Positions 1 to 64,000 of a stretch of 64,000 nt of DNA are shown piece by piece. The position numbers were made by a program, and so were the translations under genes. Below the pieces are notes generated by a model. It saw only the letters and a program-made list of their open reading frames with translations, made no database searches and was not told where the DNA came from. The stretch is from a virus (lineage: Duplodnaviria > Caudoviricetes), in the IMG/VR virus record IMGVR_UViG_3300044723_005784, positions 1 through 64,000 of that record; one strand, written 5' to 3'. Each line of letters starts with the position of its first letter. Position 1 is the stretch's first letter.

Positions 1-3000
1 ACAGTAAATGTTCCACCTTCACTGCTTACACTACCACTAATACCACTACCACTTGTAGCACCTGCTCCAACATAGTTACCAGTTGTATCAGTTCCTAGTG
101 CAACTGAGTTAGCTGCAATAGTTGCTGTTAGTGTAGCATTACCAAGGTTAGTAAATGTTGCACTTCCTGATAAATCACCAGCTAATGTTAGTGTTGGATC
201 TGCAGTAGCAGTTGTTGCAATAGTAACATCGCCTAGGTTAGTTAATGTACCTGATCCAGTTACTGCACCTGATAGTGTAATAGTTGGATCTGCTGTGTTG
301 GTTGTAACAATGTTAATTGCTGCACTGCCATCAAAGTTAGCAGTACCAGTTACAGCACCACTTACTTGGATTGCTCTAGCAGTTGTTAATGTTGCAGCAC
401 TACCAGTGGTGTTTTGGTTACCACCAGTATTGACACCTGGTAAGTTAATACTTGCACTTCCATCAAAACTAACACCACCTATGTTTCTTGCAGTTTCTAA
501 TGCAGTTGCAGTATCAGCATTTCCAGTAACATCACCAGTTACATCACCAGCAAAAGCTGCACTTGTTAGTGTACCAGTACTTGGATTATAAGTTAAGTCT
601 GCATCATGATGTACTGCTGTTACTGCACCACTTGTAATATCACCAAAGTAAAGTTGTTCTTCAGCGTTTGTAGTGGTGTCACTTGTAGTTGTTGCACCTG
701 CTGCTGCCCAACTTAGTGTGCCTGCGGCATTACTAACTAGTGCATATCCACTTACTGCCGCATCTGCACTTGGTAGTGTCCAAGTAATGTCACTTGCCAC
801 AGTACCAGCACTCTGGAATGCAACAAAATTACTAGCGTCACTATCATAAAATCTTATGTCACCTTGTGGTCCAAGTAAAACATCGTCAATATGTGCCTCT
901 GCCCAGCGATTAGTAGCACTACCTAAGTCTCTGCTACCGTCTGTATCTGGAATAATATCCGAACCAATTTCAGCACCTAATGTAATAGTATCTGTATTAG
1001 CATCACCTAATGTAATGTCACCATTTGCAGTAATATCACCAGTAGCAACAATGTTTCCTGTTACACTAAGTTGTGTAGCATTAAGTGTCATTTTTTCACT
1101 ACCACCAACATCAAAGCGTATGATGTCTTCATCTGCTGACTCTTCAACTTGGATCTGTGTATCGCCATCAGTATCTGCTATAGTAGTTACCGTAGTACTA
1201 GTTGTAAACTTACGAACCTCAATTGTGTCACCACTTAGTGGTGCTTCGTCAAGTGTCATTGTTCTGTTGCCAGTCCCACTTAGTGCATATGCACTAGTAT
1301 CCTGTGAAACACCGTTAATAAACACCAGGATACCGGCTGCTGAATAATCTTCACCGCCTGCTGTTGCAGCAAGTGTAAATGCAGTATCACTACCATTACC
1401 ACTAAACTGTTCTGTAGTAGCAATTGTAAATGCACTGGATACACTTTCCCAGCTATCGGAATCATAAAATTCTAGACCGCCTACTGTTGAGTTATAACGG
1501 AACATACCGGTTACTCCTGTAACAGGACGTTGTGCTGTGGTACCTGATGCTATAATCATTGCACCTGTATCATTGATGTGTAGAATAGCGTTGGCATTTG
1601 GTGCTCCACCAATACCAATGTTATCCTGACTAGCGTCAATTGTTAATAGTGAAGTATTTGTATCACCTTCAACAATAAAGTCAACGTTTGCGCCTGCTTC
1701 GTTTACACGAATTGAACTAGTTGCTGTGCCGTCTATGGCAAGGATGCCTGTACCGTTTGTAATAGTTGTGTTTGTACCATCGTGGTTGATAGTAAAGTCA
1801 TTGCCTGTACCAACTCTAAGTGAGCCAGCGTCTGCAATGTCAACGTTGCTTGATGCTGTAATAGTACCTGTAACAGCTAGTGTTGAACCATTGAATGTTA
1901 AGTTACCGCTATCTTCTAGTTCACCGCTAGTTCCTGCTAGTACTACACGACCACTTGTAAGATCGCTTATTGCTGCACTTGACAATGTAGCTGCACCTGA
2001 ACTCAATGTACCAGTTGTAGCAACGTTACCTGAGGTATCAGCAACAGTAAATGCGCCATCAACATCAATGCCACCGTCTAGACTTGCTAGCCCACTAACG
2101 TTCACAACACCAAGTGTTGAAGTACCATCAACTGTTAATGTACCGTTTGTACTTACGTTACCGTCCATTGCGATATCAAGACCAGTAGCACCATAACCAC
2201 CACCAACTTCAAAGGTTGTACCATCGAATGTTAGGTTTGCGTCATCTTCGAGTTCGCCACTTGCGCCTGCAATAACGATTCTGTTATCAGTTAGGTCACT
2301 AACTTGTGCGCTTGAAAGAGTTGCTGCTCCTGAACTTAGTGTACCAGTTGTAGCAACGTTACCGCTTGTGTCTGCAACAGTAAATGCTCCGTCTACATCA
2401 ATACCACCATCTAGTGAGGCAAGTCCTGAAACATTAACTACACCAAGTGTTGAAGTGCCGTCAACTGTTAATGTACCATTGGTGCTAACATTACCATCCA
2501 TAGCAATGTCAAGACCAGTTGAGCCATAACCGCCACCCACTTCAAAAGTAGTACCGTCAAATGTTAGGTTAGCATCGTCTTCTAGCTCACCGCTAGCACC
2601 TGCAATAACGATTCTGTTATCGGTTAGGTCACTAACTTGTGCACTTGACAATGTAGCTGCACCTGAACTTAGTGTACCAGTGGTTGCTACGTTACCTGAT
2701 GTGTCTGCTACGGTAAATGCTCCGTCTACATCAATACCACCATCTAGTGAGGCAAGTCCACTTGCGTTAATAACACCAAGTGTTGAAGTACCATCAACTG
2801 TTAGTGCTCCATTAGCTTGGATAGCACCTGCTGCACTAATTGTTACACCAGTTGAGCCGTATCCACCGCCTACTGTTGCATCGTTTAGTGTTGCTGTACC
2901 GCTTGTACTAATTGTGCTTACTGTAATACCAGCATCTGTATATGTGATATCACCAGTTGCACTTGCTACGGCTGTAGTTGTACCAAAAGCGAACTTATCA

Positions 3001-4874
3001 GCTGATTCGTCCCAAATAAACAATGCGTTATCACCAGTGGAACCACGTTCCATAATAATACCCATATCATTTGCGTTCGAACCTGCCCCAGTGTTAAGTT
3101 CAATAAGTGTATCTTCAACTACTGTGTTTGTTGAACTTAGTGTAGTAGTTGTACCATTAACAACCAAGTTGCCTGTAACTGTAAGTACACCACCGATGGT
3201 AACATCGTCTGGTAAACCAATAGTAACGATTGGGCCACTGCCGCCTGTTGTGACTGCGGCTGTTGTTTCATTTGCTGTAGCAGTAAATGTAATTGTATCA
3301 CCGAGGATAAATGTATCACTTGCACTTCCATCAGTAATAGTAGTATTGGTACCTGATGTTTGTGAGTCAACATATGCTTTTGTTGCTGCATCCTGTGCAC
3401 TTGTTGGGTCTGTAACATTAACAATCTTACTTGTATCAACATTAATAGTACCTGAACCTTTTGGACTTAGTACTAGGTTAATATTTGTATCACTACCTGT
3501 TGTGGTAATAGTTGGATGACCGCTTGCTGCTGCGTTTGCATAAGTAATTTCATTAACTGCACTTGCTGTTGTTGTAAAGATAATAAGTTCGTTACCGTTA
3601 GCATCAGCAATAAAGCCGCCGTCTGCAATTTTTGGTGCTGTTAGTGTCTTGTTAGTTAGAGTAACAGTGTTTGTTAGAGTTGCAAAACTATCATCACTTA
3701 GAGCAGTATTAAACTCTGCTGTAGTACCTGTTAGTGTACCCTCGCTAAGATCAAGTGTTAGTGTATTGCTATCACTATTGATTGTCTTGTTTGTAAGTGT
3801 ATCTGTTGTTGCTTTACCAACTAATGTATCTGTAGCAGCAGGCAATGTAAGTGTTACATCTGCTGTACTTGCAGGACCAATAAGTGTTACTGCATTTGAA
3901 CCATTGTCACTGTCCTCAAAAAACTTAACAAAACCTGCGCTGGTAGCACCATTCTTGATGTCCATACCTGCGTCTATTGTTGGTGTGGTAAGTGTCTTAT
4001 TAGTTAATGTAACAGTGTTTGTTAGAGTTGCAAAACTATCATCACTTAATGCGGAGTTAAATTCTGCTGTTGTACCTGTTAGTGTGCCTTCACTGAGATC
4101 AAGTGTTAGTGTATTGCTATCACTATTGATTGTCTTGTTTGTAAGTGTCTTTGTACTTGCTGATAAAAATGTATCTAGTGTAGCAACACTGGTTTGTTTC
4201 ATAGTGCCACCATCATTAGTTACAAGACCGTCGCCACTAGCAAAAGCATCAGTGCCTACACTTGTGTCACCATCCATAATGTTGAGTTCAGCTGCTGTTG
4301 CTGTAATGCTTGAGCCACCAATTTGTAGTGTAGTAGCATTAACTTCACCACTGCCACCATAAATTACGGCCTTGCTGTTAACAATCGTACCAGCTACTGA
4401 TGTGTCAAGTAGGTTAAGTTCAGCCGCCGTACTTGTTAATGTTGTTGTACCATCATTAAGTGAAGCATATACTATTGCGTTAGCGTGAAAGCCTGCGTAT
4501 GCACTAATTGCAAGGTTTCCAGCAGTATCGCCGTCTTCTGCCCCCACATCAGCAACAATAAATTCATCTGCGCTTTCGTCCCACACAAATGCAACGTTAT
4601 TTGAATCACCTCTATCAATAAGTAGTCCTGAATCCTCAGTTGGTGAGCCAGTTGTGCCTTGAGCAAGAGTAATAAGTGCGTCATCAACCCTTGTATTTGT
4701 TGTTGCAACAGCAACAGTTGTGCCGCTAACTGTTAGATTGCCACTAACTGTTAAATCACTACCATAAGTTAAGTTATTAGCTAACTTTCCTCCAGAAACA
4801 GCTAGGTTAGCAATTTTTGCTTCGGTAACTGCACTGTCAGTTAATTGGTTAGTTTTAATTCGTGTTAATGCCAT
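1..4874 (-). CDS. Long repeat-rich tail fibre / virion fibre protein (partial, runs off window start, >1600 aa)
   Basis: Absent from the ORF track because its stop lies outside the window. ATG at 4874 follows a GGAG SD and a CATAAATA late promoter. It reads MALTRIKTNQLTDSAVTEAKIANLAVSGGKL... and is Gly/Thr/Ser-rich, with GNLTVxGTTT, TLTNKT, DAATKAYVD and GDGSDTAFTL fibre motifs. The frame was spot-checked, not read codon by codon. Confidence 0.8.
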   Translation of the reverse strand, partial: MALTRIKTNQLTDSAVTEAKIANLAVSGGKLANNLTYGSDLTVSGNLTVSGTTVAVATTNTRVDDALITLAQGTTGSPTEDSGLLIDRGDSNNVAFVWDESADEFIVADVGAEDGDTAGNLAISAYAGFHANAIVYASLNDGTTTLTSTAAELNLLDTSVAGTIVNSKAVIYGGSGEVNATTLQIGGSSITATAAELNIMDGDTSVGTDAFASGDGLVTNDGGTMKQTSVATLDTFLSASTKTLTNKTINSDSNTLTLDLSEGTLTGTTAEFNSALSDDSFATLTNTVTLTNKTLTTPTIDAGMDIKNGATSAGFVKFFEDSDNGSNAVTLIGPASTADVTLTLPAATDTLVGKATTDTLTNKTINSDSNTLTLDLSEGTLTGTTAEFNTALSDDSFATLTNTVTLTNKTLTAPKIADGGFIADANGNELIIFTTTASAVNEITYANAAASGHPTITTTGSDTNINLVLSPKGSGTINVDTSKIVNVTDPTSAQDAATKAYVDSQTSGTNTTITDGSASDTFILGDTITFTATANETTAAVTTGGSGPIVTIGLPDDVTIGGVLTVTGNLVVNGTTTTLSSTNTVVEDTLIELNTGAGSNANDMGIIMERGSTGDNALFIWDESADKFAFGTTTAVASATGDITYTDAGITVSTISTSGTATLNDATVGGGYGSTGVTISAAGAIQANGALTVDGTSTLGVINASGLASLDGGIDVDGAFTVADTSGNVATTGTLSSGAATLSSAQVSDLTDNRIVIAGASGELEDDANLTFDGTTFEVGGGYGSTGLDIAMDGNVSTNGTLTVDGTSTLGVVNVSGLASLDGGIDVDGAFTVADTSGNVATTGTLSSGAATLSSAQVSDLTDNRIVIAGASGELEDDANLTFDGTTFEVGGGYGATGLDIAMDGNVSTNGTLTVDGTSTLGVVNVSGLASLDGGIDVDGAFTVADTSGNVATTGTLSSGAATLSSAAISDLTSGRVVLAGTSGELEDSGNLTFNGSTLAVTGTITASSNVDIADAGSLRVGTGNDFTINHDGTNTTITNGTGILAIDGTATSSIRVNEAGANVDFIVEGDTNTSLLTIDASQDNIGIGGAPNANAILHINDTGAMIIASGTTAQRPVTGVTGMFRYNSTVGGLEFYDSDSWESVSSAFTIATTEQFSGNGSDTAFTLAATAGGEDYSAAGILVFINGVSQDTSAYALSGTGNRTMTLDEAPLSGDTIEVRKFTTSTTVTTIADTDGDTQIQVEESADEDIIRFDVGGSEKMTLNATQLSVTGNIVATGDITANGDITLGDANTDTITLGAEIGSDIIPDTDGSRDLGSATNRWAEAHIDDVLLGPQGDIRFYDSDASNFVAFQSAGTVASDITWTLPSADAAVSGYALVSNAAGTLSWAAAGATTTSDTTTNAEEQLYFGDITSGAVTAVHHDADLTYNPSTGTLTSAAFAGDVTGDVTGNADTATALETARNIGGVSFDGSASINLPGVNTGGNQNTTGSAATLTTARAIQVSGAVTGTANFDGSAAINIVTTNTADPTITLSGAVTGSGTLTNLGDVTIATTATADPTLTLAGDLSGSATFTNLGNATLTATIAANSVALGTDTTGNYVGAGATSGSGISGSVSSEGGTFT
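1981..2880 (-). repeat. Three tandem 333-nt (111-aa) intragenic repeats, third partial
   Basis: Equivalent positions at 1981, 2314 and 2647; units encode SLDGGIDVDGAFTVADTSGNVATTGTL and differ mainly at synonymous sites. Confidence 0.85.
3643..4148 (-). repeat. Duplicated ~158-nt TLTNKT-type module, 348 nt apart
   Basis: 3643-3800 and 3991-4148 both encode TLTNKTINSDSNTLTLDLSEGTLTGTTAEFNxALSDDSFATLTNTVTLTNKT. Confidence 0.85.
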
Positions 4875-4911
4875 AGTTTAGAATTCCTCCAGATACGTCA
4901 TATCTTAGAGA

Positions 4912-4919
4912 TATTTATG
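4912..4919 (-). promoter_or_regulatory. T4-type late promoter variant (CATAAATA)
   Basis: Lies about 40 nt upstream of the fibre ATG at 4874. Confidence 0.6.
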
Positions 4920-5037
4920 CTATCCTAGCATTTTATAATGCACTCATAGAAATAGTACGCAAGAAGTTTAGTTTAATTTCTACGTTTTATAAAGGGTTGG
5001 GGGGATTTGTTGTAGTAGTTAACTACACGTTTATTTA

Positions 5038-6306
5038 TCAGATTAGGTTGGCCCAGCTGCCGTTTTCGTAACCTTGAAATTTGTTATCTGTTGTGTTGTA
5101 TATAAGCATACCGTTAGCTGCTGATAGGGCATTCCGTTGTGTAGTGGTCATACTTGCTAATTGTACAGCCGTACTAAATGCTGTTTTAGTACTAGTCATA
5201 GTTGCTACTTGTGTGCCAGCAGCATCAAAACGTATGGTATCATCGTCAGTGCCTTCTTCTAGCTGTATTTTAGTATCAAGATCAGCATCCTGTAGTTTTG
5301 CAACATCAACTGTGGCGCCACTAAAGAAGTTTCTAGTTTGTATAGAGTCTCCCGTAGCAGGCGCTTCACTAAACGTTAGTGTTGTGCCGCTAACTGAATA
5401 AGTGTCTGTTTCCTGAACAACACCGTTAACACTTACGATCAATGATGCTACAGATGCGGTTGATGTTAGGCTAAACGTTGTATCACTATCATCTCCTGCA
5501 AATTCATCTAATACAATACTACTGCCGCCCGCTCCAACATTTGTCCAAGCTGACCCGTTATACACCTCAACCACATTTGAACCACTATTAAACCGTAGCA
5601 TTCCAGCTTGGCCAGTGGGTCGTTGTCCAGTTGTGCCAACCGGAACAATTAAGCCACTAGTGGCATCTATAGCAACGTATCCTGTGCCTGCAGGCTCAAT
5701 AATAATTTCTTCGTTGGTATTCGTTGTTTGTATACGGTTATCAGTAAAAGTAAATGCACCTGTGTCACCACCTACTCCATAATCTCCAATATATCGGGCG
5801 CCTTCTACATATACACTGTTCCCACTAAAACTTTTACCATTTGGCAAGTTTGTACCGATGAAGTTAAGTACACCTGATTCATAGTCAAAGAACCATTCAT
5901 CATCGTTGCCACTGCCTGTAACAAATACTTTGTTACCAATTACAGCAGCGCCTGCTGCATCACCACTGGTGTGGATGTATATACTAACAATATATGTACT
6001 ACCAAATTGAGGAGGGATCCAACCGGTTAGTCCTGTTTTCCAGGTTCTACTTGTAGTAGCAGTATTATCTTCTGTTGTTTCTACAACATTAGCACCAGTA
6101 TAAACTTGCACAATGCTGCTTGTACTACTAGGTCTTACTGCTGGAATTTGATCTGATTGTTGCCAAACTCTGTCACCGCGTATGAGTAGCGGACTTGGAA
6201 TCGCTTCGTTAGGAGCAAGTTTGTTAGCGTTGGTGTCAGTTTTAGTTGCACCATAACCAATTTTCTTAAAGAGATAGTCAATTTTTTGGTTGTCAGTAAT
6301 AGCCAT
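5038..6306 (-). CDS. Virion structural / fibre-associated protein
   Basis: 422-aa ORF with VPVGTTGQRP...GMLRFN, AGDDSDTTFSL and DADLDTKIQLEEGTDDDTIRFD modules shared with neighbouring fibre proteins. Confidence 0.7.
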   Translation of the reverse strand: MAITDNQKIDYLFKKIGYGATKTDTNANKLAPNEAIPSPLLIRGDRVWQQSDQIPAVRPSSTSSIVQVYTGANVVETTEDNTATTSRTWKTGLTGWIPPQFGSTYIVSIYIHTSGDAAGAAVIGNKVFVTGSGNDDEWFFDYESGVLNFIGTNLPNGKSFSGNSVYVEGARYIGDYGVGGDTGAFTFTDNRIQTTNTNEEIIIEPAGTGYVAIDATSGLIVPVGTTGQRPTGQAGMLRFNSGSNVVEVYNGSAWTNVGAGGSSIVLDEFAGDDSDTTFSLTSTASVASLIVSVNGVVQETDTYSVSGTTLTFSEAPATGDSIQTRNFFSGATVDVAKLQDADLDTKIQLEEGTDDDTIRFDAAGTQVATMTSTKTAFSTAVQLASMTTTQRNALSAANGMLIYNTTDNKFQGYENGSWANLI

Positions 6307-9300
6307 TACGCAGCAACTCCTATACTAAGAGCAGTTATGCTTTGTCCACTTGTTAGTGCAATACGCACCAAGCAAACGTTTCCTGTTGCATTACTGAGGT
6401 TTGCAGTACCCAGTGTCATTGTATATCCACCACTTAAACTGCTGCCTGTTGGGATAACGTCAGCGCCAGTAAATGCACCACCGTTTGATCCATTTCCGCC
6501 GTTACCTGTATCACTGCCTGGCAAGCCTACACCGTTATACTGTGTGGTTGCTTCAATCCATCCGTTAAGTCCACTACTGTCATCCATTGTAGTACCAGGT
6601 GCAGCATACCAACATCCTGCAATACCACTTGAACTTGTAATATTAATATCAAAGTTTGCAGTAGTTGTTCTTCTCCAAGCAAATGTAAAATATTGTGTGC
6701 CTGTGTCACCGCTACGATCTGGACCTGCAGGCAAGAAACCACTACTGTAATCTGTTACATCATGTTTAAGCACGCCCAATCTGATGGTTGCTTCTTTTGT
6801 ACCGCTAACGCCTGGATCTGCACTTTCAGTGTATGGGCTGTTTGTGTAAAAGTTTGTTGCACTGTTGTAACTTGGTGTATCTGTTGTTGCTGCGCTAAAG
6901 TCAAATACACGCACAGCATCATCATCAAAGCCTGCGCCTAAACTATCACTTACTGCAATAGCAATCTCACTGATGCCGCTTTGCGCCGCAGTGTGTACTT
7001 GCAACTTAGTTGACAGTTCACTGTATGAACTAATACCGTTTACATTTCTTGCTCTTGCTTTGATAGTTTCAACTGTGCGTACACTGCTACTTGTAATAGG
7101 AACACTCAAATCCCCAATAGCATAAGCACTGCTTGTGCCAGTGTTTACTTTTGGCGTACCACTATCTAGCATAGTTGTTGCACCATCAATGTCACTGTAA
7201 CTGTAGTCGTTTGCATTACTTGCTGCACTGCTTGTGCCTTCAGCATTTGTGCCGCTGTCTACTTCAACAATATTTGTTTGGTTTGTGTATGCTTGTCCAA
7301 CAAGATCATTAATGGTCATTCCTGTAATGTTTACAGTTGGACTACCTGTGTTATAGTAAGGTATACCACTAACATACCTAAATGTTCCATTGGTGCCTGC
7401 ACTTAATGACCCCACCGTTCCGAATGTTGGTGTTGCAGTCAAATCATCTTTAAGCAAATGAACATAGTTTGTGTTGCCTGTGGTAGTATGTGTTAGACGT
7501 TGCGCACTAAGACCTGTGCTATATCCACTAAGTGCTTTTGTAATTTTAGCACTTGCTACTAGGTACAATCTCTGAGGGTAACTGCTTACTACTTGATCAT
7601 AGTCAACATTGCTACTTACAACAAGACTAGTAAACGTTCCTGTCTCACCTTCACTTGCAGTAAATGCTTTTGTGCCATCATCACTTGCATTAATTTCTGC
7701 AGCGAGTGTTCCTGTTGCACCGTTATAAAAATTGCTTGCTGTACTTGTATCAATTGTGCCGCTGGTATAGCGTCTTGCAGTTGTTGTGTTTAAGTCAGCT
7801 GCAACGCTTAAGGTAGTTGCACTGCTAGTATTGTCTGTAAAACCATGTGCTAGTCTTGGCAGTGTGCCCTGCGCACTATCGCTTAGTGTAATACTCTTAG
7901 CACTCAAACTTGCCGGTGCTGCAGGTGTTGCTTTTAAATTAAATGTAATACCTGTGTCTACATCTGTTTGCGCAGTGAGATCAGGTGTGCCATTTGCAGT
8001 AAAGCTCAAGTTATAGTTTGCTGTGCCTTCTCCTGCATAATCATGGTCAAGTGTTGCACCGATACTACCAGGCGAACTGCCATCTTCTGTGACAGTGTCA
8101 TTGCTGCTTGAATCATCCCAATCATATACATAGTCATCTGCATTTTGACTTGTGTTTGTTACACGCACTATAGCACGGTTTACACTGTCCAAGTCAGTAA
8201 AATCGTAAATTGTAAATGCATTATCACCACTGCCGGTGTTGACTGTGACTGCGGTACCAGCAATGTTTGCTCTAACATCTGGCTCAACGTGTACTGTAAA
8301 TGTGCTACTAATAAATGGGCTGCTTGTGTGATTACTAATTACACGCAAGTTTCCAGTAAAGTCTTGTGCATTGCCGTTTGCCTGGTCACTGCTAGTTAAT
8401 GCATAGGTGTGACTAAGTGCAACGTTTCTGTCACCTGCCGAGCCGCTGCCAGCGTTTACGTTTACATTACTTGTACCGTCACCAAATTGGTACTGATATG
8501 TTATGCCATATGTTGCCTGGCTACCCACACCTGCTTCTGTTGTATTTGTAATTGCAACAACATGTCCGCTTGTAGATTCTTCATTTACGCCACTGTCATC
8601 ATCTAATGTTACACTGGGTGTATGTGTGTCATAAATTTCAAATGTGTCTGTGGTGTTTATTGGTATGACTGCAGGATCGGCAGTACTCATTGTATCAAGT
8701 GTTAGCCTAACAGTAAATTGCTGTTCAGTTTCTGTTGCAGTATCAAAAGTGTGTGCTATTCTAGCACCAGATTGACTACCTGCATCTGTGTCATTGCCAA
8801 TTACATCATCGCTTTGAGTATCGCCCCAATCCCAGGTCCATTGTATTGTTGCGCCGGCAATATCAGTATTTGTACTGTTATTCTGGAAGTAAATTGTTGC
8901 CCCATCATCCCAACTTGTAATAGCACTGCCGCCTGAACTTGCTGCATATGCTTCAAACGCTACAGTAGGATTTGGAGTGTATACTGCGATATAATCTGTT
9001 CTTGTAAAACTAGCACTACTACCTGCGCCACTGCCACTTGTATTACTTGCTGTAACTGTAATGCTGTGCGGACTGTCTGCAAAGTTTGTATATGTGTGAG
9101 TTGGAGTTGTACTTGAAGTTGTGTCATTACTAGAGCCATCGCCCCAGTCAATAACAAACTGGTTTGCATTTCCTACTGCGGTGATAGTAAGTGTTGCTAA
9201 AAATCCACTACCGCCTGCAGTAACATCTGATACAAAAGATACACTTTTAACAAATGTGTCGTTTCTGATATTCTCTGTAACTTCATTTAAATCATCAATA

Positions 9301-9845
9301 GCATCAGTTACTTTGGTGGTTGTAAGGAATCCTTGAAAAGCACCATCTGTAGTTAGACTGCTATCGGTAGGAGTGCCTAGTGTAATTTGCATACCAGTGC
9401 TAATACCGCTGCCGGCAACCTGTGCGTCTACATATGCTTTAATACTTTGTTGCGTGGATAGTGCAGTTGCACTATCACTGTTTAGATCATCTTCGTCTAG
9501 TATACTGCTTGCTGCTACACCACTTTGTAGTGTAATACTACCATCAATAGTAGTGTTTGCAATAATATCAACAACACCTGTGCCGTTTGCATCCAGTGTA
9601 AGGTCTGCGTTACTTACAGAACTTTCAATTTTGTTGCCAGCAATTGTAATTTGATCGAGAGTAAGCGTACCGCTGGAAATAGCAGTATCACCTATGACAT
9701 TTAATGTGCTTGAAGGACTTGCGGTTCCAATGCCAATACGACCATTGGAGTAATCAACTACGAGTGTATCGGTGTTAAATGTGAGATCACTATCTCGTTC
9801 TAGATTCGCTCTTAAGGCGTTACCACCTATACGACTTATAGCCAT
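6306..9845 (-). CDS. Large virion structural protein with tandem PKD-like (Ig-like) domains
   Basis: 1179 aa; repeated IDWGDG, WDWGD, YQFGDG and YDWDD motifs followed by HTY, typical of PKD domains; N-terminal RIGIGTASPS fibre motif. Confidence 0.75.
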   Translation of the reverse strand: MAISRIGGNALRANLERDSDLTFNTDTLVVDYSNGRIGIGTASPSSTLNVIGDTAISSGTLTLDQITIAGNKIESSVSNADLTLDANGTGVVDIIANTTIDGSITLQSGVAASSILDEDDLNSDSATALSTQQSIKAYVDAQVAGSGISTGMQITLGTPTDSSLTTDGAFQGFLTTTKVTDAIDDLNEVTENIRNDTFVKSVSFVSDVTAGGSGFLATLTITAVGNANQFVIDWGDGSSNDTTSSTTPTHTYTNFADSPHSITVTASNTSGSGAGSSASFTRTDYIAVYTPNPTVAFEAYAASSGGSAITSWDDGATIYFQNNSTNTDIAGATIQWTWDWGDTQSDDVIGNDTDAGSQSGARIAHTFDTATETEQQFTVRLTLDTMSTADPAVIPINTTDTFEIYDTHTPSVTLDDDSGVNEESTSGHVVAITNTTEAGVGSQATYGITYQYQFGDGTSNVNVNAGSGSAGDRNVALSHTYALTSSDQANGNAQDFTGNLRVISNHTSSPFISSTFTVHVEPDVRANIAGTAVTVNTGSGDNAFTIYDFTDLDSVNRAIVRVTNTSQNADDYVYDWDDSSSNDTVTEDGSSPGSIGATLDHDYAGEGTANYNLSFTANGTPDLTAQTDVDTGITFNLKATPAAPASLSAKSITLSDSAQGTLPRLAHGFTDNTSSATTLSVAADLNTTTARRYTSGTIDTSTASNFYNGATGTLAAEINASDDGTKAFTASEGETGTFTSLVVSSNVDYDQVVSSYPQRLYLVASAKITKALSGYSTGLSAQRLTHTTTGNTNYVHLLKDDLTATPTFGTVGSLSAGTNGTFRYVSGIPYYNTGSPTVNITGMTINDLVGQAYTNQTNIVEVDSGTNAEGTSSAASNANDYSYSDIDGATTMLDSGTPKVNTGTSSAYAIGDLSVPITSSSVRTVETIKARARNVNGISSYSELSTKLQVHTAAQSGISEIAIAVSDSLGAGFDDDAVRVFDFSAATTDTPSYNSATNFYTNSPYTESADPGVSGTKEATIRLGVLKHDVTDYSSGFLPAGPDRSGDTGTQYFTFAWRRTTTANFDINITSSSGIAGCWYAAPGTTMDDSSGLNGWIEATTQYNGVGLPGSDTGNGGNGSNGGAFTGADVIPTGSSLSGGYTMTLGTANLSNATGNVCLVRIALTSGQSITALSIGVAA

Positions 9846-9910
9846 AATCAGTTTATCTCCGCTATCTTGCGCTCACCTATTAACGTCCAAGGTGACAGGG
9901 TTTGTATGAT

Positions 9911-9918
9911 TATTTATA
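9911..9918 (-). promoter_or_regulatory. T4-type late promoter TATAAATA
   Basis: Exact T4 gp55 consensus 65 nt upstream of the ATG at 9845. Confidence 0.75.
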
Positions 9919-9920
9919 CT

Positions 9921-10358
9921 TTAGTGTGTGGTGCTATCAAACCCATGGATGACAGTTATAGTTTCACTGCCAGCGGGGGGACTAGTAAATGTAATAGTTG
10001 TGCCACTAACTGTGTATGCACTTGCTGGATTCTGATAAACATTACCAACTGCAACAATTACACGTTGTTCCTGATCACTTGCTACACTAGTGCTCATTGT
10101 AAATGCGGTAGTAGAGCCATCGCCAGTAAAACTATCCTGTGTAATAGCAATATTACCTTCTTTACTAAACTGAGTAAAGGCGCTACCATCAAAATATTCC
10201 ATCTTATTTGTGTCTGTATTAAAACGCAAATCTCCAGCCTTGCTTGCGGATGGTCTAGAAGCAGTAGTGCCGGCTGGTATTTCTACGGCGGCAGTATCCG
10301 AACTTTTTATCGTATCACCGCCGTCATTTCTGCCTTTTGTCTTTACAAAGCCAGCCAT
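9921..10358 (-). CDS. Small virion structural protein
   Basis: 145 aa; IPAGTTASRP...GDLRFNTD and FTGDGSTTAFT modules. Confidence 0.7.
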   Translation of the reverse strand: MAGFVKTKGRNDGGDTIKSSDTAAVEIPAGTTASRPSASKAGDLRFNTDTNKMEYFDGSAFTQFSKEGNIAITQDSFTGDGSTTAFTMSTSVASDQEQRVIVAVGNVYQNPASAYTVSGTTITFTSPPAGSETITVIHGFDSTTH

Positions 10359-10669
10359 TAGATAGTCACCGAACTAACTGTACCATATACGCTTGATGCA
10401 TTGCTAGCAACGCACTGGATAGTGTCACCATTATCTAATACAATTTTTTCCAAGTTAATAACATATGTATCACCACCATCAATACTGATTTGTTTAACTA
10501 TTTTATTTGTTGCGCTTGCACTACCGCCACTCTGTACTACATGAACATCTAGTGTCCTTGAAGCGGCATTATCATTCATAAAAAATAAACAAGTAAGAGC
10601 TGTTTGTCCTGAGCTTGTATATACCGTTGTTGCACTAGTGCCTATTGCGCCTGCTTGTGTTATTGCCAT
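10358..10669 (-). CDS. Small beta-rich virion protein
   Basis: 103 aa; AAGGA SD; stop/start overlap with the next gene. Confidence 0.65.
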   Translation of the reverse strand: MAITQAGAIGTSATTVYTSSGQTALTCLFFMNDNAASRTLDVHVVQSGGSASATNKIVKQISIDGGDTYVINLEKIVLDNGDTIQCVASNASSVYGTVSSVTI

Positions 10670-10681
10670 ATTCCAGTTCCT

Positions 10682-11317
10682 TTAAAAAATTAATCCGTAA
10701 ACAATTGCTTTTGATTTGCTTACCAGTTCATCAGATGTGGTATCATCTACAAAAAATATGCCAGTTCCGCCGCCGGCGGCTGTGTTAGCATATATTAATG
10801 TGGCGCCGGATACACTGCTTGGGGCACTCTGATCTGTTAATTGTATTGGTGAACCTATTTGTAATGTTCCTAATCCATTTGGAGCAATAATAACATTAGC
10901 ATTACTCGTTGTGACTATACTTTGTCCATTAGTATCCAAGTTGCCGCCAAGTTGTGGTGTAGTATCGTCTACTACTTCTGTTAACCCTGTGCTACTGGAA
11001 ACAATTAAATTAGGATAACTACCGCCGCCATCTGTACTAATTTTAAATTTATCGTCATTCTCATCAAATACAAGCAATGCGTTGTCGGCAGATCCTCGAT
11101 CGAATTCAAGTCCAGCGTATCTACCAGTAACACCTGAACCAGATTCGCCATCGTTAAGTTTGATTACTCTATCTGAAATTTCAGTGTTTGTAGTAGTAAT
11201 TGTCGTAGTCGTACCTTGGATAGTTAGATTGCCAACAACTGTTGTATCTGACGCAATGGTAAGACTGCCACTTGGAGCAATGCTCAAATTACCCTGAACT
11301 CTATGTACACGACTCAT
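10682..11317 (-). CDS. Virion structural / short fibre protein
   Basis: 211 aa; GNLTIQGTTTT, GLEFDRG and DTTPQLGGNLD fibre motifs; GATAAATA late-type promoter at 11346-11353. Confidence 0.7.
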   Translation of the reverse strand: MSRVHRVQGNLSIAPSGSLTIASDTTVVGNLTIQGTTTTITTTNTEISDRVIKLNDGESGSGVTGRYAGLEFDRGSADNALLVFDENDDKFKISTDGGGSYPNLIVSSSTGLTEVVDDTTPQLGGNLDTNGQSIVTTSNANVIIAPNGLGTLQIGSPIQLTDQSAPSSVSGATLIYANTAAGGGTGIFFVDDTTSDELVSKSKAIVYGLIF

Positions 11318-11344
11318 TAATAGATCCTATCTTTAACTTATAAC

Positions 11345-11929
11345 TTATTTATCAATACATATAAATGTCTCAAACTCCGATTTTGACATTATGCTAAAGT
11401 TTGTTAGTTTTTTCCACTTATCAGGAGTAAATCCGTTTAACGGGTTAACATGTATAAATCGTATATTTGTGTAAACTTCTGATATATGCACTATCTGATC
11501 TACCCAGTTTCCATAGAAGGTAGGGGCATCTGTGGCTTTTTTGTAATTTTCTGTGCCTGCATATATGTTGTTTATAACCCCTGTATCAGTTTCAAGATCC
11601 ATTCCGATAAGAAAGATGTAAGCATGGCCTCGTGTTGCTGCCACGGCGGCGGCGTTTGGGCCACTACTATATCCTTGCCAGCGTTTATCCAGTGGGAGAC
11701 TCAGATTATTTGTATACTGAGGTCTAGTATAATGCTCAGAATAACCACTGCTGGATCGATGCTGTTGTATTTCAGCTGTCATGCCCTGATCAACGCTAAC
11801 TAAAATATCCACATGTGGATCTGTATACATTCTATTACAAGCATACACTGTGCCCAGGGGCTGTAAATCCTGAGTTTTTACTTGTAGTCGTGTTCGGCCA
11901 TTACCCAATACAAACCCAAATTCAATCAT
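11345..11929 (-). CDS. Maf/DUF115 (MptE-like) or GT29/GT42-like nucleotide-binding protein
   Basis: Motif series FVLGNGRTR...YACN...LVSVD...SSGP...IFLIGMD matches the GNGxS / SSG / LxGxD pattern of this fold. Confidence 0.55.
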   Translation of the reverse strand: MIEFGFVLGNGRTRLQVKTQDLQPLGTVYACNRMYTDPHVDILVSVDQGMTAEIQQHRSSSGYSEHYTRPQYTNNLSLPLDKRWQGYSSGPNAAAVAATRGHAYIFLIGMDLETDTGVINNIYAGTENYKKATDAPTFYGNWVDQIVHISEVYTNIRFIHVNPLNGFTPDKWKKLTNFSIMSKSEFETFICIDK

Positions 11930-11934
11930 AGTTT

Positions 11935-11963
11935 ATAATAACACTCCGCTTTTTTTCAGTCAA
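11935..11963 (-). promoter_or_regulatory. Sigma70-type promoter, probably leaderless transcript
   Basis: TTGACT(11963-11958)-17 nt-TATTAT(11940-11935) with extended TG; ATG is 5 nt downstream. Confidence 0.6.
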
Positions 11964-11964
11964 C

Positions 11965-11991
11965 AAAAAGGGGAAGCATTTCTGCTTCCCC
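11965..11991 (-). terminator. Rho-independent terminator after the major capsid gene
   Basis: GGGGAAGCA-GAAA-TGCTTCCCC followed by TTTTT. Confidence 0.9.
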
Positions 11992-12027
11992 GATCTGTTT
12001 TTGAGCAACTGCTCGAGTTAAATTAGC

Positions 12028-13224
12028 TTATGCAAAGCTAATATTTGACATGGCGATCTCGCCCACGTAGTCACCAGCATTACCTAGTGAACTTGCAGTG
12101 TTACTCAACTCTACGTAGCCGTAGCGAGTCATAAAGCTAACAACTGGCTCAAATGTACTTGGATCAAGTACTGTACCTGAGCTCATAAGTGGAACATATG
12201 GGCAATAGAATGCTGCGGCATCTGTTTCACTTGAACCCTTGTATCCAACTAGAACAGCAGTTGAATCTGCTGCATAGCTATCTACATAGATACGCATTGC
12301 ACCGTTAAGTGTACCAACGAACTTGGTGTTTGTTGGTGCTTCAAAAGTACCTTCAGTTGTACGAGCAAAAGCACTTGTGCTTGCACTCTGTAGAACTGTT
12401 AGTGCTTCTGGGCTAACGACTGCAAAGTTACCTGCGCCACGACGTGTACGCTGAGCAATTTTGTTTGCAACGCGGTTGACTAGAACTGCAAGAGCTGCAT
12501 GCTCGTCACCAACATATGTTGCTGTACCACTAACTGCGGCCTGGTTAAAAGTCTCTTCTGTTGCTGCTAGTGAGCGAAGTGAACCTAGAACCTCTTGGTC
12601 GATTTCAGCGGTAATTTCTTGTGCTAGGGCAGCCATAATTTCTGCCTCAACATCGATACCGTGCATGGACTGTGCGTCCTGTGCGGCTTCAAATGTCCAG
12701 CGAGCCTGCAACTTACGTGTCTTGGCTTCTACTGGTTGCTTCAAGATTTGGATTGAGATCTGGTTACCACCGTCACCTTCCATACTAGCAGTAGCACCTG
12801 CACGACCTGTTGTGCTTGTTGCACTGGTTGTGCCGGAATATGCTGTTGCAATCTTGAATGGACTTAGTGCTTCATCACCAGCTACTGTATCTGTATCGAA
12901 TGGTGAGCTAGCTGTTGAAGTAACAGTCTCAGCATAACGAACACGTAGAGTGTGAATCTGGCCAACTGGGCCCTGCATTGGTTGAACACCAACGATTTCG
13001 TTGGCGATAACTGTTGGCATAACACGGCGGATAACTGGTAGGATAACACGGTTAAGTGTTGCTACGTTTCCGCTTGCTGTTGCGCCGGTTGATGCTGCCT
13101 CTGCGAGATACTTCTTAGTATTCTCTAGGACAACTGACATGCTGCTGCGACGTGAACCTTCAAGGCCCTCAAGTAGGGCGTCTTTGGTCTCATCCCAACG
13201 GCTTTCTAATAGTACATCTGACAT
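12028..13224 (-). CDS. gp23: Major capsid protein (T4 gp23-like)
   Basis: VRRVMP-like IRRVMPTVIANEIVGVQPMQGP, KTRKLQARWTFEAAQD, EITAEIDQE, AFYCPYVPL and FMTRYG motifs. Confidence 0.97.
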   Translation of the reverse strand: MSDVLLESRWDETKDALLEGLEGSRRSSMSVVLENTKKYLAEAASTGATASGNVATLNRVILPVIRRVMPTVIANEIVGVQPMQGPVGQIHTLRVRYAETVTSTASSPFDTDTVAGDEALSPFKIATAYSGTTSATSTTGRAGATASMEGDGGNQISIQILKQPVEAKTRKLQARWTFEAAQDAQSMHGIDVEAEIMAALAQEITAEIDQEVLGSLRSLAATEETFNQAAVSGTATYVGDEHAALAVLVNRVANKIAQRTRRGAGNFAVVSPEALTVLQSASTSAFARTTEGTFEAPTNTKFVGTLNGAMRIYVDSYAADSTAVLVGYKGSSETDAAAFYCPYVPLMSSGTVLDPSTFEPVVSFMTRYGYVELSNTASSLGNAGDYVGEIAMSNISFA

Positions 13225-13244
13225 TTTATGTCTCCTTTGGTACC

Positions 13245-14345
13245 TTACTTTAGGCCTGCCAACTGGCGTAGCTGAACAATATTACTATCATCCATTTTTT
13301 CTACAGCCGGTTGTGTTTTTGTTTGTTTATCCCCTGTTACCTCACGGCTCTCAGAAATTACTTCCTTGGTAGCCTTTGGTGCAGCACCGTCTAATACTGC
13401 GGGTAGATAACGATCGAAAGCATCTTGTAACTTACTTGTTTGTACGCTTTCTAGAAGGTCACGCATAATTGCGCCCTTATCTTTATTGAGCGTGTATAGA
13501 AGTTTGTCCATTGTTTCTTTGCGTGTAACGCTTTCTGTAATGGCTTCTACTTCACGCTCTTTACTCTCAATAATCTGCATCTTTTCTGCGTTTGCTGCTT
13601 GACTTTCAACTAGCTCTGCATCTTTTTCTTTAAGTGCAGCTTCTAGTTCACGAATTTCTTTGTTTTCGTTGAGATAGCTTCCGCTAAATTCACTTGCAAA
13701 TGCTTCGAAGATCTTGCGTCCAAAGGTATTTTCTTTGGCAGCTTCGATATCCTCTTTGAGTTGAGATAGTTCTTTTTTTAGATTGTTAGCAACTGACTCC
13801 TGAACAACTTTTGCTGACCGCTCAATAAACTTATCTTTGAGGGTTGCAAACTGTTCACGAGCTTCTTTAACAAGACGTACTTTTGTTTCTACAACATCGT
13901 TACGATCTTCCTGGAAGTCTCCAATTTCTTTTGCTAGACTTTCAATAACGAACTTTTCAAGGTTTCCAACAGATGCGGCCTGTGCATTGCGGTCTTGAGT
14001 TAGTTCTTTAATTTCTTCTGCTAGCTTGGTTACTAGGAACTTGTCAAAAGTGCTTGATGTTTCTTGCATCTTAGCAACAAACTTAGCACGATCTTCTTGG
14101 ATTGCTTTCTTTTCATAAGCAAACTCTTCAAGTTCTTTTGTGAGATTTTCAGTCACCATACGATCTAAGGCCTCAACCATAACGGATTTGTCATGCGCAT
14201 ATCGACGAGCAAACTCCTCACGGAGTTCTGCCCTAACCAGTTCACGAGTTTCTGTAAGTTTGGAGTTCCAGGCTTCCTGGATTTCTAACTTAGTTTCCTC
14301 ATTAATTAGGTCACTATCTAAAAGTGGTTTGATAGTATCTAGCAT
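13245..14345 (-). CDS. gp22: Prohead core scaffolding protein (gp22-like)
   Basis: 366-aa coiled-coil protein with GRKIFEAFASE, located between gp21 and gp23. Confidence 0.85.
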   Translation of the reverse strand: MLDTIKPLLDSDLINEETKLEIQEAWNSKLTETRELVRAELREEFARRYAHDKSVMVEALDRMVTENLTKELEEFAYEKKAIQEDRAKFVAKMQETSSTFDKFLVTKLAEEIKELTQDRNAQAASVGNLEKFVIESLAKEIGDFQEDRNDVVETKVRLVKEAREQFATLKDKFIERSAKVVQESVANNLKKELSQLKEDIEAAKENTFGRKIFEAFASEFSGSYLNENKEIRELEAALKEKDAELVESQAANAEKMQIIESKEREVEAITESVTRKETMDKLLYTLNKDKGAIMRDLLESVQTSKLQDAFDRYLPAVLDGAAPKATKEVISESREVTGDKQTKTQPAVEKMDDSNIVQLRQLAGLK

Positions 14346-14354
14346 TATAGTCTC

Positions 14355-14978
14355 CTAGATCTTTAAGTCCCTGATAAGACGAGTTACCTCATCCTTCAAG
14401 TATTTTTGCACTTTGTTGTTGCTCCCTGCTTCGCGAGCAATTTCTAATGCATTGTGCCCATTACGCATATTCAATAAGCCTTCATATATGGCTTTGGGAT
14501 ATGCATTCGGAGCACTTGGTTGTGCCACAACATCTACTGTGACAATTTCGAAACCAGATACGTTACCAGAAGATTCGTTGACTTCGCCACTTCCTCTACT
14601 GCTAACGCCTAGTTTAACACCACTCTCCATCATGGTCTTTACTAAAGTTCCCATTGGAGTAGGTAATACTTTTAATTTTCCAAAGCCGTTTGGGCCATCC
14701 ATCCACATTTCAGTAATCATATGGCTGACGCGATCTAAATTAATTTTAAGATCGTCGGGATGATCAACTTCACCAAGCACACTATTGCCTGTTTTTATTT
14801 GATCATTGAGCTGTGTAACGGCATTGGAAATCTCAGAAACAGGGTAAACACGCTGGTTGGCGTTCTTTACCCCTCCCTGAATACAAATGCCCTTCATATA
14901 GAGGTCCTTGCCTTCATTGGCAGTCTCAGTTACGATCCCAGCTTGATCGAAAGTAAGGTGTTCTCTAAGATAGTTCAT
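14355..14978 (-). CDS. gp21: Prohead protease (gp21-like)
   Basis: KNANQRVYP, LGEVDHP, VSH, GVSSRGSG and DVVAQPSAPNAY motifs. Confidence 0.95.
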   Translation of the reverse strand: MNYLREHLTFDQAGIVTETANEGKDLYMKGICIQGGVKNANQRVYPVSEISNAVTQLNDQIKTGNSVLGEVDHPDDLKINLDRVSHMITEMWMDGPNGFGKLKVLPTPMGTLVKTMMESGVKLGVSSRGSGEVNESSGNVSGFEIVTVDVVAQPSAPNAYPKAIYEGLLNMRNGHNALEIAREAGSNNKVQKYLKDEVTRLIRDLKI

Positions 14979-14992
14979 ATTATTGCCTTATC

Positions 14993-15688
14993 TTACGCTT
15001 TGCTCATCGTTGCGCCTTTTGGGTCGGCTGCGTCTGTTTGTACGGCTGCTTTAGGTGCACTTCCGCCTGACTCTGCTGCTGAACCACTTGAGCTAGCTAC
15101 TTTGCCGCCCATGTCATTCTTTTTAGCAACTGGGCCTGAGCTTGCATCGCCTTCTTCAGAAGTTGACGGAGCAGCAACTTTTTCAGTGTACTCACGTACA
15201 AAAGTTTCTTCCATGTCATCTTCTTCTTCTTCAGCGTCAACTTCCATATCCATGTCCATTTCGTCGTCCATTTCTGGCTCTTCATCGCCGTCCATGTCCA
15301 TATCCATATCCATTTCTTCTTCGTCTCCGCCCATGATCTTCTCAAATTCTGCTTTGAGTTCGTCAAGTGCATCTTCGAGGTCAACAACGCGATCTTCAAT
15401 TTCTTCGTCGTCATCGTGGGCTGCTTCAATGGCTAAGCCTTGTTCATCAGCTTCGATGTCGTCGATCATATCGTCTGCTGCATCTCCGCCTAATTCTTCA
15501 TCAAAGTCACTCTCTTCAACTGCTTCGTCTTCAGCAACTTCTTCTTGCTCATCAACAATTTCATCGTCAATAAGGTTTTCGTAAATATCGCGGCTGCGCT
15601 CTACTACGATTTCGTGGAAAAGCTCTTGTGCTTTATCTGTATCTTCTGCAATTAGTAGCTCAATGAGCTGGTTAAATTTATCTGACAT
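14993..15688 (-). CDS. Highly acidic prohead core protein (gp67/68-like position)
   Basis: 231-aa D/E-rich protein between portal and protease, with AAGGAG SD and a late promoter. Confidence 0.7.
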   Translation of the reverse strand: MSDKFNQLIELLIAEDTDKAQELFHEIVVERSRDIYENLIDDEIVDEQEEVAEDEAVEESDFDEELGGDAADDMIDDIEADEQGLAIEAAHDDDEEIEDRVVDLEDALDELKAEFEKIMGGDEEEMDMDMDMDGDEEPEMDDEMDMDMEVDAEEEEDDMEETFVREYTEKVAAPSTSEEGDASSGPVAKKNDMGGKVASSSGSAAESGGSAPKAAVQTDAADPKGATMSKA

Positions 15689-15724
15689 TTTACGACTCCT
15701 TCGTTTAAGGCAAATGTATAATTT

Positions 15725-15732
15725 TATTTATA
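15725..15732 (-). promoter_or_regulatory. T4-type late promoter TATAAATA
   Basis: Exact consensus upstream of the head operon (15688-12028). Confidence 0.8.
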
Positions 15733-15819
15733 GTTTATAAAAATTTTAGGGTAATATGCCCTGTTTTGGGCTCAAAAAATTTACTATACAAAGAATAATT
15801 GCTATTTTTGTTAAAAGTC

Positions 15820-15853
15820 AAAAAAAACCGCCCATCTTATTGCTAAGTGGACG
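15820..15853 (-). terminator. Rho-independent terminator
   Basis: CGTCCA-CTTA-GCAA-TAAG-A-TGGGCG followed by G and a T8 run. Confidence 0.75.
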
Positions 15854-15898
15854 AACATGTTGGCGCCTTAATCCCAACTTGCGAATTATTATAGTTAT

Positions 15899-16123
15899 CT
15901 ATTCAGCTGCTACAGGCACTGAGTATTGCTTTTTTATATTAGTTAATTCTTTAGCATATTCAGTAATTTTTACATCACTTAGCATACGCAATCGGTTTAT
16001 CTGCTCTAGTGTAAGTCTGGTCTTACGAGTATCGGTTTTTTGTGCAACAGACATATCTTCCTTTGGGTGTACTTGCAAAGGATTCTGCTTTTTGTCCGAT
16101 TCTATTAGGCTTTTTAATTTCAT
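15899..16123 (-). CDS. Small head-module protein
   Basis: 74 aa, DTRKTRLTLEQINRLR, directly after the portal gene; CATAAATA at 16129-16136. Confidence 0.65.
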   Translation of the reverse strand: MKLKSLIESDKKQNPLQVHPKEDMSVAQKTDTRKTRLTLEQINRLRMLSDVKITEYAKELTNIKKQYSVPVAAE

Positions 16124-16131
16124 AGTATTAT

Positions 16132-17871
16132 TTATGCTGGAACTTCAGTTGGCGGTGGTGTTCCTGGGATTGGGCTTTGTGCTGATCCGGTTGGACCTCC
16201 TGGTGCGCTAGCCCCTTCTCCTTCTGGCGCTTCTACGCCCTCTTCTCCACCACCCTCTTCTGGCACATCAGGCACAGCAAAGTTATCTAAATCACTTTCG
16301 ATACCACCTGGTGTAATACCAACACTACGCATGTTTGGCGTGTCAGTTTCTGGTTCGTCATTTTCTTCAGCCCACTGTCGTGCGTTTTGTGCAAGTTCTT
16401 CTTCTGTTAGTCCTAGGTATCTCTCTAATAGGAAACGTTTACTAAAGTATGGATACGCTTCTAGTGCTGTAAATGTGCTAATCTTAGCATTATCTACTTC
16501 AGTTTCTCTGAACTTAGCAAAGTTTTGTGGAGGGTTAAGGCGTAATTCAAAACTTGAATTGTCTAATTCCAAACCTCTCCAACGCAAGAACATTTTGAAC
16601 TCTCTGTCAAATGTCTTACTGACAAGACGCTGTAGTCTTTTACAGTATTCATTAAATCTATACTCTTGAATAAGAGCTGTACCTACCCTACCATCATTAT
16701 ATCCTGTGGCGCCTTCGTCTGGTCCTGTTGGCAAGTAACTGATTGGGATACGCAATCCTCTGAATAGTTTGTTAGTGAAGTATTTGAGATCATCAATCTC
16801 ACCCAAATTAGTGCCGCCTGGTAGTGTTTCAACTTTTGAACCACGCCCTTCTGATGTTTGGGGGAAGAAGTAATCTTCGTTAGTTGATAGTGGATTATAG
16901 GTGGTATCCATAATATTAGTGCCACCACCTGTTGTGCTTGGAATTCGTCTTTGATGTATTTCATTTTTTACACGCTCAACAAAAGCCATGGCCATATGTG
17001 CTGGCATGTCACCAACATCAACATAGAACACACGGCGTTCTGGAGCACGTTGGATACGATAGATAATAATCGCATCTTCTAGTAATTCTTTTTGTTTGAA
17101 AACTTTGAATACGTTTTCTAGTATGCTGTTACCAAAGGGCCAGTTTGTGTCTAAACCTTCTGTGAGACTAGCATGTACAACGTGTTCTGAACCAATAGCT
17201 TTTTCGTTAATAGCATTATCAAATCTGCCGCCGCTCATAGAACCAGCACTGGTGTACACATTACTGGGCTGTACATATCCAGTCTGTTTGTGATCGCCCT
17301 GACGATGATAATCATCAGCATGTGTGGCTTGTGTAGCAGTTAAATTCTGGAAGTTTGGATTGATGTCTTTGACAACATACTGCTCTGGCTCTTTGCCTTC
17401 GCTCTCGTTTACAATAATCTTTGTAACTTTGGTCATGTCTACCCAGAACAGTTCAAATGTTTCTGGATCTCTAATAAACACTTGATCGCCATACTTGAGT
17501 GTGTTACGGAACATCTTAAACAGTCTTTGATTAAAGTCGTTAAGATTATTCCAGTTAATCAACTGCTTGCTTATTGTTTCTACTTCGTTTTGACTGGGCT
17601 CTTCATGAAAGTGAATATCCCATCCAGTGTTATTCTCGTCGTTTGACTGGGTACAAAACTCAGCAAGAATGTCCAGTGCGGCGTTGATTTCACTGTCGAC
17701 ATCCATGTTCTCATACTGGCTGTAACGCTCAATACGGTTTGGATGCCCAACATAAACTTCAGGCAACTGACTTGCATAGTTTCCGAACTTTACGTCACTA
17801 TTACTGCTACTAGGTCCTGCATTTGATAGCGGACTCTGATTAACAACTTTAAAATGTTTTTTCCAACTCAT
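16132..17871 (-). CDS. gp20: Portal vertex protein (gp20-like)
   Basis: LLEDAIIIYRIQRAPERRVFYVDVG, EDYFFP, LPGGTNLGEIDDLKYF and LRIPISYL motifs. Confidence 0.97.
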   Translation of the reverse strand: MSWKKHFKVVNQSPLSNAGPSSSNSDVKFGNYASQLPEVYVGHPNRIERYSQYENMDVDSEINAALDILAEFCTQSNDENNTGWDIHFHEEPSQNEVETISKQLINWNNLNDFNQRLFKMFRNTLKYGDQVFIRDPETFELFWVDMTKVTKIIVNESEGKEPEQYVVKDINPNFQNLTATQATHADDYHRQGDHKQTGYVQPSNVYTSAGSMSGGRFDNAINEKAIGSEHVVHASLTEGLDTNWPFGNSILENVFKVFKQKELLEDAIIIYRIQRAPERRVFYVDVGDMPAHMAMAFVERVKNEIHQRRIPSTTGGGTNIMDTTYNPLSTNEDYFFPQTSEGRGSKVETLPGGTNLGEIDDLKYFTNKLFRGLRIPISYLPTGPDEGATGYNDGRVGTALIQEYRFNEYCKRLQRLVSKTFDREFKMFLRWRGLELDNSSFELRLNPPQNFAKFRETEVDNAKISTFTALEAYPYFSKRFLLERYLGLTEEELAQNARQWAEENDEPETDTPNMRSVGITPGGIESDLDNFAVPDVPEEGGGEEGVEAPEGEGASAPGGPTGSAQSPIPGTPPPTEVPA

Positions 17872-17876
17872 AACTT

Positions 17877-17902
17877 ATTATAACACCTTCTTACTATTTA
17901 CC
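17877..17902 (-). promoter_or_regulatory. Late promoter variant GGTAAATA plus extended -10 TGTTATAAT upstream of the portal gene
   Basis: GGTAAATA at 17902-17895; TATAAT at 17882-17877, 5 nt before the ATG. Confidence 0.5.
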
Positions 17903-17907
17903 CTAAT

Positions 17908-19986
17908 TTAACCTGTGTTCATTTTAACTTCATCAAGGGCTTCTAGTTGCCGCATACCAACACTATTAACACTTCTATCAATCATACTATTGCCTGCAGC
18001 AATTTGGCTTAGTAGTTCTCTGTCCTGACTAGATAGACTCACAACATTGGACGAACTAACTGGCACTGATTGTATTTGTTCCATAGCCGCATCTTCTGGT
18101 CCAGCACCACCAAATTTAGCCATTCGATCTGCAAGTCCATCTAGTGTGCCATCTCTAATTGCATTGGCATGGGCGGCAAGCATGTTGGACATTTGGTTTT
18201 CTGTTATGGCTGCAGGTGCGGCAGTACTCATTGCATGTGTACCAGTACTAGTTGGCAGTGTTAGTGTTCCTGTATTAACAGGGTTGATGGCATCTATCAT
18301 GTCGCGATACAAACTACCAGAATTAATAGGATTACTTGATTGTGCGGTTCCATCACCACGACCACCACTTGATTGAGGAGTGGCACTAGTACCTGTTACT
18401 TGTCCATCTATATAATTAATTACTTCATTAACTTTTTCAACTAACGCCCCCGTTCCTTTCGCCGCGTTTGTCATCATACCCATTATAAATTGATTAGTTT
18501 TAATAACTCCTGAGCCTATAGGACCGCTGATAGCATCTGTCATAGCCATGCTTAGTTCTCGTGCCGCTTGTTGCATAATTGTTTGCTGATTAACCATAGC
18601 TGTTGTGACTTTACCAGCTTTCTCAAATATTTTTTCCTGATCAGCAATTATACGGTCAATTGTGCCTGATTCTACTTGTGTTGCTACTTTTTGCAATCCT
18701 AAATATGACTGTTCTAGCACAGTGCTTAAGGTTCCCATATTTACACCTGCTAGTGAAGCAGTGGATTGCAGCTCTGCCATCGCACCCTGCTCTCGTCTTA
18801 AAGCTTCTGGGTCAAGACCAGCAAGCATATCTGCAAAAGTTCTATTCGTTTCTCCCCCTGTTTGTTTAATTGTACCCACTTGATCCTTTAAAGCATTTGT
18901 TAATCCCGGCATCTGCGTTGTCAATAAAGCTCCTGCTTCAGACATTGCACCTCCACTTTTGTATATTTCCAGTGCAAGTTTTGCCATACCAGGTCCAAAC
19001 TGTCCTTCTAATTGCTTGTATAAAGATGTCATTTGTGTACGTACTTTATCGTTCGCTCCAAACAAAGTCGCTTGGAGTGTAACATCTTTTTGGGCTGCCT
19101 TCATTTTTTCTCGTTCTTGCTGTAGTGTGGTTCCATTAATTTTAGCTAATTGGCCTTCTACATGTGCTCTTTTAAATGTTTCTCTGGCAATTAAATCTCC
19201 GCTTCGTGCAACTTCGTCAAAACTCATACCAGCCAACATAAGTCGCTCAATAGTTTCTGCAGTTCTCACACCCTGCTCTTCAAAACCTATTCCCATTCTT
19301 AACATAACTGGACCTGACTGATCCCTCACAATCTTATTAAGCCTTGCAAATTCCCTGGCGCCCTGATTTGTGCCGCCTCCAAAAAGTGACATCGAATCTG
19401 CGCTTTGTTGCATTACTTTTGTAAGCTGAGTCATACTAAGTCCTGCAGCATTGGAAATATCTCGCATGTTATCCATGCTGTAACCAAAATTAAAACCGCT
19501 CTGAGCAGCAGTATTATATGCATCAGCCTGCTTGGCCATTGCGCCACTTATTAGTCCTACGCCAGCTGTTAGTCCATTGGCAACTTTGCCAAGCATGCCT
19601 GGAAGAACTCGGGTCATTGATCCCGCTACCCGGTTAATTTCACCCATGGTTTGTGACACACTTTCGCCTGTGATACTGCCAAATCTGCTAGCAGACCGGG
19701 TCATGGAGTCCATTAGGCTGGACATGCCACGGCCAACCGCGGACATTCCGCTTGCGGTAGCAGCCACAGTCTCACTTAGTCCACCAAAACTACCTGATAG
19801 CTTGGTTATACTGCTTCCTGCTTGTCGTGAGCGTGAGTTAAGTGCTTGCACACCCTGACTATCAGCGGCGCCGCCATCACCAGATTGTGACTTAATGGCA
19901 GCTAAAATACTGCTAAGAGTGCTATCTTGAGCAGCATTATCTGCAACAACTGTTCCAACTCCTGGAATATCTACTGTGACTGCCAA
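17908..19986 (-). CDS. Tape-measure-like tail protein
   Basis: 692 aa, Ala/Gly/Met-rich and helical, TTG start after AGGA; divergent from the gp26-like chaperone gene. Confidence 0.65.
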   Translation of the reverse strand: MAVTVDIPGVGTVVADNAAQDSTLSSILAAIKSQSGDGGAADSQGVQALNSRSRQAGSSITKLSGSFGGLSETVAATASGMSAVGRGMSSLMDSMTRSASRFGSITGESVSQTMGEINRVAGSMTRVLPGMLGKVANGLTAGVGLISGAMAKQADAYNTAAQSGFNFGYSMDNMRDISNAAGLSMTQLTKVMQQSADSMSLFGGGTNQGAREFARLNKIVRDQSGPVMLRMGIGFEEQGVRTAETIERLMLAGMSFDEVARSGDLIARETFKRAHVEGQLAKINGTTLQQEREKMKAAQKDVTLQATLFGANDKVRTQMTSLYKQLEGQFGPGMAKLALEIYKSGGAMSEAGALLTTQMPGLTNALKDQVGTIKQTGGETNRTFADMLAGLDPEALRREQGAMAELQSTASLAGVNMGTLSTVLEQSYLGLQKVATQVESGTIDRIIADQEKIFEKAGKVTTAMVNQQTIMQQAARELSMAMTDAISGPIGSGVIKTNQFIMGMMTNAAKGTGALVEKVNEVINYIDGQVTGTSATPQSSGGRGDGTAQSSNPINSGSLYRDMIDAINPVNTGTLTLPTSTGTHAMSTAAPAAITENQMSNMLAAHANAIRDGTLDGLADRMAKFGGAGPEDAAMEQIQSVPVSSSNVVSLSSQDRELLSQIAAGNSMIDRSVNSVGMRQLEALDEVKMNTG

Positions 19987-20011
19987 TTTTTAAATCCTAG
20001 TTATATACGCA

Positions 20012-20047
20012 TATAAATACAACTACGGTATATATAATGTATTTACC
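20012..20047. promoter_or_regulatory. Face-to-face late promoters for the divergent gp26-like and tape-measure genes
   Basis: TATAAATA (+) at 20012-20019 and GGTAAATA (-) at 20047-20040. Confidence 0.6.
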
Positions 20048-20062
20048 ACGGAGAATGACACA

Positions 20063-20983
20063 GTGAGCATAGAATCCCCCACACCAGAAGAACTAAAAGT
20101 TATGCAGGAGACTCTGCAACGAGCACAAATGCAACCACAGCAATCTGGTAATCCACTAAGTGGATATATGAGAACACCACAGATTTACCTTAGTTTACCC
20201 AGCAAGGGTAAATTTTGGAAACCTGGTAGCATTGATATGCCAGCTAATGGCGAACTACCAGTACTGGCAATGAGTACCAAAGACGAACTTATACTTAAAA
20301 GTCCTGATGCACTGATAAATGGCCAGGCAGTAGTAGACGTTATTGAGCATTGTATACCAAATATTAAAGATGCCTGGGAAATACCAGTGTGCGACTTTGA
20401 TGTTATTCTCATAGGTATCCGTATTGCCAGTTATGGCGAGCAAATGGAATACATGAGTACGTGCCCAGAATGCAAGGAAACTAACGAGTATGAAATAGAT
20501 CTACGCAGATTTATTGACATGACAGTAGACATATCTGGTTATGACCATATGACTGAATATCGAGATCTAAGAGTAAAACTTAAACCTACAACATATCGTG
20601 CAATTAATAGCAGTAACATGGAACAGTTTGAACAACAACGCATGCTTACAGTTGTAAATGCTACTGATTTAACTGAAGAAGAAAAACTCAAACAGTTTAA
20701 CGAAGTTTTTTCCAAACTTACTGATCTAAACGTCCGACAGATGGCAGAAACTGTAGAGTATATTGAAATGCCAGATGGAACCCTGGTATCTGACAGATTT
20801 TTCCTTAATGAGTTTATAGAGGGTGCTGACAGGAAAATTATCGATGTTGTGCAAAAGCATCAGAAAGTAATCAACGACGGCGTGCCTGAAAAAAACATCC
20901 CCACACAGTGTCCTGACTGTCAGCACAGTTATACAACACCATTTACGTTTGACCAATCAAATTTTTTCGAATCCGTATCCTGA
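20063..20983 (+). CDS. gp26: Baseplate hub assembly protein (T4 gp26-like)
   Basis: LSLPSKG, MSTKDEL, ILIGIRIASYG, two CxxC pairs (CPEC, CPDC) and C-terminal NFF. Confidence 0.8.
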   Translation: MSIESPTPEELKVMQETLQRAQMQPQQSGNPLSGYMRTPQIYLSLPSKGKFWKPGSIDMPANGELPVLAMSTKDELILKSPDALINGQAVVDVIEHCIPNIKDAWEIPVCDFDVILIGIRIASYGEQMEYMSTCPECKETNEYEIDLRRFIDMTVDISGYDHMTEYRDLRVKLKPTTYRAINSSNMEQFEQQRMLTVVNATDLTEEEKLKQFNEVFSKLTDLNVRQMAETVEYIEMPDGTLVSDRFFLNEFIEGADRKIIDVVQKHQKVINDGVPEKNIPTQCPDCQHSYTTPFTFDQSNFFESVS

Positions 20984-21036
20984 CCTTGAGCTCTGACGAA
21001 ATCCAGAAATTACTGGATGGTTATGATCAGGATACG
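20959..21036 (+). other. Putative programmed -1 ribosomal frameshift signal
   Basis: In-frame A AAT TTT TTC slippery run at 20959-20968, 5-nt spacer, then a perfect 10-bp stem CGTATCCTGA (20974-20983) / TCAGGATACG (21027-21036). Confidence 0.7.
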
Positions 21037-21198
21037 AAGAAATTTAAGAAGAGGCTCTTGGAGGCATGCTGGTACATGCGGGGCGGTCTCAGTTACAGCG
21101 AGCTACTGAATCTAGGTGTAAACGATATTCCAATTATAGAAGAAATTATTAAAGATAATCTAGAAGTTACTAAAAAGAGCGGATTGCCGTTCTTCTAA
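20986..21198 (+). CDS. gp51-like hub assembly protein, or C-terminal extension of a frameshift product
   Basis: 70 aa, CWYMRGGLSYSELLNL; TTG start without an SD; lies in the -1 frame relative to the gp26-like ORF. Confidence 0.7.
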   Translation: MSSDEIQKLLDGYDQDTKKFKKRLLEACWYMRGGLSYSELLNLGVNDIPIIEEIIKDNLEVTKKSGLPFF

Positions 21199-21419
21199 GT
21201 GATCTGGGTGTTTTTATCATCACTTGTCACGTACTCTTCAGCACGTAAAGTAAGTTTATTACCTATGCTATGTGGTTTTAAGGCAGCATCACCTTTGATA
21301 TACGTGAGTTCCACCTTATCAAATAAATCAAATTTGAATCCCAAGTCCTGGATTTTGTCAACAAATTCAATAAAAGCACTTTCAGCTTCGCTTTTTGTCC
21401 TTTTATCTATAGCATCCAT
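21195..21419 (-). CDS. Hypothetical protein, probably early-expressed
   Basis: 74 aa with AAGGA SD and a consensus sigma70 promoter upstream. Confidence 0.6.
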   Translation of the reverse strand: MDAIDKRTKSEAESAFIEFVDKIQDLGFKFDLFDKVELTYIKGDAALKPHSIGNKLTLRAEEYVTSDDKNTQIT

Positions 21420-21467
21420 ATATATATTCCTTTTTAGGTTTAGTATTTACACCTGGATAATACACTT

Positions 21468-21495
21468 ATTATAACTTACTATATAATTCTGTCAA
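21468..21495 (-). promoter_or_regulatory. Consensus sigma70 promoter
   Basis: TTGACA(21495-21490)-16 nt-TATAAT(21473-21468). Confidence 0.7.
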
Positions 21496-21502
21496 CCTAA
21501 AC

Positions 21503-21582
21503 GGATGAACTACGTTCATCCAAACACTTCACTAACGTTCCGTGTTTGATCTCTTAATAACTTGATCTCTTATAATTTGATA
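21503..21582 (-). repeat. GNA-loop hairpins and 11-bp direct repeats (origin-like)
   Basis: Perfect hairpin GGATGAAC-GTA-GTTCATCC (21521-21503); AAACAC...GTGTTT stem enclosing GAACGTTAGTGAA; TTGATCTCTTA at 21546-21556 and 21562-21572. Confidence 0.6.
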
Positions 21583-21594
21583 TTACCAAAGTGT

Positions 21595-21850
21595 TTCAGT
21601 CAGACGGAACCAATCCAAGGTTCCGTCGATTCTGGTGACATTACCGTCGTTTATCCAGCATCCGGAAGTAGGTATTTTTGGCTACTCTATGGGCTCTGAC
21701 CTTTCCCAACCTACGTCGATATCACGTATTTCTACGCTATCCCCAGCCTCGTTCCTAGTGCTAAAGGGTTTTCTAGAGTAATTTTTGCCCGCAACTCGCC
21801 AGTTCCAACCGCAGAAGCAGTCTCAAGGCGTTGATTCAGGGTTGCTATGT
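21595..21850 (-). ncRNA. Putative large structured non-coding RNA with pseudoknots, family unknown
   Basis: ORF-free region richer in GC than its flanks, with at least 9 complementary segments and a GAAA tetraloop hairpin; the G-U pairs work only on the minus strand. Confidence 0.6.
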
Positions 21851-21854
21851 AAGC

Positions 21855-22274
21855 CTATTTGTTAGATTCTGTAAGTATTTTTTGACTCTGATGAACACGA
21901 ACACGTATATGCCCGTTATACCATTCATCTGATTCTAAAACACGGTGCCTAAATTGTTCTCTTGCTTCAATGTAACTACACTCTCCCTTGCTGTAACAAT
22001 AGTAGAGTATCTCACGTTTAAAGCAGCTTTTGCCGAGTGCTTCGATGTCTGCCGTTAGTGCGTCTGATGAGCCATAATAATCACGCCAGTCTGATTCCAC
22101 AGTAGTGCGCCGTTTGTTTTTTCTGCCTTTGAGGGGTGGTTTAGATCGCCTAAATCGTGCCAGTTTTTTGCCAATGTATCGTCTGTTATTTGTAGTGTTA
22201 GTAATCAAGTAGACAAAACCTACTATGTCTTCTGGTAATTCGTCTACTGGTTGATCCTTGTATAACCACTTCAT
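21855..22274 (-). CDS. Minimal Seg-type GIY-YIG endonuclease-domain protein (139 aa from the ATG at 22274)
   Basis: GFVYLITN...YIGKK...YYGSS...FKREIL...E...YN matches the GIY-YIG/SegA N-terminal domain; Arg/Lys-rich insert; no C-terminal DNA-binding domain. Confidence 0.85.
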   Translation of the reverse strand: MKWLYKDQPVDELPEDIVGFVYLITNTTNNRRYIGKKLARFRRSKPPLKGRKNKRRTTVESDWRDYYGSSDALTADIEALGKSCFKREILYYCYSKGECSYIEAREQFRHRVLESDEWYNGHIRVRVHQSQKILTESNK

Positions 22275-22320
22275 GTTTATTATATATCCAGGAGCTACCA
22301 ACTGGTTGCATATTCCTGAT

Positions 22321-23163
22321 TCACAATTCTACCTCACGCTGCCATTGATTTTTAAAACTATTTTCCACTGCACTACATGTTCTTTTGCAAGTTGGATTGG
22401 GTGTATCAGTATTCCATGTTGCTTGCACATCTGCCATTTGTAATGTATTATTTAAATTATTGCCTAACCAACAGCAAGGATGTGCATCTCCAGTTGCACT
22501 TATATACACACTTGATTCTTGTAAAGCCATACAGTTGATACTGCCCTGTTCTATTTTAGGATTTTCATAACCATCTGGAAATTCCAAACCATCTATAAAG
22601 GCTCGTTTACTTACTTTTGCTCTAAACCAGGCAAACCCTAGCGTTTTTGCCAATTCCATACACTCATCAACCTGATGCTGATTGTGTTTGTAAACTAACA
22701 TGTCCCAGTGAGCTTCCCCCCCAGCGTTGATATAACTTGTACAGTTGTCAATTAATTTTTTCCAGATAACATTACGTCTGTAGATATGATTTGTGTCTTC
22801 TAATCCATCTATACTAAAAACCACATAGTCTGTAGGCATTGTAAAAATACCAGCAAGCTCTTTCCACCAATTAGTGGACTGTATAGCACCGTTGGTGTTC
22901 ATTCCTAATGTAATGTTTGGATTTACGCTCCTAAAGTAACGATAAATTTCCAGTGTGTTGGCACCTGCAGCAGGATCCCCATAATTGCCGCACATAAACA
23001 TTTTATCCAAACTCTGGATATCAGTGCTACTTAACTTTGCTTGTATCTGGTCTACAGTTAAATGATTGTGCAAGTCTGTAAATAGTGGATTTGTAGATCT
23101 ACTACACAGTGGACATTTGGCTTGACATACGTCAGTTGGCTCTAAATGAAGTACTTTATACAA
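22321..23163 (-). CDS. Radical SAM protein with C-terminal SPASM/twitch-like Cys cluster
   Basis: CQAKCPLC (CxxxCxxC), GDP, TNG, FSIDG, and C-terminal C...PCC...CKRTC. Confidence 0.9.
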   Translation of the reverse strand: MYKVLHLEPTDVCQAKCPLCSRSTNPLFTDLHNHLTVDQIQAKLSSTDIQSLDKMFMCGNYGDPAAGANTLEIYRYFRSVNPNITLGMNTNGAIQSTNWWKELAGIFTMPTDYVVFSIDGLEDTNHIYRRNVIWKKLIDNCTSYINAGGEAHWDMLVYKHNQHQVDECMELAKTLGFAWFRAKVSKRAFIDGLEFPDGYENPKIEQGSINCMALQESSVYISATGDAHPCCWLGNNLNNTLQMADVQATWNTDTPNPTCKRTCSAVENSFKNQWQREVEL

Positions 23164-24913
23164 CTTCTACGTCCGTGTCATAACTGGTGTAGCCATTCTC
23201 TTTTACAACTTTAAGCAGGTTGTTAACTCTGCCTGTAAGCTCATCCTTGTGACTAACAAGCCAAATACTCTTGTTGCGGTCTCTTGCCATCCGTTTAAGT
23301 ACTGCTAGTGCACTCTCGACTCCACTAACGTCCATTCCACTGTCAACAACTTCGTCAATAAACAACAAGTTGATAGGATGATATAGGCTTTCCCAAACGT
23401 CTCGGAACGCCCAACTTAAACTTAAAATAAGTCTATTACGCTCTCCTCTACTAAGGTTGTCAAAGTCTAGATCCCGCCCCAGTTCCTGTATTTCTACGCC
23501 TAGGTCGTTCATAAAACGAACTGAATGAGGCAATCCCATCTTGTCAAGATAATGAGTTAATCGAGCATTCAAGAACTGCAAGTTCTGATCAATAATACGT
23601 TTGCGTATGAAACTATCTTTATTAGTTAATAATTTTAATAAGAAGTCCTGGTGATCGCGTATACGTACTAGTTCGTTAACTGTATTCCAGTCAACAGGCT
23701 CAACACCAGTTTGTGTCATCTCCACGATTTGTTCTGCGTATGGATCGACTTCATTACTGCGATTTTCTAGCTCTTTTGCTAAACTATCCAAACTACTACG
23801 GTGGTTATATGCATCATCAATTGTATCATAAAATACTTTTGGAGCAACTCCCAACACACCTTCACTTAATATTTCTAAATGATCCGCACGTTGCGTTTCA
23901 TTAGCAAGTATAGACATAGTTGCTTCTTGTCTAGTAGTTGCTTTACTAGCCAAAATTTCTTCCTGCTTGCCGTCGTGAATTTCCTGACCACAGGTACTGC
24001 ATTTATGTTCTTCAAGTAGTGCAATTTCTTTATCTAGACGTAGGATTAACTTTTCTTGCTTGGTATTATCAGTGTCAATTCCAACAATCCAACGCTCTGC
24101 TTCTTCTCGCCGTTTCCTTTGTGCATAAAAATCTTCTAGTAGTTTATGATTAGCAAGCTCGCTATCAATATCAATGTGTGCTAGATCCTCAATGCCAGAC
24201 TTTAGTTTTTTTACGTCCTCGTCACGTTTAGCATGCCAGAGACGCTGACGTTTCTTTAGACTGTCAATCTGCTCTTCAACTCGCTTGTTTGCGTCTTCAA
24301 CTGCCTTAACACGATACTCTTCTTCAGTAATCATGTCCTTTGTTTTTTTATTCAGATCTTTAAGTGCATCTGCTTTTTCACTTAACATAGTGATACCCAG
24401 CATCTGTTCAATTATATCACGCTGATCATTTGCACTTAAACTAAGGAATGGTTGCGTATAAGTGTTAAGCGCAACCAGATGCTTAAACATCTCATGACTC
24501 ATGTGCAACAATTTGTCAATATAGTGTTGCGTTTCTCTACTGTCGCCTTGTTGTTCTTCAGTTTCAACTTCGCCAACCATAAACTTGAGTACGTTGGGCC
24601 GACGGCCACGTTCAATACGATACGTAATGCCGTGTAACTCAAAGTCAACAGTAACCATCATAGACTTGCCGTTGGTCTTATTAACTAGGTTATCTTTTTT
24701 AATATTAGTTAATGCTTGACCGTAGAGAGCATAACTGAGTGCGTTGATGATTGTGGTTTTACCCGTGCCATTTCTGGCGCCTAAGTCGTCACCTCCTTGA
24801 TCTAAGTTTTCACCCAGCACCAGAGTTAAGTCTCTACGGTCAAAGTCTACAGCCTGAGTTTGATTGCCCACGCTCATAAAATTCTTTACGGTTAGTGTAT
24901 TAAGTTTAAACAA
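23156..24913 (-). CDS. gp46: Recombination endonuclease ATPase subunit (gp46 / SbcC-Rad50-like)
   Basis: KNFMSVGN, Walker A NGTGKTT, CSTC zinc hook, LSRGE signature, LLFIDE Walker B, SH. Confidence 0.95.
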   Translation of the reverse strand: MFKLNTLTVKNFMSVGNQTQAVDFDRRDLTLVLGENLDQGGDDLGARNGTGKTTIINALSYALYGQALTNIKKDNLVNKTNGKSMMVTVDFELHGITYRIERGRRPNVLKFMVGEVETEEQQGDSRETQHYIDKLLHMSHEMFKHLVALNTYTQPFLSLSANDQRDIIEQMLGITMLSEKADALKDLNKKTKDMITEEEYRVKAVEDANKRVEEQIDSLKKRQRLWHAKRDEDVKKLKSGIEDLAHIDIDSELANHKLLEDFYAQRKRREEAERWIVGIDTDNTKQEKLILRLDKEIALLEEHKCSTCGQEIHDGKQEEILASKATTRQEATMSILANETQRADHLEILSEGVLGVAPKVFYDTIDDAYNHRSSLDSLAKELENRSNEVDPYAEQIVEMTQTGVEPVDWNTVNELVRIRDHQDFLLKLLTNKDSFIRKRIIDQNLQFLNARLTHYLDKMGLPHSVRFMNDLGVEIQELGRDLDFDNLSRGERNRLILSLSWAFRDVWESLYHPINLLFIDEVVDSGMDVSGVESALAVLKRMARDRNKSIWLVSHKDELTGRVNNLLKVVKENGYTSYDTDVEVV

Positions 24914-25695
24914 GTTTCAATTTCTTTCGTGTGTTTGAACCATTCTCTATAGTCGTACGGAGGTATTTCTTTAATATTATACTTTCTTTCGAGCCAAAAG
25001 AGCAAGTATCCTTGATCATGCAAACTATAATCGTCTAACTCAACATGATTTTTCGTTTCTAATGCGTCCTTTACTATATTAACTAGTTCCTCGGCTTTAT
25101 AATATTTGTTGTTTGATTCTAAGAATCCGTTGTGAAGCTCGTATGCTTTGTCTTTATCGTAAGAACCAACTACTGTTGACAACTGCTCTAACACTTTATC
25201 AAAGTTTACAAACAAATCACTTATGTTAATGTTAGTACACTCGTCTAACGGTTTAAAGTTATTAATATAGTAGTCGTTGTTTTCTTCGCCATAGTGATAC
25301 ATTAGCGTGTACTGTTCTCTTTTTTCCCACCACTCACCATCAAATATAAATTGTTTTCCTTGTGCTTTATATTTGCAGGTTTGTGTTACAATACTTTTAC
25401 TTTGCTCGTCAATACACATCCTAATTATAGGACTGTTTGGAAATCTTTCAGTTATGGGTTCTATGTAATCTTTATCAATGCCGCTGTCCACTAGCAATAT
25501 ATCATCTCTAAAAAGTTTTATATTATCCTCATAATGAGTCCAAGTTGATTTTGGAAAGTCGTGGCTGTTACCATTTGCGCTGAATTTAAAATCTTTATCC
25601 GGAGTATCTATAGCATTAAAACATATGCTAAGGAGTACGTTGATAAAGTTTCCAAATCCACCACTTGGATAATGTATAATAATAGGCTTTATCAT
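24892..25695 (-). CDS. P-loop sulfotransferase-like protein (tentative)
   Basis: N-terminal IIHYPSGGFGNFI resembles a PAPS-binding loop; overlaps both neighbouring genes. Confidence 0.4.
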   Translation of the reverse strand: MIKPIIIHYPSGGFGNFINVLLSICFNAIDTPDKDFKFSANGNSHDFPKSTWTHYEDNIKLFRDDILLVDSGIDKDYIEPITERFPNSPIIRMCIDEQSKSIVTQTCKYKAQGKQFIFDGEWWEKREQYTLMYHYGEENNDYYINNFKPLDECTNINISDLFVNFDKVLEQLSTVVGSYDKDKAYELHNGFLESNNKYYKAEELVNIVKDALETKNHVELDDYSLHDQGYLLFWLERKYNIKEIPPYDYREWFKHTKEIETCLNLIH

Positions 25696-26702
25696 AGGTT
25701 TCGGTAAATGTCTAACATAAGACTTTTGTCATACTGCGGACTGTCTAGTTGTGTGAGATGTGATGTAACAATACTGTCCACACTTTCAAAGTTAACTTCT
25801 CCTTGAAAACTCTGAGCATGCTCTTCTGAGCCTACCCTGGGGATAATACTAAGTTCTCGTAATCCAAATTCTGGAATAAATTGTTCCTTAATAAAATTTG
25901 CTTCTTCATAACTAATGTCAACGTCTAGTTCAACACGACAATACATGTTTGGCTTCAAAACAGTGTCTGTATTTTCAAGTACATCACTTAATAAAAAGCG
26001 ACGATACTTTGGGGCGTCGGGCCATTCAATATATTCAGGCTCACCGCCCCAGTCTAGCACCATCGCGCCGCGAGCGTCATCACCAGCATCCGCGTAGTTG
26101 TGTGGGAAACTATTACCAATGTATGTAATATTTTTTGCTGTTTGGCGTTTATGGAAGTGACCAGTAAACACCGTTTCACTTTTTAAATCCTCACGCCGTA
26201 AATCACCAACATCAGGCATGCGCACCATTGCGTTCATATAAAAGCTAGGCAATTCTAAATGCCCAAACATGTATTTGCATTCAATTTTAGATACCTGAGC
26301 AAACTCTTTGCCAACCAGCCAGGGCATAACACAAACATCACCTTCCTGCGTAATGTCGTCAAATAAGCGCACGTTATCATATTTTTTAAGCCACGCTATA
26401 CTATTCATCTCCCTGGTGTCACGATAATATTCATCGTGATTGCCAGGCAAGAATACCACCTGCGTAAACGCTTCACTAAGTTTGTCAAATGCTTGTATAC
26501 TATAGTTAAGCGTACTAATATTGATACTGGCACGGTTATGATGCCAGTCTCCTAGAAAAACACATGTCTCTGCTTGTTTAAGTTTTCCTTGTTCAATAAC
26601 AAAGTCAATAAAATCTAAACAATCTTGATTGTGTGTTTTACTATTTGACTTTAGGCCAAAGTGAATATCCGTAAAGAATATTGCCTTTTTAAATAAGTTC
26701 AT
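25692..26702 (-). CDS. gp47: Recombination endonuclease nuclease subunit (gp47 / SbcD-Mre11-like)
   Basis: DIHFG, LGD, GNHD, GHLE and GHFH metallophosphoesterase motifs. Confidence 0.95.
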   Translation of the reverse strand: MNLFKKAIFFTDIHFGLKSNSKTHNQDCLDFIDFVIEQGKLKQAETCVFLGDWHHNRASINISTLNYSIQAFDKLSEAFTQVVFLPGNHDEYYRDTREMNSIAWLKKYDNVRLFDDITQEGDVCVMPWLVGKEFAQVSKIECKYMFGHLELPSFYMNAMVRMPDVGDLRREDLKSETVFTGHFHKRQTAKNITYIGNSFPHNYADAGDDARGAMVLDWGGEPEYIEWPDAPKYRRFLLSDVLENTDTVLKPNMYCRVELDVDISYEEANFIKEQFIPEFGLRELSIIPRVGSEEHAQSFQGEVNFESVDSIVTSHLTQLDSPQYDKSLMLDIYRNL

Positions 26703-27733
26703 TTAGTTGCGTTCTCCGAGAAACTATTATCTGTAGAGGATTTTACACCAATGGATATTTGTTCCGCTGTAAAGGAAGTTGGACAAAATTTGCATTGCTC
26801 AATAGGATTGTTAATGTTGTCAATAAAGTTGTTGAACTCAGTATCATTACAATCATGGCTAAGAGGTTTGTAGCTATTAAGTATTATATAATCTTCTGCG
26901 CTGATGTCGATATTTTTTAATTGGTCTATTGCTGTAGGCAATGAATACGGAATATTACACTTGTATAGTTCTCCGGCTATAAAATGATGGCAAGTTTTGC
27001 TATAACAGACATCATGTGCAAGATCCGGATCGCTAGTGGAATCTACGTATAACGAACCATCTGCTCGCGCTTTCAACGCAGTGTTGTTAAACGACCAACT
27101 TTTAACAAGTTTGTACCAAATTTCACCATCAACTTTATATAAAATTTGTTGGTAAAAGTTTTTTAGATTAATTCCAATACCATCTAGCTCATCAGAGATC
27201 CATTCGTGGTTAGTGGGATTTGTAATATCTACAACTTGATCAGGCCAATCCTCGCCTTTTATAATATTATAATTTGTATTCCATTCTGTGATATCAAATT
27301 CTATCTCATAATTACAATCAGGCAAAAAGTTTATAATATCCTGATGCATAGTATCCCAATAGTTAATATCATGACAGGACAGGTGTATCCAAACTCTGCC
27401 CTTATATTTTTGGAGTACTTCTAATAATTGTGTATCCTTACGTCTGCTCCCATTTGTGGTTATTTCAATTATAGCATTAGGCCAAAGTTCAGCAACTCCG
27501 TGTACCCAATTATAGAGTTCCGGATTTAAAAAAGGTTCTCCTCCTAGTATTGCTATAGTGTTAATATCCAATCTATCTGCAAAATTTGCATAGGCAACCT
27601 TGCAGTCTTGCCATTTCTGAAAACCTTTTAGATTATAGTTGTTAAATCTATTACAATTACCACATGTATAATTACATACATTTGTTATATAAAACTCTGC
27701 ATACGGAAGTGTGGGCTTATGATTTTGCATCAT
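26699..27733 (-). CDS. Radical SAM protein
   Basis: CNYTCGNC, LGGEP, TTNG, and C-terminal C...C...C...CKFCP. Confidence 0.9.
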   Translation of the reverse strand: MMQNHKPTLPYAEFYITNVCNYTCGNCNRFNNYNLKGFQKWQDCKVAYANFADRLDINTIAILGGEPFLNPELYNWVHGVAELWPNAIIEITTNGSRRKDTQLLEVLQKYKGRVWIHLSCHDINYWDTMHQDIINFLPDCNYEIEFDITEWNTNYNIIKGEDWPDQVVDITNPTNHEWISDELDGIGINLKNFYQQILYKVDGEIWYKLVKSWSFNNTALKARADGSLYVDSTSDPDLAHDVCYSKTCHHFIAGELYKCNIPYSLPTAIDQLKNIDISAEDYIILNSYKPLSHDCNDTEFNNFIDNINNPIEQCKFCPTSFTAEQISIGVKSSTDNSFSENATK

Positions 27734-28517
27734 TGTTCTGAAACTGTCGGGTATAACTGGGATTCAGTCCATTCTGTTCCAGTATGTCGTCTCTGATATT
27801 TTGACCCTTCTTTTCCAGGTTAAGCACTCTGGTAAAACTGTTGGTGATTGTTGCAGTGTAGTAAGCAAAAGGATTGTCACTTTTGTCTTCATTAAACTGT
27901 AATCCCATATAGCACAACTGAGCTATAGCAGTGCCCTGCATTTCATCATTGTAGGTGTAGTTGCGCCAGTTGTATCTGGTACCATACCTCTCCACAAGTT
28001 TTAGGAACATCATTGCCAGGTTTTTTGTTATCTCACCACCTTCTGTGGTAAAGTGTCCGTTCTCCATCCCACCAGTCCAGTGGCTTTTGCCCACACATAT
28101 TAGTTCGTCGTTTTCGTCAAATCTAAAATGCTGATAGGGAGGAAAGTTGAGTTTAACATGATGATCCATTACTGTTTTAGGATTCTTTTTTCTACCAGGC
28201 TCAAGTGGAATATGGTCGTAGGACATAATTCTAAATACTAGATCATACTTGTCTATTTTTTTCCAGTCGATTGCAAACTGTGCTTGTTTTACCTGTTGGC
28301 CTTGCAGCACAGCTTCTTCATAAGCCTGTTTGCCCAGTCTATCGGCACGATTACGTTTGGCCTGTGCAACTGTACGTATGTTTACACGCTCTAAACTAGG
28401 TAGAATAATGTCATACTGATTATCGTTATCAGGGTCTACGTAGCTGCTAAAGGAATTTTTGGACTTGTGTATTTCCTTTAACAGGTCTTTGTTATTAAGA
28501 TACTTTTTACGTCGCAT
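27717..28517 (-). CDS. gp55: Late-transcription sigma factor (gp55-like)
   Basis: YLNNKDLL, NWRNYTYNDEM and FNEDKSDNPFAYYT motifs; lies upstream of gp47/gp46 as in T4-like phages. Confidence 0.9.
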   Translation of the reverse strand: MRRKKYLNNKDLLKEIHKSKNSFSSYVDPDNDNQYDIILPSLERVNIRTVAQAKRNRADRLGKQAYEEAVLQGQQVKQAQFAIDWKKIDKYDLVFRIMSYDHIPLEPGRKKNPKTVMDHHVKLNFPPYQHFRFDENDELICVGKSHWTGGMENGHFTTEGGEITKNLAMMFLKLVERYGTRYNWRNYTYNDEMQGTAIAQLCYMGLQFNEDKSDNPFAYYTATITNSFTRVLNLEKKGQNIRDDILEQNGLNPSYTRQFQNNDAKS

Positions 28518-28541
28518 GTTAATCCTTTATAATATACTACT

Positions 28542-28570
28542 ATTATACTGTCTATAAATACAAATAGCAA
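28542..28570 (-). promoter_or_regulatory. Sigma70-type promoter for the gp55 operon
   Basis: TTGCTA(28570-28565)-17 nt-TATAAT(28547-28542). Confidence 0.65.
28553..28560 (+). promoter_or_regulatory. T4-type late promoter TATAAATA for the baseplate operon
   Basis: Exact consensus 27 nt upstream of the ATG at 28588. Confidence 0.8.
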
Positions 28571-28587
28571 ATTATAAAAGGTATATA

Positions 28588-29442
28588 ATGGCAAATTTAT
28601 TTGATAATTTAGGTAGCAAGATATTTAGTAGATCAACAAGAATTGTTGATGAAGGGCTAAATCGTGCTATTCCTGGTGATAATTTTATTGCAAAAAGTGC
28701 CAGGTCCATTATAGGAAGTCAAGCGGAGAGGTTACTTTCCAATGCGTTAAACCCAGGTGGTGCTAGTTCCAGGGGCAACACACAAGCAAACGTAAGTTTT
28801 AATGCTGAAAATGACATACGTGCAAGACTTGCACTAAGTCCACAGAGTGGGCCATTATTTTATAAAGATGGCAGTAATCAACTTATGGCACCACTTGGAC
28901 AAACAGATGGTGTGGTTTGGCCATATACACCAAATATAAACGTTAGTTACAGTGCAAGTTATGCCGGACAGAACCCTAGTCACACAAACTATACACAACA
29001 GAGCTATGGAATGAGCTCAGTTGATCAAATTAGTGTTGTAGGTCAATTTACAGCAAATAACCAAGACGAAGCCAGATACTTGCTGGCTACACTCTGGTTC
29101 TTAAAGAGTGCAACCAAAAGTTTTTACGGCGCCGACCAAAACAGAGGCACGCCGCCGCCGGTGCTAAGATTTAGTGCGCATGGGGTCCACATGTTTAAGA
29201 GCGTGCCAGTTGTAATTACAAACACAGTACAGGATTTTGAAAGCAACGTTGACTACATCGATACACCACTGCAACCAGGCAGCGGATCAATTGGTAATAT
29301 GACACGAGTGCCTACACTTATAACAATTAACGTTACACTACAGCCGGTTGTTAGTCGCAGTGCGCAACAACGATTTAGTTTGGAAAACTATGCCAAAGGT
29401 AGATTGGTTGGTGGTAGCAGAGGACTAGGAGGTACTCCATAA
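28588..29442 (+). CDS. Baseplate tail-tube initiator/cap protein (gp48/gp54-like)
   Basis: WPYTPNI, GTPPPVLRFSAHG and VPVVITN tube-fold motifs; precedes the gp53-like gene. Confidence 0.7.
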   Translation: MANLFDNLGSKIFSRSTRIVDEGLNRAIPGDNFIAKSARSIIGSQAERLLSNALNPGGASSRGNTQANVSFNAENDIRARLALSPQSGPLFYKDGSNQLMAPLGQTDGVVWPYTPNINVSYSASYAGQNPSHTNYTQQSYGMSSVDQISVVGQFTANNQDEARYLLATLWFLKSATKSFYGADQNRGTPPPVLRFSAHGVHMFKSVPVVITNTVQDFESNVDYIDTPLQPGSGSIGNMTRVPTLITINVTLQPVVSRSAQQRFSLENYAKGRLVGGSRGLGGTP

Positions 29443-29747
29443 TGGCAACGGTTGAATACGAGCAAGATAGTCCTTATGCAAACACAGAAATGCACGGCAA
29501 CTATTTGGATGTCATGACTTTTAGGCCTATCCCAAAATTAGACGATGATGTAATTTTTACTATTACTCAAACATATAAAAATCGGCCAGACTTACTTGCT
29601 GCTGACCTGTACAATAACTCCAATCTCTGGTGGGTATTTCAGATACGTAATCCTAATACTCTACTAGATCCAATATATGATTTTGAAGTTGGACTTAAAA
29701 TTTATATTCCAAAGCAAGAGACACTAGAAAAAGCACTGGGGATTTAA
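29442..29747 (+). CDS. gp53: Baseplate wedge protein (gp53-like, LysM-type)
   Basis: RPDLLAADLYNNSNLWWVF...N...IYIP motif. Confidence 0.85.
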   Translation: MATVEYEQDSPYANTEMHGNYLDVMTFRPIPKLDDDVIFTITQTYKNRPDLLAADLYNNSNLWWVFQIRNPNTLLDPIYDFEVGLKIYIPKQETLEKALGI

Positions 29748-29748
29748 T

Positions 29749-32601
<2,853 letters not shown>

Positions 32602-32611
32602 GGAGTAATCA

Positions 32612-35125
32612 ATGCCAACTAATACAAGAGGTGGCGCTAAAGGCGGTGACCAGGACTTTAAAACACAAGATGTCCGGGGCGTACGGGAAGACAAAGGTGT
32701 TGTTATTGGTGTTGTTAAAGTAAACAGCCACCCCACTCGTTCTGGCACAATGATGGTTTTTGTGCCTACCTTTAGTGATCAAGCAAGAGAAGAAGATAAA
32801 ACTCAATGGCGTAGTGTAAAGTACGCCACGCCTTTTTATAGTCGCACTTCACAAACCAATTCCAATGGTAAAACAATCGACGCTACTGGTGACACCGTAG
32901 AAGCAGTTAAAAACACAAGTGGGTTTGTATTTCCAGCACCAGATGTTGGAAGTAGAGTACTGTGTGTTTTTCCAGAAGGCAGAAATGCTGATGGTTATTA
33001 TTTTGCTTGTGCGCCTGATGTCTATATGATACAAAGCCTACCTGAAAGTAGCGCAAGTAAGAACTTTACAAAAAATCCTAATTTAGTTAGACACGACAAG
33101 GCACCAACGCTGGAGTTTAACGATACTGATAATGATGTTGGTAAGATTACTAACTTTTTAACACCCAAACGTGCGCTTGATACCCATACTGCTGGCTTCC
33201 TAAAAGCTCAGGGACTGGACCAGGACGAAATACGTGGACTTACCAGTAGTAGTTACACCAGAGAAACTCCTAGTGAAGTTATAGGTATCAGTACAAAAGG
33301 CCGTAGGTTACTGCCAGGCGGACAAAAAATTGAATCCAAACCTAGTATTAATAAAGCATTAAATGAAGGAGGCACACTATCAGAGATAGATGCAAAGGGC
33401 GTAGAAGCAAGACATGCTCGTGCCAAAGGTCACGCTCTTGTAATGGACGACGGAGATATAGAAGGCAACAATTCTCTTATGCGTTTCCGTACAGCCGCCG
33501 GCCACCAAATACTGTTACATGATACTGAAGATTTAATCTACATTGCTAATAGTAAAGGTACCAGCTGGATACAAATTGACGGACAGGGCCAGCTGGACAT
33601 TTACAGTCAGACTAATATAAATTTACGAAGTAGAAATATTAACATGCATGCAGACCAAAATATTAAAATGCATGCAGGCCAAACTGTACAGATAGTAGCA
33701 GGTGCTAACCTACACCTGGAAGGCACTAGTATGGCAAACCTATACAGTGACAAGGGAGCCACATTTATTCATGGCGGTTCTGCCGTTCATGTAAAAAGTG
33801 GCGGTGGTGTAAACATACAAGCAAGCAGCGGTATGAATCTAAAAGCAGGAGCCACTATTGCTATACAAGGCAGTTGTGTTGCGCTACAAAGTTCGGCTGC
33901 TGGTGCTGGAAAGCAAAAAAAAGCAGTACAATTGACCCTAGAAGATACTACGCCTGACACCAAAGGATTTTATAATAGTGGCAAAGAATTGCCAACCACT
34001 GTAGACAGAGTTCCTACTCATGAGCCTTATAAAAGCCATAACGTAGCAACGCCTCCATCTGTTTACGAGGCTGCTAATATTGACGATATAAAAAGCGGTG
34101 CAGATCTAACACCAGCTATACCAAAAGGCAAAGAGAAATTAGGCAAGACTGGTATAGAGCGAGCACTGGCCAATACAAACGACAAACTAATTCCAGCACT
34201 TAGTATAGTTCAACAAAATGCGGCTGGAATAGCAATGGGAAATCTTAACAGCAAAGTAACACGTAACCTGGCAGCAGGAGTAACCAATTTAGCTGGAAGC
34301 GGTGGGATGTCTAATTTTGTAAACAGTGTAACAGGCGCAGTTGGCAAATTTGGGGCAACTGTTGAAAATTTACAAAAAAATGGATTTGTTCGTCCTGAAG
34401 CACTATTTAACGGTCAATTGACAGATAGTAAGTTGTGGACTGGCAAAGATGGTATCAGTAGTGTAAGTAATTTTTTAAGCAATGATTTTACTCAAGAAAA
34501 TATGTTTTATGCTGATACATTTAACAGTATGCAGGATGCATACAACAGCGGTGCTATTGACGAGTTTGACGATGAAGACACAATCGCAGGTATGACACTG
34601 GTAACATATGCCAGCGGCGATGCTGGCATTGCAGCAGATTATAGACAAGGAAACTATATTGATCCTAGGCCGCTAGCAGGTACTACTATAGTGCCGGATA
34701 ATAATGATATGACTAGCTATTACGACGACTATTTTCACACTGGTGTTGCAGCAAGTAAACAAAGCAGTACTGAAGATGGTCTGGGTTACAGTTCAGGCTG
34801 GTATGAAAATATTAGTGGAGACGATAGTGCTACAGGTGCAAGAACAGTAGTAACACGTGACCCAGGGAAAAATGAAACTACTACAAAAGTTACAACTAGC
34901 GGAGGCACTACAACTCAGACAATAAAAACTGTATCTGGTGGCGGATCAATTACTCGAACGGCCGATGCCGCAAGTAGAGCTAGAGACGAAGCACAGTTAG
35001 CGTCTGAAAGAATAGCAGACGAAAACAGAAGAAAACAAATTGCTAGAATAAAAGCAGAGACTGGGTTAAGTGGATCCGCCCTATTAAAAGAAGTACGACG
35101 CAGAGAAAATAATGGCACATTATAA
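32612..35125 (+). CDS. gp5: Baseplate spike / puncturing protein (gp5/VgrG-like)
   Basis: OB-fold PDVGSRVLCVF, GHALVMDD, RTAAGHQILLHD, beta-helix repeats and PTHEPY. Confidence 0.75.
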   Translation: MPTNTRGGAKGGDQDFKTQDVRGVREDKGVVIGVVKVNSHPTRSGTMMVFVPTFSDQAREEDKTQWRSVKYATPFYSRTSQTNSNGKTIDATGDTVEAVKNTSGFVFPAPDVGSRVLCVFPEGRNADGYYFACAPDVYMIQSLPESSASKNFTKNPNLVRHDKAPTLEFNDTDNDVGKITNFLTPKRALDTHTAGFLKAQGLDQDEIRGLTSSSYTRETPSEVIGISTKGRRLLPGGQKIESKPSINKALNEGGTLSEIDAKGVEARHARAKGHALVMDDGDIEGNNSLMRFRTAAGHQILLHDTEDLIYIANSKGTSWIQIDGQGQLDIYSQTNINLRSRNINMHADQNIKMHAGQTVQIVAGANLHLEGTSMANLYSDKGATFIHGGSAVHVKSGGGVNIQASSGMNLKAGATIAIQGSCVALQSSAAGAGKQKKAVQLTLEDTTPDTKGFYNSGKELPTTVDRVPTHEPYKSHNVATPPSVYEAANIDDIKSGADLTPAIPKGKEKLGKTGIERALANTNDKLIPALSIVQQNAAGIAMGNLNSKVTRNLAAGVTNLAGSGGMSNFVNSVTGAVGKFGATVENLQKNGFVRPEALFNGQLTDSKLWTGKDGISSVSNFLSNDFTQENMFYADTFNSMQDAYNSGAIDEFDDEDTIAGMTLVTYASGDAGIAADYRQGNYIDPRPLAGTTIVPDNNDMTSYYDDYFHTGVAASKQSSTEDGLGYSSGWYENISGDDSATGARTVVTRDPGKNETTTKVTTSGGTTTQTIKTVSGGGSITRTADAASRARDEAQLASERIADENRRKQIARIKAETGLSGSALLKEVRRRENNGTL

Positions 35126-35154
35126 GATATGGGTATGTAACGGGTAAATACGGT

Positions 35155-35550
35155 ATGGCATTATACAAAGGATATAGTACACTAAACAGTGAGTTTACTG
35201 GCAGTAAACTTGAAGATATAGAGTTGATTAAACGTGACTTGCTGAATAATTTTGGCATTCGGCGCGGTGAAAAACTAATGAATGCAAACTTTGGTACTAG
35301 TATTCAAGATATTATTATGGATCCACTAACAGAAGACACTAAAAATTTAATATTAGACGAAATTCAACAAGTAATCGACTACGATCCCAGGGTAGAACTA
35401 CAGGAACTTATTGTGGACGAGTTACCACAAGGAAATGGTATCGGTGCCCAAGTAAGTTTATTATATGTTCAACAAAATCAAACAGAAACTATGCTTGTTA
35501 AGTTTTTGAATGTAGACGGAGTAATGAATACTTCCAGTGAGATTTTATAA
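35155..35550 (+). CDS. gp25: Baseplate wedge protein gp25
   Basis: LIKRDLLNNF...RGEKLMNANFG...YDPRV; GGTAAATA at 35143-35150. Confidence 0.9.
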   Translation: MALYKGYSTLNSEFTGSKLEDIELIKRDLLNNFGIRRGEKLMNANFGTSIQDIIMDPLTEDTKNLILDEIQQVIDYDPRVELQELIVDELPQGNGIGAQVSLLYVQQNQTETMLVKFLNVDGVMNTSSEIL

Positions 35551-35570
35551 TATTAGTAGATAATTAATGC

Positions 35571-35578
35571 CATAAATA
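35571..35578 (+). promoter_or_regulatory. Late promoter variant CATAAATA
   Basis: Lies 20 nt upstream of the gp6 ATG at 35599. Confidence 0.6.
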
Positions 35579-35598
35579 CTTAAAATGGATTGTTAAAC

Positions 35599-38500
35599 AT
35601 GGCATCAACTGCACGACAGAGTAACTTATTTGCTAGCGAAGACTGGACTAAAGTCTATGAAACCTTTAGGGAAATAGACTTCCAGGCCTACGACTTTCAA
35701 ACTATAAGAAAAACAATGATAGACTATCTCAGGACATACTATCCTGAGGATTTCAATGACTACATTGAGAGCAGTGAATATATTGCACTTATTGATCTTA
35801 TTGCATATATTGCACAAAGCCTGAGTTTTCGTGCAGACTTAAATGCTAGAGAAAATTTCCTAGAAACAGCAGAACGCAGAGATAGTATTCTTCGAATTGC
35901 GAAAATGCTTAACTATCAGCCTAAACGTGCACAAGTCGCACGTGGTTTACTTAAATTTCAGGCAGTACAAACCACAGAAAATGTTATTGATAGCAACGGC
36001 AATAATTTGCAAAACACACAGATTTTTTGGGGCGATAATACAAACCCTGACTTCTTGGAACAGTTTACAACGATCCTCAATGCTAGTTTTAATAAAACTC
36101 AGAGATTTGGCAATCCTTCCCTTAGTACCACTATAGTAGGTATCCCCACGGATGAATATCAGATTAGTACTGTGCCTAATACTGTTAGTGTTTACCCTTT
36201 TGAAACAGACCTCGGCGGCAATACATTTGGGTTTGAGATCGTTAACGGAACTCATGCAAATACAAACTTTTTATATGAGGTAAGCCCAAAGCCTGGGAAT
36301 ACACTAAATTGTATCTACAAAAACGACAGTCAAGGGTTTGCCAGTCAAAACAATGGCTTCTTCTTTTATTTTAAACAAGGCCAACTGCAAACTGTAGACT
36401 TCAACATAAATGAAAGTTTACCCAACCGAATTGTTGAATTGGATACTAATAGTATTGATAATAATGATGTTTGGTTATACCAACTTGATGAGAATGGTTT
36501 AGAAGGCAAACAATGGATTAAGGTCCCTGCTATTAATGGAACTAATGTAATCTATAACAGCCTTGCCAAAGACAGTAATACACAATTTGCAGTAAACAGC
36601 AGATCAGCAGACCAAATTAGCCTCTCGTTTGGGGATGGGGTGTTCAGTGATATTCCGGTTGGAAATTTTCGTGCGTATTTTAGAACTGGCAACGGTTTAA
36701 CTTATAAAATTACTCCCCAAGATGCACCAGACATAAGTTTGGATATTCCGTATATAAGTCATAGCGGACAAATTGAAACGCTTACTGTGGGTCTTAGTTT
36801 AGAGTATACTGTAGCTAATGCAAGCTCAAGAGAAAATTTAAATGATGTAAAACAAAAGGCACAGCAACAATATTATACACAACAGCGTATGATTACAGGT
36901 GAAGATTATCAAATTTTCCCCTTTACTAGCTTTAATAATGTTATTAAAACAAAAGCAATTAATAGAACTGCGAGTGGAGTCAGTAGATACCTAGATGTTA
37001 GAGATACTACTGGAAAATATTCTAGTACTAATATTGTTGCAGAAGACGGAATTTTCTATAACGAAAATGTACTTAAAAACTTTGCTTTTACTTTTACAAC
37101 AGCCAGCGATGTCAGTAACATTATTAGTAAAAATTTAGAACCAGTTATTCAAAACAAAGAAACATTGCATTATTACTACGATAATTATCCTTTTGTTGGT
37201 GTTACTAATTTGGGTGTAGATTGGAATCGCAGTACGCAAGGCAGTGGCGCTTGTACTGGGTACTTTAAAAATGCAGTCAGTGATGGTCCATTGTCCATTG
37301 GTGGGTTTACTAGTAGTAACCTAAAACATGTTAAACAAGGCAGCCTTGTTAAATTTACAGCACCAGCTGGTAAAGTGTTTGATCTTAGTAACGCACTTAT
37401 TACAGGCACAAGTGGCACAGCAAATACTAAAGATTATATTTGGAGCGGAATTACAACGGTGGTTGACGATGGTATTAACCAAGGTGCAGGTAATCTAGCA
37501 ACTGGGCAAGGACCAATTTCACTTAGTGAAAATATTCCAAGTGATGCAGTACTCGACAGTGTAATTGCTCCCTGGAATACTGTGCTACCAAGTGCTATTA
37601 GACAGACAATTGTAGATAACGTAATAACATTTAAAACATTTGGATTACGATATGATTATGATACAAACGCATGGGTAATTATTACAGGCGCTAATTTAGA
37701 TCAAACTAATACATTTAGTCTAGACTATGCTGGTAATACCCAAAATCTCAACAGAGATGCTAGTTGGTTATTTAAGTTTACCAATGACGGCAGTACATAT
37801 ACTGTAAATTACAGAAGTCTGTCATATATATTTGAGAGTTTTCTGGAAACACGATTTTACTTCGACAAGGACCTAAAAATATTTGATCCTAGAACTAGCA
37901 AAACTATCAGAGACAAAGTAAACATACTTAAAGTTAACAGCCAACCTGACAGTAGCAATGCACTTAATAACAACTATATTATGAATGTAGACGATCAGAT
38001 TATAGAAACAGACGGTTACGTTCTTAGTGAAAAAATTAAAGTAACTTTTCCTGACCAGGACGATGACGGTGTAGTTGATGACCCGGAAGTTTTTGATAAA
38101 GTTGTTGCTCCAGATGTAAATTCTAGTAGCAAGATTGTATTCTATAAAACATACCTAGACACAGATGGCTTTGAACGACTTGAAAATATACCAAGCACAA
38201 GTATTGACGTATCCTATACCAGTCTAGCAGATATTGAAGCCGCTAAAAACAGTTTTAATAGTGGGCAATTATTTTATATTACAAGTACTGCCAAGTTTTA
38301 CATACTGAGTATTGATGCAACTAATGCAAAAATTATTACAGAAAGTACTGACTATATCACTAAAACTGGACGTAGTAACTTGTTATTCCAGTATACGCAC
38401 AACTCTCCAAACAACAGGCGTATTGATCCAAGTCCTACAAATATCATAGACATGTTTATGCTAACAACAGTTTATGACAATGACTATAGGAACTTTATAC

Positions 38501-39135
38501 AAGATATAACAGGCAGTACGCAAAAGCCAACCAAGCCAACAACTACAGAACTTAGAGACGCATTTGGATCCCTGGATCAATATAAAAGTATTAGTGATAC
38601 TATTGTGTTCAATAGTGTAACATACAGACCATTATTTGGCACAAAGGCAGATGAAGAATTGCAAGCAAGTTTTAAAGTTGTAAAAAATAAAAGCACACTA
38701 ATAAGTGATAACGAAATTAAAGCCAAGACAATTGGTGCTATAAACCGATATTTTGCAATAGAAAACTGGGACTTTGGCGACACATTTTACTTTAGTGAAC
38801 TGAGTGCATACTTACATAATGTGCTAGCACCAGATGTGCTTAGTATTATTATTGTTCCCCGTGCTAGTACTGCAAGTTTTGGTAGTTTATACCAAATACA
38901 AAGTCAGAGCGATGAAATCTTTATTAGTGCTGCTCAAGTAAGTGACGTTGATATAATTGATGTTATAACAGCATCACAACTACGTGCATCTGGCACAGTT
39001 GTAAATGAGACTGCTAGCAACGTTATAACAGAAAGCGCAAGTGGCACAGGTACTAGTACACTTGCAACCACTACAAATACACTCACCGTAAATAACAATG
39101 TTGGCATTACCAATAGCGGAGGGTATAGTTATTAA
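35599..39135 (+). CDS. gp6: Baseplate wedge protein (gp6-like, extended)
   Basis: DFQTIRKTMIDYL, ENFLETAERRDSILRIAKMLNYQP, FGDGVF and QQRMITGEDY motifs. Confidence 0.9.
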   Translation: MASTARQSNLFASEDWTKVYETFREIDFQAYDFQTIRKTMIDYLRTYYPEDFNDYIESSEYIALIDLIAYIAQSLSFRADLNARENFLETAERRDSILRIAKMLNYQPKRAQVARGLLKFQAVQTTENVIDSNGNNLQNTQIFWGDNTNPDFLEQFTTILNASFNKTQRFGNPSLSTTIVGIPTDEYQISTVPNTVSVYPFETDLGGNTFGFEIVNGTHANTNFLYEVSPKPGNTLNCIYKNDSQGFASQNNGFFFYFKQGQLQTVDFNINESLPNRIVELDTNSIDNNDVWLYQLDENGLEGKQWIKVPAINGTNVIYNSLAKDSNTQFAVNSRSADQISLSFGDGVFSDIPVGNFRAYFRTGNGLTYKITPQDAPDISLDIPYISHSGQIETLTVGLSLEYTVANASSRENLNDVKQKAQQQYYTQQRMITGEDYQIFPFTSFNNVIKTKAINRTASGVSRYLDVRDTTGKYSSTNIVAEDGIFYNENVLKNFAFTFTTASDVSNIISKNLEPVIQNKETLHYYYDNYPFVGVTNLGVDWNRSTQGSGACTGYFKNAVSDGPLSIGGFTSSNLKHVKQGSLVKFTAPAGKVFDLSNALITGTSGTANTKDYIWSGITTVVDDGINQGAGNLATGQGPISLSENIPSDAVLDSVIAPWNTVLPSAIRQTIVDNVITFKTFGLRYDYDTNAWVIITGANLDQTNTFSLDYAGNTQNLNRDASWLFKFTNDGSTYTVNYRSLSYIFESFLETRFYFDKDLKIFDPRTSKTIRDKVNILKVNSQPDSSNALNNNYIMNVDDQIIETDGYVLSEKIKVTFPDQDDDGVVDDPEVFDKVVAPDVNSSSKIVFYKTYLDTDGFERLENIPSTSIDVSYTSLADIEAAKNSFNSGQLFYITSTAKFYILSIDATNAKIITESTDYITKTGRSNLLFQYTHNSPNNRRIDPSPTNIIDMFMLTTVYDNDYRNFIQDITGSTQKPTKPTTTELRDAFGSLDQYKSISDTIVFNSVTYRPLFGTKADEELQASFKVVKNKSTLISDNEIKAKTIGAINRYFAIENWDFGDTFYFSELSAYLHNVLAPDVLSIIIVPRASTASFGSLYQIQSQSDEIFISAAQVSDVDIIDVITASQLRASGTVVNETASNVITESASGTGTSTLATTTNTLTVNNNVGITNSGGYSY

Positions 39136-42100
39136 TGGCTACTAGAAAAAGTTCTACACTACTGCCTGAAATTTTCAGGAGTAGTAAGAATAAAAAATTC
39201 CTTAACGCTACGCTTGACCAGCTAATAAGCGAACCAGCGCCTGTAAAGATCAATAGCTATATAGGTAGGAAAAATTCTGCTGGGTATGTGGTTGGTGATG
39301 GTTATCTTCAAGAGACCACTGTTGAACGACAAAATTTTCAGTTAGAGCCAGCAGTAATTTATAAAGATAGTAATAAAAAGATCGATTCAGTACACATGTA
39401 CACAGATATGCTGAATGCAGTAAATTACTACAATGGGAATAGTACAAAAACTACAGACTTATTTGCTCAAGACTATTACAACTGGAGCGGCTTTGTTGAT
39501 TACGACAAGTTAGTTAACTATGGTGAATATTTTTGGCTACCAGAGGGACCAGATAGTGTACAAGTTTTCAGTAGTGCGGTTGACACACAGGATAGTTTTA
39601 AAGTACTCAGGGAAAGTGTAAATTACGAACGCTATCCGTTTGATAGCACCAACTTTGATGCACAGCCGTTTGATGGGGTTACCACAGACATAGCGGTAGG
39701 CGAACCATTCTATAGGTTTGATGATGTAACAAGCAATCCTAATCCGACGCTTTATCTAGCACGTGGAGGCGAATATACATTTGAGGTTGAACAGGAAGGT
39801 GTACCATTTTGGATCCAAACTGAGCGTGGGCTTAGTGGAGAAAGTACTACACAAGGAAACGTAAGCACCAGAGAAGTAGCAGGTGTTACAAATAATGGTG
39901 CAGAAGTTGGAACAATTACTTGGCGAGTACCAACTATTGATAGTCAAAATAGTCTTGTAGAAATGGTACAGCAACACACAGTTGACTTTGCAACACATCA
40001 CACATACAAAGAATTACAAAACCGAGTACTCAGTGACTTTTTTGCAGAGCATCAGACTGGTATCGACGGCGTCACACAAATTGATGGTAAAACAATTATT
40101 TTTGCTACCACCAATCCAGATGCTGACGAATGGGAACAAGGCAGCTTGTATGACAGCTATGGTTATGATAGCAACACAGATCCAGTAACACTCGCCCCGG
40201 GATCGTTTGATACAACAACAACACTTACATTTGACGAACGATATGGTGTCTTTCGTGTAAACATCGTTAATATTAGCGGGACAGACACAATCCAACTTAC
40301 TAGACTTGCGGATATTGATAGACTTAAAAAAGTAGGCGTTAAAAGTGGCGTTAACTATGGTAATAGAGAGTTTGAACGTACAGCAGAAGGCTTCTTACAA
40401 CTTATTCCACCTATCACTGCTATACAGGACACACTATTCTACCAAGATGGTGTAGATGCTAACCGCTTTGGTAAGATTGTTTTAGTAGATCCTGGCAATA
40501 ATGCAAAAATTAACGTAGTAGACGATATACTAGGCCAACCCAGTTATGCTAGTCCCAATGGCGTGAACTTTATTAATGGGCTCAAAGTTGAGTTTAATAG
40601 TGATGTTATTCCAAGCACATATGCTGGAGAATGGTATGTAGAGGGAGTAGGCACAGAAATTCAACTAGTTAACGTTGATAGCCTAAAAACACCTGAGCCG
40701 TATTCAGAAACCCTTGTTAACGGATACGACAGTGATCTGTTCGATAACGGAGGACTAGAGCAAACCAAAGATGCCCCAATTTTACAAGATTATATATTAA
40801 TTAACAGAGCTAGCTCTGACTTAAATGCTTGGAGCAGATACAACCGTTGGTTCCACCGCAGAGTTATTGAAGCAACCGCGACATTAAATGGATTCAATCC
40901 AACAATTGAAGAAACTGCCAGAGCAAAACGGCCAATTATTGAATTTGATGCAGGACTCCAATTATTTAACTATGGTACAAATGGTAAACGTTATGTTGAT
41001 GTGATTGATGTTACGCAAACGGATGCACTTAGTAACGTAAACGGTGCTGTTGGATACTTTAGTGAGCAATTCAATCTTACTCCTGGTGTTACCGTTGTGT
41101 TTACGCAAGACTTAGACACTAGACAAAATGTCTATCAGGTTAAAAAAGTAGACGAGGATAACGACAGTACTACTAGTAAAATTATTGTACTAGAACGCAT
41201 TGATACAATTGAGCCTGGAGACGTACTAGTTAGTAACTTTGGTGCGGGTGTACAAGGCAAAGCATACCACTTTAAAGATACAACTTCGGGTTGGGTTTCA
41301 GCACAACAAAAAACTAAAATTAATCAGGAGCCGTTGTTTGATATATTTGACGCTACACACACTAGTTTCAGTGATGGTACCAGATATCCAAGTAGTACAT
41401 TTGTCGGCAATAAGTTGTTGAGTTACAAACGAGCTACAACTGGCAGTGCAGACACCAAGTTAGGATTTGCGTTAACATATAAAAACTTTGATTCCATTGG
41501 AGACATTGTCTTTGAAAACAACTATATTAAAGACACATTCCAGTATACTAAATCTGACACTGGTGCTACAAATTTAATTGTTAAAAGTGGACACGTACAC
41601 AAATTTAAAAAACAATCTGACGGTACTACCAAACGTACCTTAGAAAATGGTTGGCGTAAGGTTATGCGCCCAAGTGAACAATGGCAAATTGTCCAGTATG
41701 ACGTCGACACAGAATTTTATAGTTTTGAAATAGGCAGTGCCAAGACTGAAATGTCCGGGTTCAGCACACTCAAAGTTTATTTAAATAATTTGTTTGTCGA
41801 TCCTAGCAAATATACAGAAGTAACTATTAATGACAAATATTTTGTAACATTTACTGATGCACTGAACAAAGGTGATGTTGTTACGATCAAAGTTATTAGT
41901 TCTACAGTTAATTCATTGGGCTATTACGCAGTGCCACTTAACTTGGAAAACAATGCTAATAACGAAGATTTTACCGAGATTACTGTAGGCCAAGCACGTA
42001 ACCATTTAACAGAATTAGCAACAAATATTCCAACACTGGTTGGCAACAGCCTGGGATCAAATAATATTCGTGATATTGACTATAAGAAATATCCTGGCAA

Positions 42101-45100
42101 AATATTGCAACATAGTGCAAGTAACATGCTTCCTCAGTACTTGCTTACAAGCAAAGATGTTAACTTTGAAACTGCAATGCGTTATGGTATGGAAGAATAT
42201 ACCCGATTTAAAACTAAGTTTTTGGATAACATAAACAAGTTAGATATTGATTTGCGTAATCCTAGTGAAGCAGTGGATACTATTATTAGCCATATGGCAG
42301 GAACCAAGACTGATACTTTCCCATTCTTTTATACGGATATGATTGCTTGGGGTAGTCAAAAAAACGTAGTTTATCACCAGATAGATGATACCAAACAAAA
42401 AGAATTTGAATTTACTACAGAGTACAAAGAAAATACCGTCAGTGATCAATCTGTTCTAGTATATATTAAAAGAAATTATGAGTTTATTCTACTAGTAAAT
42501 GAACAGGATTACACAATTTTGACCGACAAGATTGCCATCCAATTAAGTAAAAACTACGTTACCCTAGTAGGTGATGAGTTACAAATTGTAGAGTATAATA
42601 ATACCAATGGTAGTTTTGTGCCACCTACTCCAACTAAGATGGGGTTATGGCCCAAGTGGTATCCTCAAAAATACACTGACGATAGCTACAGTAACAGTCA
42701 GACAGTTGTACAAGGGCATGACGGAAGTATCTGGGTAGGATATGGTGACATGCGAGACGATATCGTCCTGGAACTAGAAAAGCGTATCTTTAATAATATA
42801 AAAACAAATTATACCAGAGATTTGTTTAATTGGGATGATGTTATTCCTGGCTATTTTAGAAATACACTAGAGGATAGAAATACATTTGTTAACATCTATA
42901 GAAAATATTTTGCTAGCTGGGCATACAAGAACAGACTAGACTATACAACCAACACTAGCTTTGATAAAGATGATTCCTTTACCTGGAACTATTCTAATAC
43001 CACGTTTACAAATAAGTGGAGACTTCCTGGTTACTGGAGAGGGGTATACCGTTGGCTATATGATACTGATACCCCACACAGCACCCCCTGGGAAATGTTT
43101 GGATATAAAATTAAACCCACCTGGTGGGAGCAACGTTATGGACCAGCACCATACACTGCCGGTAATACTGTGCTCTGGGAAGATTTGCGTGACGGTAAAA
43201 TTTATGCAGACGGCACATCTACCACTTATACAGTAGATACTAAAATTAAACGTACTGACATACTAGATATGTTGCCTGTTGATGCACAGGGCAACCTAGT
43301 AAGTCCTAACGATAGTGTTACGATTACCAGTGGTGGCGACAATGCCAATAGAAACAGTTGGACGATCGGTGACGCTGGTCCAGTGGAAAATGCTTGGATA
43401 CGCAGTAGTGAGTGGGCGTTTACATGTCAAATTGCTGGTGCACTTATTAAGCCTAGTAAATATTTTACACTATTATTTGATACAAATCTTTTTTCCTACA
43501 ATGCAGATTACGATCAAATACTACAAAAAGATAGAACATATAGACCCAAAATAAATGACTTAAGAATTAATGGTGTAACAGTCAATGGTGTAGTTAATCG
43601 TGTGGAAGGTTACAACCAATTTTTAGAAAACTATATGACAGGTTATGGCAAAAATAAAAGTGACTTGCAAACACGTATACAAAACTTAACTCAAAATCTT
43701 GCATATAAGGTTGCAGGGTTTACGGATAAATCACAACTTAAAGTTATTATAGAAGTAGCGAGCCCTAGCAGTGTCAGTCAAAACATCTTTTTACCTGATG
43801 AAAACCTAGCAGTGCATCTACAGGAAAGCCAGCCACTTGATAGAGTGTTTTACAGTGGTGTTAATATTATTAAACGTATTAATGGTTACGAAGTTAAAGG
43901 GTTTGATATAGATGATCCTGTTTTTAGAATTATACCAAGTCAGCGTAGTCAGAATGTAAGACTAAAGACCATTGGTTCTACAACATTTACACTTTATGAT
44001 GACTTTAAAAGAGAAATTGCATTAGTACCATATAATACACTGTTTACAAGTATTAATCAGGTTGCAGACTTCCTTAATGCGTACAATCGCTATCTTAACT
44101 ATAAGGGTATTACCTTTGAATCACAAAATTCAAATGGCAAACTACTAGACTTTAATACTGGGATAGATGAATTTGGTCTTTGGATTGAACAAAACTGGGA
44201 ACCTGGCACTGTGTTGAGTATCAGTCCAGGCCTACAACAACTCACTATTGACAGACCTCTTACAACAGTTGCTGATCTTTCTAAAACTATTGCACTACGA
44301 AATAACAACAGTGCTCCTATCAAAGTAAAAGATTATAATGTTGAAAGAATCGATAATAAAACCATTGTGTCTGTTAACAACGAAAACGAGTATATGTATA
44401 GTGCTAAATTGGATCCTGTGCAGTATGAACACGTACTTGTGTTTGATAACATTACAATCTTTAATGACATAATATATCAACCCTCACTCGGTAACAGACA
44501 GGAACGACTTAAAATTGTTGGCACACGTAGCGGCAATTGGAATGGTACACTACAGGCACCCGGCAGTACACTAAGTCAGGACACTGTGGCCGTTTGGCAG
44601 TCACAACAGGATTACAAACGTGCAGATACAGTAAGTTTCAGAAACAAGATATATGTAGCAAGCAAAGATCATACCGGATCAATCACATTTGATAATGCCA
44701 ACTGGTTGCTTGTAAAAAACATGAAGTCAGGACTGTTACAAAACACAGCATCCAAAGCCAACAGTTTCCAAAGTTTTTATGATACTGACAGTATCAATTT
44801 AGAAAGTGCTACAGACAAGGCAGGCAAAGGACAAATAGGATTTAGAAATAGAGAATATTTAGAAAATTTAGGCTTAGATGACACAAGTCAGATAAAATTC
44901 TATCAGGGCATGCTTAAAAATAAAGGCACCACAGCGGCCCTAGATAAACTTATCAAAGCTAAGTTAACCAATCTTGAGCAAGAAATTAATGTTTACGAAG
45001 AGTGGGGATTTAGAGTAGGCGAGTATGGAAGTATTGGCAGCAACCAGGTGATTGAACTTGAAATTGATGAAGCCAATGCACAGAAAAATCCATTTAATTT

Positions 45101-48100
45101 GCAACTTATTGACAATGGCGAGGCTGTAGACGCTGATGTTATTGGAGTTATAGAAAAAAGCATATACAAAAAACCCGATAACTATACTAAAAATATTTTC
45201 CTCGATAGGGGCACCGGTACATTTAAAAATGACTTACTAAGCGCAGGTTTCCCTAGACTAGATGATGTAGACTTTACTGTATTCAGTATTGACGATTTAG
45301 AGACAGAACTTACAGAAAATATAGATACAATTGGCCGTGCTGATAAAATATGGATTGCTAGCCGTAATAGCACATGGGATATGTTGCGTGTCAGTGAAAC
45401 AGCAGTAAATATTATAACTGTTGAACAAAATGTAGAACCACAGATTACTTTTAGTACAGATGGTAATCATGGACTTGTTAAAGGCGATTACGTTATTGTT
45501 AAAGGAAGTAACATTGTTAAAGGGTGTTACAAAATAATTAGTGTGCAATCCCCCACGCAATTTACTGTCATTGACGAGAATTTAACTGTTGATGCCATTA
45601 ATAACACACTGCTGCCGTTGTTTAAATTAGAAAGTGTGCGTTATGCCACTCCTAACCTAATTTCAACAACTAATCCACTTTATGGTTGGGCGCCTAACGA
45701 AAAGATTTGGGTAGATTCTACTAGTACAGGAAAATGGGCAGTATTTAACAAACGCAATCCATATGATGCAAGCACGCAAATTAGTGCAAACAGTATTAGT
45801 GCTAGTGATCAACAAGGCGCTAGTGTAGATGTTAGTGCGGATGGGCTGACTTTTATATCAGGAAGTCCAGGCAGAACAACTGTTGTAAACTTTGCCAAAG
45901 ATGAAAATGGTACGTTTAATGAAACAGGCGAAAAAACTATTAGTAGTATTAGTAGTACGCTGGACGGGTTTGCAGATAGTGTAGCTTATGGTAAAGAATG
46001 GGTAGCAGTTGGTGCTCCTAGTACAGATACAAACAGGGGCGCAGTATTCATTTACAACAGAACCACAACAGGTGACATTAATATTAAACAAGCCATTGTT
46101 CCTAGTATTGGGGCACAAAATGATGAGTTTGGCTATAGTTTAGCAATTAGTAATGATGATAGATTTTTATTTGTTGGATCACCTGGCAGTGACGAAGTAT
46201 ATATGTATAGTTTGACTACTCATGCAGATACTGAAGATAATATTGCAACACTTACATGTGATGGAAGTACTACTACTTACGCTCTTGGGTTTACTCCTGT
46301 TGGTGGAGACGAATTACTAGTACAGGATAGAAACGGAAAAACTTATCTAAACGTAACTGACTATACTGTTAGCGGAAGCAATATAACGTTCAATAGTGTT
46401 CCAGTTGCTAGTCTTGTCGTTGTTGTTAGGCGCAGTAGTCACTTTAAGTTCCTACACCGAATTAGCGGCACAGCTTCAAGCAGATTTGGCCACAGTATTG
46501 CAGTAGATGCTATTGGACAAACCCTAGTAGTTGGAGCACCGCACGATAGTTCTAGTGTTAACAAAGCAGGCAGTATTAGCATTTACCATCAAGAGATTGA
46601 AAGATTTATTGGTGATGGCACCACAACAGATTTTACTACTACAGGTACTATTCCAACCAATATGGAATTTATTGAAGTAAACGGAACAACACTTATTCCG
46701 GCAGACGGAGCTTTTGGCGGATTTACTAGCGACAGTAGTGCAAATAGATACCGACGAAGTGGAAATACTATTAGTACACAATTTATTCCCAGTACTGGAG
46801 ATATAATTGAAGTATATATTGGACAGTGGAATAAAGTACAAGATAGTGCACAAGGTGATGATTATGGATTGTTAGCAAGTGAACTAAAATCGGACTCAGA
46901 GTTGTTTGGCTGGAGTGTTAGTATAGACACATATGGTGCAATAATTGCTGTTGGTGCGCCTGGTGAAGATAGTGTTAATGTAAACACCGGATCTGTTTAC
47001 GTCTTTATAGACGAAGCACGGAGATTTGGCAACACCACAACAAAAGCAACTAGTTTTGATACTGACTCTGGCAGTACTATCTTTATTAACAACGTAGAAG
47101 TTGCACTAACTAATACAAGTGATCCTGCCACAGTTAAAGCAACTATTGATGCTAAAAATATTAGTGAAGTAACAACTAGTGTTGCAGGAAATCTACTAAC
47201 AATTAGTAGTACAAATAAAACAACGAATAATAAGCTAAGTGTGCGGCCTGGCACTGGTGCTGACTATGAGAGTACTAGTAAATTAAACTTTGAACCTTTT
47301 GTAATGGCACAACGATTTAATAATCCAAATGGTAGCGATAATGAGAACTTTGGTTTAGATGTAAGATTTGACAGATTTGTTCCTGTTGGAAATGATGCAG
47401 AGCAAACTCTAGTAGTATCGAGTGACCGTGCAACTACACTGTTGTCAACAAGATTTGATGTTGTTGACACCGCTGACACAACAACATTCGATAATGGCAG
47501 CACTCAGTATATAGAAAATGTTAACGAAAGTGGTGCTGCATATGTGTATGCACTATTAGAACCAGCCGGAGTTGCTGGCGTAAATAACAGTCCACTATAT
47601 GCATACGGACAACAGTTGCGTAGTACAACGATTGACCAATTTGACAGTTTTGGCTGCGCAATTGCTGTATTAGATAACAGGATTTATGTAGGTAGTAAAA
47701 ACGACGACCAGTTCAAAACAAATGGCGGTAGTACTTATGAATTTACTAATACTACTAGAACCGCAGTATGGAATATGCTGCGTACTCAAGATGATAAAGT
47801 AGACATTGGCAGTATCAACAGAGTTATTACATATGATAAACGCAATCAGCAAATTATAAGTTTTCTTGATACTATAGACATTGCCAAAGGTAAACTACCA
47901 GGACGGGCCCAGGCAGAGCTAGATTTTATAACAGAGTACGATCCCGCAATTTATAGTATTGGCAACAGTACTCGCTTACAGGTCAATACCAATAATGCCT
48001 GGAATAATGAATACGTTAGCAAAACTTGGTGGGATATTACCCAGTGCCGTATTTTAGATTACGAACAAGGTGAATTAGCATATCGTAGAAATAATTGGAA

Positions 48101-51100
48101 TGCGTTCTTCCCAGGAAGCGAAATTGTAGTTTGCGAATGGGTAGAAAGTCAGGTATTACCAAGCGAATATGTTGCCAATGGTGGCGAAGGTGTTCCACTA
48201 TATCCAGATGACAGTGCTTACAGCCAAAATCTACAATTCAATAGTATTAGTAATACTACTAAGACACTTTACTATTATTGGGTAACAAACAAAGACAGTT
48301 ATCCAAATAACGATATTCGTACAATGAGCACAAATAGTGTTGAAGCCCAGATCACTGATCCAGTTGCTGCCGGCATCAAGTTTATGAGCTTGATTGGTCA
48401 GAATGCAATGATGTTTAATAATATAAAACCTGATCTTAAAGATAAAAATACTATTGTTGCTATAAATTATGATAAACTCCTAAATGACGGAGTGCTACAT
48501 AGTGAATTTGATTTAGTTGCTGAAGACGACCCAGACCAAATTATACCTATTAGAATCTGGAATAAAATTGTAGATAGCATGTCAGGCGCAGATATCCAGA
48601 GTAACATTATCCCAGATCCCACACTGAGTGCTGGCGAAAAATACGGAATAGGCATACGTCCAAGACAAACAATGTTTGTTAATAGACAAGAAGCTGCTAA
48701 AGTGATGGTAGATTTTGTTAATAAAGAATTTGCAAAGTTGCCAATTGTGCGTAACAATGTTATTACTGGCTTTACGGTAAGCGATCCAATCCCAACAAAA
48801 AATAGTGGGGAATGGAATCAGAAAGTTGCTGATATAACAACTAGAGATTATTTAAACACTGAAATACTTAGTGCAGGATATCTAGTGTTAGTGGAACAAG
48901 ATACTAACTTTGATAACCAGTGGACAATATATATTCTTGAGGGTGAAGGAGATCAGAAATCCTGGGCCCTACGCAAAATACAAGGATATGACACTGCTCG
49001 CTACTGGGATTACGTAACTTGGTATGCAACCGGTTATGATGTGCATACAGTTCCTAACTATCAGGTAACTAACGAACCACAGTTATTAACACTTACACAA
49101 GCAACAGAAGGACAGATTGCAAAAGTACTTTCCAATGATGATGGCAACTTTAGTTTGTTTTGTAAAAAAGGTGGTAATTGGGTCGAGGTTGTTATTGAAC
49201 GTGGCACAATAAAACTACGTGATACTATCTGGGACTATAGTAATGCCAATTATGGTAGTTATGTTGGTTATGATAATAGCAACTTTGACTTTGGGCAATT
49301 TGATAGAATCCCACAGATTGAATTACGCCAACTATTAAACACCATTAAAAATGATATCTTTATTAATGAACAACGGCTACTTTTTAACACACTATTCTTT
49401 AGATTAATTGAGTATAGTCTACATGAACAAAACTTTGGTGTTGATTGGGTATTTAAAAGCAGCTTTATTAAAACTATACACAAACAGAGAGATCTAAATC
49501 AATATCCTACATATAAAAACGATAACAGTCTGTTCATTGAACAGTTTATTCAAGAAGTAAAGCCGTACCATACTAAAATTAGAGAATACATCACAGCATA
49601 TGACGGAAATGACAATTTTAACGGAGACATAACAGACTTTGACGTTCATACATTTTACGATGAGAAATTGGGATACTTCCGCAAGCCAAGTGGGGACTAC
49701 CAAGGCGATAATATTACAAGGATTGCCGGTGTCAACAAGCCCTGGGCTGACAACTACGGCTATTACCTAAACACAGTAGAAATATATGCTGCCGGCACAG
49801 GCTACACATCTAATCCTGAAGTAACAGTGAGTTTACCAGATTTAGTTGGAGGCACACAAGCAACTGTACAGGCAATCTCAAACGGTGATAGTATTGTTAG
49901 CGCACAGGTGCTAAACAAAGGAAGTGGCTATACCAAGACCCCAACAATAACAATTAACACTGGTACAGCAGGTACAGGTTGTGTATTACTCCCACGTATT
50001 AAAAATGACACACACCGTGAATTTGATACGACACTTAAATTTGACAGGATTACATACAGTAGTAATATTAAAACATGGTCGGCTAACACTGCATTTGAGT
50101 ATGAAGATTTAGTAGTATATCAAAACCCAGACACAAAAGTGCAGGAACTTTATCAAGTCCACGTAACGGGCGGAACAACGACAGGTGCTACGTTTAGTAC
50201 TGAAGATAGCACAGGTACAGTAGTATTTGTTGCATACGCTGACGAAAATGTAGCAAGTGCAGCAGATAGAATAGAGGCATACTATGTACCATCAACTGGA
50301 ATGATTGGTGATGATTTAGCTCTACTACAAGAAGGCACTGATTACACTAGCACAAGAGTTGGCGGGGTAGGCTTTGATAAAGAGCCAGGATTTGACAGTG
50401 CAAACTTTGACACATTAGGTTTTGACGATTTTGAAATTGATGTGGATGGATTACGTGTGCTCAGTGGTCAAAGTGCATTTGATACTACAATAAGCAGTAC
50501 ATTTAAAGACCTTGCACTAGGTACACGCCCAGAAGATATTAACATAGATGGCGGCGCTTTTGTAGACGAATACAATAGTCATGCACCAGAAGAAGTTGTA
50601 CCAGGCAGAGTATTTGATACACTCGATATGGAGGTTTATACTGATCCAAGTGATGACTTTGAAGCCGACGGTAATAGTTTCCCAATTACTTACAGAACAT
50701 ATTTAGGTGACGGTAGCACTAAACGATTTAATTATGCAGGCGATATACAAGCAGATCAGGTTACACTAGTAATTGCTTATTTAGGTAGCACGCCAGAGCG
50801 TAACTTTACTATTGATTATGAAACTAGAGAACTAGTATTTGATACTGCTCCGGCAGCCAATAGTAATATTTTTATATACGGGTACGGATCAACAGGCGAA
50901 AAACTAACACATGAAGAAACAATTATTGCAGATGGTAGTACACTAGCATATGCTCTTGCAATTCCATTTACTCGTGTAGCACAAATGCAAGTACTAGTGG
51001 ATGGCCAAGAAACAACAGACTTTACATTTACAGAGGTAGATGGACGCACAGTTGTGTCATTTATAAGTATAGTTCCTGGAAACGGACAAGAGTTGCATTT

Positions 51101-52571
51101 CCTTACAAGCTCACTCGCTGCTGGCAGACTGCCATTTACAACGCCAGTACAAAAGACATTTACTTTAGATGGCAGTAATAGAACAATTGCTATTGGTGAA
51201 ACTGTACAGTATGGAGAACCACTAGAAGGTAATATTATTGTAGAGCTCAACGGTATAAGACTTACTCCAACAAATGCTAGCCACTACACATTAGATGGTA
51301 GTACGACATACTATAGAGCACCAATTAGTAAAGGTGAAACAATTGCAAATACAATTGATGGACAGATTGGTGTTACACATATTAAAAAGAGTACAAACCA
51401 AACAGTAAACCTTGACAGATATCAGGACTATAATATAACTACACTGGCTGAGGCATTTGACGTTACGGCAGATAGCAGTGTAACTACTGTAGACGCTGAT
51501 AGTGTTACTGCTGACCAAGATGGCAGCGGCACAGATTACCGTGCAGTTCAATTAAACAGTGCACTCACATCTGGTGATAGCCTAATTGTTTATTATAACA
51601 ATGGTGAATACACTACAGACGGCACCAACCTTTATATTAACGAAGAGATTAGTATTAGTAATGGTGACGAACTAGTAGTAACAATGTTTAGTAACCATGA
51701 TCCGCTTAGAATACAAACACAGGTATTCAAAGGGTTGGGCACTGATATTACAACTGTTGCTTTTGATTATGATGGAAATGCTTACGATAGCAACATCTAT
51801 GATGGACTAACAGAATCTGGCACCGCACAGGCAAGATATAGTTTAGATAGAACGCTTACAGCAACTAGTAACCTTAACTATCTCTGGGTTACAGTTAATG
51901 GTACAAAATTGCATCCAGGACAATATGGTGTAGATGGCACAGGTAGACTTGATCTAAGTAACTTTGATGGTGTAACCTTGGATGCTGACAGTATCATTAC
52001 TATAACTAGTATTAGTGAAAATATAGTGCAGCCAACAACAGGATTTAGAGTATTCTATAACATGTTAGGCGAAACTGAGTACTTTAGACTTTGTGCAGAC
52101 ACATCAACTAAACTTAGCGTGGAACTTAAACCTGCAGATACAAGAGTTTATGTCAGTAATGCGAGCGTTCTAACTCAAGTAACACCAACCAGTCAATACC
52201 CTGGAGTGCTATTTGTAGGTAACGAGCGCATTACATATTGGGAAATTGACACTACCAATAATTATGTTACAAATATTAGACGTGGCACAGGCGGAACAAG
52301 GTTTGCTACAGAACATAGAGTAGGAACAACAGTTGTTAATAGTAGCGAAGACGAACGTTTACCACAAATAAACACTCACACAAATACCTGGTATGATCTA
52401 GGAACAGGAACGGCTGCAAACGGGCTTGGCTTGCAACAATCTGCTGGTTTAAATGCACAATTCCTCAAGGACTGTGAAGCGATTATACCAAATTATCTAG
52501 TAGAACTCAGTGCTAATAGTTATATTGTAGATGGTTATGTTGCCGAGGGCTACATTGAGGAACAACAATAA
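39135..52571 (+). CDS. Giant baseplate wedge / virion protein (gp7-like position), 4478 aa
   Basis: Follows gp6; N-terminal LLPEIF..NKKFL..TLDQL; FG-GAP-like propeller repeats; VKPYHTKIR; GTGYT Ig-like repeats; GDGST modules. Confidence 0.75.
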   Translation: MATRKSSTLLPEIFRSSKNKKFLNATLDQLISEPAPVKINSYIGRKNSAGYVVGDGYLQETTVERQNFQLEPAVIYKDSNKKIDSVHMYTDMLNAVNYYNGNSTKTTDLFAQDYYNWSGFVDYDKLVNYGEYFWLPEGPDSVQVFSSAVDTQDSFKVLRESVNYERYPFDSTNFDAQPFDGVTTDIAVGEPFYRFDDVTSNPNPTLYLARGGEYTFEVEQEGVPFWIQTERGLSGESTTQGNVSTREVAGVTNNGAEVGTITWRVPTIDSQNSLVEMVQQHTVDFATHHTYKELQNRVLSDFFAEHQTGIDGVTQIDGKTIIFATTNPDADEWEQGSLYDSYGYDSNTDPVTLAPGSFDTTTTLTFDERYGVFRVNIVNISGTDTIQLTRLADIDRLKKVGVKSGVNYGNREFERTAEGFLQLIPPITAIQDTLFYQDGVDANRFGKIVLVDPGNNAKINVVDDILGQPSYASPNGVNFINGLKVEFNSDVIPSTYAGEWYVEGVGTEIQLVNVDSLKTPEPYSETLVNGYDSDLFDNGGLEQTKDAPILQDYILINRASSDLNAWSRYNRWFHRRVIEATATLNGFNPTIEETARAKRPIIEFDAGLQLFNYGTNGKRYVDVIDVTQTDALSNVNGAVGYFSEQFNLTPGVTVVFTQDLDTRQNVYQVKKVDEDNDSTTSKIIVLERIDTIEPGDVLVSNFGAGVQGKAYHFKDTTSGWVSAQQKTKINQEPLFDIFDATHTSFSDGTRYPSSTFVGNKLLSYKRATTGSADTKLGFALTYKNFDSIGDIVFENNYIKDTFQYTKSDTGATNLIVKSGHVHKFKKQSDGTTKRTLENGWRKVMRPSEQWQIVQYDVDTEFYSFEIGSAKTEMSGFSTLKVYLNNLFVDPSKYTEVTINDKYFVTFTDALNKGDVVTIKVISSTVNSLGYYAVPLNLENNANNEDFTEITVGQARNHLTELATNIPTLVGNSLGSNNIRDIDYKKYPGKILQHSASNMLPQYLLTSKDVNFETAMRYGMEEYTRFKTKFLDNINKLDIDLRNPSEAVDTIISHMAGTKTDTFPFFYTDMIAWGSQKNVVYHQIDDTKQKEFEFTTEYKENTVSDQSVLVYIKRNYEFILLVNEQDYTILTDKIAIQLSKNYVTLVGDELQIVEYNNTNGSFVPPTPTKMGLWPKWYPQKYTDDSYSNSQTVVQGHDGSIWVGYGDMRDDIVLELEKRIFNNIKTNYTRDLFNWDDVIPGYFRNTLEDRNTFVNIYRKYFASWAYKNRLDYTTNTSFDKDDSFTWNYSNTTFTNKWRLPGYWRGVYRWLYDTDTPHSTPWEMFGYKIKPTWWEQRYGPAPYTAGNTVLWEDLRDGKIYADGTSTTYTVDTKIKRTDILDMLPVDAQGNLVSPNDSVTITSGGDNANRNSWTIGDAGPVENAWIRSSEWAFTCQIAGALIKPSKYFTLLFDTNLFSYNADYDQILQKDRTYRPKINDLRINGVTVNGVVNRVEGYNQFLENYMTGYGKNKSDLQTRIQNLTQNLAYKVAGFTDKSQLKVIIEVASPSSVSQNIFLPDENLAVHLQESQPLDRVFYSGVNIIKRINGYEVKGFDIDDPVFRIIPSQRSQNVRLKTIGSTTFTLYDDFKREIALVPYNTLFTSINQVADFLNAYNRYLNYKGITFESQNSNGKLLDFNTGIDEFGLWIEQNWEPGTVLSISPGLQQLTIDRPLTTVADLSKTIALRNNNSAPIKVKDYNVERIDNKTIVSVNNENEYMYSAKLDPVQYEHVLVFDNITIFNDIIYQPSLGNRQERLKIVGTRSGNWNGTLQAPGSTLSQDTVAVWQSQQDYKRADTVSFRNKIYVASKDHTGSITFDNANWLLVKNMKSGLLQNTASKANSFQSFYDTDSINLESATDKAGKGQIGFRNREYLENLGLDDTSQIKFYQGMLKNKGTTAALDKLIKAKLTNLEQEINVYEEWGFRVGEYGSIGSNQVIELEIDEANAQKNPFNLQLIDNGEAVDADVIGVIEKSIYKKPDNYTKNIFLDRGTGTFKNDLLSAGFPRLDDVDFTVFSIDDLETELTENIDTIGRADKIWIASRNSTWDMLRVSETAVNIITVEQNVEPQITFSTDGNHGLVKGDYVIVKGSNIVKGCYKIISVQSPTQFTVIDENLTVDAINNTLLPLFKLESVRYATPNLISTTNPLYGWAPNEKIWVDSTSTGKWAVFNKRNPYDASTQISANSISASDQQGASVDVSADGLTFISGSPGRTTVVNFAKDENGTFNETGEKTISSISSTLDGFADSVAYGKEWVAVGAPSTDTNRGAVFIYNRTTTGDINIKQAIVPSIGAQNDEFGYSLAISNDDRFLFVGSPGSDEVYMYSLTTHADTEDNIATLTCDGSTTTYALGFTPVGGDELLVQDRNGKTYLNVTDYTVSGSNITFNSVPVASLVVVVRRSSHFKFLHRISGTASSRFGHSIAVDAIGQTLVVGAPHDSSSVNKAGSISIYHQEIERFIGDGTTTDFTTTGTIPTNMEFIEVNGTTLIPADGAFGGFTSDSSANRYRRSGNTISTQFIPSTGDIIEVYIGQWNKVQDSAQGDDYGLLASELKSDSELFGWSVSIDTYGAIIAVGAPGEDSVNVNTGSVYVFIDEARRFGNTTTKATSFDTDSGSTIFINNVEVALTNTSDPATVKATIDAKNISEVTTSVAGNLLTISSTNKTTNNKLSVRPGTGADYESTSKLNFEPFVMAQRFNNPNGSDNENFGLDVRFDRFVPVGNDAEQTLVVSSDRATTLLSTRFDVVDTADTTTFDNGSTQYIENVNESGAAYVYALLEPAGVAGVNNSPLYAYGQQLRSTTIDQFDSFGCAIAVLDNRIYVGSKNDDQFKTNGGSTYEFTNTTRTAVWNMLRTQDDKVDIGSINRVITYDKRNQQIISFLDTIDIAKGKLPGRAQAELDFITEYDPAIYSIGNSTRLQVNTNNAWNNEYVSKTWWDITQCRILDYEQGELAYRRNNWNAFFPGSEIVVCEWVESQVLPSEYVANGGEGVPLYPDDSAYSQNLQFNSISNTTKTLYYYWVTNKDSYPNNDIRTMSTNSVEAQITDPVAAGIKFMSLIGQNAMMFNNIKPDLKDKNTIVAINYDKLLNDGVLHSEFDLVAEDDPDQIIPIRIWNKIVDSMSGADIQSNIIPDPTLSAGEKYGIGIRPRQTMFVNRQEAAKVMVDFVNKEFAKLPIVRNNVITGFTVSDPIPTKNSGEWNQKVADITTRDYLNTEILSAGYLVLVEQDTNFDNQWTIYILEGEGDQKSWALRKIQGYDTARYWDYVTWYATGYDVHTVPNYQVTNEPQLLTLTQATEGQIAKVLSNDDGNFSLFCKKGGNWVEVVIERGTIKLRDTIWDYSNANYGSYVGYDNSNFDFGQFDRIPQIELRQLLNTIKNDIFINEQRLLFNTLFFRLIEYSLHEQNFGVDWVFKSSFIKTIHKQRDLNQYPTYKNDNSLFIEQFIQEVKPYHTKIREYITAYDGNDNFNGDITDFDVHTFYDEKLGYFRKPSGDYQGDNITRIAGVNKPWADNYGYYLNTVEIYAAGTGYTSNPEVTVSLPDLVGGTQATVQAISNGDSIVSAQVLNKGSGYTKTPTITINTGTAGTGCVLLPRIKNDTHREFDTTLKFDRITYSSNIKTWSANTAFEYEDLVVYQNPDTKVQELYQVHVTGGTTTGATFSTEDSTGTVVFVAYADENVASAADRIEAYYVPSTGMIGDDLALLQEGTDYTSTRVGGVGFDKEPGFDSANFDTLGFDDFEIDVDGLRVLSGQSAFDTTISSTFKDLALGTRPEDINIDGGAFVDEYNSHAPEEVVPGRVFDTLDMEVYTDPSDDFEADGNSFPITYRTYLGDGSTKRFNYAGDIQADQVTLVIAYLGSTPERNFTIDYETRELVFDTAPAANSNIFIYGYGSTGEKLTHEETIIADGSTLAYALAIPFTRVAQMQVLVDGQETTDFTFTEVDGRTVVSFISIVPGNGQELHFLTSSLAAGRLPFTTPVQKTFTLDGSNRTIAIGETVQYGEPLEGNIIVELNGIRLTPTNASHYTLDGSTTYYRAPISKGETIANTIDGQIGVTHIKKSTNQTVNLDRYQDYNITTLAEAFDVTADSSVTTVDADSVTADQDGSGTDYRAVQLNSALTSGDSLIVYYNNGEYTTDGTNLYINEEISISNGDELVVTMFSNHDPLRIQTQVFKGLGTDITTVAFDYDGNAYDSNIYDGLTESGTAQARYSLDRTLTATSNLNYLWVTVNGTKLHPGQYGVDGTGRLDLSNFDGVTLDADSIITITSISENIVQPTTGFRVFYNMLGETEYFRLCADTSTKLSVELKPADTRVYVSNASVLTQVTPTSQYPGVLFVGNERITYWEIDTTNNYVTNIRRGTGGTRFATEHRVGTTVVNSSEDERLPQINTHTNTWYDLGTGTAANGLGLQQSAGLNAQFLKDCEAIIPNYLVELSANSYIVDGYVAEGYIEEQQ

Positions 52572-52604
52572 AATGGAAATAAATAACATAAAGGTTAACC
52601 TAAA

Positions 52605-55600
52605 ATGGCAATAGTACTTCGTAGTCAAAAGACATCACCCATAACGTTTGAAGAAATGGACGGTAACTTCACTGACATTAATGGTAGGGTGACTACTGTT
52701 GAAGCTAACCATATAAAAAATGTTAATGGTTTAACTGCTGACAGTAACAATGCTATTGTTTTAGATACTGACGATATCAGTGAAGCAAGTGGTGGCGCAA
52801 CAAACATTTGGTTCACTAACGCTAGAGCAAGAGCAGCTATTAGTATTACTGATAGTGGCGGGGATGGTAGTTTAAGTTACAACAGTACAACAGGTGTCAT
52901 TACATATGTAGGACCAAGTGCTAGTGAAGTACGTGCACATATCAGTGCTACCTCGGCGACTGGTGTAACATATACTGCTGGCACTGGCGTTATCGCTCTT
53001 GCAAGTATTCCTAATTCAAGTATTACAAACAGCACAATCACAGTCACAGGCGACAGTGGAAGCACTGCTATTGATCTAGGTGATACACTAACTGTAACAG
53101 GCGGCGAAGGTATTGATACTGCACAGAGTGGAGACACATTAACCATAAGCGCAGAAGATGCCAGCAATAGTAATAAAGGTGTTGCAAGTTTTAGTTCAGA
53201 TCACTTTACAGTTACATCAGGTGCAGTTGTACTTAAAATAGATGGCATTGATGAATCTTTAATTGATTTCGGAACAGGCGCTGGTCAAGTTAATACAGCA
53301 AATGTTCCAGAGGATCCTAGCGCAACAGGAAGTACAGGCACACAATATTATACAGATGCTAGAGCAGATGCTCGCATCGCGTCGGCAAGTATTGATGATC
53401 TAAGCGATGTAACTCTAGGTTCATTAACCGACGGTTATGGTTTAACATATAATGCGTCATCTGGTAGACTAGAGCTTGCAGAACTACCGGGCGCAACAGG
53501 CGGTGAAGCAAACCGTGCTGTTAACCAAGCAGTAGCAAATAGCGTAGGCCTATTCAAAGAAAAAGTCGGCGTCGAACTTAGATTTAGAAGTATTACCGGC
53601 GATAGTAATATAGTTCTTACACAAAATACAGATGATGTAAACATTGCACTTTCTAGTTCACCAGAGTTTGGCAACATTAAAATTAACAGTGCTGCAAACA
53701 CTATTGAAAATACAAGCACTAACGCAGACTTGATCCTAGCACCAAATGGTACAGGATCTGTTTTAATTGATGGTACATTAGAACCTAATGCAGATAGCAG
53801 TTACACACTAGGTGCAAGTGGCAATGAATGGTCACAAGCCTATATTGATACAGTTACAGCAACTAACGTTGCAGGTACACTCACTACCGCTGCACAGACA
53901 AACATTACAAGTGTTGGTACACTCGATGGTATTACGATTGCAGGCAGTCAAACAATTAGCATGGGTTCAAACAGAGTAACAAACGTTACAGATCCAAGCG
54001 GTGCACAAGACGCTGCAACTAAAAATTATGTTGACAGTGCATTAAGTAGCGGTACAACAATTTTTACACTACAAGCAGATAGTGGAAGCAATGATGCCGT
54101 AGAGACAGGCAATACAGTTGATTTTGAAGGCACCGCAAACGAAATTGAAACTACAGTAAGTTCTAACAAGATTACTATTGGACTGCCAACTAATGTTACA
54201 GTTGCAAACGACTTAACAGTTGGTAACGCACTTACAGTCACCGGTAACCTAACAGTTAATGGTACAACCACAACAGTCAGCAGTACAGAACTTGCTATCG
54301 AAGATGGTAAGATTCAGATTGGTGTAAACAACGAAAGCAGTGATGCAATTGACATGGGTTTTGTTGGACACTACTACAATGGTGTACGCAGAGGACATGC
54401 AGGTCTATTCCGTGATGCAACTGATAAAAAGTTCAAGCTCATGGGAGACTATGGACCAGAACCAAACCAGACAACCATAGACACAGATGATGAACATTTT
54501 CAACTTGCTGATCTGGTGTTACGCAGTTTGGAAATAGGCGACACAGACAATCCAAGCATGGCAATCAGAGGTTCAAGACTGGAAACCATAAACAGTAACC
54601 AGAGCATTGAATTGGAAACAAGTGGCACAGGCATTGTTGATATTGGTGCAGATGTACGACTAAAAGCACAAGCAGATTTACGTTTTGCTGATGCAGACAG
54701 TAGTAACTATGTAGCGTTTCAAGCACCTGCTACAGTAGCAAGTAATATTATTTGGACACTACCAAGTGCAGATGCAGCAGTAAGTGGTTATGCACTAGTT
54801 AGTAATGCTGCTGGCACACTAAGTTGGGCTGCTGCTGGCGCAACAACAACCAGTGATACAACAACAAATGCTGAAGAACAACTTTACTTTGGCGATATAA
54901 CAAGTGGTGCTGTTACAGCAGTTCATCACGATGCAGATTTTACCTATAACCCTAGTACTGGCACACTTACTGCTGATACGTTTAATGGCGCACTCAGTGG
55001 TAACGCTAATACTGCTACGTCAGCAACAACTGCTACAAACGTAACAGTAGCAGACGAAAGCACAGATACGTCTTGTAATGTTGTATTTGTTACCGCTGCA
55101 ACTGGTAATTTGCCTCCTAAGACAGGAACAAACTTAACATTCAACAGTAGTACTGGCGCATTAACCGCAACATCATTTAGTGGTTCACTTACTGGTAATG
55201 CCAATACAGCGACCACTGCAACCACAGCTACAAACGTTACAGCAACAGCAAACAATGCTACTAACGAAACTGTATACGTTACATTTGTTGACGGTACAAC
55301 TGGTGCACAAGGTATTGAAACAGACACTAGCTTAACTTATAATCCTAGCACCAATACACTTACAACAAGTATTTTCTCAGGTACTGCAACTAATGCACAA
55401 TACGCTGACTTGGCAGAACGTTATCTACCAGATGCAGAATATCCATTTGGTACAGTAATGACAGTTGGTGGCGGAGCAGAAGTAACATATTGTACACAAG
55501 ACAGCATACCTGTAGGCGTGATAAGTACTGCACCAGCCTATCTAATGAATAGCGATTTAGAAAACGGTGTTGCTGTCGCACTAGTTGGTCGTGTCCCAGT

Positions 55601-55754
55601 TCGTGTAGTAGGTTCAGTTGTAAAGGGTCAAGCGGTTTATGCGGATCACGACGGAGTCGCTAGTGCGACAGCAGAAGGCGAGCGTGTTGGTATTGCTCTT
55701 GAAACAAATGACGACACAGGTGAAAAACTTGTTGAATGTGTACTAAAGGTATAA
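52605..55754 (+). CDS. Tail fibre protein with C-terminal YADLAE intramolecular-chaperone-like domain
   Basis: EMDGNF N-terminus, FTNARARAAIS, DAATKNYVD, and AQYADLAERY...GVISTAPAYLMN...VALVGRVPVRV. Confidence 0.8.
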   Translation: MAIVLRSQKTSPITFEEMDGNFTDINGRVTTVEANHIKNVNGLTADSNNAIVLDTDDISEASGGATNIWFTNARARAAISITDSGGDGSLSYNSTTGVITYVGPSASEVRAHISATSATGVTYTAGTGVIALASIPNSSITNSTITVTGDSGSTAIDLGDTLTVTGGEGIDTAQSGDTLTISAEDASNSNKGVASFSSDHFTVTSGAVVLKIDGIDESLIDFGTGAGQVNTANVPEDPSATGSTGTQYYTDARADARIASASIDDLSDVTLGSLTDGYGLTYNASSGRLELAELPGATGGEANRAVNQAVANSVGLFKEKVGVELRFRSITGDSNIVLTQNTDDVNIALSSSPEFGNIKINSAANTIENTSTNADLILAPNGTGSVLIDGTLEPNADSSYTLGASGNEWSQAYIDTVTATNVAGTLTTAAQTNITSVGTLDGITIAGSQTISMGSNRVTNVTDPSGAQDAATKNYVDSALSSGTTIFTLQADSGSNDAVETGNTVDFEGTANEIETTVSSNKITIGLPTNVTVANDLTVGNALTVTGNLTVNGTTTTVSSTELAIEDGKIQIGVNNESSDAIDMGFVGHYYNGVRRGHAGLFRDATDKKFKLMGDYGPEPNQTTIDTDDEHFQLADLVLRSLEIGDTDNPSMAIRGSRLETINSNQSIELETSGTGIVDIGADVRLKAQADLRFADADSSNYVAFQAPATVASNIIWTLPSADAAVSGYALVSNAAGTLSWAAAGATTTSDTTTNAEEQLYFGDITSGAVTAVHHDADFTYNPSTGTLTADTFNGALSGNANTATSATTATNVTVADESTDTSCNVVFVTAATGNLPPKTGTNLTFNSSTGALTATSFSGSLTGNANTATTATTATNVTATANNATNETVYVTFVDGTTGAQGIETDTSLTYNPSTNTLTTSIFSGTATNAQYADLAERYLPDAEYPFGTVMTVGGGAEVTYCTQDSIPVGVISTAPAYLMNSDLENGVAVALVGRVPVRVVGSVVKGQAVYADHDGVASATAEGERVGIALETNDDTGEKLVECVLKV

Positions 55755-55761
55755 TATAATA

Positions 55762-56421
55762 ATGAATGAAGAGAAAGATATGGACAACAAAATAGAAGAG
55801 CCTGAAACACCCTTCAAGGAAAAGGGCGGAGTTCACATGGAAGGACACATTCGCATCTTTGACCCAGATAGTGGTGAAGAATATGTAAACAAGCGCAATG
55901 CTATTCACTATGAAAATATGAGTGAAGCATTAGCACTAAGTTTGAGTAATAAGACCACAGGGTTTGTTCATGAAATGGCATTTGGAAACGGTGGAACAAA
56001 TGTTGACCCAACAGGCGTAATTACATATCTACCTGCCAATAGTACAGGACAAAGTTCTAGTCTATACAACCAAACATATTATAAAGTGGTTGATGATAAC
56101 AGCAGTTTGAACACTGATGCTGGCAGAAATAAATTAACTGTTAACCACGTCAGTGGTAACATTTATAGTGATATTGTTGTTAGCTGTTTGCTAGACTATG
56201 GCGAACCAAGCGGACAGCAAGCATTTGATAATACAAGCAATTTTAATGATACATATACATTTGACGAGCTTGGGCTTAAAAGCTGGATTGGCACAGTTAA
56301 TACAGGTAAGTTAATAACACATGTTATCTTTCACCCTGTGCAAAAGAGTCTAAACCGATTAATTCAGATAGATTACACGATTAGGATTCAAACTTTGACT
56401 AATCTGAGCAGTATTAGTTAA
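55762..56421 (+). CDS. Virion/baseplate structural protein
   Basis: 219 aa; NAIHYEN, MAFGNGG, FDELGL and THVIFHPVQKSLNR. Confidence 0.65.
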   Translation: MNEEKDMDNKIEEPETPFKEKGGVHMEGHIRIFDPDSGEEYVNKRNAIHYENMSEALALSLSNKTTGFVHEMAFGNGGTNVDPTGVITYLPANSTGQSSSLYNQTYYKVVDDNSSLNTDAGRNKLTVNHVSGNIYSDIVVSCLLDYGEPSGQQAFDNTSNFNDTYTFDELGLKSWIGTVNTGKLITHVIFHPVQKSLNRLIQIDYTIRIQTLTNLSSIS

Positions 56422-56474
56422 CAGTATATATATTAAGACTGATAAATAAAATAAAGTTTGTGGAGAACAATTAA

Positions 56475-57935
56475 ATGGCCTATACAATTAATAAGACAAA
56501 TGGCGCGGTCCTTAGTACGATTTCCGACGGAACAGTTGATAGTACTACAGATCTTACGCTAATTGGTAAAAACTACGCTGGTTATGGTGAGTTTCAAAAT
56601 GAAAACTTTGTAAAATTACTTGAAAATTTTGCTAATTCTAGTGCACCAGGTGCGCCAGTTGCAGGACAGATGTGGTGGGATACAGCAAATAGCCTACTAA
56701 AGGTATATACCGGAACAGCATTTAAAACTGTAAGTTCCAGTACTGCAAGTGCTAGTACACCAAGTAGCAGTGTTACTGGTGACCTTTGGTGGGATACAAC
56801 CAACGGACAGTTGAAAGTTTACAACGGTAGTGGATTTACCACAATTGGTCCTGCGTTCACAAGTGGCACAGGAACATCCGGTGCTATTGTTGAAACTGTC
56901 ACAGACAGTGGCGCAACCGATCACGTTGTTGTTAAACTTTATGTTAATAACACTGTTGTTGGTACAATTTCAAAAGACGCACAGTTTACTCCACAAAGTG
57001 CAATATCTGGTTTTGCTACAATTGATCCAGGTTTCCAAGTTAGCTCAACAGTTAGTGGTGCTAAATTTGTTGGTACAGCAACTGATTCAGATGCACTTGG
57101 TACAGTAGCAGCAAGTGCTTATCTAAGAAGTGATCAAAGTGATAGCACATCCGGCGTTTTCAGTGTCCTCAACGACACAGGGTTGGTTGTTGGTGTTGAT
57201 AGTGACCTTACTGTTGGCATAAGCGGAAGTAACGTACAAGTTAAGAACGTAGCCAGTGACGGTGACATTATTTTTAATGTAAACGACGGCGGCGTTGATA
57301 CAATGGCACTAACCATTGATGGCGCAACTGCAAGAGTTCAAGTAGCAGGTGCTCCAGTAGCATCTCTTGATGTTGCAACAAAAGCATATGTAGACTCAAC
57401 AGTTAGTGGTGCAGGCGCACTAGCAGCAGACGGTAGCGTAGCACTAGCAGGAGTATTGAGTCCTGATGCTAACAACACACGTGATATGGGTACAGGCAGT
57501 TTAAGATATGCCACAATTTTTGCTACAACGTTTAACGGTACAGCAACATCAGCACAATACGCTGACGTTGCGGAGAATTTCTCAGCAGACGCTAGTTATT
57601 CTCCTGGTACAGTAGTAGCACTTGGTGGTGCACAAGAAATTACTCGTGTAAACGAGGAAGCAAGCGATCAAGTGTTTGGTGTTATATCAGAGAAGCCAGC
57701 ATATTTAATGAACGCTGGTCTAGAACATGGACTTCCAGTTGCTGTAACAGGTCGTGTACCAGTTAGAGTACTTGGTATGGTAAATAAAGGTGAGAGACTT
57801 GTTAGCGCAGGCGATGGGCTAGCAAGAAGAGCACAACCAGGCGAAGCAACTTCATTTAATGTAATTGGCCGTGCAATTGAATCCAAAACAACACAAAGCG
57901 AAGGGTCAGTTGAAGCCTTTGTGACAATTAACTAA
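56475..57935 (+). CDS. Short tail fibre protein with YADVAE C-terminal domain
   Basis: LIGKNYAGYGE..NENFVKLLENFA, GQMWWD and GDLWWD repeats, AQYADVAENF; GATAAATA at 56441-56448. Confidence 0.75.
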   Translation: MAYTINKTNGAVLSTISDGTVDSTTDLTLIGKNYAGYGEFQNENFVKLLENFANSSAPGAPVAGQMWWDTANSLLKVYTGTAFKTVSSSTASASTPSSSVTGDLWWDTTNGQLKVYNGSGFTTIGPAFTSGTGTSGAIVETVTDSGATDHVVVKLYVNNTVVGTISKDAQFTPQSAISGFATIDPGFQVSSTVSGAKFVGTATDSDALGTVAASAYLRSDQSDSTSGVFSVLNDTGLVVGVDSDLTVGISGSNVQVKNVASDGDIIFNVNDGGVDTMALTIDGATARVQVAGAPVASLDVATKAYVDSTVSGAGALAADGSVALAGVLSPDANNTRDMGTGSLRYATIFATTFNGTATSAQYADVAENFSADASYSPGTVVALGGAQEITRVNEEASDQVFGVISEKPAYLMNAGLEHGLPVAVTGRVPVRVLGMVNKGERLVSAGDGLARRAQPGEATSFNVIGRAIESKTTQSEGSVEAFVTIN

Positions 57936-57949
57936 TAGGAATTTTATGA

Positions 57950-58891
57950 ATGGCATATACTAGCGGAGACACAATTGAAGCTGCACACTACAATGGTTTT
58001 GTTACCAGTGTTAATGCACTTTGGGGAACAGGAACAAGTAATAGGGGCATTGGACAAACCACTACTGTTAGTACAGTTAGTTCAACAAATACTATTACTG
58101 CAACACAGTGGAGCACGCTGCTAGATAGAATTCGTTCAATTAGCGACCATTACGGTCAAGACGGTAGTATTACAATTGATACAGTAACTAACCCAAGTGC
58201 AACTGATACAATTAGTGCACTCGCAACAGTAGCAACTGATATTGGTACTATTGATAGTGCACAAATTGCTGTCGGCGCTGTGGCAGCGGGTTATCAAACA
58301 GCCGTTACAGATACAGCAGTAGTAAGCGGAACATTTACAAATACAATTACACAAACCGATACACTTACATTTGCTAGTGCTAATGCAATGCGTTACTTCT
58401 TTAACGCAGGCGGCCGTGTATACGTAGATTGGACAATTAGTGGCGGTACTGCCGACGCCAAGTACAATGAGTGGGTAGATCTAGTAAGTAAGTGTGGTAG
58501 TTATTACATTTACAATACCACAGGCGGTAAGAGTGGTGGCAGTGGTAGTCCAACAACAAACCTAACAACCACAGGTTTCTGGGACTTGGGTACAGGCACA
58601 ACAACAATGTTCAAGCAGCTTGCAGATACCTCACCCTACACAGCTAACTATATTCAGCTACAAGCGTCATTGAATGCCGCAGCAGGTAGTTCAACTATAA
58701 TGACACTAACCAGCACTTGGAAGGATGATGCAGCAGACCAAACATCATACAACAAGAACATTTATAACGTTCTTGACCAAGTTAATGGTAGCAAGACAAC
58801 AACATTCGGTTATCAAGCACCAAATACAACATACATTAGTGCAACCTGGGGCACACCCAGCTGGGCAACAACAGTTAACACAGAATCTTAA
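57950..58891 (+). CDS. Virion structural protein
   Basis: 313 aa, Thr-rich, MAYTSGDTIEAAHYN and RYFFNAGG. Confidence 0.65.
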   Translation: MAYTSGDTIEAAHYNGFVTSVNALWGTGTSNRGIGQTTTVSTVSSTNTITATQWSTLLDRIRSISDHYGQDGSITIDTVTNPSATDTISALATVATDIGTIDSAQIAVGAVAAGYQTAVTDTAVVSGTFTNTITQTDTLTFASANAMRYFFNAGGRVYVDWTISGGTADAKYNEWVDLVSKCGSYYIYNTTGGKSGGSGSPTTNLTTTGFWDLGTGTTTMFKQLADTSPYTANYIQLQASLNAAAGSSTIMTLTSTWKDDAADQTSYNKNIYNVLDQVNGSKTTTFGYQAPNTTYISATWGTPSWATTVNTES

Positions 58892-58897
58892 TAGTAA

Positions 58898-58926
58898 TTG
58901 ACAGAGCTATATAGCCCTGTTATACT
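58898..58926 (+). promoter_or_regulatory. Sigma70 promoter with palindromic spacer; leaderless start
   Basis: TTGACA(58898-58903)-17 nt-TATACT(58921-58926), extended TG; ATG at 58933. Confidence 0.75.
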
Positions 58927-58932
58927 ATATAA

Positions 58933-59259
58933 ATGACCTTAGAAACATTTGAACAATTCGCACGCCAGCGACTTGACCACAATCGTCAACGCTTGGCTCT
59001 TAAAGAACAACAGGAACAACGTCTAACACTGGCATATGATGGTGGGCAGTTTAGAGTTACGGTAGAACTAATGGCGCTACTAGCAACATGGCCCGCAGAT
59101 GAACTGCTATATATCGTAGACGACTACGATAATCCAGTAAAGATTGTTGATGCTTGTGACATGCTAGTACACTGTAGACAACACTGGTACGAAGTAATGA
59201 ATGATTGGCACAATCAACATGCTGAATTAAAAAAGGTTAGACGTGTAGAACAACTATGA
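58933..59259 (+). CDS. Hypothetical protein
   Basis: 108 aa, first gene of the modification-enzyme operon; ATGA overlap with the next gene. Confidence 0.65.
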   Translation: MTLETFEQFARQRLDHNRQRLALKEQQEQRLTLAYDGGQFRVTVELMALLATWPADELLYIVDDYDNPVKIVDACDMLVHCRQHWYEVMNDWHNQHAELKKVRRVEQL

Positions 59260-60041
59260 GCAAGGGTGCACTACTACTTGCTACACCACATGAAACAATA
59301 GACTACATAGGTTTTGCTAAACTAGCTGCCAAACTTGTAGAAAAACACTTAGACATTGAAACACATATACATGTAGGTGAAGCACGGCCAGGTAATACTA
59401 GAGCGTTCCGCTGGCACAATGGCGAAGTTGTTACAGTGCCATGGTATAACAGTGATAGAACACTAGCATATGATTTAAGCCCTTATGATGAAACACTGCT
59501 AATAGACGTAGACTACCTTACGTTTAATGACAATCTTAAACAGTACTTTGGTAGTGCAAATGAGTTTTTATGTTATGATCAGGTATGGGATGTTACCTCC
59601 ACAAATAGTTTCCGTAACGATCAAAGGATGACCAGGGCCGGCCATCCAATGTTATGGGCTACAGTCGTTTACTTTCGCAAGTGTGAATTAGCATATAACA
59701 TATTTGAGATGATGAAGAACGTACAACTCAACTGGCAATACTATTCAAAGTTTTGGGGATTTATGGCAGGAAAATATCGCAATGACTTTGCCCTCACTAT
59801 TGCACACCAACTAATGTATGGCTACAGTGCTGGCACATACTTTAATCATAGGCTCGCAAGTCTGAGCACAATGGATACTATCTATAGTACGAAAGATGAT
59901 GAACTTAACATACGCTATCAAGACGGTGACAAGTATAATGCTGTTAAACTTAAAGGTGTAAACCTACACTGTATGAACAAAGCCTGCTTACAGGATCCAG
60001 AAATATATGGAGCACTAGATGCGTATGCAACCCAAGGATGA
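59256..60041 (+). CDS. GT-A fold nucleotide-diphospho-sugar transferase
   Basis: LSPYDETLLIDVD (DxD), WATVVYF, RNDFALTIA, and HCMNK. Confidence 0.7.
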   Translation: MSKGALLLATPHETIDYIGFAKLAAKLVEKHLDIETHIHVGEARPGNTRAFRWHNGEVVTVPWYNSDRTLAYDLSPYDETLLIDVDYLTFNDNLKQYFGSANEFLCYDQVWDVTSTNSFRNDQRMTRAGHPMLWATVVYFRKCELAYNIFEMMKNVQLNWQYYSKFWGFMAGKYRNDFALTIAHQLMYGYSAGTYFNHRLASLSTMDTIYSTKDDELNIRYQDGDKYNAVKLKGVNLHCMNKACLQDPEIYGALDAYATQG

Positions 60042-60867
60042 GCCACAGGGTTGGCTAACATTTGCACAAAACAGTGCTGATACCAATTATGTAGATCTTG
60101 CCTACTTGCTTGCTCTTAGTATCAAGGCAACGTGTAAACATAATAGGTTTGCAATAGCTGTTGACGAGGAGAGTGAATCTAATATAAATACACGACAACG
60201 TAAAGTATTTGATCACATTATTGTTGTCCCTCACATGGAACCTTTTTATAACGAGGCTCTTGCACTAGACATTACTCCTTTTAAAGAAACATTTAAAGTA
60301 GAAAGTGATATGATTGTTCCTCGCAATTTAGATCATTGGTGGAATGGTTGCAGAATACAAGATGTATGTTATACTAATAATGTAAGAGATTATCGTGGCA
60401 ATATTGCCACTAGTAGGAAATATAGAAAGTTTTTTGATGCCAATTATCTTGATGATGCTTATAATGGGTTTTCATATTTTAGGTTTAGCCGCACTAGTGT
60501 GGACTTTTTTAGTGCTATGCAAACTATCATACACGGGTGGGACAATTTACGCAATAGTGTTCTTAATAATAGTATCTATGATAAACCTGATACTGATGTT
60601 TTATATGGGCTGGCTCAACAGCATCTGGGATTACCTTGCTCAAATAATTTGAGTTACCCAACGTTTACGCACATGAAGCCAGCAATAAATGGTTGGAAAG
60701 AAAGCGTAAACTGGCAGGATGCCGTGCCCTGGACTCTTACAAACGACTTTGATTTTATAGTTGGAGGATATGCACAACAGTATCCATTCCATTATTATGA
60801 TAAAACATTTTGCACACCAGAAATGACAGACAGATATGAGCATAGAGTTAGAACAAGCACTAATTAA
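60019..60867 (+). CDS. GT-A fold glycosyltransferase-like paralogue
   Basis: YVDLAYLLALSIK, TPFKETFKVESD (ExD), YNGFSYF, TDVLY, HMKP and PFHY. Confidence 0.65.
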   Translation: MRMQPKDEPQGWLTFAQNSADTNYVDLAYLLALSIKATCKHNRFAIAVDEESESNINTRQRKVFDHIIVVPHMEPFYNEALALDITPFKETFKVESDMIVPRNLDHWWNGCRIQDVCYTNNVRDYRGNIATSRKYRKFFDANYLDDAYNGFSYFRFSRTSVDFFSAMQTIIHGWDNLRNSVLNNSIYDKPDTDVLYGLAQQHLGLPCSNNLSYPTFTHMKPAINGWKESVNWQDAVPWTLTNDFDFIVGGYAQQYPFHYYDKTFCTPEMTDRYEHRVRTSTN

Positions 60868-61150
60868 TACCACCAAGCGTAAAAAAGTCGTTAATGAAAG
60901 ACGTTTGCGCTATAATAGTGATACAGGTGAAGTTATAGACTACTGCCATGTAGATAAAACAGATGTATGGGGCGAGCCTTATATTATCATACAAGATGAT
61001 ACACAGGTCTATCCTATAAGACAACGTGTACGTGAAGGTAAACTCGTAGATATTGATACAGCTATACATGTATACTGGCAAGCAACACCAGCAGAAACAA
61101 TTATTAACAACCCTTATTTTTGTAAGAGAGAACTAGAATGGAAGCAGTAA
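60836..61150 (+). CDS. Hypothetical protein
   Basis: 104-aa ORF overlapping both neighbours in the operon. Confidence 0.55.
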   Translation: MSIELEQALINTTKRKKVVNERRLRYNSDTGEVIDYCHVDKTDVWGEPYIIIQDDTQVYPIRQRVREGKLVDIDTAIHVYWQATPAETIINNPYFCKRELEWKQ

Positions 61151-61941
61151 GTGATGTACCACAGGTAGAACGTGATAAGGCATGGACTACTATTAGGCCG
61201 TTTGGACCAAGTATTATTCGAGGACGAATGAGCGACGAATTGCAATCAGTATTGTGTGGTTTGTTTAAACAGCAGGGTGACAAAGAAGAGCTAACACCAG
61301 AAGAAGACAATGCTTGGACACTGGCAGGCAATAACAAACGTGAGTTTTTAATCACACAAGACCTACTGGGAGAAAATGCACAAATGTTCCAGGACTGTAT
61401 TAACAAAGGTGCTAGTCAGATTTATCTAGCTCATGTTAACGTAACCTGGGAAAGTCAGAAGGGCGTAGCAACTCCCAAACATATAGAACTAATAGAAGAA
61501 AATCTTAACAATATTAATCTTACAGTGGGTATTCACACAGCCTGGGGAAACATTAGCGTAGCAGGAGATTTTAACCCTGCACATCAGCATACAGGAGAAG
61601 TAAGCGGCGTGGGCTACCTCAAAATGCCTGACGATATTGAACGTGAATGGCTGTTAGAGGATCATGATCCCAGTGCAGGTATGATTAACTTCCATGATGG
61701 TAGACCCAACACTGGTGCAGTACACATGTATAGAATTAAACCAGTTGTGGGAGATATTTTCTTCTTTCCAGCATGGCTACCGCACAGCGTTCATCCTTTC
61801 CGCAGCAAAGGTGAACGCTGGAGTTTTAGTTTTAATCTAAGCATCCAGAACTTAAATGAAGATATCAATTTAACAGATTTACAAAAAGCAGAGTTACGTG
61901 TTGAGCGTAAAAGATTATTAAAGGACTTTAAAAATGACTGA
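61138..61941 (+). CDS. 2OG-Fe(II) oxygenase superfamily protein
   Basis: FNPAHQH...SGVGY...GDIFFFPAWLPHSV...RWSFSFN (HxH...H...RxS). Confidence 0.85.
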   Translation: MEAVSDVPQVERDKAWTTIRPFGPSIIRGRMSDELQSVLCGLFKQQGDKEELTPEEDNAWTLAGNNKREFLITQDLLGENAQMFQDCINKGASQIYLAHVNVTWESQKGVATPKHIELIEENLNNINLTVGIHTAWGNISVAGDFNPAHQHTGEVSGVGYLKMPDDIEREWLLEDHDPSAGMINFHDGRPNTGAVHMYRIKPVVGDIFFFPAWLPHSVHPFRSKGERWSFSFNLSIQNLNEDINLTDLQKAELRVERKRLLKDFKND

Positions 61942-62161
61942 AATATACATTCCTTATCCGTTTGAGGTAAACCAAGCAGACAAAATTACATATGAAAAAG
62001 CACAGGTAGCAAAAGAGTTAATTGAACAAGTTCAAGCCTTTTGCGAGTCTAACTTAACTGAGTCATATGAAGTTAGTCACATTGCATATGCAAAAGGTAT
62101 TCGCGTTGATGTTGATGCAACCGATGATGTAGAAAAGTTACTAAGATTTCAGGATACGTAA
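61934..62161 (+). CDS. Hypothetical protein
   Basis: 75 aa with AAGGA SD, coupled to the upstream gene. Confidence 0.55.
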   Translation: MTEIYIPYPFEVNQADKITYEKAQVAKELIEQVQAFCESNLTESYEVSHIAYAKGIRVDVDATDDVEKLLRFQDT

Positions 62162-62164
62162 ACA

Positions 62165-63079
62165 GTGTTAGTTGATGTTGCAGACTTGGATTGTATCTAT
62201 CTTAGTTACGACGAGCCTAAGAAAGAAGAGTTCTGGGCACAAATACAAAACATCGTACCTTGGGCTAAAAGAGTAGATGGAGTGCAAGGCAGTGATGCGG
62301 CGCACAAGGCTGCGGCATCAGAGTCAGAAACAGACCGCTTTATACTAATAGACGGCGACAACATTCCAGACCAACACTTTTTTGACATACAGTTAGACAT
62401 TAAGGAAGAATACAAGGATTTCGTCTTCCGCTGGAAAGCCCGTAATGATATTAACGGACTCATGTACGGCAATGGCGGACTAAGTTGCTGGACTCGAGAG
62501 TTTGTGCAAAACATGCAAACACACGAAGCAACTGACGGCACTGATGAGACTGTGGTGGAGTTCTGTTTCGATAGCAAATACATTTCCATGAACAATGTGT
62601 ATAGTACCACGTATCCTAATGGTGATGCCAAACATGCATGGAGAGCAGGCTTTAGGGAAGGTGTTAAAATGTGTCTTAACAAAGGACGCAAGCCTAGCCT
62701 AGAGGAGTTTCACGAACAAGTTCATGCTAAGAACTATGACAAATTGTGTATATGGCATAGTGTGGGTCAAGATAGTGAGTACGGCTTTGAAGCGATGGTT
62801 GGCGCCAGATACGGTACCTATAAGCTAATGTGTACTGAATGGGATTGGCATGAAGTTAGGGACTTCCAAGCATTGGACACCCTATGGGAAGAACATGAAT
62901 ACACGGTCGACGAATACATAGAATGGGGTGCCATTTTAAGACGAAAACTACTTCTTCCCATCGTGAACTACACAGCAGAAGAGAGTCGATTCTTCAAACA
63001 CTATTACAGTCAGACCTATCATGAACATGAACCTATGACTACAGAACTAGAAGTTATTAGGAGGATTGAAGGGTGGTAA
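62165..63079 (+). CDS. Glycosyltransferase-like protein (GT-A)
   Basis: YLSYDEP, VDGVQGSDAAH, FILIDGD (DxD), YGNGG and AWRAGFREGVK. Confidence 0.6.
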   Translation: MLVDVADLDCIYLSYDEPKKEEFWAQIQNIVPWAKRVDGVQGSDAAHKAAASESETDRFILIDGDNIPDQHFFDIQLDIKEEYKDFVFRWKARNDINGLMYGNGGLSCWTREFVQNMQTHEATDGTDETVVEFCFDSKYISMNNVYSTTYPNGDAKHAWRAGFREGVKMCLNKGRKPSLEEFHEQVHAKNYDKLCIWHSVGQDSEYGFEAMVGARYGTYKLMCTEWDWHEVRDFQALDTLWEEHEYTVDEYIEWGAILRRKLLLPIVNYTAEESRFFKHYYSQTYHEHEPMTTELEVIRRIEGW

Positions 63080-63085
63080 TGGTTT

Positions 63086-64000
63086 ATGAGTGATTATCTA
63101 GACGATGCACAAATAGCAAAAGCCAGGCTCGCCGGCATAAGTGGCAGTTTCTGTTTGGCTAAATGGAAGCAAACAAGCCTGCACTTAACCACAGGACATA
63201 CTAACAGTTGTTACCATCCGCCATTGCATAAGATTCCTGAAGAGTCTCTTGCAGATAATCCAAGTGCCTTGCACAACACTGCGCATAAAAAAGAACGCAG
63301 GGCTGAAATGGTTGACCCGTTTACTAAAGTAAAGCATAGTGAATGTGACTACTGTTGGAATATAGAAAAACAAGGCAACATGAGCGACAGACATTATCGT
63401 AGTGGCGAGCCCTGGGCAATGGACAGTTTTGAAGAGATTGTCGCTAATCCATTAGCAGACATTAATCCCAGCTATGTTGAGGTTAACTTTAATAATGCTT
63501 GTAATTTAGCGTGTAGTTATTGTAGCCCACAGTTTAGTAGTACCTGGACAGCGGAAGCAAAAGAACATGGTGCATGGCCCACTAGCACTCCACATAACGA
63601 CCCAGCACACTTTACTGGAGAACGTAGAGCTATACCCAACAAGGACACTAACCCATATCGTGAAGCATTCTGGAAGTGGTGGCCCGACCTTTACAAAGAT
63701 CTCAAGCACTTTAGGATGACAGGTGGTGAGCCACAGATGGATCCCAATACATACAAGGTGTTTGACTATGTACTGGACAACCCCAAACCTGACTTACACT
63801 TAAACGTTACCAGTAACTTTAGCACAGAACCCCGGGTATGGGACAAGTATAAAGAATATGTGCAACGATTAACAGCACAACCAGGAACAGTGGAACACTT
63901 TATGCAGTTTGTCAGTCTGGATACCTGGGGCAAACAAGCAGAGTACATACGTCACGGACTGGACTTTGGCCTGGCAATAAATAGATGTGAAGAGTTTATA
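63086..64000 (+). CDS. Radical SAM protein with N-terminal twitch-like Cys domain (partial, runs off window end)
   Basis: Absent from the ORF track. Reads MSDYLDDAQIAKARLAGISGSFCLAKW...SCYHPP...CDYCW...NACNLACSYCSP...TGGEP. Confidence 0.85.
   Translation, partial: MSDYLDDAQIAKARLAGISGSFCLAKWKQTSLHLTTGHTNSCYHPPLHKIPEESLADNPSALHNTAHKKERRAEMVDPFTKVKHSECDYCWNIEKQGNMSDRHYRSGEPWAMDSFEEIVANPLADINPSYVEVNFNNACNLACSYCSPQFSSTWTAEAKEHGAWPTSTPHNDPAHFTGERRAIPNKDTNPYREAFWKWWPDLYKDLKHFRMTGGEPQMDPNTYKVFDYVLDNPKPDLHLNVTSNFSTEPRVWDKYKEYVQRLTAQPGTVEHFMQFVSLDTWGKQAEYIRHGLDFGLAINRCEEFI

What the first reader, a model, noticed from the sequence alone, without database searches (positions are those of the whole stretch)
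21595..22274. Minimal GIY-YIG nuclease followed directly by a ~260-nt multi-pseudoknot RNA: candidate nuclease-RNA system
Seen (coordinates are + strand, RNA read on -): the element starts ~10 nt after the nuclease TAG. The 5' domain has GCAAC(21845-41)/GUUGC(21795-91), CGCC/GGCG and GACUGC-UUCU-GCGGUU. The core stem A, UACUCUA(21780-74)/UAGAGUA(21689-83), encloses CUUUAGC/GCUGGGG, GAUA-GCGUA-GAAA-UACGU-GA-UAUC and UGGG/CCCA. Stem B, GUAGGU(21714-09)/ACCUAC(21673-68), crosses stem A and so forms a pseudoknot. The loop GGUCAGA(21701-695) can pair with UCUGACU(21604-598), a second long-range pseudoknot. The 3' end has CUGG/CCAG and the 9-bp hairpin GACGGAACC/GGUUCCGUC. The G-U pairs and the GNRA loop point to the minus strand, the same strand as the nuclease. 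The protein is only the Seg-like catalytic domain plus a basic insert (RFRRSKPPLKGRKNKRRTT). Established: Seg and I-TevI enzymes get specificity from appended DNA-binding domains, and compact nucleases paired with structured RNAs exist (IscB/HEARO, TnpB). Inference: the RNA may be the partner, guide or scaffold of this nuclease, or a new ribozyme. I do not recognise it as a named RNA family.
Basis: partly seen in the sequence, partly recalled or inferred. Interest (0 to 1): 0.9.

Follow-up and report, generated by a model that had tools for sequence, protein, structure and literature searches.

The report
Twin-word knotted RNA beside phage nuclease
The stretch behind a small DNA-cutting enzyme gene of this uncultured estuarine T4-like phage encodes a real, knotted non-coding RNA of about 350 bases that is in no RNA catalogue; it looks like a gene of its own and not the enzyme's guide, and its job is still unknown.

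Summary
On 98 distinct relatives, stem A and the CCCUUUAGC/GCUGGGG stem covary strongly. Stem B, the pseudoknot, has one compensatory pair. The GGUCAGA/UCUGACU pairing has no covariation. The RNA is longer than reported: it runs from inside the nuclease stop codon (21855) to a terminal hairpin (21503). Rfam 15 has no match.

The core occurs in at least 144 IMG/VR loci. 109 of 120 pattern-found loci have the GIY-YIG gene just upstream, 10 are cut off, and one (L119) is a different phage with no such gene.

The RNA is not nuclease-bound:
- Homologous nucleases are followed by two other RNA cores. One begins with Rfam's orphan Polynucleobacter-1 motif.
- The core type switches repeatedly on the nuclease tree.
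- In five loci the RNA lies on the strand opposite the nuclease; the one I read (L028) has a promoter-like site of its own.

All types share a 3' module and a lineage-specific word shown twice. In the window these are GGUAAUGUCA and GGUAAUAUCA.

Verdict: a compact new core variant of an uncatalogued "twin-word" phage RNA family that this scan has already noted on other genomes. It is the nuclease's neighbour, not its guide. Function unknown.

The parts
21855..22274 (-). Stand-alone GIY-YIG nuclease gene (139 aa from the ATG, stop included)
   Evidence: Pfam PF19835 SegE_GIY-YIG E 1.3e-36, model 1-123 of 123. PHROG 447, a 148-position profile mislabelled 'NAD synthetase'. Catalytic motif positions are at least 98% conserved in 146 distinct homologues.
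21502..21855 (-). Whole structured RNA as I delimit it (about 354 nt)
   Evidence: The 5' end is set by the covarying closing helix. The 3' end is set by the shared GA-hairpin plus terminal hairpin module (model R2, E 5e-4, the only hit in the window).
21787..21855 (-). 5' domain: closing helix GCUU/GGGC, GCAAC/GUUGC, CGCC/GGCG and an apical hairpin
   Evidence: Sequence and fold. In L004, L005, L008 and L009 the closing helix covaries and the apical hairpin is replaced by another hairpin (only 5 sequences, 3 of them distinct).
21774..21780 (-). Stem A, 5' strand (UACUCUA)
   Evidence: All 7 pairs change on both sides across 98 distinct rows.
21683..21689 (-). Stem A, 3' strand (UAGAGUA)
21741..21768 (-). 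Hairpin CCCUUUAGC/GCUGGGG with the invariant loop AGGAACGA (21749-21756)
   Evidence: 6 of 7 pairs change on both sides, with many U.G pairs. Loop invariant.
21718..21741 (-). Hypervariable hairpin (GAUA-GCGUA-GAAA-UACGU-GA-UAUC)
   Evidence: Insert length is 10-89 nt in 100 relatives, with residues mod 3 of 33/36/31. The base pairs vary on one side only.
21709..21714 (-). Stem B, 5' strand (GUAGGU); pseudoknot with 21668-21673
   Evidence: One compensatory pair (UA 95, GC 3) and one GC/GU pair. The centre never varies in IMG/VR.
21668..21673 (-). Stem B, 3' strand (ACCUAC), followed by invariant UUCC (21664-21667), which could pair with GGAA of the AGGAACGA loop
   Evidence: the GGAA/UUCC columns never vary, so that pairing is untested.
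21690..21708 (-). 4-bp hairpin UGGG/CCCA with the 11-nt loop AAAGGUCAGAG
   Evidence: The loop's proposed pairing with 21598-21604 has no covariation.
21632..21658 (-). CUGG/CCAG hairpin holding twin word 1, GGUAAUGUCA (21636-21645)
21603..21627 (-). 9-bp hairpin GACGGAACC/GGUUCCGUC
   Evidence: 3' strand invariant; the 5' strand changes almost only in wobble-compatible ways, plus CG to UA in 8 of 111.
21593..21602 (-). Conserved single-stranded tail UGACUGAAAC
   Evidence: Alignments.
21578..21587 (-). Twin word 2, GGUAAUAUCA (9 of 10 letters identical to word 1)
   Evidence: Relatives carry other words at the same two places.
21545..21581 (-). A+U-rich tandem repeat, period 16, 2.4 copies (UAAGAGAUCAA twice)
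21522..21547 (-). GA-hairpin AAACAC-GGAACGUUAGUGAA-GUGUUU
   Evidence: Model R2, built only from the other two RNA types, hits 21501-21547. The motif is unique in the 64-kb window.
21503..21521 (-). Terminal 8-bp hairpin with a C-GUA-G loop (terminator-like)
21468..21495 (-). Consensus sigma-70 promoter (TTGACA-16-TATAAT) of the next gene; marks the end of the element
   Evidence: 12 of 12 matches.

Best explanation
Shown: the stretch is a structured, non-coding RNA gene of about 350 nt. Its core is a 7-bp closing stem around two hairpins, crossed by a 6-bp pseudoknot.

This core is one of at least three alternative cores that sit in the same slot (gp46 ... GIY-YIG ... RNA ... baseplate genes) of uncultured aquatic T4-like phages. 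All three share a GGCU leader at or near the nuclease stop codon. They also share a 3' module: word 1, a 9-bp hairpin, a UGACUGAAAC-like tail, word 2, a GA-hairpin and a terminal hairpin.

Inferred: the RNA is a gene of its own and acts in trans. It offers two copies of a short, lineage-specific word, held on a rigid knotted scaffold, to a reader that binds twice or as a dimer.

Inferred: the GIY-YIG enzyme is a Seg-type neighbour. Like T4 SegB beside tRNA genes, it would cut DNA nearby and so promote inheritance, exchange or amplification of the adjacent RNA cassette. It would not use the RNA as a guide.
For: RNA reality and strand:
- Covariation in stem A and the second stem beats 500 of 500 shuffles and all slid controls.
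- Wobble-only changes in the 9-bp hairpin fix the strand.
- Hairpin insert lengths show no 3-periodicity, 33/36/31.

Family size:
- R1 hits 24 of 80 nuclease loci plus the window.
- 100 of 100 representative sources were confirmed by the model.
- Three more hits in genome bins are all T4-like phage contigs.

Independence from the nuclease:
- Of 72 nuclease loci with at least 300 nt downstream, 27, 23 and 13 carry three different RNA types.
- Model R1 finds nothing in the other two types even with filters off.
- Core type needs at least 5, 3 and 3 changes on a 57-protein tree.
- The RNA's 3' module is on the opposite strand in L028, L029, L030 and L077. In L028 I read the RNA on that strand, behind a promoter-like site.
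- The module lies 1.2 kb downstream in L021.
- L119 has the full RNA with no GIY-YIG gene.

Shared module:
- R2 was built from 12 loci of the other two types.
- It hits the window once, at 21501-21547 (E 5e-4).
- With the window counted, it hits 11 of 18 type-1 sources at E up to 0.004 and 16 of 18 at E up to 0.12. Each hit lies just 3' of the RNA.

Twin words:
- In 98 of 110 distinct type-1 RNAs the two 7-mers match in at least 6 of 7 letters.
- At least 9 word variants change in both copies together.
- The other 12, window included, carry different words at the same two places.

SegB analogy:
- SegB sits in the T4 tRNA cluster and drives its inheritance (PMC2330249, abstract).
- SegB homologues are enriched next to tRNAs and amplify them (PMC13096335, abstract, section 10 and passages).
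- In cyanophage S-RIM2 this nuclease's homologue is followed by tRNA-Arg.
Against: - No transcript ends or abundance are known. Only assembled contigs of RNA libraries were available, and they cannot show transcription.
- The neighbourhood with the nuclease is very tight: 109 of 120 RNA loci, and the RNA's first helix overlaps the stop codon in the window. Some functional link is therefore not excluded.
- The window's twin word is only a 9-of-10 match. I estimate (my own arithmetic, no call) about 0.06 such matches by chance between the two stretches, so it leans on the same two places holding other twin words in relatives.
- The SegB-like role is by analogy only. This protein lacks any DNA-binding domain, and no nuclease-free allele of the slot was found.
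- The nuclease is conserved across the clade, which fits a domesticated gene better than an active homing gene.
Confidence: 0.55

Rival explanations
1. Nuclease-RNA system: the RNA is the guide, scaffold or activator of the domain-only GIY-YIG enzyme and supplies the specificity that Seg enzymes get from DNA-binding domains.
For: - 109 of 120 RNA loci have the nuclease directly upstream on the same strand.
- 68 of 72 nuclease loci hold one of the RNA types or its 3' module.
- The protein is catalytic domain only, with a basic segment.
- All RNA types share a 3' module that a common protein could bind.
Against: - Three unrelated cores accompany one protein family, and core type switches on its tree.
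- The RNA is on the opposite strand in L028-L030 and L077, with a promoter-like site of its own in L028.
- L119 has the RNA without the nuclease. L065, L067 and L068 have the nuclease without the RNA, and the two cultured phages I read show none.
- Nucleases 96% identical go with different twin words, and nucleases 49% identical go with the same word.
- No single-stranded variable end was seen.
Confidence: 0.06
2. Replication-origin transcript. The folded RNA is a pre-primer that forms an R-loop in the A+U-rich, repeat-bearing stretch before the terminal hairpins, as at ColE1 or T4 ori(uvsY). The twin words and 16-nt repeats would act as iteron-like DNA sites.
For: - An A+U-rich 16-nt tandem repeat, locus-unique C-GNA-G and GA hairpins, and a consensus promoter lie at the 3' end.
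- Direct repeats that evolve together are typical of iterons.
- The slot adjoins baseplate genes, as T4 ori(uvsY) does (recalled, no call).
- Earlier scan notes e1-6218636 and e1-5659942 proposed this.
Against: - No initiator gene is linked to the slot.
- Nothing here measures replication.
- Strong RNA-level covariation with G.U pairs is needed for the core but is not predicted by a DNA-site model.
- The terminal hairpin stems printed from 12 loci of the other two RNA types show no G.U pair to decide between RNA and DNA.
Confidence: 0.12
3. Cis-acting 3' element of the gp55-47-46-(radical SAM)-nuclease operon: a stabiliser, processing platform or terminator for that mRNA.
For: - In the window the RNA starts in the stop codon and ends in the only terminator-like hairpin of the region. 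The sigma-70-type consensus scan shows no strong promoter between gp46 and the RNA; T4-type middle and late promoters were not scanned.
- In 54 of 135 distinct nuclease 3' ends, a GGYU lies at or overlapping the stop codon.
Against: - The RNA is on the strand opposite the nuclease in L028-L030 and L077, preceded by a promoter-like site in L028.
- In L119 it stands about 440 nt after another gene's terminator.
- Spacers of 400-1200 nt separate nuclease and RNA in L001, L008 and L021.
- The size, pseudoknot and invariant loops exceed what stabilisers need.
Confidence: 0.1
4. A new ribozyme, self-cleaving or otherwise, possibly a reduced relative of group I-like or HDV-like folds.
For: - Invariant junction and loop nucleotides lie around a pseudoknot.
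- The topology recalls group I in three ways: a closing stem around two hairpins with an A-rich junction, a crossing helix, and a hairpin at the P7.1 place. It also recalls the nested knot of HDV. This is my reading; the features of both families are recalled.
Against: - No Rfam ribozyme or intron family matches at E up to 10.
- There is no P8-like helix, stem B has no bulge for a G-binding site, and there are no flanking exons: the upstream gene is gp46 or a radical SAM gene depending on the locus.
- No conserved G.U pair at the base of stem A.
Confidence: 0.07

Closest known systems
Polynucleobacter-1 RNA motif (Rfam RF01718; Weinberg et al. 2010, PMC2864571; I saw one table row only)
   Same: It occupies the same slot. 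In 4 of 4 cluster-X loci tested it is the first 140 nt of the RNA that follows the homologous nuclease (75-115 bits). Those RNAs share the window's GGCU leader, twin words and 3' module. Habitat is listed as fresh water/estuary and function is unknown.
   Different: The window and type-1 relatives do not match RF01718 at any threshold tried. The type-1 core is not detectably related to the cluster-X or type-2 cores.
T4 SegB, a GIY-YIG homing endonuclease in the tRNA gene cluster (PMC2330249 abstract; PMC13096335 abstract, section 10 and passages)
   Same: A Seg-type GIY-YIG gene next to stable-RNA genes in a T4-like phage. Recombination-driven co-inheritance or amplification of the RNA genes would explain both the tight linkage and the swapping of RNA cores.
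   Different: SegB has a DNA-binding part and recognises tRNA T-arm DNA. This protein is catalytic domain only, is nearly fixed in its clade, and neither its target nor any mobility is known.
GOLLD and ROOL: large phage-borne structured RNAs of unknown function (Rfam; features recalled; of 10.1101/2024.12.08.627333 I saw only the start of the abstract in a search listing)
   Same: Large, ornate, phage-encoded RNAs with no known partner, often near tRNA genes.
   Different: No sequence or model match. This RNA is smaller at about 350 nt, and self-assembly has not been tested.
TnpB and IscB omega-RNAs (recalled)
   Same: A compact nuclease gene with a pseudoknotted RNA at its 3' end.
   Different: There the RNA is obligatory, has a fixed orientation and ends in a guide. 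Here orientation, spacing and core vary, either gene can occur alone, and no guide segment is seen.
ColE1 RNA II and T4 ori(uvsY) origin transcripts (recalled)
   Same: A folded transcript ending in an A+T-rich, repeat-bearing stretch next to a strong promoter.
   Different: No evidence of priming or R-loop formation, and no sequence similarity was tested.

Membership tests
Polynucleobacter-1 RNA (RF01718) | Match to the Rfam covariance model at or above 37 bits | tested here: not met
   No match in the window at gathering score or at E up to 10. None in type-1 loci L100, L167, L046 or L007. Met in cluster-X loci L024, L061, L052 and L071.
Twin-word RNA family of aquatic T4-like phages (uncatalogued; defined and earlier scan notes) | Sits in the gp46 ... 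GIY-YIG ... RNA ... baseplate slot | tested here: met
Twin-word RNA family of aquatic T4-like phages (uncatalogued; defined and earlier scan notes) | The same short word on either side of a 9-bp hairpin plus a UGACUGAAAC-like tail | tested here: met
   GGUAAUGUCA (21636-45) and GGUAAUAUCA (21578-87), 9 of 10 identical. In 98 of 110 relatives the two words match in at least 6 of 7 letters.
Twin-word RNA family of aquatic T4-like phages (uncatalogued; defined and earlier scan notes) | 3' GA-hairpin followed by a terminal hairpin | tested here: met
   R2, built without any type-1 sequence, hits 21501-21547 at E 5e-4. E-values from the short calibration are rough.
RNA-guided nuclease systems (TnpB/IscB type) | Obligatory pairing of nuclease and RNA with fixed order and orientation | tested here: not met
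RNA-guided nuclease systems (TnpB/IscB type) | A variable single-stranded guide at one end of a conserved scaffold | tested here: not met
   The ends are conserved. The only hypervariable part is a self-paired hairpin.
RNA-guided nuclease systems (TnpB/IscB type) | The protein binds the RNA | not testable with these tools
   Needs biochemistry.
Group I intron | Match to the Rfam intron model | tested here: not met
   No match at E up to 10.
Group I intron | P8 helix between P3' and P7' | tested here: not met
   Only GCCAAAAAU lies there.
Group I intron | Flanking exons of one interrupted gene | tested here: not met
   The upstream neighbour differs between loci, and gp46 aligns to its last residue.
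HDV-like ribozyme | Rfam match | tested here: not met
   No match.
HDV-like ribozyme | P1.1 and P4 elements with a G.U pair at the cleavage site | tested here: not met
   No P4-like hairpin between stem A 3' and stem B 3'. No conserved G.U pair at the base of stem A.
Seg-type free-standing GIY-YIG homing endonuclease | GIY-YIG catalytic domain | tested here: met
   PF19835, E 1.3e-36; motif positions conserved.
Seg-type free-standing GIY-YIG homing endonuclease | Appended DNA-binding domain | tested here: not met
   139 aa with the catalytic domain covering nearly all of it. The PHROG 447 profile has 148 positions.
Seg-type free-standing GIY-YIG homing endonuclease | Sporadic presence, with nuclease-free alleles of the same site | tested here: inconclusive
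   No T4-like RNA locus without the gene among 110 assessable. I did not sample the slot independently of both genes.

The most novel reading that the evidence does not exclude
The twin-word RNAs are a new functional class of phage RNA. A knotted scaffold with interchangeable cores presents two copies of a fast-evolving word. It would act either as the pre-primer and iteron unit of a T4-like replication origin, or as a decoy or sponge against a host defence. The neighbouring domain-only GIY-YIG enzyme would spread or amplify it, as SegB does for tRNA genes.
Probability: 0.2. Interest if true: 0.8.

Novelty: new variant of a known kind. Interest (0 to 1): 0.58.

Why it matters
This core is a well-supported structured RNA, present in well over a hundred uncultured estuarine, marine and freshwater T4-like phage contigs, and no catalogue holds it. 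It belongs to a modular RNA locus of which only one piece was ever catalogued, as the orphan Polynucleobacter-1 motif in 2010.

Three features make it a concrete target for RNA biochemistry and phage biology:
- three interchangeable cores on a shared leader and 3' module;
- two copies of a short word that always change together;
- a conserved domain-only GIY-YIG nuclease next door.

The result also warns against reading every nuclease-plus-RNA neighbourhood as an RNA-guided system.

Tried and rejected
- Single-sequence folding: z -1.09, not informative.
- Rfam: nothing for the window, for type-2 loci or for type-1 loci. A cow-rumen-2 likeness of the cluster-X core is weak (E 0.067) and I did not pursue it.
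- Intron in the radical SAM gene: rejected, because that gene is absent or doubled in other loci while nuclease and RNA stay.
- Coding region: rejected. Insert lengths have no 3-periodicity, and the longest stop-free stretch through the core is 25-58 codons in the 100 aligned relatives. The window's own 45- and 48-aa plus-strand ORFs were not followed in relatives.
- tRNA or tmRNA: none in the window or in 20 loci.
- Homology of the type-1 core to the other cores: R1 with filters off gave only chance-level hits at wrong places.
- An internal complement of the twin word: no consistent site.
- Nuclease as reader of the word: no link between protein identity and word.
- More stem B variants: three pattern scans found none, so the pseudoknot could not be tested further.
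- Second pseudoknot (GGUCAGA/UCUGACU): no covariation.
- Cultured phages: blastn found none of the three RNA types in 50,697 phage records. Melnitz-3 and S-RIM2 have the nuclease homologue in other contexts, and reading their downstream sequence showed no such RNA.
- Sequencing runs: all four RNA libraries laid were assembled contigs. Contigs of two runs of one study lie on 21420-21719 and on parts of the nuclease gene at under 100% identity, so they come from relatives. They cannot show transcription, ends or level, and parts without cover mean nothing.
- Papers:
  - PMC10690425 lists about 10,000 candidate viral RNAs from IMG/VR. Its supplements are closed, so this RNA may be listed there under a number. 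The passages found with my terms (endonuclease, T4-like, marine, ribozyme, group I, nuclease) do not mention it.
  - 'Polynucleobacter-1' occurs in one paper of the library and 'cow-rumen-2' in two, both the Rfam 15 paper.
  - The searches found no description of this RNA.
  - PMC9964418 (passages) did not bear on it.
  - PMC5737381 holds none of my three terms (cow-rumen-2, cow-rumen, GIY-YIG).
- Structure prediction, complex prediction and the large protein searches were not used.
Full report
SETTING. The window is part of a 92-kb uncultured viral record. DNA near-identical to this stretch is held mainly by estuary metagenome runs.

On the minus strand the gene order is:
- a Rad50-like gp46 gene (23156-24913);
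- a radical SAM gene (22321-23163);
- a 139-aa GIY-YIG gene (21855-22274);
- the element in question;
- a consensus sigma-70 promoter (21495-21468);
- a 74-aa ORF.

T4-type baseplate genes converge from the plus strand. The nuclease is a full-length match to Pfam SegE_GIY-YIG (E 1.3e-36) and to PHROG 447, a family of stand-alone proteins (148-position profile) widely mislabelled 'NAD synthetase'. No solved structure matches it by sequence. The GIY, YIG, Glu and Asn positions are at least 98% conserved in 146 distinct homologues.

THE OBSERVATION. The minimum-energy fold of the single sequence is no better than shuffles (z -1.09), so I turned to relatives.

How the relatives were collected:
- The nuclease has 401 relatives in IMG/VR; 80 loci were fetched.
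- blastn found the RNA downstream in 23 of them.
- I built a covariance model of the core, R1, with 133 positions and nested helices only. It found the core in 24 of the 80 loci plus the window.
- After removing duplicates there were 111 distinct sequences.
- 100 sources were searched with R1 and all 100 matched.

Pair counts on that alignment (98 distinct rows):
- 93.3% of cells pair, against 83.3% in shuffles.
- 316 cells in 16 pairs change on both sides, against 108.8 cells and 11.6 pairs in shuffles. No shuffle of 500 reaches any measure.
- Slid controls pair at most 44.4% of cells.
- Stem A covaries at all seven pairs, though its innermost pair is usually a U.U mismatch.
- The CCCUUUAGC/GCUGGGG stem covaries at six of seven pairs, with many U.G pairs.
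- The GAUA...UAUC hairpin is a hypervariable arm, with inserts of 10-89 nt and lengths spread evenly over the three residue classes.
- Stem B, which was not in the model, has one compensatory pair (UA to GC in 3 rows) and one GC/GU pair; the rest is invariant.

Because the pattern fixes that block, I scanned for variants at its three central positions and found none in IMG/VR. The pseudoknot is therefore plausible but thinly supported. A further possible pairing, GGAA of the invariant AGGAACGA loop with the invariant UUCC after stem B, cannot be tested.

The 9-bp hairpin has an invariant 3' strand and, with few exceptions, only wobble-compatible changes on its 5' strand. This shows that the minus strand is the functional RNA strand.

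TRUE EXTENT. In the window's close relatives a helix GCUU/GGGC (GCUC/GAGC in L008) closes the 5' domain (five sequences, three of them distinct). Its first G belongs to the nuclease's TAG.

- the tail UGACUGAAAC;
- an A+U-rich stretch with a 16-nt tandem repeat;
- a GA-hairpin (21547-21522);
- an 8-bp hairpin with a C-GUA-G loop (21521-21503).

Both hairpin motifs occur only once in the 64-kb window. The element is about 354 nt long.

WHAT LIES BEHIND THE OTHER NUCLEASE HOMOLOGUES. Of the 80 loci, 72 have at least 300 nt downstream. Their downstream sequences fall into these groups:
- type 1, the window's kind: 23 loci;
- 'type 2': 13 loci;
- 'cluster X': 27 loci;
- 9 others.

Both other types are long, gene-free stretches. 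For cluster X, visible compensatory changes and a consensus fold support structure; type 2 I only read.

The first 140 nt of cluster-X RNAs are Rfam's Polynucleobacter-1 motif in 4 of 4 loci tested, at 75-115 bits. That motif is an orphan from 2010, listed as 'Burkholderiales, fresh water/estuary' (PMC2864571, one table row). Type 1 and type 2 match nothing in Rfam. R1 finds nothing in the other two types even with filters off.

All three types nevertheless share:
- a GGCU leader at or near the nuclease stop codon;
- a common 3' module.

Model R2 was built only from 12 cluster-X and type-2 loci; its consensus holds just two base pairs, so it is mostly a sequence model. It hits the window once, at 21501-21547 (E 5e-4). 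With the window counted, it hits 16 of 18 type-1 sources at the expected place with E up to 0.12.

THE TWIN WORDS. Upstream of the 9-bp hairpin and again after the tail, each RNA carries the same short word.
- In type 1 the two 7-mers match in at least 6 of 7 letters in 98 of 110 distinct sequences.
- At least nine variants (ACAUGAA, ACAUAAU, ACAUGAU, ACGUGAA, GCAUGAA and others) change in both copies together.
- The remaining 12 have other words at the same two places. The window and L007 have GGUAAU(G/A)UCA, the L004 group GGGAAAU, L022 and L027 AGGUUAAUGUAA, and L119 AUCAUCAAGU.
- Cluster X and type 2 do the same with AGAUAAU, GGAUGAA, AGAUGAU and others (my reading).
- No complementary 'anti-word' sits at a consistent place inside the RNA.
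- The word does not track the nuclease. Proteins 96% identical go with different words, and proteins 49% identical go with the same word.

I found the twin words and the Polynucleobacter-1 link before reading the scan's earlier notes. Those notes describe the same 'twin-box' family on many other genomes, so this scan has found the family before on other DNA. The window is a compact member with a short 5' domain and an unusual word.

IS THE RNA THE NUCLEASE'S PARTNER? The neighbourhood is tight.
- 109 of 120 pattern-found loci have the nuclease 144-590 nt upstream of the motif on the same strand.
- 10 are cut too close to the contig end to tell.
- One (L119) has 6.9 kb of upstream DNA without the gene.

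Conversely, 63 of 72 nuclease loci carry one of the three types. R2 finds the 3' module in five of the remaining nine. Three have none (L065, L067, L068) and one is cut (L041).

The details, however, argue for two genes in one slot:
- Core type needs at least 5, 3 and 3 changes on a 57-protein nuclease tree.
- Spacing runs from 0 to about 1.2 kb.
- In L028, L029, L030 and L077 the RNA's 3' module lies on the strand opposite the nuclease. In L028 I read the RNA on that strand; it follows a TTGACT/TATAAA promoter-like site and diverges from the nuclease.
- In L119 a complete type-1 RNA stands about 440 nt after another gene's terminator. That phage has a different terminase and a His-Me-finger ORF but no GIY-YIG gene.
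- In the two cultured phages I read, the homologue is followed by no such RNA (Melnitz-3) or by a tRNA gene (S-RIM2).
- The three hits in prokaryote genome bins are all T4-like phage contigs.
- No cultured phage in the collection holds any of the three RNA types by blastn.

MOST LIKELY MECHANISM.

Shown: a structured RNA gene with interchangeable cores on a shared leader and 3' module, with duplicated words that evolve in concert.

Inferred (confidence about 0.55 for 'independent trans-acting RNA, nuclease a neighbour'): the scaffold displays two copies of the word to an unidentified reader. The GIY-YIG gene is linked for the reason segB is linked to T4 tRNA genes. SegB cuts in tRNA genes and drives their inheritance (PMC2330249, abstract). 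SegB homologues are enriched beside tRNAs and amplify adjacent anti-defence RNA genes (PMC13096335, abstract, section 10 and passages). DNA breaks next to the slot would also explain why cores are swapped relative to the nuclease tree.

Rivals, with my odds:
- origin pre-primer or iteron unit: 0.12;
- cis 3' element of the operon: 0.10;
- ribozyme: 0.07;
- guide or scaffold of the nuclease: 0.06.

Group I and HDV-like membership fail on tested features.

NOVELTY AND SCORE. The type-1 core is not in Rfam 15, and the papers I could search do not describe it. It may sit unnamed in the closed supplements of PMC10690425. It belongs to a locus family of which one module is a known orphan motif, so I class it as a new variant of a known kind. 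Interest is 0.58: this is a solid, widespread and unexplained RNA with an odd concerted-repeat feature, but the eye-catching claim of an RNA-guided GIY-YIG nuclease is not supported.

Noticed in passing
L024:3436-3572, L061:3501-3636, L052:3445-3585, L071:3452-3591: In cluster-X loci the Rfam orphan motif Polynucleobacter-1 is only the first third of a roughly 480-nt RNA that follows the nuclease homologue. Its middle weakly resembles cow-rumen-2 (E 0.067).
   Followed up: partly
L119:6380-7290: A complete type-1 RNA lies in a non-T4-like phage contig, about 440 nt after another gene's terminator and about 1.3 kb before a terminase gene. There is no GIY-YIG gene; a His-Me-finger-like ORF lies 1.4 kb upstream.
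   Followed up: partly
L028:2480-3060 (also L029, L030, L077): In L028 the nuclease gene is inverted relative to the RNA, which there follows a TTGACT/TATAAA promoter-like site of its own. In L029, L030 and L077 only the strand of the RNA's 3' module was seen.
   Followed up: partly
window 22321-23163 and L002, L007, L014, L027: One or two radical SAM genes are inserted between gp46 and the nuclease in some relatives and are absent in others, so this is a plastic slot.
   Followed up: no
window 21545-21581: A 16-nt tandem repeat of 2.4 copies (UAAGAGAUCAA twice) lies between twin word 2 and the GA-hairpin; L007 has the same. It is also the subject of scan note e1-6218636.
   Followed up: partly
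window 21855-22274: Homologues of this GIY-YIG protein are annotated 'NAD synthetase' in many cyanophage and enterobacterial phage records and in PHROG 447. That looks like a propagated misannotation.
   Followed up: no
L204, L205, L206: T4-like phage contigs (gp46, nuclease, RNA, baseplate genes) are binned into MAGs labelled Crocinitomicaceae and Candidatus Neomarinimicrobiota.
   Followed up: no
L203:2465-3155: In cyanophage S-RIM2 the nuclease homologue is followed about 160 nt later by tRNA-Arg, which echoes the link between segB and tRNA genes.
   Followed up: no
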